This document shows, piece by piece, positions 1 through 11,716 of a stretch of DNA of 11,716 nucleotides (positions are counted from its first letter, which is position 1; every line of letters starts with the position of its first letter). The stretch lies in the IMG/VR virus record IMGVR_UViG_2675903352_000003, positions 1 through 11,716 of that record; one strand, written 5' to 3'. The position numbers and the translations under genes were made by a program. The notes below the pieces were generated by a model. That model was not told where the DNA came from, made no database searches, and saw only the letters and a program-made list of their open reading frames with translations. Origin of the DNA: a virus. Its lineage: Duplodnaviria > Heunggongvirae > Uroviricota > Caudoviricetes.

Positions 1-89
1 CGCCACGGGAATATCTACGGCAGCAGGCCAGTAATGGGTTAAGTGATAACAGGTGTCTGGAAATATAGGGGCAAATCCATATTAACAGT

Positions 90-965
90 ATGTTTGCTCG
101 CCTCTCAGGAGAGTTAAACGAGCTGGCGATATATGAGGCTAGCTATCAGTTAAGTCTGTTTGACTCTTTGCTTCCTGATTTTGTGGCGGATATTCATCCT
201 CTGATTGGTATCTCACCTGACACCCTTTATGCCGCTGCAATGGCGCGTCCATTTCAGGGAAGACTACTCAACGAATGGGCCTCAGACCTTGAAGCAGATC
301 GGATCAGGCGTATTACAAATACGGTACGTCAGGGTTTTTTGCTGGGTGATACCAATGAGCAGATCGCAAGAAAAATTCGTGGGCATGTCAGCAAGGGATT
401 TCAGGATGGTGCATTGCAGATGAGTCGAGCTAATGCGGGCAGTATTGTAAAAACAGCGGTTGGGCATCTTGCTGCTACTGCCCGTGAGAGTTTCGCCATG
501 GCAAACAATGATTTGATAAAGGGCAAACAATGGTTATCCACACTTGATAATCGTACTACACCACAGTGTCGAATCAGGGATCGCCTCAAATATACGCTGG
601 ATAATAAACCTATTGGTCACAAAGTACCTTATTTACAGGGGCCGGGAAAAATTCATTTCTGCTGCCGTTCAACAGAAACGTTTATTCTGAAATCTGCGAA
701 GGAACTGGGGATTGATGTTCGGGATGTTTCTCCTGCCGAGAGGGCAAGTATGGATGGGGTTGTAGCCGGAGATACGACTTACAAGGAATGGTTTTTGCGC
801 CAGTCTTATGCCAGGCAAAAACAAATAGTGGGAGAAACACGGGCAAAACTGATTCGTGATGGAGGTATGTCACCAGATGAATTTTACACCGATAAAGGTG
901 AATGGTTGACGCTGGGACAACTCCGTGAGCGTGATGCTCAGGCATTCAGAAAAGCCGGGATTTAA
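90..965 (+). CDS. phage head morphogenesis protein (Mu F / SPP1 gp7-like minor head protein), putative
   Basis: 291-aa ORF starting at the first ATG after an in-frame TAG at 66-68. It sits immediately upstream of a scaffold-like gene and the capsid gene. Cys-containing motifs (TTPQCRIRD ... KIHFCCRS) resemble the conserved Cys motifs I recall for the Phage_Mu_F family. No obvious Shine-Dalgarno, so it may be translationally coupled to an upstream gene ending in the first ~68 nt. Confidence 0.55.
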   Translation: MFARLSGELNELAIYEASYQLSLFDSLLPDFVADIHPLIGISPDTLYAAAMARPFQGRLLNEWASDLEADRIRRITNTVRQGFLLGDTNEQIARKIRGHVSKGFQDGALQMSRANAGSIVKTAVGHLAATARESFAMANNDLIKGKQWLSTLDNRTTPQCRIRDRLKYTLDNKPIGHKVPYLQGPGKIHFCCRSTETFILKSAKELGIDVRDVSPAERASMDGVVAGDTTYKEWFLRQSYARQKQIVGETRAKLIRDGGMSPDEFYTDKGEWLTLGQLRERDAQAFRKAGI

Positions 966-984
966 ATTAATTATTTATTACAAC

Positions 985-1012
985 AGGCTATCTTCGGGTG
1001 GCCTTTTTTATT
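985..1012 (+). terminator. intrinsic terminator-like hairpin with cUUCGg tetraloop
   Basis: Stem 985-992 (aggctatc) pairs with 997-1004 (ggtggcct): 8 bp including two G-U pairs. Loop ttcg at 993-996, followed by tttttatt at 1005-1012. Lies 20 nt after the stop of the upstream CDS. Confidence 0.5.
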
Positions 1013-1069
1013 GCTGCAATCTGGATAGTGAGCAGTGTAACAGTCGGAAGACTTAAATCAGGTATTAAT

Positions 1070-1834
1070 ATGAAACTGAAAACAGTAGAGATTAACGGAA
1101 AAAAATACGCAGAAATCGATACTGCTGGTCTGCCAGTTTATGTGCATGATGATGGTAAAGAAATCGGCTTCGATGCACCGCTGGCAGCCAGAAAAATTAC
1201 AGAACTTAATGGCGAGGCGAAAAATCATCGTCTGGCTAAAGAGGCCGCAGAGGAAAAACTTGCCAGGTTCGCTGCCATCGATGACCCGAAAAAGGCGATT
1301 GAGGCGCTGGAAATGCTGTCCAAAATTGACCAGAAAAAACTGATTGATGCGGGACAGGTTGACCAGGTTAAAGCAGAAATTACGAAAAATTTTCAGCAGC
1401 AATTAGACGAAGAAAAGCAACGCTCTCAGATGCTGGAGAAGCAGCTTTACGATTCCATGATTGGCGGTAGTTTTGCTGGTTCAAAATATATTGCCGATAA
1501 AATTGCGATCCCGGCAGATTTATTACAGGCCCGCTTCGGACAGTCATTCAAAGTGGAAGAAGGGAAGATCGTTGCTTATGACGCTTCCGGCAACAAAATT
1601 TACTCCCGCACGAAGCCAGGCGAACTGGCGCAGTTTGATGAGGCGCTGGAGTTCCTCGTCGAAAATTACCCTCAGAAAGACTACATCCTGAAAGCCAGTG
1701 GCAACAATGGTGGCGGCTCCCGTCCGACACAGCATGATATTGGTCAGAAAACGATGAAGCGATCAGCTTTTGATGCACTGGATGTTGCAGGTAAGCAAAA
1801 CGCACTGAAAGACGGTATCACTATCGTTGACTAA
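1070..1834 (+). CDS. putative scaffolding protein
   Basis: ORF track gives 998..1834 from a GTG, but that start lies inside the terminator hairpin. The first in-frame ATG is at 1070 (MKLKTVEING...), with AGG 7 nt upstream. The 254-aa product is K/E/Q-rich and predicted helical, and sits directly upstream of the capsid gene, as scaffolds typically do. Confidence 0.5.
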   Translation: MKLKTVEINGKKYAEIDTAGLPVYVHDDGKEIGFDAPLAARKITELNGEAKNHRLAKEAAEEKLARFAAIDDPKKAIEALEMLSKIDQKKLIDAGQVDQVKAEITKNFQQQLDEEKQRSQMLEKQLYDSMIGGSFAGSKYIADKIAIPADLLQARFGQSFKVEEGKIVAYDASGNKIYSRTKPGELAQFDEALEFLVENYPQKDYILKASGNNGGGSRPTQHDIGQKTMKRSAFDALDVAGKQNALKDGITIVD

Positions 1835-1933
1835 CACATTTTGCCAGTTCCTGGATGGGGACTGGCGTCAGGGCTGGATAGCTCACTACTCAATTCATTT
1901 ACAATTACGCAAAATTTTAAGGAATATTTAATT

Positions 1934-3073
1934 ATGGCTGGAAATACCCTGACCGGGTTGATCCCGACTATTTACACCGCCCTGGATGTTGTATCCCGTG
2001 AGCAGGTAGGTTTTATTCCTGCGGTAGCAAAAAACGCAAAAGCTGACGCTGCAGCAAAAGATCAAACGGTAACCGCGCCAGTTGCGCCTGATGCGAAAAC
2101 TGAAGATATCGTACCGGGCCCGTCAGCTCCGAATACTGGAGATCAAAATATTGGCACTGTTGATGTAAAAATTACTAAATCTAAAATGGCGCCAGTTAAA
2201 TGGAATGGTGAAGAACAACTGGCGCTTGGTCCTTCCGGGACTTACAACACCATTCTGGCTGATCAGTTCAAGCAAGCTTTTCGAGCACTTGCAAACGAGG
2301 TTGAGGCTGATCTTGGCGCACTGTATTTCGGTGCTTCTCGTGCTGTTGGGACCGCGGGGACAACGCCGTTTGGTGTTAAAGATGATCTTTCTGATGCGGC
2401 TCTGGCTCGTCAGATTCTGGAGGATAACGGGGCACCGACAACCGATTTACAGATGGTACTTGGCTCCACCGCTATTGCTAATTTGCGCGGAAAACAGTCC
2501 GTATTGTTTAAAGTGAATGAATCTGGCACTGAGCAGCTACTGCGCGAGGGTGTGTTGGGGCGCCTGGAGGGATTCAGTATTCACAGTTCGGCAGGTGTAA
2601 AACGAGTACCAAAAGCCACTGCAACTGGTTATCTTGTGAATGGTGAGAAGAAAGAAGGTGATGTTCTTATTTCCATTGATACTGGTTCGGGGAATATTTC
2701 GGCAGGGCAGATTGTTACTTTCGATGGCGATCCTAATCAGTATGTTGTGGCTGCTGCAACCAGTAATCTGATTACCCTTGCTGCACCAGGTCTACGTCAG
2801 GATCTGGCTGATGATACTGCAATCACGGTTGTCGGCTCATTTACTGCAAATATGGCGTTCGATCGCAACGCATTTCTGTTGGCATCCCGTACCCCGGCAA
2901 TGCCGGAGGGCGGCGATAGCGCTGATGATGTAATGAATGTTACGGACCCAATCTCGGGAATTACATTTCAGATTGCACTGTATCGTCAGTATCGTCAGGT
3001 ACGTTATGAAGTTGGGCTGGCATGGGGCGTTTCGTCAGTGAAACCTGCGCATAGCTGCCTGATTATTGGATAA
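1934..3073 (+). CDS. major capsid protein, putative
   Basis: ORF track gives 1841..3073 from a TTG. The in-frame ATG at 1934 (MAGNTLTG...) has AAGGA about 10 nt upstream and is the likelier start. The 379-aa product is Ala/Gly/Thr-rich, follows the scaffold gene, and is followed by a strong terminator hairpin. Assignment is by position and size, not by confirmed homology. Confidence 0.6.
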   Translation: MAGNTLTGLIPTIYTALDVVSREQVGFIPAVAKNAKADAAAKDQTVTAPVAPDAKTEDIVPGPSAPNTGDQNIGTVDVKITKSKMAPVKWNGEEQLALGPSGTYNTILADQFKQAFRALANEVEADLGALYFGASRAVGTAGTTPFGVKDDLSDAALARQILEDNGAPTTDLQMVLGSTAIANLRGKQSVLFKVNESGTEQLLREGVLGRLEGFSIHSSAGVKRVPKATATGYLVNGEKKEGDVLISIDTGSGNISAGQIVTFDGDPNQYVVAAATSNLITLAAPGLRQDLADDTAITVVGSFTANMAFDRNAFLLASRTPAMPEGGDSADDVMNVTDPISGITFQIALYRQYRQVRYEVGLAWGVSSVKPAHSCLIIG

Positions 3074-3077
3074 AATC

Positions 3078-3102
3078 AAAAAGGGGCTTCGGTCCCTTTT
3101 TT
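3078..3102 (+). terminator. intrinsic terminator with cUUCGg tetraloop
   Basis: Stem 3078-3087 (aaaaaggggc) pairs with 3092-3101 (gtcccttttt): 10 bp with one G-U. Loop ttcg at 3088-3091, with a T-run through 3102. Begins 5 nt after the capsid stop codon (3071-3073). Confidence 0.7.
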
Positions 3103-3114
3103 AATGGAGGGTAT

Positions 3115-3339
3115 ATGGCTGGATTGACTAAAGATCAAAGAGCACAGCGTGATGCCGCGCAAAAAAATGCAGTGTCGGAGCGGAAGGCGGCGCAAACCAG
3201 GGAACCACAAAAAACACCGATTAAGTTGGTAGTTATGATGACCGAGAATCAGATATTCCCCGGTGCCCCAACAATCGCTAATGTTCATCCTGATGAAGTT
3301 GACAATTGGAAGGCGCTGGGCTGGAAAACACAGGAGTAG
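3115..3339 (+). CDS. hypothetical small protein (74 aa), function unknown
   Basis: ATG at 3115 with GGAGG at 3106-3110. Its stop at 3337-3339 is 4 nt before the next gene start. N-terminal half is highly charged and K/Q/A-rich (TKDQRAQRDAAQKNAVSERKAAQTREPQK). I recognise no motif. Confidence 0.5.
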   Translation: MAGLTKDQRAQRDAAQKNAVSERKAAQTREPQKTPIKLVVMMTENQIFPGAPTIANVHPDEVDNWKALGWKTQE

Positions 3340-3342
3340 CGC

Positions 3343-3738
3343 ATGATCACTTACGTTACCTGTGATGATGTTGATAATACGCTTGGGAAAAACTGGGCGA
3401 ATGAGGATGTTAAAAATAAAGCGGTTTTAATGGCCAATGCCTGGTTGAATAACTTTAGTCTGAAGGTTGATCCATCCAGTATTCCTGACGAGGTAAAGCT
3501 CGCTGGAGCATATGCTGCCAGAGTCGCTTCTGTAGGTAAGTTATTTCAGCAGAAAAATGATTCTGGTGTTGTTATAAATAAAACTGTGTCGGCTGATGGG
3601 GTTAGTGTATCGAAATCATTTGCTGAATTATCAGCAAACAGCACTGCATTGCTTGAGCCCGATTTACAGCTTGCGCTGGCGCTGCTGAAACCGTACGGAC
3701 TGAGTCACTCACAAGTCAGGGTTGTGAGGGGGGGATGA
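3343..3738 (+). CDS. head-tail connector / adaptor protein (gp6-like), putative
   Basis: 131-aa ORF with AGGAG at 3332-3336 six nt upstream of the ATG. Size and position (first of the neck genes after the capsid) fit a head-tail adaptor. Its stop overlaps the next start (ATGA at 3735-3738). Confidence 0.45.
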   Translation: MITYVTCDDVDNTLGKNWANEDVKNKAVLMANAWLNNFSLKVDPSSIPDEVKLAGAYAARVASVGKLFQQKNDSGVVINKTVSADGVSVSKSFAELSANSTALLEPDLQLALALLKPYGLSHSQVRVVRGG

Positions 3739-4115
3739 TGGGGATTCGTGATGAGATTCAGGATGAGGTTGCCGCTGCTTTTGATGGTGATTTAGCTGAT
3801 GCGGTGAATAATTTTTCTGGTTCTTACGTTACGCACCAGGGGTGGGAGCCTGTGACGGAGACAGGCCGCGAACTTACAACAACATATACCGGACGAGGTG
3901 TGTTGGCACGCTATAAGCTTGGCAGAGTTGATGGAATTAATATTTTGCACGGCGACCTTAAGTTAACTGCTCTGGCCTGTGAGGTTACGGATAAACCTGC
4001 TATCGGACATATTATTGAGACTTATGATCCTGTATCAAGGCAGTTACAACGATACGAGATAATTACAGTACATGTAGATCCTTCCGCATCGGTTTATTCT
4101 ATCCAGTTAAGGTGA
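3735..4115 (+). CDS. head-tail joining / head closure protein, putative
   Basis: 126-aa ORF whose start overlaps the upstream stop (ATGA), with a G-rich SD (gaggggggg) upstream. Position in the neck gene block. Confidence 0.4.
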   Translation: MMGIRDEIQDEVAAAFDGDLADAVNNFSGSYVTHQGWEPVTETGRELTTTYTGRGVLARYKLGRVDGINILHGDLKLTALACEVTDKPAIGHIIETYDPVSRQLQRYEIITVHVDPSASVYSIQLR

Positions 4116-4121
4116 AAGTAA

Positions 4122-4502
4122 ATGGCAAAGGCATGGGATCTGGAACCGTCAATATTTGTTGGGATGATTGAGGAAGATGTGGGACTGAAAATTCGCTACA
4201 TCGCTATTCAGATTCTTACAGCTATTGATATTGCCGCTCCGGTTGATACCGGGCGTTTCAGAAATAATAATCTGGTATCGTTACAGCACCCAGATTTTAG
4301 TATATCTGATAATGTGGATCCGAATGGCACGATTGCACTTCAACGTGGAATCGGGGTTATTTCAAAAGCGGCGAATTACGGAATCATCTACATCCAGAAT
4401 AACCTGCCTTATGCCGAATCTATTGAGGATGGACATTCTCAACAAGCGCCAACAGGTGTGTATGCTAATGCTTTTAATGGTGTTTCGCAGATTTATAAAT
4501 GA
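4122..4502 (+). CDS. HK97 gp10-like neck/tail-component protein, putative
   Basis: 126-aa ORF with AGGTGA SD about 7 nt upstream. Contains a DTGRFRNN motif resembling the DTG-x-LR-x-S signature I recall for the HK97 gp10 family. Its stop overlaps the next start (ATGA at 4499-4502). Confidence 0.5.
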   Translation: MAKAWDLEPSIFVGMIEEDVGLKIRYIAIQILTAIDIAAPVDTGRFRNNNLVSLQHPDFSISDNVDPNGTIALQRGIGVISKAANYGIIYIQNNLPYAESIEDGHSQQAPTGVYANAFNGVSQIYK

Positions 4503-4891
4503 CTTTTACTGAAATCAGAAATGCTGTTATTTCCAGAATGACGGCACAGACGGTTATTGATGGAAAAGATGTATTATATCCAAACGGGCCAACATTCGAT
4601 CCGTCAGGTAAGTTAATCTGGGCGCGGTTAAGTGATATCCCCGGTCTGGCTGGGACTAATGAAATTGGTGCGGGTCCGGTTGTTTATCGCACGGGGATAA
4701 TTATTATTCAGTTATTTGTTCCCGCAGGCTCTGGCTCAAAACTTATTACTGAGACGGCGGATAAATTGCGAGAATTGTTTGAATTTCAGGATGATGATCG
4801 TCTCAGCTACCAGGCTGTTTCCTCAATAGCCGTTGGTGAAAAGAATGGCTGGTTCCAGCTTAATCTTCAAATTCCATATCGAGCGCTCTAG
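4499..4891 (+). CDS. tail terminator / tail completion protein (gpU-like), putative
   Basis: 130-aa ORF immediately upstream of the major tail gene, with ATGA start-stop overlap to the upstream gene. Size and position fit a tail terminator. Confidence 0.45.
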   Translation: MTFTEIRNAVISRMTAQTVIDGKDVLYPNGPTFDPSGKLIWARLSDIPGLAGTNEIGAGPVVYRTGIIIIQLFVPAGSGSKLITETADKLRELFEFQDDDRLSYQAVSSIAVGEKNGWFQLNLQIPYRAL

Positions 4892-4917
4892 CGCAATTAA
4901 TGACATAGGAGGCTCCT

Positions 4918-5880
4918 GTGAGTTCAGGTGCAAAGGTTATCTCGGCATTTATCCGGGAGACAATTGCAGGCACCACGCCAGCTAGTGGTGACTGGAGTTT
5001 ATTAAAGCGCACAAGCTGGGGAGTAAAACCAACCCAGAATAAAGGCGAAAATAATGAGATCGGTGGTTCTCGTATGGCTCAGGGGGCGACGCCTGGCACT
5101 GTGGATGTCGGCGGTGATGTTGGTACCAAATTTCGCTGGGGCCAACATGATGATTTCCTTGCATCCTGTTTCGGCGCGGAATGGTCAGGAGATTCTCTGA
5201 CTATGGGGAATGAGCGAATAACATTTTCTCTGGCAACATATGCGTCAGATGTAGGAATTGCCTCTGTCGTCAGGGGGGCACAGGTTGGATCGTGGAAAAT
5301 GCAGATTCCTAACGACGGTGATATTACTGCGACAGTCACTTTTGCCGGGCTGGACTGGGAATCAAAGGCCGATGATACAAATTTTATCAAAGGCGAGCCT
5401 GTAGATAGTGCAGGAAAGTTACGTTATTCGTTTAAGGAAGTTTCAGCAGTAAGTCTGAATGGTGTTGCCGGAGGTAACGGTTTTTGTATCGACAGCTTTG
5501 ATATCCAGTTCGATAACAAACTTCAGACCCAGCGTTGTGTCGGGACTGGTTCTCCTTATGCAGGAGCAAATATTCCGACTACTTTTACACCGTCCGGTAC
5601 GGTGACGCTTTCATGGTCTAAAGCCGCGTGGGAAATCTGGAGTAAAACATTAACTGGAGAAACAGTTCCGTTCAGCTTCACGCTTTCGAATGGAGAGGGG
5701 GCATATACTTTCAGTTTCCCGAAGGTTCAGATATCAGGTGAATGGCCTGACGGCGGTAATACCGATATTATCCAGGTCCAGTTGAGTATTACCGCTGCTG
5801 ATGAAGCGCCAACTATCACCAGAAAAAAAGCTTCCCCGGCTGCAGTGATTGCAAAAGCCAGTGCTGAGTCGATTAGTTGA
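4918..5880 (+). CDS. major tail protein, putative
   Basis: 320-aa ORF starting at GTG 4918, with a perfect AGGAGG at 4907-4912 five nt upstream. Gly/Thr/Ser-rich, and located directly upstream of the G / G-T chaperone pair as major tail genes are in siphoviruses. Confidence 0.6.
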   Translation: MSSGAKVISAFIRETIAGTTPASGDWSLLKRTSWGVKPTQNKGENNEIGGSRMAQGATPGTVDVGGDVGTKFRWGQHDDFLASCFGAEWSGDSLTMGNERITFSLATYASDVGIASVVRGAQVGSWKMQIPNDGDITATVTFAGLDWESKADDTNFIKGEPVDSAGKLRYSFKEVSAVSLNGVAGGNGFCIDSFDIQFDNKLQTQRCVGTGSPYAGANIPTTFTPSGTVTLSWSKAAWEIWSKTLTGETVPFSFTLSNGEGAYTFSFPKVQISGEWPDGGNTDIIQVQLSITAADEAPTITRKKASPAAVIAKASAESIS

Positions 5881-5940
5881 TTTTCCGTTATTCCCCCTGT
5901 GGTATTGCGCTACAGGGTGGTGTTTTGAATGAGGTTATAG

Positions 5941-6492
5941 ATGTTTATTCTTGAACAGAAAACTATCATCGGTGGAGAACGCTGGTTTACGCCAATGAAG
6001 GACTTAGAACCTATTGCTGGGTTACAACTGTTGGTGGCAAGCAGTGATAATGATCAGTATCGCTCCCGTAATGCATTAATCCGTCGCCACATTGAGAAAA
6101 TGGATGCCAGTTTGCATGTCGGAACGAAGGCGTTTGATATTGCAAAGGTCGTCGAGGTGGACTCTGTTGATGATTTACTCATTGATAACGCCGCTCGTTA
6201 TCTGCTGAAAGACTGGAAAGGGGTTGGAGAGCTGGTAGATGGTGTTGAGGTCGCGCTGGAATATACACCAGAAAGAGGTGCTGCGCTGCTCAAGCAGAAT
6301 CCAGAGTTGTACTGGCAAATCCTTGCAGAAGCCGCCAGAATCGCCCAGGGAAAAGAGCAGCAAAAGCAGGATACGATAAAAAAGCCATTGCCGCCCAGCG
6401 GTGGATATCGGAGTTCGGGGGAGAAAAGGGTGAAAAGGCAAGGTGGAAACGAGAAAAGCTCAGATTGCCGCCGCTCCCGGAGCCAGAAATAG
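5941..6492 (+). CDS. tail assembly chaperone (lambda gpG analogue)
   Basis: 183-aa ORF with GAGG SD about 6 nt upstream of ATG 5941. It lies immediately upstream of the tape measure gene and contains an A_AAA_AAG slippery heptamer near its 3' end. Its last 108 nt overlap an open -1 frame that continues to 6698. Confidence 0.7.
   Translation: MFILEQKTIIGGERWFTPMKDLEPIAGLQLLVASSDNDQYRSRNALIRRHIEKMDASLHVGTKAFDIAKVVEVDSVDDLLIDNAARYLLKDWKGVGELVDGVEVALEYTPERGAALLKQNPELYWQILAEAARIAQGKEQQKQDTIKKPLPPSGGYRSSGEKRVKRQGGNEKSSDCRRSRSQK
6378..6384 (+). promoter_or_regulatory. programmed -1 ribosomal frameshift slippery heptamer A_AAA_AAG (G to G-T)
   Basis: In the G frame the codons are ata(6376) aaa(6379) aag(6382), so 6378-6384 reads A AAA AAG in X_XXY_YYZ register. 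The -1 frame is open from 6249 through 6695. Confidence 0.6.
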
Positions 6493-6698
6493 ACCCGGTT
6501 ATTAGGGAATTGTTGTACGCCTATTCGGTGATATCCCGTGCCCGGCGTTATGCTGGAATGGCTGGGGTGCCTTTGCCTTTATCTCTGTCAGAGATAAATG
6601 AATATTTAGCCACTCATCCGGTATTGATTGAGCGCGATGAATTTGAAGCAGTGATCTTTGCACTGGATGACCAGTATTTTCAGGAGCAGTGTGTGTAG
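6384..6698 (+). CDS. T segment of the G-T tail assembly chaperone fusion, expressed by -1 frameshift from G
   Basis: The -1 frame relative to G is open from the slip site to TAG at 6696-6698. It has no credible independent start (ORF track uses TTG 6465 with no SD). The arrangement matches the conserved G / G-T pair upstream of tape measure genes. Predicted fusion is about 252 aa (148 from G plus 104). Confidence 0.55.
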   Translation, partial: AIAAQRWISEFGGEKGEKARWKREKLRLPPLPEPEIDPVIRELLYAYSVISRARRYAGMAGVPLPLSLSEINEYLATHPVLIERDEFEAVIFALDDQYFQEQCV

Positions 6699-6818
6699 TT
6701 GTTAATTACGTACACTCTGTTACAGAGATGTGATAGTGTCTTTAATTAAATCGATGATGCTCCTGGAGAAAAGCATTGCGTGGCCTCGTAATCGCTATAT
6801 CTACTATTATGTCGCCTG

Positions 6819-6846
6819 AAACCCACTTCGGTGGGTTTTTTTGTTG
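6819..6846 (+). terminator. intrinsic terminator with cUUCGg tetraloop
   Basis: Perfect 8-bp stem, 6819-6826 (aaacccac) with 6831-6838 (gtgggttt). Loop ttcg at 6827-6830, followed by ttttg ttg. Lies in the 164-bp spacer between T and H, 17 nt upstream of the H start codon. Confidence 0.7.
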
Positions 6847-6862
6847 TCAGGAGTTTTAATAA

Positions 6863-9800
6863 ATGGCAGAGCAGACCTCACGTCTTGCAATAATTATTGA
6901 TAGCTCTGGAGCGAAAAATAATGCTGATAATCTGACCTCATCATTAGTCAAAATGACGCAGGCCGGGGAAACTGCTGCAAATAGCGCAGGGAAAGTGACT
7001 AAGGCAACAGAAGACGAGAAGAACGCGCTCGCAAAATTAAAAGCAGCTATTGATCCAGTTGGTGCCGCAATTGATACTGTCGGTCGACGCTATTCTGAAT
7101 TAAAGAAATATTTCGATAAAGGGCTTATTGATAAAGAAGAATATGAATTTCTTGCCCGTAAACTTAATGAAACCACAGAGGAATTGAGCGGGGTTGCGCA
7201 AGCGCAGAGAGAGGCCGAGAAGGCCGGAAAACTTGCTGCCGCCCAGCAGGAAGCGCAGGCTCAGGCCTTTCAAAGAATGCTGGACAAGATCGACCCTCTG
7301 GCTGCGGCGCTAAGAAATCTTGATCAACAGCAGGATGAACTTAATGCTGCACTTTTTTCCGGGAAAATAAATGGCTCTCAGTTTGATAATTACAGCCGAA
7401 AAATACAGGAAACGCGGCGAGAGCTAACAGGAGAGGCTCAGGCAGAACGAGAAGCAGCAAAAGCGCATGATGAACAAGTTGCTGCTTTGCAACGTCTGAT
7501 TGCTCAACTCGATCCTGTTGGAACAGCTTTTAACCGCCTGACAGAGCAGCAAAAGCAACTCAGCGAAGCAAAAGCCAAGGGGATGCTTTCTCCTGAAATG
7601 TATGAGGAGCTTTCAGGAAAACTCCATGCTATGCGGAGTGAGCTTGAGGCTACTCAATCGCAACTCAGCAAAACCGGAATGTCAGCAAAACAAACGGCTT
7701 TTGCTATGCGCATGTTGCCTGCACAAATGACGGATATTGTTGTTGGGTTGTCCACTGGTCAGTCGCCATTTATGGTGTTAATGCAGCAGGGCGGCCAGCT
7801 AAAAGATATGTTCGGTGGGATTGGCCCGGCGATCAAAGGTGTTGGTTCTTATGTGCTGGGATTAATTAATCCTTTTACCCTGGCCGCAGCAGCCGTTGGC
7901 GCCTTGGGGCTAGCTTACTATAAAGGTTCTCAGGAGCAGGACGAATTTAATAAATCTCTTATTCTTACCGGAAATCAGTTGGGGACAACCAGCGGGCAAT
8001 TAGCCGATATAGCTCAACGTGCCGGGGATGCTGCTGATTCGACAACTGGCGCTGCGGCGGCAGTATTAAACCAGCTTGTGCGTTCGGGAAAGGTCGCGAG
8101 CAGTTCGCTGGAGCAGGTGACGACAGCGATAGTAAAAACGAGCGAATTAACTGGAATATCGACCGATCAACTGGTTAATAATTTCAATGAAATTGCAAAG
8201 GATCCTGTCAGTGCCATATCAAAACTTAATGATCAGTACCATTTTCTGACACTGGCGACTTATAACCAGATTAAGGCGCTACAGGATGAAGGGAACCAGC
8301 AGGAGGCGGCCCGCATTGCGACAGAAGCATACTCATCCTCAATGATCCAGCGCACCAACCAGATTAAAGAAAATCTTGGTTATCTTGAGACTGCATGGAA
8401 AGCTGTCGCAGACTCCGCAAAATGGGCATGGGATTCCATGCTGGATATTGGCCGTGAGGCCTCCCTTGATCAAAAAATCTCAGATGTTCTCCGTCAAATT
8501 GATGAAATAGAAAAAAATACCCGACCCGGAGTTTTCGGGTTAGGTGGCATTGGAGATGGCGGAGCTCAAAATAAAAGGCTGGCACGATTAAAGCAGCAAT
8601 TGGGCGTACTTCAAGCAGAAAAAATTGCTCAGGACGTACTAAATTCATCAATAAACGATTACAACAAGCGACAACAGGAAGGAATTGAACTCAGACAGAG
8701 AGCAGATGCCTTTTCAAAACAATATCAGACCCGGGAGCAGCAGAGAGCTAGTGAACTTGCAAAACTGGAAAAACTAAAGAGTCAGTATTCAAAGGAAGAA
8801 TATAATAATCTTATCGCTCAAATAAATGAGCGTTATAAAGATCCAAAGCAACCAAAGGCGAAAGGTTATTCGGATGATGCAGCCCAACGAATGATTGATC
8901 ATCTGAATCAACAGAATGCGTTACTAAGTTCACAAACTGAATTAACCGTTAAATTAAGTTCCTCTGAACAGGAACTGGTTAAGTGGCGTCAGCAGATTGC
9001 CGACCTGGAGTCACGACCGTCATCAAAATTAACTAAGGATCAGAAATCGCTTCTCTTACACCGGGAAGAAATAACCGCGTTGATGGAGAAAAATGTTGCG
9101 ATTGAAAAAAATAACAGGCTAATCAAGGAGTCAGCCGAAATAGCCGCATGGCGTAGTTCATTGCAGGCTTCTATTGATAATCATCAGCAGGGGTATGACA
9201 TTCAGATCGCTGGTTATGGACTTGGCGATAAAAATCAGCAACGTCAGCAGGAATTACTGCGGATTGAACGTGAATATAACAACCGGCGTCTGCAACTTGA
9301 ACGTGACTATGCGGATAAATCTCGTGGAATGTCTGAACGTGTTTTTCAGGAAAAAATACAGGTCCTGAATGATGCTGTGGAGCGGGAAAAAGAAATTATC
9401 AGGCAGAAAAATGAGCAGCTCGATATTCAGGCTGGAGACTGGGTAAGTGGGGCGTCCCAAGGATTCAATAACTGGTTGGATAACACTAAGGATATCAGCG
9501 GGCAGATAAAATCAACCACGACTCAGATGTTTGATGGGATGACAGATGCGCTTGGTGATTTTGTCACGACAGGTAAGGCAAATTTTCGTTCTTTCGCTAC
9601 CTCCGTGATTTCAGATCTTAGCAGAATAGCATTAAAGGCTTCAATTACCGGGATTTTCGACAGCATTAGCAACAGTTCTTCTGGGGGAATTTTAGGAACT
9701 ATCGGAAGTGCTGTTAGTAAATTTATTCCTAATGCAAAGGGCGGTATTTATGAGTCTCCATCATTGAGTACATATTCAAACGGTATTTATGATTCCCCGC

Positions 9801-10096
9801 AATTTTTTGCTTTTGCAAAAGGTGCTGGTGTTTTTGGTGAGGCTGGACCGGAAGCTATTATGCCATTAACACGAACTTCCGATGGTTCTCTTGGTGTCAG
9901 GGCGATTAATAATAAAGGCGGTAATGGAGGCGGAGACATTAATTACTCTCCTGTATATCAAATTACTATCAAAAATGACGGACAGAATGGAGAGATTGGC
10001 CCTCAGGCAATTAGAACACTTATGGGAATGGTTGATCAGCGAGTGCAGGGCACTTTGTTAAATATGCGACGTGATGGAGGAATGTTAAGTGGCTGA
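6863..10096 (+). CDS. H: tail tape measure protein (lambda gpH homologue)
   Basis: 1077-aa ORF with AGGAG at 6849-6853 nine nt upstream of the ATG. It contains [39 protein letters not shown], which I recognise as matching the conserved segment of lambda H ([11 protein letters not shown]...GGQSPW..LQQGGQVKDSFGG), and a C-terminus [13 protein letters not shown]...[10 protein letters not shown] matching lambda H NDGTNGQIGPAAL...MRDGGLFSG. Long central charged coiled-coil-like region. Confidence 0.95.
7046..7672 (+). repeat. three tandem divergent copies of a ~70-80-aa module in the N-terminal region of the tape measure protein (protein-level repeat)
   Basis: Translated copies align: [23 protein letters not shown]...[30 protein letters not shown]; [24 protein letters not shown]...[29 protein letters not shown]; [24 protein letters not shown]...[28 protein letters not shown]. 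The DNA copies are diverged, so the duplication is old. Confidence 0.6.
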
Positions 10097-10421
10097 AGAA
10101 TTCCACTGGTTACCAGAGGATGGAATGAAAACAGAAAATAAACCATCGATAAAAACTGTAAGATTTGGCGATGGTTATGAGCAACGAAGTCCAAATGGAC
10201 TTAATCATTCTCTACGTGTTTTCACCTGTGATTTCAAGGTTGAGGCGAATGAACGTGATTCATTCGAAAATTTTTTAGCACGGCATGGAGGCTATAAATC
10301 TTTTTTTTGGCGTCCACCTGGTGTTAACAGAAAAATCAGAGTGGTGTGTCGAACGTGGTCAGCTACAGAACATATCACCTATACCGATTTTTCGTGTCAG
10401 TTTGATGAAGTGGTGATCTGA
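10089..10421 (+). CDS. M: minor tail protein M (lambda gpM homologue)
   Basis: 110-aa ORF starting at GTG 10089, with GGAGG at 10076-10080 eight nt upstream; it overlaps the end of H by 8 nt. The N-terminus [28 protein letters not shown] aligns with lambda M as I recall it (KTFRWKVKPGMDVASVPSVRKVRFGDGY), and size matches lambda M (109 aa). Divergent from lambda overall. Confidence 0.85.
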
Positions 10422-11119
10422 TGCAGGATATCCGGCAGGAAACACTGAATGAGTGTACAAAAGCGGAGCAATCCGCGCTGATCGTGCTCTGGGAAGTCGA
10501 TCTGACAGAGGTCGGCGGAGAGCGTTATTTTTTCTGTAATGAGCAGAACGAAAAAGACGAACCAGTCACCTGGCAGGGGCGGCAGTATCAGGCGTACCCC
10601 ATTCAGGGGAGCGGATTTGAGATGAACGGTAAAGGAGCCAGCGCCAGGCCAACTCTGAAAGTCTCTAATCTGCACGGCATGGTCACCGGGATGGTGGAAG
10701 ATTTGCAGAGTCTGGTCGGCGGAACGGTGGTCAGGCGTAAGGTTTACGCCCGTTTTCTGGATGCGGTGAACTTCGTCAACGGAAACATCGAGGCAGACCC
10801 GGAGCAGGAGGCGATCAGCCGCTGGCGCATCGAGCAGTGCAGCGAACTGAGCGCGGTCAGTGCCTCCTTTGTGCTCTCCACACCGACGGAAACGGACGGC
10901 ACTGTTTTTCCGGGACGTATCATGCTGGCCAACACCTGCACCTGGACCTATCGCGGCGATGAGTGCGGTTATAGCGGTCCGGCGGTCGCGGATGAATATG
11001 ACCAGCCAACGTCCGATATCACGAAGGATAAATGCAGCAAATGCCTGAGTGGCTGTAAGTTCCGCAATAACGTCGCCAACTTTGGCGGCTTCCTTTCCAT
11101 TAACAAACTTTCGCAGTAA
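10421..11119 (+). CDS. L: minor tail protein L (lambda gpL homologue), C-terminal Cys cluster
   Basis: 232-aa ORF. Its ATG overlaps the M stop by 1 nt (tgATG). [12 protein letters not shown]...VGGERYFFCNEQNEK...GRIMLANTCTWTYRGDECGYSGP...KDKCSKCLSGCKFRNN matches lambda gpL almost residue-for-residue from memory, with the same length. The C-terminal cysteines correspond to the reported iron-sulfur cluster ligands of lambda gpL. Confidence 0.95.
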   Translation: MQDIRQETLNECTKAEQSALIVLWEVDLTEVGGERYFFCNEQNEKDEPVTWQGRQYQAYPIQGSGFEMNGKGASARPTLKVSNLHGMVTGMVEDLQSLVGGTVVRRKVYARFLDAVNFVNGNIEADPEQEAISRWRIEQCSELSAVSASFVLSTPTETDGTVFPGRIMLANTCTWTYRGDECGYSGPAVADEYDQPTSDITKDKCSKCLSGCKFRNNVANFGGFLSINKLSQ

Positions 11120-11123
11120 ACCC

Positions 11124-11716
11124 ATGACAGAAACAGAATCAGCGATTCTGGCGCACGCCCGGCGATGTGCGCCAGCGGAGTCGTGCGGCTTCGTGGTGAG
11201 AACGCCGGAGGGAGAAAGATATTTTCCCTGCGTGAATATCTCCGGTGAGCCGGAGGATTATTTCAGGCTGTCGACGGAGGACTGGCTGCAGGCAGAAATG
11301 CAGGGGGAGATTGTGGCGCTGGTCCACAGCCACCCCGGTGGTCTGCCCTGGCTGAGTGAGGCTGACCGGCGGCTGCAGGTGCAGAGTGATTTGCCGTGGT
11401 GGCTGGTCTGCCGGGGTGAGATTCACAAGTTCCGCTGTGTGCCACATCTTACCGGGCGGCGCTTTGAACACGGGGTGACGGACTGTTACACGCTGTTCCG
11501 GGACGCTTACCATCTGGCGGGAATTGAGATGCCGGATTTTCACCGCGGGGATGACTGGTGGCGTAACGGTCAGAATCTCTATCTGGATAATCTGGAGGCC
11601 ACAGGGCTGTATCAGGTGCCGTTGTCAGCGGCGCAGCCGGGCGATGTGCTGCTGTGCTGTTTTGGTTCATCGGTGCCGAATCATGCCGCCATTTACTGTG
11701 GTGACGGCGAGCTGCT
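11124..11716 (+). CDS. K: tail assembly protein K (lambda gpK homologue), 3'-truncated by window end
   Basis: ATG at 11124, 4 nt after the L stop, open to the window end (not in the ORF track because no stop is reached). Translation MTETESAILAHARRCAPAESCGFVV...EIVALVHSHPGGLPWLSEADRR...GVTDCYTLFRDAYHLAG carries a JAMM/MPN-type motif (HSHPGG...SEAD) followed by an NlpC/P60-like Cys (DCYTLF), as in lambda K. Confidence 0.9.
   Translation, partial: MTETESAILAHARRCAPAESCGFVVRTPEGERYFPCVNISGEPEDYFRLSTEDWLQAEMQGEIVALVHSHPGGLPWLSEADRRLQVQSDLPWWLVCRGEIHKFRCVPHLTGRRFEHGVTDCYTLFRDAYHLAGIEMPDFHRGDDWWRNGQNLYLDNLEATGLYQVPLSAAQPGDVLLCCFGSSVPNHAAIYCGDGEL

Follow-up and report, generated by a model that had tools for sequence, protein, structure and literature searches.

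The window, meaning the whole stretch of 11,716 nucleotides that was analysed, derives from a lambdoid prophage of Escherichia coli/E. albertii and represents its head-tail module. Its closest E. coli relative is a prophage of E. coli MEI003, which is 98.6% identical to the window, and at least 80% of the window is found in 681 complete E. coli genomes. Genes for a minor head protein, a DUF6651 scaffold and a P22-type major capsid (coat) protein are followed by a 74-aa open reading frame (ORF), the subject of this analysis (Table 1). The next four genes encode the head-tail adaptor Ad1, Hc1, Neck1 and the tail terminator (PHROGs 493, 161, 169 and 179). Beyond the tube gene come tail chaperones, the tape measure and lambda M/L-like tail-tip genes. 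As judged from PHROG matches, a prohead protease is absent from the head module of the window.

Table 1. Coordinates of genes and sequence features in the window
Feature	Position	Strand	Evidence or remark
Minor head protein	90-965		
DUF6651 scaffold	1070-1834		
Major capsid (coat) protein, P22-coat type	1931-3073	+	PHROG 283 major head protein, E = 3.9e-135; Pfam P22_CoatProtein, E = 4.4e-13
Hairpin with 10-bp stem and UUCG loop, then U-run	3078-3102	+	RNAfold dG -12.7 kcal/mol, z = -3.2 against shuffles
Shine-Dalgarno GGAGGG	3106-3111	+	Read from sequence; 3 nt 5' of ATG
74-aa ORF, PHROG 1514 member	3115-3339	+	ATG start
N-terminal helix motif MAGLTKDQRAQRDAAQK, residues 1-17	3115-3165	+	Conservation and AlphaFold
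Variable charged linker, residues 18-35	3166-3219	+	Indels, low pLDDT
C-terminal beta-beta-alpha-beta mini-domain IKLVVMMTENQIFPGAPTIANVHPDEVDNWKALGWKTQE, 39 residues	3220-3336	+	Conservation, AlphaFold, dN/dS
Head-tail adaptor Ad1	3343-3738	+	PHROG 493, E = 2.2e-46
Hc1	3735-4115		
Neck1	4122-4502		
Tail terminator	4499-4891		
Tube protein	4918-5880		

Two overlapping ORFs between the tube and tape-measure genes (5941-6492 and 6465-6698; window 5941-6698) occupy the usual place of the G/GT tail assembly chaperone pair, which involves -1 frameshifting; the MEI003 counterpart of the first is annotated as truncated. In the MEI003 prophage (L002 8094-10381, 30311-34570) the large terminase gene is truncated at its 5' end, where an HNH endonuclease gene is found, and counts as a pseudogene; this prophage is thus probably defective. 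Genes of type III secretion system effectors (NleG, a HECT-type E3 ligase and NleC) lie 3' of its tail fibre genes, and trkG and a ynaK remnant are found upstream, as in Rac.

A conserved gene between the coat and adaptor genes

Is the small ORF a gene? A reading of the sequence alone had taken it to be probably real on the strength of a good Shine-Dalgarno sequence and tight packing with its neighbours. Both features are present: the ribosome-binding sequence stands just ahead of the ATG, the stop codon (3337-3339) leaves a gap of 3 nt to the Ad1 start at 3343, and 41 nt separate the ORF from the coat gene, whose stop codon is at 3071-3073. Further evidence comes from homologues. The protein matches PHROG 1514 (E = 1.4e-33), with residues 1-74 aligned to profile positions 1-58 of 58, and RefSeq annotates the same coding sequence in the closest E. 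coli genome. Comparison with four relatives gives a dN/dS of 0.13-0.33 over the C-terminal 39 codons, which shows that the ORF is under purifying selection, and substitutions fall mostly at third codon positions of the plus-strand frame (4/0/11 against SPF_0923). The 74-aa ORF is a real, conserved prophage gene. A 70-aa ORF on the minus strand (3076-3288) was ruled out by the codon-position pattern of the substitutions. The sequence-only reading had also regarded the gene as an extra one relative to the usual four neck proteins, and indeed all four are encoded separately, directly after it.

The spacer between the coat gene and the small gene carries a hairpin that was called terminator-like by the scanner used, and the position of this hairpin is kept in all five relatives that were checked (L001, L003, L005, L006 and L007). 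It is a terminator-like or mRNA-stabilising element, which may set the ratio of coat to downstream expression, or may stabilise the coat mRNA. The corresponding spacers of two well-known phages are similarly built: that between lambda E and FI (L004 2162-2202) is exactly 41 nt long and carries a UUCG hairpin followed by a Shine-Dalgarno sequence, and that between Mu T and gp35 (L134 4557-4622) has a GC-rich hairpin followed by a Shine-Dalgarno sequence. No promoter-like site was detected before the 74-aa ORF, and its GC content of 0.489 compares with 0.42-0.49 for the neighbouring genes. As the hairpin lies between the small gene and the coat gene, with only 3 nt left to the neck genes, the arrangement suggests that expression of the small gene is grouped with that of the low-copy genes and not with that of the coat protein.

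Two conserved ends and a variable linker

The protein was described from its sequence as charged and of low complexity in its N-terminal half and as more hydrophobic in its C-terminal half. This is correct, and the C-terminal half proves to be a conserved, folded domain. The structure prediction that had been proposed as a check gave an AlphaFold model with a helix at residues 6-27 (pLDDT 60-70), a disordered stretch in which pLDDT drops below 50 (residues 27-30), and a beta-beta-alpha-beta unit that is modelled confidently, at a pLDDT of about 90. When modelled alone with a 56-sequence alignment, this mini-domain reaches a pLDDT of 93.9. In the alignment of close homologues, M1, A2, G3, L4, T5, Q8, R9, A10, R12 and A14 are invariant (motif MAGLTK.QRAQR.A) and the C-terminal block reads LVVM.T....FPGAPTIANVHPDEVDNWKALGWKTQE; between them, a 16-aa indel distinguishes 74-aa from 58-aa forms. 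Among 125 diverse members, M41, P52, A55, V57, H58, P59, E61, V62, G69 and W70 are near-invariant. The mini-domain is acidic; its net charge averages -3.2 over the family. An invariant His and Asn raised the idea of a ββα-metal/HNH nuclease; this was rejected, as the BFVD matches are weak (E ~0.6 or worse) and lack Pfam support, and the domain is acidic.

How widespread are such proteins? A word-indexed search returned 31 clusters of close homologues, all of them enterobacterial, and an exhaustive profile search extended the family to 320 representatives at 50% identity from many bacterial lineages. PHROG 1514 membership was found for 125/125 diverse relatives tested. No Pfam family covers the core of the window protein or of these 125 relatives, the window protein having no Pfam match at E <= 1. 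PHROG 1514 is itself unannotated, so membership gives a family and not a function.

The mini-domain was detected in 143 of 144 representatives, in several arrangements. In 103 it forms the C-terminus and is preceded by 14-135 aa (median 35); in 20 it stands at the N-terminus and is followed by a tail; and 10 proteins consist of little besides the domain, which implies that the mini-domain has a function of its own. The motif MAG[LI][ST]K is found at the start of 35 of the 144 distant representatives. In about 10 of the 144 (~7%) a HeH/Rho_N-like module stands in place of the N-terminal helix. HeH belongs to a DNA-binding class of motif; a HeH/SAP-like module is absent from the window protein. 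A 223-aa protein (P0033) joins a ParB/Srx-like N-terminal domain to a complete 58-aa small protein. It probably arose when a deletion joined two genes of a decayed prophage (the MEI003 prophage has a comparable ynaK remnant), and would then not be a functional architecture.

Across the family, A, E, D, P and Q are abundant in the linkers, the length of which varies between about 5 and more than 130 residues. Relatives of the Klebsiella and Escherichia types have a linker encoded by a microsatellite of perfect 9-nt repeats that keep the frame; GAACAGCAG x 13 and GCACCGCAG x 26.9 are examples, each at 100% identity. The 9-nt copy number varies from 0 to ~27 or more (none to dozens) between otherwise similar loci, and such wide differences between similar prophages imply ongoing slippage. 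In the window linker itself TRF detects no repeat. Repeats of 9 nt that encode APQ, EQQ(Q), poly-Q, PVE or EPQ were seen at L187 (3256-3497) and L183 (3268-3384), and also at L056, L089, L109 and L161. Two conserved ends and a connector of free length are a secure feature of the protein and fit two modules that need only to be connected.

In the lambdoid laboratory phage HK639 the gene is gp07, at the same position. Only 16 of 50,697 deposited phage genomes contain the domain, and PHROG 1514 therefore resides mostly in prophages and uncultured phages. One of the deposited sequences is that of Microcystis phage Me-ZS1 (L007 3827-4120), where a protein that plainly belongs to the family (E = 4e-22) and has a linker rich in Pro, Ala and Thr is encoded beside a P22-type coat gene. 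Me-ZS1 was deposited as a cyanophage, which reflects either the breadth of the family or a questionable host assignment.

Co-inheritance with the coat gene

A search of viral contigs with a degenerate DNA pattern that encodes the motif ADVHPDEV gave 120 loci. In 119 of these the motif is within a bona fide domain ORF; the exception (L085) is a chance match in an unrelated protein of 687 aa. The same-strand upstream ORF is a homologue of the window coat protein in 85 of 98 callable loci, and the window-type adaptor is downstream in only 25 of 108. Sampling was also done in reverse, with loci picked by similarity of the coat protein. At a coat identity of at least 76%, the small gene lies directly downstream in 57/59 loci; of the other two, one is at the end of its contig and one has a coat match that is truncated. 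At 53-60% identity, the domain is detectable in only ~6 of 21 loci. The 74-aa protein is thus securely placed as a head-module protein that is co-inherited with one coat type.

What fills the slot where the domain is not detected? Usually there are short modular proteins, several with HeH, and occasionally an inserted homing-endonuclease-like gene. The slot proteins of L198, L204 and L211, Pm86 ORF60 and those of Acinetobacter qsb1, Caulobacter DMCA and Vibrio SSP002 were considered as family members and rejected; the best E value was 0.3, and they are handled here as positional analogues. Pasteurella phage Pm86 ORF60 (L130 3703-3939) and the protein of Acinetobacter phage qsb1 (L128 3689-4102) each have a short N-terminal beta-hairpin-like segment and a bona fide HeH; ORF60 matches Pfam HeH with E = 2e-8, and the qsb1 protein is annotated as 'LEM-like domain protein'. 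These two post-coat proteins, from phages whose coat proteins are related, may be very distant kin of PHROG 1514 or of FluMu gp35. In several distant relatives a gene of 228-309 aa that is HNH/homing-endonuclease-like has been inserted directly after the coat gene, into the usual place of the small gene; these are L210 (3192-3878), L214 (3218-4072) and L132 (3866-4795, Salicola phage CGphi29 gp18).

Other occupants of the post-capsid slot

Lambda gpFI, a DNA-packaging chaperone (Pfam PF14000), offers the closest parallel. FI lies between E and FII, as the 74-aa ORF lies between the coat gene and Ad1, and the 41-nt spacer with its UUCG hairpin and Shine-Dalgarno sequence is common to both. The architectures also appear alike, that of the window protein being taken from its model: a helical N-terminus, a flexible hydrophilic linker and a small folded C-terminal domain. 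gpFI consists of a helical N-domain and a C-terminal head-binding domain, with PDB 2LSM covering residues 72-132. Its C-terminal domain binds the coat protein, and gpFI bridges the prohead and the terminase-DNA complex, promoting the initiation of packaging; suppressors that bypass gpFI map to both the terminase and the capsid genes (PMC13595911). Docking on the coat shell would be a further likeness of the window protein. There are differences, however. The window protein has 74 aa, about half the 132 aa of gpFI, and its coat partner is of the P22 type, in contrast to lambda gpE. No similarity in sequence or profile to gpFI/PF14000 was detected (hhalign probability 0.2-0.3%), nor any clear likeness in fold, and an iterative HMM search of PHROG 1514 never recruited any of 115 FI sequences. 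Lambda FI has a weak SAP match; with a HeH profile built from family members, neither lambda FI (E = 0.25) nor Mu gp35 was significant.

A second parallel is Mu gp35, with its Haemophilus FluMu relative HI1506 (FluMu_N PF17891 and HeH; PDB 2OUT). Its gene is in the same slot, between the major head gene T and the adaptor gene gp36, with a hairpin before it. Here a small N-terminal domain is joined by a linker to a HeH, much like the PHROG 1514 members that carry HeH; the HeH of Pm86 ORF60 matches 2OUT with E = 0.003. The window protein differs in having no HeH, and the domain order is reversed in most PHROG 1514 members. No Pfam match to FluMu_N was found in the window protein or the 125 relatives, and the hhalign probability is 0.6%. 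Popovic and colleagues are said to have tied gpFI structurally to HI1506 and YqbF in 2012; this was not used as evidence. Homology to gpFI or gp35 was not supported by any test. The protein may work like these, but it is not classifiable as a gpFI/Packaging_FI or FluMu_N protein.

Cement and decoration proteins (lambda gpD, phage L Dec, T4 Soc, SPP1 gp12) are likewise small, are encoded in the head module and have the coat lattice as partner. SPP1 gp12 has a repetitive segment of variable length. Known cement proteins are larger and usually trimeric, whereas the folded unit of the window protein is much smaller and a hairpin stands between its gene and the coat gene. Comparison with known decoration families and folds gave no match in sequence or structure, and the window protein matches none of the connector families Ad1, Hc1, Neck1 and tail terminator. 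The sequence-only reading had named a confident match to a neck or decoration family as a finding that would speak against it; the profile searches gave none, and PHROG 1514, a family of unknown function, is the sole PHROG family matched. Literature on HK639, gpFI-like proteins, HI1506/YqbF, HeH proteins encoded next to capsid genes and the family phages yielded no functional data, and no proteomics or cryo-EM was found for phages carrying PHROG 1514. Several literature matches for 'gpFI' really concern gpFII.

Possible roles of the protein

The simplest reading is that of a tether, with the mini-domain on the coat shell and the other end acting nearby. In this proposal the 74-aa protein is a small modular tether that docks on the coat shell and acts in head assembly or packaging; a rough probability of 0.37 is given to it. 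The acidic mini-domain would dock on the P22-type shell made by the gene just upstream, while a flexible linker of uncritical length would hold the conserved amphipathic N-terminal helix as a second interaction module. As with gpFI, the protein might coat the procapsid transiently and promote a late head step, either engagement of the packaging complex with the prohead or head completion. It would not be a neck ring protein. gpFI is the only characterised occupant of the slot, and Mu gp35/HI1506 has a terminal HeH in the same slot; together these favour a gpFI-like accessory. The linkage to the coat gene, the free linker length between conserved ends, the HeH of some relatives and the packing against the neck genes also speak for this reading. 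We infer binding of the mini-domain to the coat shell, and a role in packaging or assembly rather than in stabilisation of the virion.

Does the helix reach for the terminase, as a gpFI-like bridge would suggest? A co-variation test with the terminase, which was expected to support such a bridge, was negative. The N-terminal helix is virtually unchanged between lineages that have unrelated large terminases and share the portal at 69% and the coat protein at 76%. The helix partner is thus not terminase-specific.

Of the functions offered by the sequence-only reading, that of head decoration stands as the main rival. The mini-domain would then stabilise the mature lattice, and the linker and helix would form a surface bristle, the reach of which is changed by repeat slippage. 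Several observations agree with a cement of this kind: the strict co-inheritance of the small gene with the coat gene, the existence of domain-only members, the independence of the N-terminal helix from terminase type, and the perfect microsatellite linkers, which are typical of exposed, fast-varying proteins. Moreover, a P22-type shell formed without a prohead protease would lack covalent cross-links and could benefit from a cement. The protein resembles no known decoration fold or family, however, and an acidic, monomeric domain of 39 residues is unlike known cement proteins. The gene is parted from the coat gene by the hairpin and packed against low-copy neck genes, and the DNA-binding-class HeH of relatives is hard to explain on the outside of the capsid. 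A cement role is a serious rival, slightly less probable than the role in assembly or packaging.

A low-copy accessory of the portal vertex or of head completion, which might act as a plug, retain the DNA or help to recruit the adaptor, is improbable. The gene is packed like the neck genes at 3 nt from Ad1, and the portal is 69% identical between lineages with the common N-terminal motif, as such a role would predict. But the small protein persists where the adaptor type differs (the window-type adaptor being a minority among the 108 loci), and in every lineage its gene goes with the coat gene. The four canonical neck proteins are already there and no connector family is matched; on these two grounds a neck protein proper was rejected.

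A moron-like accessory gene had also been considered from the sequence; it would act outside morphogenesis, for example in anti-defence or host modulation. In favour, the gene is small, and has neither a Pfam match nor a known function; nevertheless the lack of a promoter-like site, a GC content typical of the neighbours, its near-constant presence with this coat type, a position conserved from Escherichia phages to Microcystis phage Me-ZS1 and a match to PHROG 1514 as its only PHROG family make this very unlikely, and the suggestion was dropped. Least credible is a -1 frameshift that would extend the coat protein at its C-terminus, a mechanism proposed in some Listeria and lactococcal phages (and, according to the TP901-1 paper, for MCP3): although the 74-aa ORF is in the -1 frame to the coat gene, is open from 3055 and has a hairpin ahead of it after the coat stop, positions 3055-3070 hold no slippery heptamer, relatives have only a short, unconserved in-frame stretch upstream, and the gene has its own strong Shine-Dalgarno sequence and ATG, with an invariant Met-Ala-Gly N-terminus.

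The tether proposal for the window protein can be extended to the family. PHROG 1514 proteins might constitute previously unrecognised capsid-docking tethers specific to P22-type siphophage shells, in which the mini-domain would be the anchor and slippage would set the reach of the linker for the helix or the HeH; they would act either as a non-homologous counterpart of gpFI, guiding the packaging complex to the single portal vertex, or as a virion bristle of variable length. This wider reading is possible, if doubtful.

Significance

Few parts of phage head modules go without annotation as consistently as the small post-capsid genes, and of the proteins that these genes encode only lambda gpFI has a defined role, the mechanism of which is debated. 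PHROG 1514 is now delimited as a large family with a confident mini-fold, which is recognisable by its near-invariant ADVHPDEV and is found directly after P22-type coat genes. Its members can be annotated as coat-associated head accessory proteins instead of 'hypothetical', and not as neck, decoration or moron proteins. The natural variants in linker length are a ready series for testing tether models, and HK639 gp07 makes the question of the post-capsid small proteins testable outside lambda.

What the first reader, a model, noticed from the sequence alone, without database searches (positions are those of the whole stretch)
6378..6384. Programmed -1 frameshift site (A_AAA_AAG) generating a G-T tail chaperone fusion, with 108 nt of dual-frame coding
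A canonical slippery heptamer sits in-register in the G frame at 6378-6384, and the -1 frame stays open from there to 6698. G itself continues 36 codons past the slip site into a strongly basic tail (KKPLPPSGGYRSSGEKRVKRQGGNEKSSDCRRSRSQK), while the same nucleotides in the -1 frame encode the start of the T domain. The heptamer differs from lambda's G_GGA_AAG. The frameshift is conserved biology; the exact site is my prediction.
Basis: partly seen in the sequence, partly recalled or inferred. Interest (0 to 1): 0.5.

Follow-up and report, generated by a model that had tools for sequence, protein, structure and literature searches.

The report
Phage tail chaperone G-T frameshift site
This is the ordinary, widely conserved ribosomal -1 frameshift that lets a lambda-like prophage make a short and a long tail-assembly chaperone from one stretch of DNA. 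The only oddity is that this copy has lost the usual stop codon just after the slip site.

Summary
AAAAAAG at 6378-6384 is in register (A_AAA_AAG) with the ORF at 5941-6492, and the -1 frame is open to 6698. The locus lies between a tail tube gene (4918-5880) and a tape measure gene (6863-10096) in a Rac-like (YdaY family) prophage.

Comparative evidence strongly supports a -1 ribosomal frameshift at this heptamer:
- All 80 IMG/VR relatives, plus the Klebsiella-, Salmonella- and bat-faeces-derived relatives examined, carry the heptamer at the same codon.
- Across 50 distinct sequences the block 6377-6386 (TAAAAAAGCC) never varies.
- Synonymous changes follow frame 0 up to 6375 and frame -1 from 6389 onwards.
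- The -1 product is conserved from its first residue.
- The -1 frame has no start codon for 27 codons after the heptamer.

The "108 nt of dual coding" with a basic tail is real in this sequence but is a minority state. Most relatives read AAA AAG CCA TAG, so G stops two codons after the site. Here TAG is TTG, which is silent in the T frame, and the frame-0 tail shows no coding constraint. I found no stimulatory RNA structure.

This is a new, unannotated member of a well-known kind. No fusion protein has been measured.

The parts
4918..5880 (+). Major tail tube gene (320 aa), the upstream neighbour that defines the G-T position
   Evidence: Pfam PF18906 Phage_tube_2, E=3.7e-31. Annotated 'phage tail tube protein' in the 99%-identical E. 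coli MEI003 prophage.
5931..5934 (+). GAGG Shine-Dalgarno-like sequence 6 nt before the G start codon
   Evidence: Read directly from the sequence. Homologues conserve residues from M1, I3, R14 and W15 onwards, which supports 5941 as the true start.
5941..6492 (+). G-like tail assembly chaperone, frame-0 product (183 aa here, 149 aa in most relatives); YdaY family
   Evidence: ORF. PHROG 313 'Tail assembly chaperone', E=4e-44. Precomputed Pfam PF27119 Phage_YdaY. Fold matches to phage tail and tape-measure chaperones in BFVD.
6378..6384 (+). Slippery heptamer A_AAA_AAG, the proposed site of the -1 shift. tRNA-Lys on AAA/AAG re-pairs with AAA/AAA.
   Evidence: In register. Present at the same codon in all 80 IMG/VR loci, in the Klebsiella phage and the Flyfo siphovirus, and in L088 and L089. 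The block 6377-6386 is invariant in 50 distinct sequences.
6384..6698 (+). T segment, read in the -1 frame (104 aa plus stop). It forms the C-terminal part of the predicted 252-aa G-T fusion.
   Evidence: Translation. PHROG 1189, E=1e-35, and the C-terminal part of PHROG 313. Weak hit to Pfam PF23812 Phage_TAC_18. Conserved from its first residue in relatives. Synonymous-biased substitutions in this frame.
6388..6390 (+). TTG codon that is the frame-0 stop TAG in most relatives. This is the stop loss that creates the long tail on G.
   Evidence: Alignment. The change at 6389 is synonymous in the T frame (ATA->ATT, Ile). Allele counts at 6389 are A 30, C 13, T 7 among distinct sequences.
6391..6492 (+). 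Lineage-specific frame-0 read-through of T-coding DNA: the basic Gly/Ser/Arg/Lys tail of G, ending at TAG 6490-6492
   Evidence: Frame 0 shows 19 synonymous against 104 nonsynonymous changes over 6385-6492. The one difference inside the window lineage (D/G) is silent in frame -1.
6863..10096 (+). Tape measure protein gene (1077 aa), the downstream neighbour
   Evidence: Pfam TMP_2 E=7.6e-82, Tape_meas_lam_C E=7.8e-26, TMP_4 E=1.7e-24.

Best explanation
The window carries the tail module of a Rac-like lambdoid prophage of Enterobacteriaceae. Ribosomes translating the chaperone gene G (from 5941) reach A_AAA_AAG with tRNA-Lys in the P site (AAA 6379-6381) and the A site (AAG 6382-6384). A minority slip back one base to AAA/AAA (6378-6383) and continue with GCC (6384-6386) in the -1 frame to 6698. 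This yields a 252-aa G-T fusion with the junction ...QDTIKK|AIAAQRW.... The majority stay in frame. In most relatives those ribosomes stop two codons later, giving a 149-aa G. In this lineage the stop is mutated (TAG->TTG), so they read on to 6492 and add an unselected 35-residue basic tail. By analogy with lambda (inference, not tested here), many copies of G and a few of G-T would coat the tape measure protein, and the T domain would recruit the tube protein. Shown here: register, open frames, conservation of the site, and the switch of coding constraint. Inferred: that slippage happens, its efficiency, and the protein functions.
For: (1) Position: the locus lies between the tail tube gene and the tape measure gene.
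(2) Family: G hits PHROG 313 'tail assembly chaperone' at profile positions 21-148, and the T segment hits positions 180-246 of the same 258-position profile, so the family includes fused products. The AF2 model of G (pLDDT 76) matches tail and tape-measure chaperones in BFVD, several of them 230-270 aa long.
(3) Heptamer conservation: it sits at the identical in-register codon in 80/80 IMG/VR loci at 76-100% amino-acid identity, in a Klebsiella phage at 66% and the Flyfo siphovirus, and in Salmonella and Klebsiella-like contigs.
(4) Shift interval: in 54 loci the -1 frame is closed by TAA 27 nt upstream of the heptamer and frame 0 stops 2 codons after it. The shift is thereby confined to 34 nt, in which A_AAA_AAG is the only canonical site.
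(5) Coding constraint: synonymous/nonsynonymous counts are 277/116 in frame 0 against 12/388 in frame -1 for 6250-6375. They are 19/104 against 83/33 for 6385-6492. The last variable frame-0 third position is 6375, the first variable frame -1 third position is 6389, and 6377-6386 is invariant.
(6) No independent start: the first ATG/GTG/TTG in the -1 frame is at 6465, 27 codons after the heptamer, or later in relatives. Yet those 27 codons are conserved and synonymous-biased in frame -1 (192/121 against 40/270 in frame 0).
(7) Distant relatives keep the A_AAG A-site element at the aligned position even without an A run: Erwinia phage Gungnir39 has C_GCA_AAG followed by TAA, and Pseudomonas phage Aurca01 has G_GAA_AAG.
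(8) Literature: A_AAA_AAG is the most shift-prone heptamer in E. coli, a 3' CC context is the most shift-prone dinucleotide, and the G-T frameshift is widely conserved in long-tailed phages (PMC5009743). Lambda uses GGGAAAG at about 4% (PMC3296357).
Against: There is no experimental evidence of the fusion protein for this or any member of the family, and none of the database records examined annotates a frameshift. No downstream stimulatory structure (z = +0.84 and +1.23; alifold -7.2 kcal/mol with an unfavourable covariation term) and no clear upstream SD-like stimulator was found, so the efficiency is unknown. There is no detectable sequence similarity to lambda G or T. The substitution counts are made against one reference and are not phylogenetically independent. 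NCBI's pipeline flags the G gene of the 99%-identical MEI003 prophage as a pseudogene missing its C-terminus, so this copy could be impaired.
Confidence: 0.88

Rival explanations
1. Transcriptional slippage: RNA polymerase adds one A in the A6 run. The A7 mRNA then encodes the same ...IKKAIAAQ... fusion without any ribosomal slip.
For: The site contains six consecutive A. An A7 transcript would give a protein identical to the -1 ribosomal product, so peptide data cannot separate the two mechanisms (direct reasoning from the sequence).
Against: From my own knowledge, not tested here, efficient slippage by bacterial RNA polymerase needs runs of about 8-9 A or T or longer. Relatives that keep the G-T architecture have only GCA AAG or GAA AAG at the aligned site. 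Those sequences can support A_AAG tRNA slippage (PMC5009743) but not polymerase stuttering. The terminal G and the register are invariant, which matters for ribosomal slippage but not for transcriptional slippage.
Confidence: 0.04
2. T is a separate gene translated from its own start (TTG 6465 or TTG 6513, as gene callers annotate in relatives), and no fusion is made.
For: PGAP and the phage records annotate a separate 'hypothetical protein' of 61-77 aa at the equivalent of 6465-6698 or 6513-6698. An AGGGA lies 5 nt before the TTG at 6513.
Against: The 27 codons between the heptamer and 6465 contain no start codon. They are nevertheless conserved as protein from the first residue in relatives down to 29% G identity, with 192 synonymous against 121 nonsynonymous changes in frame -1 versus 40 against 270 in frame 0. 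The candidate start differs between relatives (TTG, GTG or ATG at different codons).
Confidence: 0.03
3. The shift happens at another site in the overlap, such as G_GGA_AAA (6348-6354) or G_CAA_AAG (6360-6366). Both are reachable in this lineage because its -1 frame is open from about 6249.
For: Both motifs are in register in the window, and the -1 frame is open 45 codons upstream here.
Against: In most relatives 6348-6354 is GGGTAAA, which puts a -1-frame stop at 6351-6353, and 6360-6366 is GCAGAAG. Substitutions between 6354 and 6375 are synonymous in frame 0 and nonsynonymous in frame -1. A terminal AAA is much less shift-prone in E. coli than AAG (PMC5009743). A small extra contribution from these sites in this lineage is not excluded.
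Confidence: 0.03
4. This particular copy is a decaying prophage gene. The lost G stop makes a defective chaperone, and the locus is no longer under selection.
For: PGAP calls the MEI003 orthologue a pseudogene. The window-type allele is rare: 6 of 80 IMG/VR loci, and only 2-3 of 1074 E. coli records reach the >=95% identity bands.
Against: The T frame, the heptamer and all neighbouring tail genes are intact. The same TTG allele occurs in a diverged Salmonella lineage, and other long tails occur in Klebsiella-like and Pseudomonas relatives. Frame-0 tail lengths of 1, 7, about 20, 25 and 35 residues all persist, which suggests the tail is tolerated. This rival concerns fitness, not mechanism.
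Confidence: 0.1

Closest known systems
Bacteriophage lambda G / G-T programmed -1 frameshift (Levin, Hendrix and Casjens 1993; Xu, Hendrix and Duda 2004, 2013, 2014, as summarised in PMC5009743 and PMC3296357)
   Same: Two overlapping ORFs lie between the major tail gene and the tape measure gene. The second is in the -1 frame and has no start of its own. An in-register X_XXY_YYZ heptamer ending in A_AAG is decoded by tRNA-Lys. In the typical family member the frame-0 stop comes shortly after the site (2 codons here, 5 codons in lambda).
   Different: The heptamer is A_AAA_AAG rather than G_GGA_AAG. There is no detectable sequence similarity to lambda G or T. In this copy G has a 35-residue tail because its stop is lost. 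Product ratio and function are unmeasured.
E. coli dnaX gamma/tau -1 frameshift
   Same: Identical slippery heptamer, A_AAA_AAG, and the same tRNA-Lys re-pairing (PMC5009743).
   Different: From my own knowledge, dnaX has an upstream SD-like element and a downstream stem-loop that raise the efficiency to about 50%. Neither was found here, so a low, lambda-like efficiency is expected. In dnaX the shifted product is the shorter one.
YdaY of the E. coli K-12 Rac prophage (Pfam PF27119 Phage_YdaY; PHROG 313 and PHROG 1189)
   Same: The window's G is a full-length orthologue, about 92% identical at the DNA level to the common E. coli form annotated ydaY. The precomputed Pfam family is PF27119.
   Different: In K-12-type genomes the match starts only at query base 140, so ydaY is 5'-truncated there. 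RefSeq annotates ydaY from an internal ATG and annotates the T part as a separate hypothetical protein, with no frameshift.
Single-tRNA A_AAG slippage sites (for example IS1222 G_CGA_AAG and Bacillus cdd A_CGA_AAG; PMC5009743)
   Same: The more distant relatives of this family (Erwinia Gungnir39 C_GCA_AAG, Pseudomonas Aurca01 G_GAA_AAG) keep only the A_AAG element at the aligned site.
   Different: The window has the full tandem-slippage heptamer.

Membership tests
Conserved G / G-T tail assembly chaperone frameshift of long-tailed phages | The gene pair lies immediately between the major tail (tube) gene and the tape measure gene | tested here: met
   Tube 4918-5880 (PF18906), G 5941-, T -6698, tape measure 6863-10096 (TMP_2, Tape_meas_lam_C)..
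Conserved G / G-T tail assembly chaperone frameshift of long-tailed phages | The downstream ORF overlaps the upstream one in the -1 frame and has no start codon or ribosome binding site of its own at its conserved N-terminus | tested here: met
   The -1 frame is open across the end of G. The first ATG/GTG/TTG is 27 or more codons into the conserved T sequence in all relatives.
Conserved G / G-T tail assembly chaperone frameshift of long-tailed phages | An in-register slippery sequence lies inside the overlap and is conserved among relatives | tested here: met
   A_AAA_AAG is present in 80/80 IMG/VR loci and in 4 more relatives at the same codon. The block 6377-6386 is invariant in 50 distinct sequences.
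Conserved G / G-T tail assembly chaperone frameshift of long-tailed phages | Both reading frames are under protein-coding selection on their own side of the site | tested here: met
   Synonymous/nonsynonymous counts flip from frame 0 (277/116) to frame -1 (83/33) at the heptamer. The counts are not phylogenetically corrected.
Conserved G / G-T tail assembly chaperone frameshift of long-tailed phages | Two products, G in excess and G-T as a minor fusion, are detected and required for tail assembly, and neither is present in virions | not testable with these tools
   Needs expression, immunoblot or mass spectrometry, and genetics.
Lambda gpG / gpT sequence families | Detectable sequence homology to lambda G and T | tested here: not met
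   hhalign of the G family profile against lambda G gives probability 0.08. BLASTP of T against lambda T finds no alignment. No Pfam lambda-type family is hit. This locus works like lambda G-T but is not a sequence-family member.
Phage tail assembly chaperone families (PHROG 313; PF27119 Phage_YdaY) | Significant profile match of G, with T matching the C-terminal part of the fused profile | tested here: met
   PHROG 313: E=4e-44 for G (profile positions 21-148) and E=5e-3 for T (profile positions 180-246). PHROG 1189: E=1e-35 for T. PF27119 is assigned to all homologues.
Phage tail assembly chaperone families (PHROG 313; PF27119 Phage_YdaY) | Fold shared with characterised tail assembly chaperones | tested here: inconclusive
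   The AF2 model has pLDDT 76 and pTM 0.70. There is no PDB match. BFVD matches to predicted chaperone structures are only E about 1e-3 with TM 0.4-0.5.
dnaX-type stimulated -1 frameshift cassette | Downstream stem-loop or pseudoknot 5-9 nt after the heptamer, and/or an upstream SD-like stimulator | tested here: not met
   Folding is no better than for shuffled sequence (z = +0.84 and +1.23). There is no conserved or covarying helix in 8 relatives; the only small hairpin overlaps the heptamer itself.

The most novel reading that the evidence does not exclude
The long frame-0 extension of G (35 basic residues overprinted on the start of T) might be a recurrent functional variant rather than a neutral accident. 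Similar tails of 20-35 residues occur in a diverged Salmonella lineage, a Klebsiella-like contig and a Pseudomonas phage. Such a tail might, for example, change how G binds the tape measure protein, or change the G:G-T balance. That would make this a small natural case of true dual coding at a frameshift site.
Probability: 0.05. Interest if true: 0.45.

Novelty: new member of a known kind. Interest (0 to 1): 0.2.

Why it matters
The main value is for annotation. About a fifth of complete E. coli genomes (1074 of 5426) carry this prophage tail module. In every record examined, G (ydaY) and T are annotated as two unrelated small proteins, G sometimes from an internal start or as a pseudogene, and no ribosomal slippage is recorded. 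Recognising YdaY plus the downstream 'hypothetical protein' as a G / G-T chaperone pair gives a function to a K-12 y-gene family and a correct joined CDS. The family also offers a tidy natural series for studying what the G-T mechanism tolerates: a full heptamer, A_AAG only, and frame-0 tails of 1 to 35 residues. It does not change the understanding of frameshifting.

Tried and rejected
- Downstream stimulatory RNA: single-sequence folds of 6385-6470 and 6340-6520, and a consensus fold of 8 relatives, gave nothing above shuffled controls.
- Bare-motif statistics: AAAAAAG is not enriched in the window, so I dropped motif rarity as an argument.
- Pfam and NCBIfam: no curated family hit for G in the local copies. 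Only a sub-threshold PF23812 hit on T.
- PDB by sequence profile and by Foldseek: no match.
- Literature searches for 'ydaY' and for Rac prophage plus tail assembly chaperone plus frameshift: nothing relevant.
- Natural in-frame fusions as support: P0001 (240 aa) is a fusion, but through a deletion upstream of the heptamer in a single contig. P0002 and P0004 look like frameshifted or erroneous assemblies. I did not use them as evidence.
- The alternative heptamer G_GGA_AAA at 6348-6354: considered and rejected as the conserved site.
- Cluster of invariant third positions just upstream of the heptamer: 7 of the last 14 codons. It could hint at an upstream element, but those codons are mostly two-fold degenerate Lys, Gln and Glu codons, so I make no claim.

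Full report
**1. The observation**

The window sequence shows AAAAAAG at 6378-6384. The ORF starting at ATG 5941, preceded by GAGG at 5931-5934, reads GAT ACG ATA AAA AAG over 6370-6384. The heptamer is therefore in the canonical register A_AAA_AAG. Frame 0 continues to the TAG at 6490-6492 and gives a 183-aa product ending KKPLPPSGGYRSSGEKRVKRQGGNEKSSDCRRSRSQK. The -1 frame is open from about 6249 to 6698 and reads ...GYDKKAIAAQRWISEFGGEKGEK....

The motif by itself is not unusual: there are 6 copies in the window against 4.0 expected.

**2. Context**

- The upstream ORF 4918-5880 is a tail tube protein (PF18906, E=3.7e-31).
- The downstream ORF 6863-10096 is a tape measure protein (TMP_2, Tape_meas_lam_C, TMP_4).
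- Lambda-type M and L tail proteins follow.
- The whole window is 98.6% identical to a prophage of E. coli MEI003 and about 92% identical to prophages in many E. coli genomes.
- The 1-kb region around the finding matches 1074 of 5426 complete E. coli genomes. Its first gene is annotated there as ydaY, the Rac prophage gene of K-12.
- G hits PHROG 313 'tail assembly chaperone' (E=4e-44). T hits PHROG 1189, and also the C-terminal part of the same 258-position PHROG 313 profile.
- Homologues carry the precomputed Pfam family PF27119, Phage_YdaY.
- An AlphaFold model of G (pLDDT 76) has no PDB counterpart. In BFVD its best matches are proteins named tail assembly, pre-tape-measure or tape-measure chaperone, several of them 230-270 aa long.
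- There is no detectable similarity to lambda G or T.

**3. Comparative test of the frameshift**

I collected 80 IMG/VR loci encoding G relatives at 76-100% identity. I added a Klebsiella phage (66%), the Flyfo siphovirus, Erwinia phage Gungnir39 (51%) and Pseudomonas phage Aurca01 (29%), and two contigs found through protein hits.

- *Heptamer.* Every locus down to 66% identity has AAAAAAG at the same in-register codon.
[quoted passage not shown].
- *Shift interval.* In 54 loci the -1 frame is closed by a TAA 27 nt before the heptamer and frame 0 stops two codons after it. That leaves a 34-nt interval in which the shift must occur, and A_AAA_AAG is its only canonical slippery site.
- *No independent start.* The first possible start codon in the -1 frame is 27 codons after the heptamer (TTG 6465), or later and at different places in relatives.

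**4. Switch of coding constraint**

The table gives changed codons, counted against the window as reference, as synonymous/nonsynonymous.

| Region | Frame 0 | Frame -1 |
|---|---|---|
| 6250-6375 | 277/116 | 12/388 |
| 6385-6492 | 19/104 | 83/33 |
| 6385-6464 (before any possible start codon) | 40/270 | 192/121 |

Site by site across 50 distinct sequences, variable positions fall on frame-0 third positions up to 6375. Nothing varies over 6377-6386 (TAAAAAAGCC). From 6389 onwards, variation falls on frame -1 third positions: 6389, 6392, 6395, 6398 and so on. The reading-frame switch is thus bracketed to about 12 nt centred on the heptamer.

Overall, 122 of 148 third positions in G vary, yet 6378, 6381 and 6384 never do. 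These counts are not corrected for phylogeny, but the pattern is qualitative and consistent.

**5. The long overlap is a lineage-specific stop loss**

Most relatives read AAA AAG CCA TAG, so G is 149 aa with its stop two codons after the site. This is much like lambda, where the stop is 5 codons after G_GGA_AAG.

The window, MEI003 and six IMG/VR loci have TTG instead of TAG. The change (6389 A->T) is silent in the T frame (ATA->ATT). Frame 0 then runs on to the next chance stop. That stop is created by the conserved T codons GAA ATA GAC (E I D).

Frame-0 tail lengths seen in the family:

| Tail length (residues) | Where seen |
|---|---|
| 1 | majority (63 of 80 IMG/VR loci) |
| 7 | 11 IMG/VR loci |
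| about 20 | Pseudomonas phage Aurca01 |
| 25 | Klebsiella-like contig L089 |
| 35 | window lineage; Salmonella contig L088, with the same TTG |

The only difference within the window lineage in this stretch (Asp/Gly in frame 0) is silent in frame -1.

The basic tail is therefore the out-of-frame reading of purine-rich T-coding DNA. It will be translated in this phage, but nothing suggests it is selected. NCBI's pipeline calls the MEI003 copy a pseudogene lacking its C-terminus. Whether the tail harms function is unknown.

**6. Mechanism**

The best explanation is tandem -1 slippage of tRNA-Lys on A_AAA_AAG. This is the most shift-prone heptamer in E. coli and the one used by dnaX, and a 3' CC context, present here, is the most shift-prone dinucleotide (PMC5009743).

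I found no downstream stimulatory structure. Folding energies are no better than for shuffled sequence. Eight relatives share no covarying helix, and the one small hairpin includes the last two bases of the heptamer, so it would be melted when the ribosome is at the site. A low, lambda-like efficiency is therefore expected; lambda shifts at about 4% (PMC3296357). That figure is inference for this locus.

The more distant relatives lack the A run but keep A_AAG at the aligned codon: C_GCA_AAG followed by TAA in Gungnir39, and G_GAA_AAG in Aurca01. This fits ribosomal single-tRNA slippage, known for example at G_CGA_AAG in IS1222, and argues against polymerase stuttering as the family's mechanism.

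The functional roles are taken from lambda and were not tested: G and the G part of G-T binding the tape measure protein, and T recruiting the tube protein.

**7. Rivals**

- *Transcriptional slippage (+1 A).* It would give the identical protein, but six A is short, and relatives without an A run keep the architecture.
- *Independent initiation of T.* It is contradicted by the conserved, start-less first 27 codons.
- *Shifting at G_GGA_AAA (6348-6354) or G_CAA_AAG (6360-6366).* This is possible only in this lineage, and those sites are not conserved. Most relatives have a -1-frame stop there.
- *Decay of this copy.* It cannot be excluded, but it concerns fitness rather than mechanism.

**8. 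Verdict**

It is an unannotated member of the very well-known G / G-T class, with the commonest bacterial slippery heptamer. Interest is low, and the practical value lies in correcting the annotation of the YdaY family.

Noticed in passing
window 5823-5829 (inside the tail tube gene 4918-5880): A second in-register slippery-type heptamer, A_AAA_AAA (an A7 run), lies 17 codons before the tube gene's stop. In relatives the run is A9 (29 loci) or A8 (5 loci, where the 1-nt shorter run would truncate the protein as ...RKKIPRLP*). A -1 shift in the window would give ...RKKKLPRLQ* (my own translation of the sequence). This could be homopolymer sequencing error, phase-variable truncation, or slippage that makes a tube protein without its last 17 residues.
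   Followed up: partly
window 6818-6839 and 5895-5917: Two terminator-like hairpins lie inside the late tail operon. A strong one, GAAACCCAC-TTCG-GTGGGTTTT followed by TTTGTTG, sits in the 165-nt spacer between T and the tape measure gene. A weaker one sits between the tube gene and G. Their number is not above the shuffled expectation (2 against 1.4).
   Followed up: no
L088 2514-3074 (Salmonella contig); L084 2104-2877 (Klebsiella phage); compare window 6699-6862: The T-to-tape-measure spacer is a cargo insertion site in relatives. It holds an Ail/Lom-family outer membrane protein gene in the Salmonella contig, and a hypothetical plus a membrane protein in the Klebsiella phage. The window's spacer with its terminator may be an empty or remnant version of this site.
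   Followed up: no
window 5941-6030; L002 1632-1991: RefSeq annotates ydaY from an internal ATG (120 codons). Yet the N-terminal 30 residues from ATG 5941 are conserved across the family (M1, I3, R14, W15 and P18 are invariant). The annotated start is probably too far downstream.
   Followed up: partly
E. coli K-12-type genomes (hits H27-H34); protein P0065: In K-12 derivatives the match begins only at query base 140, next to ynaK (ParB/Srx-like). One database protein of 246 aa joins a ParB N-terminal domain (PF02195) to the YdaY domain. This is consistent with the Rac deletion having fused or abutted these genes.
   Followed up: no
window 6343-6384: Third codon positions just upstream of the heptamer are unusually invariant: 7 of the last 14 codons of the G part, against about 14% elsewhere in G. 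This may reflect only the two-fold degenerate Lys, Gln and Glu codons there, or a sequence-level constraint such as an upstream modulator of shifting.
   Followed up: no
L085 (Erwinia phage Gungnir39) 1680-1700: This relative has no canonical heptamer. G ends GTC GCA AAG TAA, with the stop codon directly after A_AAG, and T continues in the -1 frame (VIEAQEWLNEFGG...). A CAA AAA G motif lies 6 codons upstream in the same short overlap. The exact shift site in this phage is open.
   Followed up: partly
window 10397-11125 (- strand): A 242-aa ORF runs antisense across the whole minor tail protein L gene (10421-11119, PF05100 E=2e-99). It is most likely a chance shadow ORF of the L frame.
   Followed up: no

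What the first reader, a model, noticed from the sequence alone, without database searches (positions are those of the whole stretch)
6699..6862. 164-bp non-coding spacer between T and H holding a perfect terminator and promoter-like elements; candidate small transcript or regulatory hub
All other gene junctions in the window are 0-60 nt or overlapping, but T and H are separated by 164 AT-rich nt. The spacer ends in a perfect 8-bp cUUCGg hairpin with a T-run (6819-6846), 17 nt before the H start. Upstream there is an extended -10-like element (TG at 6729-6730, gatagt at 6732-6737) and a TTGTTA hexamer at 6699-6704. A roughly 100-nt RNA from about 6744 to the terminator is conceivable; alternatively the spacer is a recombination scar at a module boundary. 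The only ORF inside it (6754-6819, 21 codons) has no SD.
Basis: inference. Interest (0 to 1): 0.45.

Follow-up and report, generated by a model that had tools for sequence, protein, structure and literature searches.

The report
Conserved terminator before tape-measure gene
The spacer is a conserved transcription-terminator hairpin that precedes the tail tape-measure gene in a whole family of phages, plus about 120 bases of orphan filler sitting in a well-known insertion slot for accessory genes; nothing tested here shows that it makes its own small RNA.

Summary
The sequence features are real. The window is a Rac-like lambdoid prophage, and the same spacer lies between ydaY and ynaA/tmpR in E. 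coli K-12.

The spacer has two parts.

(1) 6818-6862 holds a hairpin, a U-tract and a Shine-Dalgarno leader. This module sits 17-27 nt upstream of the tape-measure start in 50 of 54 distinct junctions, from Escherichia to Acinetobacter. Random 55-nt windows of the same loci show such a hairpin 1% of the time. Compensatory changes keep the stem paired. The module is present even where the whole junction is 36-45 nt.

(2) 6699-6817 is a low-GC orphan insert found only in the Rac lineage. It occupies the slot where relatives carry 0-2.6 kb of accessory genes (Ail/Lom, superinfection immunity, toxin-antitoxin and others). This is the position of HK97 gene 15, the original "moron".

The proposed promoter is no better than chance, and most relatives carry a weaker -10. 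The small ORF has lost the ATG present in the K-12 type and has no wider homologues. The K-12 tables I could search show no RNA 3' end or translated small ORF here.

Verdict: an insulating or attenuating terminator plus a minimal or vestigial cargo. An sRNA is not excluded, with PasB as a precedent. Interest is modest.

The parts
6378..6384 (+). A_AAA_AAG slippery heptamer, the likely -1 frameshift site joining G to the T frame (context)
   Evidence: Sequence. The T frame is open from 6249 to 6698. In K-12-type relatives the G stop TAG lies two codons downstream; the window has TTG there. Frameshifting itself is inferred, not shown.
6465..6698 (+). T-frame ORF, the C-terminal extension of the tail assembly chaperone G-T. 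Its last codons after ...FALDDQY mark the left edge of the variable slot.
   Evidence: tblastn finds T homologues in 48 phage records, some annotated 'tail assembly chaperone' with a joined CDS. In alignment A2 the C-terminal tails diverge after ALDD.
6699..6817 (+). Lineage-specific orphan insert, the 'cargo' of the slot in Rac-type prophages. It has low GC and no convincing gene, promoter or structure.
   Evidence: - Found once per genome in 1046 of 5426 E. coli genomes, always at least 95% identical, never annotated.
- No significant similarity to any sampled cargo.
- GC 0.387 against 0.45-0.49 in the flanks.
- Fold z = -0.73.
6754..6819 (+). 21-codon ORF without SD. In K-12-type sequences it is a 28-codon ORF starting at an ATG equivalent to 6733-6735, which is ATA in this window.
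   Evidence: - Translation.
- 6735 is A in 5 and G in 31 of 36 distinct sequences.
- The only hits among 1.84 billion representatives are two near-identical 28- and 31-aa predictions.
- Absent from the Ribo-RET supplement I could search.
6818..6846 (+). Intrinsic-terminator-type hairpin (GAAACCCAC-TTCG-GTGGGTTTT) with its U-tract
   Evidence: - Found by the scan; -12.5 kcal/mol, z = -2.96.
- A homologous hairpin and U-tract sit 17-27 nt upstream of H in 50 of 54 distinct junctions, against 1.0% of random 55-nt windows.
- On the model-fitted alignment A6, 96.6% of cells are paired, 6 of 8 pairs carry double changes, and the covariation score is 0.456 against at most 0.094 when partners are slid.
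6847..6862 (+). Leader of the tape-measure gene with SD AGGAG (6849-6853), part of the conserved block hairpin-TTTTTT-ATGCCCGGAGA-N-ATG
   Evidence: In alignment A3 the T-run and the GGAG columns are invariant or at least 90% conserved across 45 junctions. Covariance model R1 finds hairpin plus leader just upstream of H in 51 loci and the window.
6863..10096 (+). Tail tape-measure gene (H; ynaA/tmpR homologue), the gene the module precedes
   Evidence: ORF list and annotation of relatives.
6677..6686 (+). Left copy of a 10-nt direct repeat, TTTTCAGGAG. The right copy, TTGTCAGGAG, is at 6844-6853. Together they bracket 167 nt that include the insert and the hairpin. This may be a junction microhomology or chance.
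   Evidence: the repeat finder family D1. By my estimate about 0.8 such 9-of-10 repeats are expected by chance in 231 nt. The left copy coincides with the point where Rac-type and Lom-cargo relatives diverge.

Best explanation
The spacer is a composite of two parts.

Part 1 (6818-6862) is a Rho-independent terminator hairpin with a U-tract, directly followed by the Shine-Dalgarno leader of the tape-measure gene. This module is a resident, conserved part of the chaperone|tape-measure boundary in this family of siphovirus tail operons.

In a lambdoid phage whose late operon is driven by a Q antiterminator, RNA polymerase modified by Q should read through the hairpin during lytic growth. In the prophage, unmodified polymerase coming from upstream stops here. 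Such polymerase can start at accessory-gene ('moron') promoters or at spurious promoters in AT-rich inserts. It therefore does not enter the tape-measure and tail-tip genes. Because a terminator is already in place, DNA inserted just upstream of it is tolerated. This would explain why the slot collects cargo.

Part 2 (6699-6817) is what the slot holds in the Rac lineage. It is a 119-nt low-GC orphan sequence, most likely a vestigial or minimal cargo with no function of its own.

Shown here: the anatomy, the family-wide conservation and covariation of the hairpin, the variability of the slot, and the lack of promoter, gene or homology signal in the insert.

Inferred: that the hairpin terminates transcription in vivo, that Q overrides it, and that the insert is functionless.
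For: - The window is a Rac-like lambdoid structural module. The same spacer lies between ydaY and ynaA in MG1655.
- An intact relative carries an annotated antiterminator Q upstream of the lysis, trkG and structural genes, all on one strand.
- T-H spacer lengths in 54 distinct junctions are 36-45 nt, 163-165 nt (Rac type) or 403-2624 nt.
- A hairpin with a T-run sits 17-27 nt before the H start in 50 of 54 junctions, against 1.0% of random windows.
- In minimal junctions the T stop codon directly abuts the hairpin.
- The stem is kept by compensatory changes: 96.6% of cells paired, 53 double-change cells, 0 of 500 shuffles as high, slid controls 32-57% paired. The U-tract columns are invariant.
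- The same stem occurs with many unrelated upstream sequences: CCTCGC/GCGGGG with 10 contexts, ACCCGC/GCGGGT with 8. The window's ACCCAC/GTGGGT also occurs in Providencia and Acinetobacter with other contexts. The hairpin therefore travels with H, not with the cargo.
- Cargo in relatives is typical accessory material: Ail/Lom, Imm_superinfect, Zn-ribbon, P22 antirepressor/KilA-N, SocA, YafO, GNAT and PDC-S42. Its GC is 5-14 points below the flanks, as is the window insert's.
- HK97 gene 15, the first 'moron', lies between the tail chaperone and tape-measure genes. Morons carry their own promoter and terminator (PMC3594210).
- The insert has no promoter above chance, no fold signal, no Rfam family and no homologues.
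Against: - No experiment shows termination at this site. The Term-seq tables I could search list no 3' end at MG1655 14263xx-14264xx. That is expected if the region is silent, because trkG has its own terminator-like hairpin, but it is not positive evidence.
- Insulation does not obviously explain why cargo-free junctions keep the hairpin. There an attenuator or RNA-stability role fits better.
- Within the closest relatives, the Rac-insert and Lom-cargo types have H proteins 93-99% identical but different hairpins. The hairpin can therefore be exchanged together with cargo.
- The insert is less diverse (pi 0.0044, 5 of 119 sites variable) than nearby third-codon positions (0.0098 in the T 3' half; 0.0225 in the first 300 nt of H). 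This could reflect constraint. It could also reflect a recently exchanged low-diversity block spanning about 6550-6850.
- The Q assignment rests on one record's annotation. Late-gene regulation in the Pseudomonas and Acinetobacter relatives is unknown.
- The pair counts were made on an alignment fitted to the model's structure, which leans towards that structure.
Confidence: 0.6

Rival explanations
1. Programmed attenuator or RNA-stability element. The hairpin acts during lytic growth. It either terminates part of the transcripts or blocks 3'-to-5' decay of the upstream RNA segment. Either way the abundant products upstream (capsid, tube, G/G-T chaperone) are made in excess over the tape-measure and tip proteins, which are needed in only a few copies per virion.
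For: - The hairpin is kept in cargo-free junctions, where nothing upstream needs insulating.
- It lies exactly at the boundary between high-copy and low-copy structural genes.
- Similar hairpin-SD-start arrangements follow the capsid gene (3078-3101) and the tube gene (5895-5917) in this window. The model also gives weak hits at tube|G junctions of relatives.
- Internal partial terminators and protective 3' hairpins are established ways of tuning operon stoichiometry (for example the rplL-rpoB attenuator and T7 T-phi; from my own knowledge).
Against: In a Q-antiterminated lambdoid operon intrinsic terminators are expected to be read through, which would leave only the RNA-stability version. 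There are no expression data. This reading is not exclusive of the insulator reading.
Confidence: 0.3
2. One reading: the spacer is a small-RNA gene. A weak promoter in 6699-6745 would drive a roughly 100-140 nt, possibly Hfq-binding RNA that ends at the terminator and is expressed from the prophage.
For: - A terminator with a 7-U tail is preceded by an AU-rich stretch (UAUAUCUACUAUUAU), the usual 3' module of Hfq-dependent sRNAs (sequence).
- There is a validated precedent for an sRNA in a tail-operon spacer. PasB of EPEC E2348/69 is 83 nt, Hfq-dependent and confirmed by northern blot. It lies in the I-J spacer of prophage PP6 (PMC8550237 table S6; bioRxiv 10.64898/2026.05.13.724894).
- The insert is nearly invariant in more than 1000 genomes and less diverse than nearby synonymous sites.
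- The simple promoter scan also misses promoters in relatives that clearly carry expressed-type cargo, so a negative scan is weak evidence.
Against: - The promoter match is at chance level and its -10 is weaker (GATGGT) in 31 of 36 variants.
- The fold of the insert is unremarkable.
- No Rfam hit reaches threshold. The isrB match (18.9 bits, gathering score 35) covers only the hairpin.
- There is no similarity to PasB.
- MG1655 RefSeq has no feature there.
- The Term-seq, RIL-seq-prediction and SMRT-Cappable-seq supplements I could search have no entry at the K-12 coordinates. Some of those files are truncated.
- No diverged homologues exist, so covariation cannot be tested.
Confidence: 0.12
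3. The insert encodes a small protein: 28 aa (MVSLIKSMMLLEKSIAWPRNRYIYYYVA) in the K-12 type, 21 aa here. Its stop codon overlaps the base of the hairpin, so translating it could also modulate termination.
For: The ORF is open in all Rac-type copies and has been called by gene predictors (P0001). The stop TGA at 6817-6819 overlaps the first stem base. The slot holds small membrane-type proteins in other phages, for example HK97 gp15.
Against: - There is no SD.
- The ATG is lost (ATA) in this window and in 5 of 36 variants.
- There is no homologue beyond about 96%-identical copies in 1.84 billion representatives.
- It is not in the Ribo-RET small-ORF supplement I could search.
- A 37-codon open stretch in AT-rich sequence is not unusual (about 17% by my estimate).
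Confidence: 0.04

Closest known systems
Moron elements of lambdoid phages, specifically the HK97 gene 15 moron between the tail assembly chaperone and tape-measure genes (Juhala et al. 2000; Cumby et al. 2012; reviewed in PMC3594210)
   Same: Same genomic position (T|H junction). Extra DNA relative to related phages, lower GC than the flanks, and a factor-independent terminator at the 3' end just before H. Relatives of this window carry typical moron cargo in the slot (Ail/Lom, superinfection immunity and others).
   Different: This window's insert has no recognisable protein gene and no promoter above chance. The terminator is conserved in cargo-free junctions and stays the same under many different cargos. 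It therefore looks like a resident feature of the H upstream region rather than something each moron brings.
Intrinsic (Rho-independent) terminators used as intra-operon attenuators or insulators (for example the rplL-rpoB attenuator and T7 T-phi after gene 10; my own knowledge)
   Same: GC-rich stem of 5-10 bp, a 4-nt loop (often UUCG), an invariant U-tract, and placement between high-demand and low-demand cistrons.
   Different: No termination efficiency has been measured. In a Q-dependent operon the site is expected to be overridden during late transcription.
PasB, the prophage-encoded Hfq-dependent sRNA of EPEC E2348/69 (PMC8550237; bioRxiv 10.64898/2026.05.13.724894)
   Same: A discrete element in an unusually long intergenic spacer of a lambdoid tail operon. 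It ends in an intrinsic terminator and occurs as a single copy in many E. coli genomes.
   Different: PasB lies in the I-J spacer and is antisense to the tail genes. It is experimentally detected. Its sequence is unrelated to the window spacer (local alignment score 17 against a null of 14.3 +/- 2.1). E2348/69 prophage PP6 has a different, 47-nt T-H junction.

Membership tests
Intrinsic (Rho-independent) terminator | GC-rich stem-loop (stem at least 5 bp, loop 3-8 nt) | tested here: met
   9 pairs including 4 G-C, loop TTCG, -12.5 kcal/mol, z = -2.96.
Intrinsic (Rho-independent) terminator | U-tract immediately 3' of the stem | tested here: met
   TTTTTTTGTTG follows the stem. The T columns are invariant across 45 aligned junctions.
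Intrinsic (Rho-independent) terminator | Structure maintained in evolution (compensatory changes) | tested here: met
   6 of 8 pairs have changes on both sides, 96.6% of cells are paired, and the covariation score is 0.456 against at most 0.094 in slid controls. Caveat: the alignment was fitted to the model.
Intrinsic (Rho-independent) terminator | RNA 3' ends at the U-tract in vivo or in vitro | tested here: inconclusive
   No 3' end at MG1655 14263xx-14264xx in the Term-seq supplement text held. The region is probably not transcribed in K-12, because trkG has its own terminator-like hairpin. No in vitro data.
Moron (Juhala et al. 2000 definition) | Extra DNA between two genes that are adjacent in related phages | tested here: met
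   The T-H junction is 36-45 nt in 12 related loci and 164 nt here.
Moron (Juhala et al. 2000 definition) | Base composition different from the flanking genes | tested here: met
   Insert GC 0.387 against 0.487 (T) and 0.449 (H). It falls in the lowest 8.5% of 119-nt windows, so the difference is only moderate.
Moron (Juhala et al. 2000 definition) | Own promoter active in the repressed prophage | tested here: not met
No + strand promoter in the tool scan. Activity itself cannot be tested with these tools.
Moron (Juhala et al. 2000 definition) | A protein-coding gene | tested here: not met
   Only a 21-codon ORF without SD. The start codon of the longer K-12 form is lost here, and there are no homologues.
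Moron (Juhala et al. 2000 definition) | Factor-independent terminator at the 3' end | tested here: met
   Hairpin at 6818-6846. Family-wide it behaves as a resident feature rather than part of the cargo.
Hfq-dependent trans-acting sRNA gene | Own transcription start giving a discrete 50-300 nt RNA | tested here: inconclusive
   The sequence signal is at chance level. The TSS tables held were truncated or empty for this region.
Hfq-dependent trans-acting sRNA gene | Terminator hairpin with a long U-tail and an adjacent AU-rich site | tested here: met
   7 U after the stem, and UAUAUCUACUAUUAU just upstream.
Hfq-dependent trans-acting sRNA gene | Detection with Hfq (RIL-seq or CLIP) or by northern blot | tested here: inconclusive
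   No ynaA/ydaY entry or matching coordinates in the RIL-seq sRNA-prediction supplement for K-12. The raw data could not be examined.
Pas sRNA family (PasB) | Sequence similarity to PasB | tested here: not met
   Local alignment score 17 against a shuffled mean of 14.3 +/- 2.1. The PasB probe sequence is absent from the spacer.
Any Rfam family | Score at or above the family's gathering threshold | tested here: not met
   Best matches are isrB at 18.9 bits (threshold 35) and rsmX at 18 bits (threshold 56). Both are driven by the terminator hairpin.

The most novel reading that the evidence does not exclude
The terminator-SD module in front of the tape-measure gene is a designed feature of this large family of siphovirus tail operons. 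It would have two jobs. First, it sets or insulates expression at the boundary between high-copy and low-copy tail genes. Second, it acts as a ready-made landing pad: a promoter-bearing accessory gene dropped just upstream becomes a self-contained transcription unit. On this view the terminator comes first, which would explain why the chaperone|tape-measure junction is a cargo hotspot from Escherichia to Acinetobacter. A further possibility is that the Rac-type insert uses the pad for a small RNA present in about 19% of complete E. coli genomes, including K-12.
Probability: 0.25. Interest if true: 0.55.

Novelty: new member of a known kind. Interest (0 to 1): 0.3.

Why it matters
The result turns an odd spacer into two ordinary, explainable parts. 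It also shows that the spacer is present in E. coli K-12 (MG1655 about 1,426,289-1,426,453), so any transcript can be checked in existing data.

The wider observation is more useful than the spacer itself. A conserved, covarying terminator sits immediately upstream of the tape-measure gene, with or without cargo. This gives a simple anchor for finding accessory, defence and superinfection-exclusion genes in prophage tail operons. It also suggests why this junction tolerates insertions.

If the insert were an sRNA, it would add a Rac-prophage regulator to K-12. The evidence for that is weak.

Tried and rejected
1. Insert as a deletion remnant of the Ail/Lom moron or other sampled cargo. Rejected: blastn-short and local alignments against all cargo fall within the dinucleotide-shuffle null.
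2. Insert as a repeated element (REP, MITE). Rejected: one copy per genome.
4. Identity with PasB. This was attractive because PasB is single-copy, embedded in structural genes and common in ST10. Rejected: PasB lies in the I-J spacer on the opposite strand, and its sequence is unrelated.
5. RNAalifold on a plain MAFFT alignment gave no structure, because arms of different loop lengths were out of register. I solved this with a covariance model built from 15 in-register sequences.
6. Literature mining of K-12 supplements:
- The Term-seq supplement had no hit.
- The Cappable-seq file was truncated.
- The SMRT-Cappable-seq supplement had nothing.
- The Rend-seq paper had no supplements held.
- The TERMITe supplement had nothing relevant.
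- The Ribo-RET supplement had no hit.
- The RIL-seq prediction supplement had no hit.
- The Thomason dRNA-seq paper is not held.
- One paper search was wasted because 'tmpR' also matched TMPRSS.
7. A partial hit in strain ET734 looked like an alternative cargo sharing the insert's 3' end. It is an IS1 insertion and rearrangement.
8. Translation-coupled control, in which a ribosome stopping at the hairpin base would affect termination. The stop codon abuts the hairpin in minimal junctions and for the window's small ORF. In cargo-bearing junctions the stop-to-hairpin distance looked variable by eye and was not measured, so this is not a general feature.

Full report
WHAT THE WINDOW IS

The window is the structural (late) module of a Rac-like lambdoid prophage. 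Megablast of 5900-7400 finds ten phage records at about 94% identity. The 6400-7100 segment occurs in 1072 of 5426 complete E. coli genomes, including K-12 strains. In MG1655 the homologous junction lies between ydaY (b1366) and ynaA/tmpR (b1368) in cryptic prophage Rac. The ynaA start at 1,426,454 corresponds to window 6863, and nothing is annotated between the two genes.

H (6863-10096) is the tape-measure gene.

CHECK OF THE OBSERVATION

All sequence features are at the stated coordinates. The hairpin GAAACCCAC-TTCG-GTGGGTTTT followed by TTTGTTG is found by the terminator scan. It folds at -12.5 kcal/mol, z = -2.96.

Two statements do not hold.

First, the gap is not unique. Using the start codons of a 98%-identical RefSeq relative, the junctions 965 to 1070 and 1834 to 1935 are about 100 nt. 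Terminator-like hairpins followed by an SD and a start codon also lie at 985-1004, at 3078-3101 (after the P22-type capsid gene) and at 5895-5917 (after the tube gene).

Second, the promoter is not convincing.
- TTGTTA is 27 nt from GATAGT, which is too far.
- With a 17-nt spacer the -35 would be CGTACA.
- A rough weight matrix scores the site at about 2 bits, roughly the 99th percentile of all positions.
- The tool's scan finds no + strand site in the spacer.
- Position 6735 is G (GATGGT) in 31 of 36 distinct Rac-type sequences.

COMPARISON WITH RELATIVES: THE KEY RESULT

tblastn with the T domain found relatives at 35-65% identity in Klebsiella, Erwinia, Pseudomonas and Acinetobacter phages. 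An alignment of these (A2) retrieved 118 further loci from genomes and IMG/VR. I located the T stop and the H start in each.

The T-H spacer falls into three size classes:
- 36-45 nt in 12 loci;
- 163-165 nt (the Rac type, 54 sequences counting this window);
- 403-2624 nt, carrying genes.

In 50 of 54 distinct junctions a GC-rich hairpin with a T-run lies within 55 nt upstream of the H start. In the listing these hairpins end 17-27 nt before the start. The same detector fires in 1.0% of random 55-nt windows of the same loci. Downstream of the hairpin comes a conserved leader, TTTTTT-ATGCCCGGAGA-N-ATG. In the minimal junctions the T stop codon directly abuts the hairpin.

A covariance model built from 15 in-register sequences finds the module just upstream of H in 51 loci and the window. 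On the resulting alignment:
- 96.6% of cells form pairs;
- 6 of 8 pairs have changes on both sides (53 cells);
- the covariation score is 0.456, against at most 0.094 when partners are slid;
- no shuffle out of 500 reaches the observed values.

The alignment is fitted to the model, so these counts lean towards the structure. The raw list of stems shows the same thing: CCCAC/GTGGG, CCCGC/GCGGG, CCTCGC/GCGGGG, CCCGG/CCGGG, GCCGC/GCGGC and CCGACC/GGTCGG.

The same stem occurs with many unrelated upstream sequences. CCTCGC/GCGGGG has 10 contexts and ACCCGC/GCGGGT has 8. The window's ACCCAC/GTGGGT also occurs in Providencia and Acinetobacter. In most lineages, therefore, the hairpin belongs to the H-proximal conserved block and not to the cargo. 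There is an exception among the closest relatives. The Rac-insert and Lom-cargo types have nearly identical H proteins but different hairpins, so exchange can include the hairpin.

THE SLOT

The DNA between the T stop and the hairpin is a cargo slot. E. coli RM10740 carries an Ail/Lom gene there, preceded by an AT-rich upstream region. Klebsiella, Pseudomonas and Acinetobacter phages carry one to several genes.

Pfam hits among 50 cargo ORFs include Ail_Lom, Imm_superinfect, zinc ribbons, P22_AR_N/KilA-N, SocA_Panacea, YafO toxin, GNAT and Arc. PADLOC finds PDC-S42. Cargo GC is 5-14 points below the flanks.

This is the position of HK97 gene 15, the element for which the word 'moron' was coined. 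Morons are defined as carrying their own promoter and terminator (PMC3594210).

THE 119-NT INSERT OF THIS WINDOW (6699-6817)

- It is present once per genome in 1046 E. coli genomes, always at least 95% identical and never annotated.
- It has no diverged homologue in phages.
- It has no similarity to any sampled cargo beyond the shuffle null.
- Its fold is unremarkable (z = -0.73).
- It has no Rfam family. The isrB and rsmX matches are far below threshold and rest on the hairpin.
- Its GC is 0.387.

In this window that codon is ATA. Its only relatives among 1.84 billion representatives are two near-identical predictions. It is absent from the Ribo-RET small-ORF supplement I could search.

Diversity in the insert (pi 0.0044) is lower than at neighbouring third-codon positions (0.0098 and 0.0225). 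However, the insert lies inside a low-diversity block of about 300 nt that also covers the 3' half of T. Recent exchange explains the low diversity as well as selection does.

K-12 DATA

- The Term-seq supplement text held lists no 3' end at 14263xx-14264xx.
- The RIL-seq-based sRNA prediction supplement has nothing for ynaA, ydaY or these coordinates.
- The SMRT-Cappable-seq supplement has nothing either.
- The Cappable-seq file is truncated.

These are weak negatives. trkG, the nearest expressed gene upstream, has its own terminator-like hairpin, so the region may simply be silent.

MECHANISM

An intact relative has an annotated antiterminator Q upstream of the lysis, trkG and structural genes, all on one strand. 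By analogy with lambda, Q-modified polymerase should read through intrinsic terminators.

I therefore favour an insulating role in the prophage. Any transcription starting upstream, from cargo promoters or spurious ones, stops before the tape-measure and tip genes. A resident terminator would also make the site permissive for cargo gain.

The main rival is an attenuator or RNA-stability role during lytic growth. It is favoured by two observations: the hairpin persists in cargo-free junctions, and similar hairpins follow the capsid and tube genes. The two roles are not exclusive, and neither is tested.

The sRNA reading keeps a small probability. The 3' module looks like an Hfq site. PasB of EPEC shows that a tail-operon spacer can hold a validated sRNA. 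However, PasB lies in the I-J spacer, is antisense to the tail genes, and is unrelated in sequence.

VERDICT

The 'regulatory hub / small transcript' interpretation is not supported.

The element is a new member of a known kind, namely the moron slot with its terminator. Interest is modest at 0.3. The most useful by-product is the conserved terminator-SD module, which can serve as an anchor for finding cargo in tail operons.

Noticed in passing
window 985-1004, 3078-3101, 5895-5917: Three more terminator-like hairpins in the late operon. Each lies in an intergenic gap and is followed by an SD and a start codon: after the minor head protein gene, after the P22-type major capsid gene (also a cUUCGg loop), and after the tail tube gene. 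Model R1 gives weak hits at the tube|G junction of several relatives.
   Followed up: partly
window 6677-6686 and 6844-6853: A 10-nt direct repeat, TTTTCAGGAG / TTGTCAGGAG, brackets 167 nt comprising the insert and the hairpin. Removing one copy and the interval would give a compact junction, ...CAG GAG TTT TAA TAA ATG. This could be an insertion footprint. About 0.8 such repeats are expected by chance.
   Followed up: partly
window 6735 (sORF 6733-6819): A/G polymorphism. G (K-12 type, 31 of 36 distinct sequences) creates the ATG of a 28-codon ORF, MVSLIKSMMLLEKSIAWPRNRYIYYYVA. The window has ATA.
   Followed up: yes
window 6705..6676, - strand: The best promoter-like site near the spacer is on the minus strand: TTAACA-18-GAAAAT, 9 of 12 matches, top 0.02% in a rough weight matrix. 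It is also present in K-12. It would drive antisense transcription into T. No minus-strand terminator lies nearby.
   Followed up: no
window 6388-6390: The G stop codon is polymorphic. K-12-type relatives have TAG two codons after the slippery site. The window and strain MEI003 have TTG, which extends the G ORF by 34 codons to 6492. G then overlaps the T frame for more than 100 nt.
   Followed up: partly
window about 6550-6850: A block of near-identity between the window and K-12-type sequences (1-2 differences in 300 nt) is flanked by segments about 5% diverged. This is the pattern expected from a recent mosaic exchange covering the 3' half of T, the insert and the hairpin.
   Followed up: partly
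L131 3762-3844 (NC_011601.1 1466261-1466343, - strand): The validated sRNA PasB of EPEC E2348/69 lies in the 240-nt I-J spacer of prophage PP6, antisense to the tail genes. Its terminator abuts the stop codon of I. A separate + strand hairpin with a T-run lies about 45 nt upstream of J.
   Followed up: yes
L133 2289-3032 (E. coli ET734): An IS1 element is inserted inside the Rac-type spacer, at about window position 6787, with rearrangement of the tape-measure gene.
   Followed up: yes
L006 2709-2730; L009 3345-3369: Multi-gene cargos carry additional internal terminators between cargo genes, besides the resident one in front of the tape-measure gene.
   Followed up: no
L130 19290-20765 (vB_EcoS-666R9); L004 2783-4350: trkG sits as a separate cargo between the lysis genes and the terminase genes in intact Rac-like phages. 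In K-12 it is followed by its own terminator-like hairpin (L004 4327-4350).
   Followed up: partly

Follow-up and report, generated by a model that had tools for sequence, protein, structure and literature searches.

Genomic context of the tape measure gene

The window analysed here, 11,716 nt of the IMG/VR virus record IMGVR_UViG_2675903352_000003 (Caudoviricetes), comprises head and tail morphogenesis genes from a lambdoid prophage, and its source is a Rac-like E. coli prophage. It carries a tail length tape measure protein (TMP) gene whose N-terminal part contains three tandem units, and the features used in this study are as follows.

5941..6492, + strand: tail assembly chaperone, G-like, 183 aa (PHROG 313 'tail assembly chaperone', E = 1e-47)
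6351..6698, + strand: T-like -1 frame extension of the chaperone, stop-free across the end of the G-like ORF (PHROG 1189, E = 3.5e-36)
6863..10096, + strand: TMP gene of the lambda H family, 1077 aa (Pfam, TIGR01541, BLASTP)
6863..7048, + strand: conserved N-terminal leader N0, aa 1-62 (jackhmmer profile)
7049..7288, + strand: repeat unit 1, aa 63-142, 80 aa, core aa 63-110 (unit HMM 67.8 bits for the core, 95.1 for the full unit)
7289..7507, + strand: repeat unit 2, aa 143-215, 73 aa, core aa 143-190 (unit HMM 75.8 bits for the core, 98.1 for the full unit)
7508..7702, + strand: repeat unit 3, aa 216-280, 65 aa, core aa 216-262 (unit HMM 71.9 bits for the core)
7661..8275, + strand: TMP_2 domain, aa 267-471, including the AMRMLPAQ anchor and a hydrophobic segment (Pfam, lambda H alignment)
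7703-7726, + strand: AMRMLPAQ anchor, aa 281-288
8873..9106, + strand: TMP_4 domain, aa 671-748 (Pfam)
9434..9658, + strand: Tape_meas_lam_C domain, aa 858-932 (Pfam, TIGR01541 search)
10089..10421, + strand: minor tail protein M homologue (Pfam Phage_min_tail, 111 bits)
10421..11119, + strand: minor tail protein L homologue (Pfam Phage_tail_L, 331 bits)

The other genes of the window encode a Mu-F-like minor head protein, a DUF6651 protein, a P22-type coat protein, a tail terminator (4499-4891) and a Phage_tube_2 tube protein.

Searches of the 1077-aa ORF returned TMP_2 (PF06791) at 274.5 bits against a gathering cutoff of 30.2 (aa 267-471), TMP_4 at 86.2 bits, and the lambda-type C-terminal domain both as Tape_meas_lam_C (PF09718, 90.4 bits against 23) and as TIGR01541 (215.5 bits against 104.75). 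As expected for a lambda-family TMP, the gene is flanked by a frameshifted chaperone pair and by the M and L homologues (10089-11119). The T-like extension additionally gave a weak match to Pfam Phage_TAC_18 (21.8 bits, below the cutoff of 27). From sequence, we assign the ORF as a lambda-H-type TMP, which reads in order as the N0 leader, a variable slot, TMP_2 with the hydrophobic segment, a helical middle, TMP_4 and the lambda C-terminal domain.

Three tandem units in the N-terminal part of the protein

Arranged in tandem, the three units (nt 7049-7702) follow the 62-aa leader and precede the conserved [11 protein letters not shown]_2 domain; their starts are marked by three [IL]DP motifs. 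The core follows the signature [IL]DP-x7-L-x6-L-x6-G-x-[LIV]-x4-[FY]-x6-[LI]-x6-L and continues into a linker helix rich in Ala, Gln and Glu. The tail of unit 3 is at the same time the start of the TMP_2 domain, which Pfam places from aa 267. No Pfam or NCBIfam model covers aa 1-266, and Pfam, NCBIfam and PHROGs contained no unit-specific model; the matches were limited to PHROGs for the whole TMP and to SHOCT or coiled-coil models below threshold.

Smith-Waterman scores between the units were 119, 77 and 70, compared with shuffle means of 26-31 (z = 15.9, 9.6 and 9.0), and none of 2000 composition-preserving shuffles reached the observed values. A homologue-based HMM of the 48-aa core, whose seed alignment included the window's own three units, found exactly three copies in the window TMP at 68-76 bits each; an iterated HMM of 114 representative units, again with the window's three among them, scored these at 53-62 bits.

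It could be argued that this similarity simply reflects coiled-coil composition or an artefact of ORF calling, and that there is no real repeat. Indeed, A, E, L and Q are abundant in the region, weak coiled-coil matches to SMC/Rad50 were returned, and DNA repeat finders detect nothing. Besides the shuffles, however, a stricter coiled-coil control was applied, in which the units were compared with 58 other helical windows from the same TMP and from lambda H; these reached maxima of 42-51, against 70-119 between units. Positions outside the coiled-coil pattern (D-P, G) are also conserved, and hundreds of homologues share the architecture, with orthologous units 54-90% identical. Together with the unit HMM, these results refute the artefact reading.

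The triplicated N-terminal helical module originally predicted for this DNA is therefore real: self-alignment by Smith-Waterman with shuffles and by HMM detects a significant internal repeat, although self-BLASTP of the ORF returned the identity match alone. The extent first proposed for it, 7046-7672, agrees with the units apart from slightly shifted ends. The motifs listed at that time are likewise real, but A-Q-A-x-REA-x-KA occurs in units 1 and 2 only, its position in unit 3 being taken by the conserved start of TMP_2.

AlphaFold2 modelling of aa 1-330 from an 18-sequence alignment was of low confidence (mean pLDDT 58, pTM 0.26; 72-82 in the cores). In this low-confidence model the units are all-helical with breaks at DP and Gly only, each consisting of a 21-residue helix, a loop of 4-5 residues at the conserved Gly and a helix of 28-53 residues running to the next DP. 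Unit 1 is modelled as helix 65-85, loop 86-90 and helix 91-143, and unit 2 as helix 145-166, loop 167-170 and helix 171-216.

Position of the units relative to lambda H

Lambda H (J02459) has 853 aa, as stated in the original prediction, and its comparison with the 1077-aa protein confirmed that the triplication explains the excess, since 213 of the 224 additional residues are N-terminal. In the BLASTP alignment, aa 270 of the window TMP corresponds to aa 57 of lambda H and the two proteins align from there through to the C-terminus (28% identity, E = 2e-78). Because the alignment begins at this point, almost all of the extra length lies upstream of AMRMLPAQ, which stands at aa 281 in the window TMP and at aa 68 in lambda H. 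The unit copies thus map to an N-terminal insertion before aa 270. Lambda H was initially taken to carry one copy; in fact none is detectable, as the anchor lies at aa 68 and the unit HMM finds no match in the first 400 aa, its sole match in lambda H being weak, partial and mid-protein (aa 417-439). Between leader and anchor, lambda H has no unit whereas the window TMP has three.

A HMMER scan of 1.84 billion representatives yielded 15,917 relatives, of which the best 150 were analysed. The jackhmmer profile of the leader matches the N-termini of about 132 of the searched representative TMPs; it gave no direct match to lambda H. The relative P0119 bridges the leader to lambda, matching the N0 profile at E = 5e-9 and, over its first 54 aa, lambda H aa 1-54 with z = 12.6. 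Because of this bridge and of the missing N-terminal HMM match, lambda H aa 1-56 can be equated with the leader via P0119, and relative to lambda H the units are best described as an insertion between the leader and TMP_2.

Lambda and the window otherwise have in common the TMP_2, TMP_4 and lam_C domains and a gene order in which a chaperone and its -1 frame extension precede TMP, M and L. They differ in the tube protein, which is Phage_tube_2 in the window and of the V family in lambda, and in the head module, which is P22-like in the window. The TMP_2 region of the window aligns with lambda H 57-260, spanning the predicted membrane segment of lambda H at 116-140 (PMC12617516).

Divergence of the units

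At the DNA level TRF found no array with a period near 219-240 nt, and a repeat search found no in-register family, which is consistent with an old duplication and not with the absence of a repeat. The paralogous unit cores are 29-33% identical in protein and 43-45% in nucleotides, and at third codon positions identity is 27-29%, which amounts to saturation. Orthologous units from Klebsiella, Raoultella and Pantoea, by comparison, are 75-90% (unit 1), 65-77% (unit 2) and 54-67% (unit 3) identical to those of the window. Given this saturation, and given that orthologous units resemble each other more than paralogous units do, the duplications are old, in agreement with the initial proposal of an old duplication rather than recent slippage. 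A recent tandem duplication or slippage array was rejected on the absence of in-register DNA repeats in both searches and on the third-position values. Because orthologous units are far closer than paralogous ones, the triplication is also judged to be older than the spread of the cassette across the Enterobacteriaceae. In four-unit proteins, the additional unit is closest to unit 2 (46-58%).

Unit counts and slot length across related tape measures

A first protein search returned mostly fragments, and the copy-number census was therefore drawn from the representative search. It comprised 143 representatives from the best 150 of 15,917, together with the window and lambda H (n=145), in which units were called with the iterated unit HMM and the anchor position. 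In this census, 72 proteins had no detectable unit upstream of the anchor, 55 had one, nine had two, five had three, three had four and one had five. Accordingly, about half of this set is without a detectable unit, and one copy is the commonest state among the carriers. In some zero-unit proteins (P0119, P0138) the slot holds an unrelated repeated module, GKT..E...L.AA.GV...AP.I..L.

Across the 134 proteins of 800-1300 aa among the best 150 of 15,917, total TMP length followed N-terminal length with r = 0.93 and a slope of 1.12, and the remainder of the protein outside the N-terminal part was nearly constant at 817 ± 35 aa. Because of this correlation and this constant remainder, the N-terminal slot can be regarded as the site that holds most of the length variation in the TMP_2-type TMP family.

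The units are also regularly placed. Consecutive units start 66, 73, 80 or 87 aa apart in 103 of 107 cases; the sequences being related, these represent four length classes and not 103 independent events. Gaps in the MAFFT alignment are exactly 7 columns wide, and unit spacings change in steps of exactly one heptad. The last unit begins exactly 65 aa before the anchor in 106 of the 128 proteins counted.

Conservation was assessed over 114 units (clusters below 50% identity, best 150 of 15,917), in which P3 is present in 100%, D2 in 94%, L18 in 96%, G25 in 92%, [LIV]27 in 99%, [FY]32 in 95%, [LI]39 in 98% and L46 in 100%. Both helices of these units carry hydrophobic residues at a spacing of 3-4.

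Different cassettes in near-identical proteins

Two Pantoea proteins, P0230 (1195 aa, four units) and P0231 (969 aa, one unit), fall into one 90%-identity cluster. Their first 39 aa do not differ at all and identity beyond the anchor is 93.5%, while the last unit of P0230 and the single unit of P0231 share 42% identity. The same pattern is seen in P0023 and P0045 from Klebsiella aerogenes, a pair with three units and one unit that is 98% identical downstream. Because the flanks are near-identical while the cassettes differ in both pairs, the comparison indicates that whole cassettes were replaced by recombination in the conserved flanks, rather than units being lost by simple deletion.

Occurrence in E. 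coli and the identity of ynaA

The N-terminal 1438 nt of the gene are present in 1079 of 5426 complete E. coli genomes, with at least 80% covered in 710 of those. Close relatives of the prophage include those of E. coli APEC O1 and 042. The nearest phage records are 94.6-94.8% identical and are prophage-derived (induced or predicted prophages); TMP_2-type TMPs as a whole are present in 1179 phage records. Alleles with several units are frequent in capsulated Klebsiella, Raoultella and Pantoea.

The ynaA gene of E. coli K-12 is 94.5% identical to the first 935 nt of the TMP gene. It shares with the window gene the leader and the three units, followed by about 30 aa of TMP_2, but it is a truncated pseudogene in the decayed Rac prophage, whereas the 1077-aa gene of the window is intact and belongs to a complete module for head and tail. 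In K-12 the reading frame is cut off before an IS5-disrupted lom-like gene, in a neighbourhood that includes trkG, ydaY and stfR. By its sequence, ynaA is identified as the C-terminally truncated N-terminus of a window-type TMP gene from Rac.

A proposed role of the units in tail length

That the length of the tape measure sets the length of the tail is textbook knowledge. In the established model the tip complex holds the C-terminal end of the TMP, tube subunits assemble around the protein, and the tail grows to a length proportional to that of the TMP (Katsura & Hendrix 1984, as cited in PMC3271669 and PMC13585406). We think it probable that the units in the slot are a modular spacer in a lambda-H-type protein ruler, each adding length, and that the cassettes are duplicated and exchanged. 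During tail assembly the TMP C-terminus would be fixed in the tip complex and the tube would polymerise around the extended TMP until its N-terminal end is reached; for that reason each slot unit would add ruler length at the head-proximal end, corresponding to about 2.5-3 rings. The units would accordingly lie extended inside the tube and count towards tail length. Both flanks of the slot (N0 and the TMP_2 anchor) are conserved, as a spacer would predict. Copy number would evolve as units are duplicated and as entire cassettes are exchanged by homology between these flanks, and linker length would shift in whole heptads such that the coiled-coil register is kept. Indeed, the heptad quantisation of the linkers argues that the long helix at least is part of a coiled coil whose register matters.

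The lambda tail has 32 rings with a rise of ~42 Å (PMC10721106), and the T1 tail ~34 rings with the same rise (PMC11945409). Calibration on lambda (853 aa, 32 rings) and T1 (957 aa, ~34 rings) gives 26.7-28.1 aa per 42-Å ring. If a rise of ~42 Å is assumed for the window phage, whose tube protein is Phage_tube_2 and not of the lambda V family, its TMP would predict about 38-40 rings (a tube of ~161-170 nm), compared with 32 rings (~134 nm) in lambda. A tail longer than that of lambda would thus follow from the ruler model and would fit both the lambda and the T1 calibrations. The values amount to 2.4-3.0 rings per unit, and there is no evidence for an integer number of rings per unit or per cassette. 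The literature search found no electron microscopy of phages carrying the window TMP.

Several observations weigh on the size of this contribution. T1 has 104 more residues than lambda and about 2 more rings only, and N-terminal modules may for this reason count less than residues of the middle region. A Foldseek search against the PDB returned nothing significant, and the best of these non-significant matches were short antiparallel helical hairpins (E of at least 0.38), which speaks against an extended spacer. If helix A is folded back on helix B in the tube, a unit would supply less than 1.5 Å per residue. Furthermore, DP, G and F/Y are strongly conserved, which points to a specific contact and not to length alone.

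Such a contact is central to an alternative in which the units are mainly docking modules for the G/GT-like chaperone or for proteins that stop tube growth, with length as a side effect; copy number would then tune chaperone loading or the efficiency of termination. The signature is far more conserved than a coiled coil would require (P 100%, G 92%, F/Y 95%, L 96-100% in the 114 units from the best 150 of 15,917), a G/GT-type chaperone pair lies immediately 5' of the TMP gene, and for other TMPs it has been suggested that periodic aromatics anchor auxiliary proteins (PMC3271669). Lambda H, however, assembles with G/GT without any N-terminal unit, and about half of the n=145 census (best 150 of 15,917) has no detectable unit. 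We consider docking an unlikely main function. A docking role is compatible with a ruler role.

A second alternative places the action of the units after ejection, when the N-terminal part of the TMP would help to build a trans-envelope channel and extra units would lengthen or adapt the conduit. A wider periplasm or a capsule would be examples of what the conduit is adapted to. Cryo-ET of Ur-lambda assigned the periplasmic channel to a gpH* hexamer, with gpH* residues 1-319 modelled as a tube-like hexamer beside the predicted membrane segment (PMC12617516). In the window TMP the units lie directly upstream of the homologous hydrophobic segment, and the frequency of multi-copy alleles in capsulated genera would fit. 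This evidence is purely circumstantial, though, and the orientation and placement of gpH* are explicitly tentative in that study (PMC12617516). In addition, periplasm width differs too little among E. coli strains to call for 0 versus 3 units, and alleles with one and three units coexist within Klebsiella aerogenes. We therefore consider a post-ejection function improbable.

With the spacer as the preferred reading, a further step can be put forward as a tentative possibility: a swappable slot of 0-5 helix-turn-helix units with whole-heptad linkers may create discrete tail-length alleles, in steps of ~2.5-3 rings, among near-identical prophages. If true, this would represent a natural selectable polymorphism in tail length, possibly matched to the depth of the envelope or capsule. 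The near-isogenic natural alleles with one unit versus three or four offer a ready experimental series for the ruler, addressing whether head-proximal residues are on the ruler, how many residues make up a tube ring and whether tail length is under selection. Counting units also provides a simple annotation rule, and the unit family explains what ynaA of E. coli K-12 is.

Relation to known tape measure repeats and domains

The window TMP gene is common and routinely annotated, and it is no new kind of system and unsurprising in principle. Our literature search found no description of a 66-87-aa N-terminal unit, of its copy-number series or of cassette exchange, nor an earlier demonstration of the location and the unit of natural length variation in lambda-family TMPs.

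Of the known domains, SHOCT (PF09851) has a helix-Gly-helix motif that resembles the centre of unit 1 ([19 protein letters not shown]), a resemblance only. Assignment to SHOCT was rejected, as unit 1 scored 16.3 bits against a cutoff of 27 and the other seven of the eight units tested had no match.

Phage T1 offers a closer parallel. Its gp38 (957 aa) is, like the window protein, a TMP_2-type TMP with leader, anchor and a unit of this family (aa 73-115, 20.6 bits), and the T1 gene has an annotated terminator directly upstream of it. It differs in having one unit instead of three, with the anchor at aa 209, and the rest of its slot is occupied by an unrelated module (GKT..E...L.AA.LG....AP.I..L) akin to the filling of P0119 and P0138.

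Tandem units are known from some Gram-positive phage TMPs. Variation of TMP length through tandem units is also already known in the form of 11-aa W/F repeats: Belcaid, Bergeron & Poisson (2011) described tandem TMP units with 11-aa or 11-11-18 repeats and W/F markers, and the 11-aa units were read as length units of the ruler (PMC3271669). The window protein was rejected as a member of this type since both the [FW]-x10 pattern (at least 7 markers) and the 11-11-18 pattern are absent from it, and within aa 1-290 there is no run of 3 aromatics at 11-aa spacing. The two kinds of unit are alike in being tandemly duplicated TMP segments whose copy number varies between relatives. They differ in period (66-87 aa in the window family against 11 aa) and in location, the window units being N-terminal and those of Belcaid et al. 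in the central region. They also differ in history: the copies in the window are ancient and exchanged as cassettes, whereas the units of Belcaid et al. are recent repeats at the DNA level.

Unit-like motifs and a second module in the tape measure protein

Outside the N-terminal slot that separates the leader N0 from the TMP_2 anchor, the helical middle of lambda H and of 18 representative homologues of the tape measure protein (TMP) contains a partial version of the ~73-aa repeat unit (L..A...G.I....Y).

lambda H (L001) aa 417-439, partial unit motif, sequence ARQEELNKALKDGKILQADYNTL
aa ~605-915, partial unit motif in the 18 representatives, e.g. P0092, P0121, P0136 and P0186
T1 gp38 aa ~150-195 (gene L003:4548-7421), GKT..E-type module

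The lambda H motif precedes the segment that is aligned to TMP_4 of the window protein; the corresponding window residues (TMP aa 630-663) did not reach the score threshold. The unit may have served as an ancient building block for the TMP as a whole. Weak likeness to the second half of the unit was also seen in the leader N0 at aa 22-61 (nt 6926-7045; full-unit HMM, E = 0.03), and lambda H aa 14-56 showed weak similarity to window unit 2 (z = 3.2). The leader may be a degenerate half-unit, a signal too weak to call.

A second repeated module, F...L..QA...GKT..E...L.AA..GV....AP.I..L, which is unrelated to the unit, occupies the slot in other TMP_2-type proteins, sometimes in two copies. It is carried by P0119, P0138, P0225 and T1 gp38, the last of which combines it with one copy of the window-type unit.

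A truncated relative in the Rac prophage

L002:4001-4933, ynaA, Rac prophage of E. coli K-12 MG1655

K-12 ynaA corresponds to TMP codons 1-311, comprising the leader, all three units and the first part of TMP_2, with 94.5% nucleotide identity, and its truncation adjoins an IS5-disrupted lom-like gene. The window is thus related to the Rac tail module, and is intact where ynaA is truncated.

The region between the chaperone and TMP genes

6699-6862, chaperone-TMP intergenic gap, 164 nt
6818-6839, terminator-like hairpin, stem GAAACCCAC-TTCG-GTGGGTTTT, then a T-run to ~6848

The -1 frame is open over 6351-6698 and runs on beyond the point where the G-like chaperone ORF (5941-6492) stops, as one would expect of a programmed frameshift of the G/GT type. 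GAAAAGG occurs twice here, at 6423-6429 and 6432-6438; both copies are candidate slip sites, but neither fits the canonical X XXY YYZ heptamer.

Compared with shuffled sequences, the gap has the better fold (z = -3.0), and it contains the strong hairpin ~20 nt upstream of the TMP ribosome binding site. This hairpin may reduce the expression of the TMP gene below that of the tube and chaperone genes. In lambda the T and H genes overlap, which leaves no such gap. In phage T1 a rho-independent terminator is annotated at the equivalent position.

Comparison of the morphogenesis module with lambda

90-965, Mu-F-like protein
998-1834, DUF6651 protein
1841-3073, P22-type coat protein
4918-5880, Phage_tube_2 tube protein, 320 aa
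10397-11125, minus strand, 242-aa ORF, antisense, inside the L gene
11139-11670, minus strand, two ORFs (134 aa and 73 aa), 3' of the L homologue

The 242-aa antisense ORF is probably spurious. The two ORFs beyond the L homologue lie where lambda has gene K and may be an inserted moron; the 134-aa ORF matches PHROG 25447, a function-unknown family. Set against lambda, the module is a mosaic: the H, M and L homologues are lambda-like, but 90-5880 has neither the E nor the V type of lambda.

Follow-up and report, generated by a model that had tools for sequence, protein, structure and literature searches.

In phage lambda, the distal ring of the tail is a gpM hexamer, which rests with one face on the last gpV tube ring and binds the trimeric gpL/gpJ ring through its E-loops, both contacts being made by electrostatic stacking; the role of the cysteines of the L Fe-S cluster has been described as well (PMC10721106). 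Adjacent tail genes of lambdoid phages tend to be transferred together in blocks (PMC9836094), and the mosaics formed among these phages contain segments that are >90% identical and have sharp edges, with a trace of flanking homology in about 30% of them and none in about 70% (PMC3945230). Here we analysed a stretch of DNA of 11,716 nt, referred to below as the window, in which a tail-tip block of the lambda type is joined to a head and tail shaft of a different kind. The seam lies at the boundary between the genes for the distal tail protein (M) and the tail-tip hub (L), within the final 22 nt of M, and the same seam is present in about 13% of complete Escherichia coli genomes.

The window corresponds to one whole draft contig, BBVQ01000081.1 (assembly GCA_001514805.1), and ORF calls identified it as a phage late operon with all genes on the same (plus) strand; its position 1 lies inside the minor head gene and position 11716 inside K. 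Pfam searches assigned a Mu-F-like minor head protein (90–965), a DUF6651 protein (998–1834), a P22-type coat protein (1841–3073), a tail terminator (4499–4891), a tail tube protein (4918–5880) and a YdaY-family ORF (5941–6492; Phage_YdaY, PF27119), followed by a tape measure gene of 1,077 aa analogous to lambda H (6863–10096; TMP_2, TMP_4 and Tape_meas_lam_C). The next gene, a GTG-initiated lambda M analogue encoding a distal tail protein of 110 aa (10089–10421; PF05939), overlaps the H stop with its start, and the M stop shares 1 nt with the ATG at 10421 of the tail-tip hub gene L (10421–11119, 232 aa; PF05100). The tail-tip assembly gene K (11124–11716), encoding a JAB/MPN (Prok-JAB, PF14464) and an NlpC/P60 (PF00877) domain, is incomplete in the window because the contig ends there. 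The H-M-L-K order is that of lambda, and all families score above their Pfam gathering cut-offs (111 bits against 39 for PF05939 in M, 331 against 25 for PF05100 in L, and 53 against 25 and 31 against 23 for PF14464 and PF00877 in K). The four [4Fe-4S] cysteines, Cys173, 182, 205 and 212, are all present in the window L. H and M form part of an AT-rich shaft module, of which M is the last gene.

Upstream of the tape measure gene, an ORF at 6465–6698 shares 28 nt with the YdaY-family ORF and is read in the −1 frame with respect to it, the layout expected of a tail chaperone frameshift of the lambda G/GT type; inspection by eye identified no canonical slippery heptamer at this overlap within 5941–6698. 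Within the late operon, a textbook-like hairpin of the intrinsic-terminator kind (6812–6848; AAACCCAC-TTCG-GTGGGTTT, then a T run) sits in the 165-nt gap that precedes the tape measure gene, whose start codon is at 6863. On the minus strand, an antisense ORF of 242 codons (10397–11125) spans L almost exactly, and the same antisense strand is open for 253 codons in lambda; most likely it is a shadow ORF, L being a gene of high GC3. An IS end had been suspected in the first 79 nt when two genomes were found to match from position 1 with an IS2 under the match. This origin was rejected, as the IS2 of strain 200177 lies inside the tape measure gene, and the 79 nt simply belong to a stretch of the minor head gene that varies more.

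Rac prophages are marked by trkG, the ParB-like ynaK and ydaY. Within the window, ydaY (PF27119) is the only one of these markers; in MEI003 and APEC O1, the same operon stands 3′ of lysis genes, trkG and the ParB-like ynaK, with ydaY inside it, and trkG and ynaK there lie upstream of the part that the contig covers. We therefore regard the window as probably the late operon of a Rac-family lambdoid prophage, an operon of which the Rac prophage of K-12 presumably retains only remnants (ydaY, tmpR). The Rac-family prophages of MEI003, APEC O1 and strain 042 and the phages vB_EcoS-473R12, vB_EcoS-666R9 and SPF_0923 are colinear with the window along its full length at ~92% identity (98.6% for MEI003) and share its M/L junction and its set of genes, YdaY among them. 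The window M is 92–99% identical to the M of these syntenic relatives. Relative to phage ON470609, identity falls to 74–82% at 3001–3600, near the small ORF at 3115–3339 and where the following gene begins, whereas the flanks are at ~90%; this is a local variable spot in the head–tail connector region. In MEI003, the region 3′ of the side tail fibre genes (30311–34570) carries an NleG family gene, a HECT-type E3 ligase gene and nleC, and given these type III secretion effector genes the lineage can be an effector-carrying prophage.

Comparison of the 11.7-kb window with lambda (NC_001416, positions 1–20000) by blastn at word size 7 gave a sole match, between window positions 10399–11716 and lambda 13407–14724 (91.4% over 1,319 aligned columns), and no lambda nucleotide homology was detected 5′ of 10399. 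This match delimits the lambda-type tail-tip block, which is ended in the window by the end of the contig. At the protein level, identity to lambda is 28% for H (residues 270–1077), 43% for M, 92% for L and 90–95% for the visible part of K, and tblastn found no lambda homologue of the head and shaft genes other than H and M upstream of L in the window. In a four-way alignment, identity to lambda rises from ~44% in codon-aligned M to ~91% within ~20 nt at 10399, a position that precedes the M stop and the start of L by 22 nt, and agreement from AGTTTGA onward is ~90%. The start of the BLAST match and the jump in the alignment thus place the breakpoint zone over the last seven codons and stop of M and the start of L (10399–10421), and the seam is the M/L gene boundary. 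The edge is abrupt and lies by a gene boundary, and the window and lambda, otherwise dissimilar genomes, share >90% nucleotide identity across the block, which are the marks by which De Paepe et al. (2014) recognized mosaics.

The initial annotation of this region, made from the sequence alone, had described M as diverged from its lambda counterpart yet alignable, H as divergent, and L and the visible K as matching lambda almost exactly, and had placed near M/L a breakpoint joining a lambda-type tip to a different head and shaft. The values above bear out the description of H and M (pS for M is 0.84), and the alignment to NC_001416 that had been suggested locates the anticipated jump in identity at 10399, within the stretch (10089–10700) to which the annotation had assigned it. 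For L and K, the strong homology stands but the closeness was overstated, nucleotide identity being only ~91% with dS of 0.36 and 0.28, respectively. The feature is present, far beyond chance, and the jump in identity, the contrast in dS and a step in GC3 show the contrast at M/L to be a real recombination seam, in support of that interpretation.

The K frame itself differs between the two sequences. It is continuous in the window through the JAB and NlpC/P60 domains; in lambda, the first 44 residues are matched in one frame (14133–14264, 95%) and the rest of the K region in another (14219–14722, 90%). The annotated lambda K (14276–14875) thus lacks the N-terminal JAB part, and either the reference sequence or the strain behind it apparently has a frame break here.

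The right end of the block can be placed only through the relatives, in which it spans lambda 13407–18474 (MEI003) and 13407–18437 (APEC O1) at 91–92% identity. In these prophages the block comprises L, K, I and ~87% of J, ~5 kb; similarity is lost in the receptor-binding end of J and is patchy in lom and stf, and the block of the window would be expected to end likewise.

The join may have arisen by illegitimate recombination at a random position, the product having survived at a gene boundary (the Juhala/Hendrix model), or by a crossover, homologous or homeologous, in the short stretch conserved at the end of M. Consistent with the former, the 300 nt 5′ of the seam hold no lambda nucleotide homology (44% identity when codon-aligned, no hit at word size 7), so that no flanking homologous-recombination trace to lambda was found, and De Paepe et al. 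found no homology trace in ~70% of mosaics (PMC3945230). The last 23 nt of M, however, equal lambda at 19 positions, synonymous sites in the codons for F, V and V among them; in other lambdoid phages and prophages the match begins at 10399, 10410 or 10418, according to the M type that each carries; and the boundary was reused by a second exchange, described below. These points fit a short conserved sequence that guides Red/RecT-type recombination. Such guiding of exchange by short conserved sequence in Red/RecT-type recombination has reportedly been described, and the HK97/HK022 junctions are said to lie at module boundaries (Juhala et al., 2000). The 3′ end of M likely carries the L ribosome-binding site, and the 19/23 identity could reflect conserved coding and ribosome-binding function instead of a crossover point. 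Towards PhiR49_2 and MS8345, the flank is 48–73% identical, a weak trace for that pair. We regard the illegitimate route as a serious contender, with a probability somewhat below even.

The seam is not private to this genome. A 501-nt query centred on it matched at least 80% of its length in 717 of 5,426 complete E. coli genomes, and 681 of these 5,426 contain at least 80% of the window. A query with M only was found in 721 of the same genomes (717 at a coverage of at least 80%), and the sole partial M match among the matches listed was a short unannotated fragment. Given 721 genomes with M and 717 with the junction, this M type is essentially always joined to a lambda-type L, and essentially never to another L in this set. 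The reverse does not hold: the start of the lambda-type L occurs at 8,416 places in 4,161 genomes, mostly behind other M types, with a median of 2 places and up to 7 per E. coli genome. About ten deposited phage records match the whole window, seam included; vB_EcoS-473R12, vB_EcoS-666R9 and SPF_0923, the last labelled Salmonella, show ~92% identity over 94–99% of the window, and ON470609 and ON470614 show ~92% whole-window identity. The MEI003 prophage is 98.6% identical over the whole window and 99–100% identical over 9600–10800, across the seam. The initial annotation had held that uniform identity to one known phage from H through K would speak against a breakpoint. Uniform relatives of this kind do exist (MEI003 at 99%, ON470609 at ~92%), but they show that the mosaic was inherited, not that it is absent. 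The join is old, lineage-wide and inherited, an event that did not take place in this genome.

Within L, a further discontinuity separates the window and MEI003 from the other Rac-family relatives, which carry another allele in the first 250–380 nt of the gene. Per 60 nt, the window and MEI003 are only 63–80% identical to APEC O1, ON470609 and lambda in patches at ~10440–10500 and ~10620–10680 (68–75% to lambda alone), and these patches are 88–98% identical to the MS8345 prophage and phage PhiR49_2, whose allele marks two variable patches in L at 10446–10483 and 10633–10660 on the plus strand. The H and M of MS8345 and PhiR49_2 are of yet another type, their M sharing 51% protein identity with that of the window. 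At informative sites, the window agrees with APEC O1 at 121 and with MS8345 at 9 in M (10089–10398), with APEC O1 at 16 and MS8345 at 44 over 10399–10800, and with each at 18 over 10801–11716. Because the phylogenetic signal flips at M/L, the first 250–380 nt of L appear to have been replaced after the original join. These site patterns are evidence for a second exchange, in which this part of L would have come from another lambdoid prophage, with its left end at the M/L boundary. With the junction query, MEI003 alone matched at 99% or more and only three further genomes fell in the 95–99% band; the other full-length junction matches, among the matches listed, were 89–90% identical. The combination in the window is rare. 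MEI003 itself departs from the window after ~10800, where identity is ~95–97%, and in a tape measure segment of ~490 nt (8310–8799) that has no match in MEI003 and is 98–100% identical to ON470609, an internal tape measure swap.

The rarity of this allele is what could make the M/L join appear recent and specific to this genome: the allele that the 5′ part of L (10421 to ~10800) carries is seldom seen in this setting, and the site patterns point to a later exchange of the MS8345/PhiR49_2 type. The primary join, however, is common to 717 genomes and about ten phage records, and a dS of ~0.3 relative to lambda makes the primary event old; only the secondary replacement of the patch is comparatively recent, and it too is found in MEI003. 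A recent origin of the join in this genome is therefore improbable, and we retain an old, inherited join with a later change in L. M/L may also be a recurrent recombination hotspot, with the conserved ~20–25 nt of the M 3′ end and the L ribosome-binding site and start acting as a micro-homology linker through which any lambdoid prophage could acquire the shared host-range module L-K-I-J, and with the two hypervariable L patches (10446–10483 and 10633–10660) circulating as small cassettes among prophages that are otherwise unrelated; we put this forward tentatively, as a possibility that we think rather unlikely.

The contrast between the two sides of the seam is also seen at synonymous sites. 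Relative to lambda, pS is saturated in H (0.81) and M (0.84), with 0.81–0.87 as the range for the two genes, whereas dS is 0.36 in L (dN 0.044) and 0.28 in K, so that synonymous divergence is low inside the block and saturated outside it. Purifying selection cannot keep synonymous sites 70–75% identical beside a gene in which they are randomized, and the ancestry that L and K share with lambda must therefore be much more recent than that of H and M. Base composition changes at the same place. H has a GC content of 0.449 and a GC3 of 0.383, and M a GC content of 0.402; GC3 is 0.297 in M, 0.674 in L and 0.68 in K, with values of 0.35–0.50 in the genes upstream of M. The sliding GC profile that the initial annotation had called for runs at ~0.39–0.44 through the end of H and M and at 0.55–0.62 from ~10400, the climb, from ~0.41 to 0.55–0.60, falling across 10350–10650, and the counts of G+C per 60 nt that it had given (24 at 10141–10200, 31 at 10441–10500 and 41 at 10801–10860) are all exact. 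A maximum-likelihood scan for a single GC change-point, from the start of H to the end of the window, placed it at ~10463 with a log-likelihood gain of 34.

In lambda itself, GC3 is uniform at 0.655–0.685 over H, M, L and K. The 60-nt GC windows 3′ of the seam follow lambda closely at homologous positions, and those 5′ of it contain 7–13 G+C per 60 nt fewer than lambda. Amelioration was considered as a cause of the gradual rise of GC in early L and was rejected, since lambda L has the same local GC profile. Given the uniform GC3 of lambda, the native context of the block looks lambda-like, and from its composition we infer that the block came from a late operon of this kind and is the incomer on an AT-richer backbone.

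Descent without recombination would have to attribute the contrast to stronger purifying selection that slowed L and K during vertical divergence. Both genes are indeed strongly constrained (dN/dS of ~0.12 for L and ~0.05 for K), and L has a conserved Fe-S cluster. Selection alone is nevertheless excluded as the source of the contrast between H/M and L/K, because synonymous sites are saturated on one side (pS 0.81–0.87) and little diverged on the other (dS 0.28–0.36); moreover, the step in GC3 from 0.30 to 0.67 coincides with this change, the transition takes ~20 nt, and across 4,161 genomes the lambda-type L is attached to several M types. We consider vertical divergence very improbable. A mis-join in assembly, by which a lambda-type end from another prophage of the same genome would have been attached to this operon, was prompted by the window being a whole draft contig that stops inside K, a gene repeated in most E. 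coli (median 2, up to 7), and is scarcely credible and was rejected on the evidence of complete genomes, 717 of which have the same join, MEI003 at 99–100% over 9600–10800. The break of the contig inside K fits the multi-copy nature of the lambda-type tail-tip block.

The explanation that best accounts for these observations, to which we assign a probability of about 0.9 as a whole, is an inherited recombination between lambdoid phages at M/L with a later replacement in L. Under this explanation, a Rac-family late operon encoding the Mu-F-like minor head protein, DUF6651 protein, P22-type coat protein, connectors, tail terminator, tube, YdaY, tape measure and M would have supplied an AT-rich module, which would have been joined at the 3′ end of M (~10399–10421) to a GC-rich tail-tip module of recent common ancestry with lambda L-K-I-J. 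Two lambdoid phages would have recombined, crossing over no more than ~20 nt from the M/L boundary, in an ancestor of the now widespread lineage, and the resulting join would then have been inherited; later, in the sub-lineage of the window and MEI003, the first 250–380 nt of L would have been replaced from another lambdoid prophage. Directly observed are the seam and where it lies, how widely it is spread and the conflict between the phylogenetic signals of its two flanks. The direction of transfer, with the tip block as the incomer, is suggested by base composition.

The structural rationale, like the mechanism of recombination, is an interpretation. The products of the two genes flanking the M/L seam contact each other ring on ring; M would move with the tube and tape measure, to which it must fit, and L, K, I and J would move together as the tip assembly unit, in agreement with the block-wise transfer of lambdoid tail genes (PMC9836094) and with the sharp-edged mosaics (PMC3945230). 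By analogy with the lambda tail, this interface would be tolerant, such that an M of 43% identity could still dock a lambda-type tip. The chimeric tail may assemble, the divergent M ring docking the lambda-type L/J ring, and may yield infectious particles. Indirect support comes from phages of this architecture that have been deposited as phage records and from the retention of the junction in 717 genomes.

In the literature on this exact junction and on the vB_EcoS-...R phages, we found only general work on mosaicism. The junction already occurs in public data, in genomes by the hundred as well as in phage records, and is a case of ordinary lambdoid mosaicism; the phenomenon is already known, and no new mechanism or system is revealed by it. 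For modular phage evolution, it shows the host-choosing tip L-K-I-J being drawn from a pool that most E. coli lambdoid prophages have in common, while their heads and tail shafts belong to unrelated types. For annotation, it means that draft contigs break in the repeated tip block and that typing of prophages by their tail-tip genes will misgroup lineages.

Among described systems, lambda L-K-I-J (NC_001416, 13429–18903) is the counterpart of the tip block. The two are alike in gene order, in an L of 232 aa, in the 1-nt overlap of the M stop and L start, in the conserved Fe-S cysteines and in GC profile, with 91.4% nucleotide identity from 13407 and 92% amino acid identity in L; they are not near-identical, given dS of 0.28–0.36 and L patches of 68–75% identity per 60 nt. 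The heads are of another type, the window having a P22-type coat protein and a DUF6651 protein where lambda has E, D, C and Nu3. The closest parallels to the seam are the mosaics of De Paepe et al. (2014) and the HK97/HK022 junctions, which likewise show a segment of >90% identity, a sharp limit by a gene boundary and joint movement of tail genes. Unlike those mosaics that retain a trace of flanking homology, the window has none to lambda, and compared with the median mosaic length of 404–494 bp (PMC3945230), the ~5-kb segment seen in the relatives of the window is much longer.
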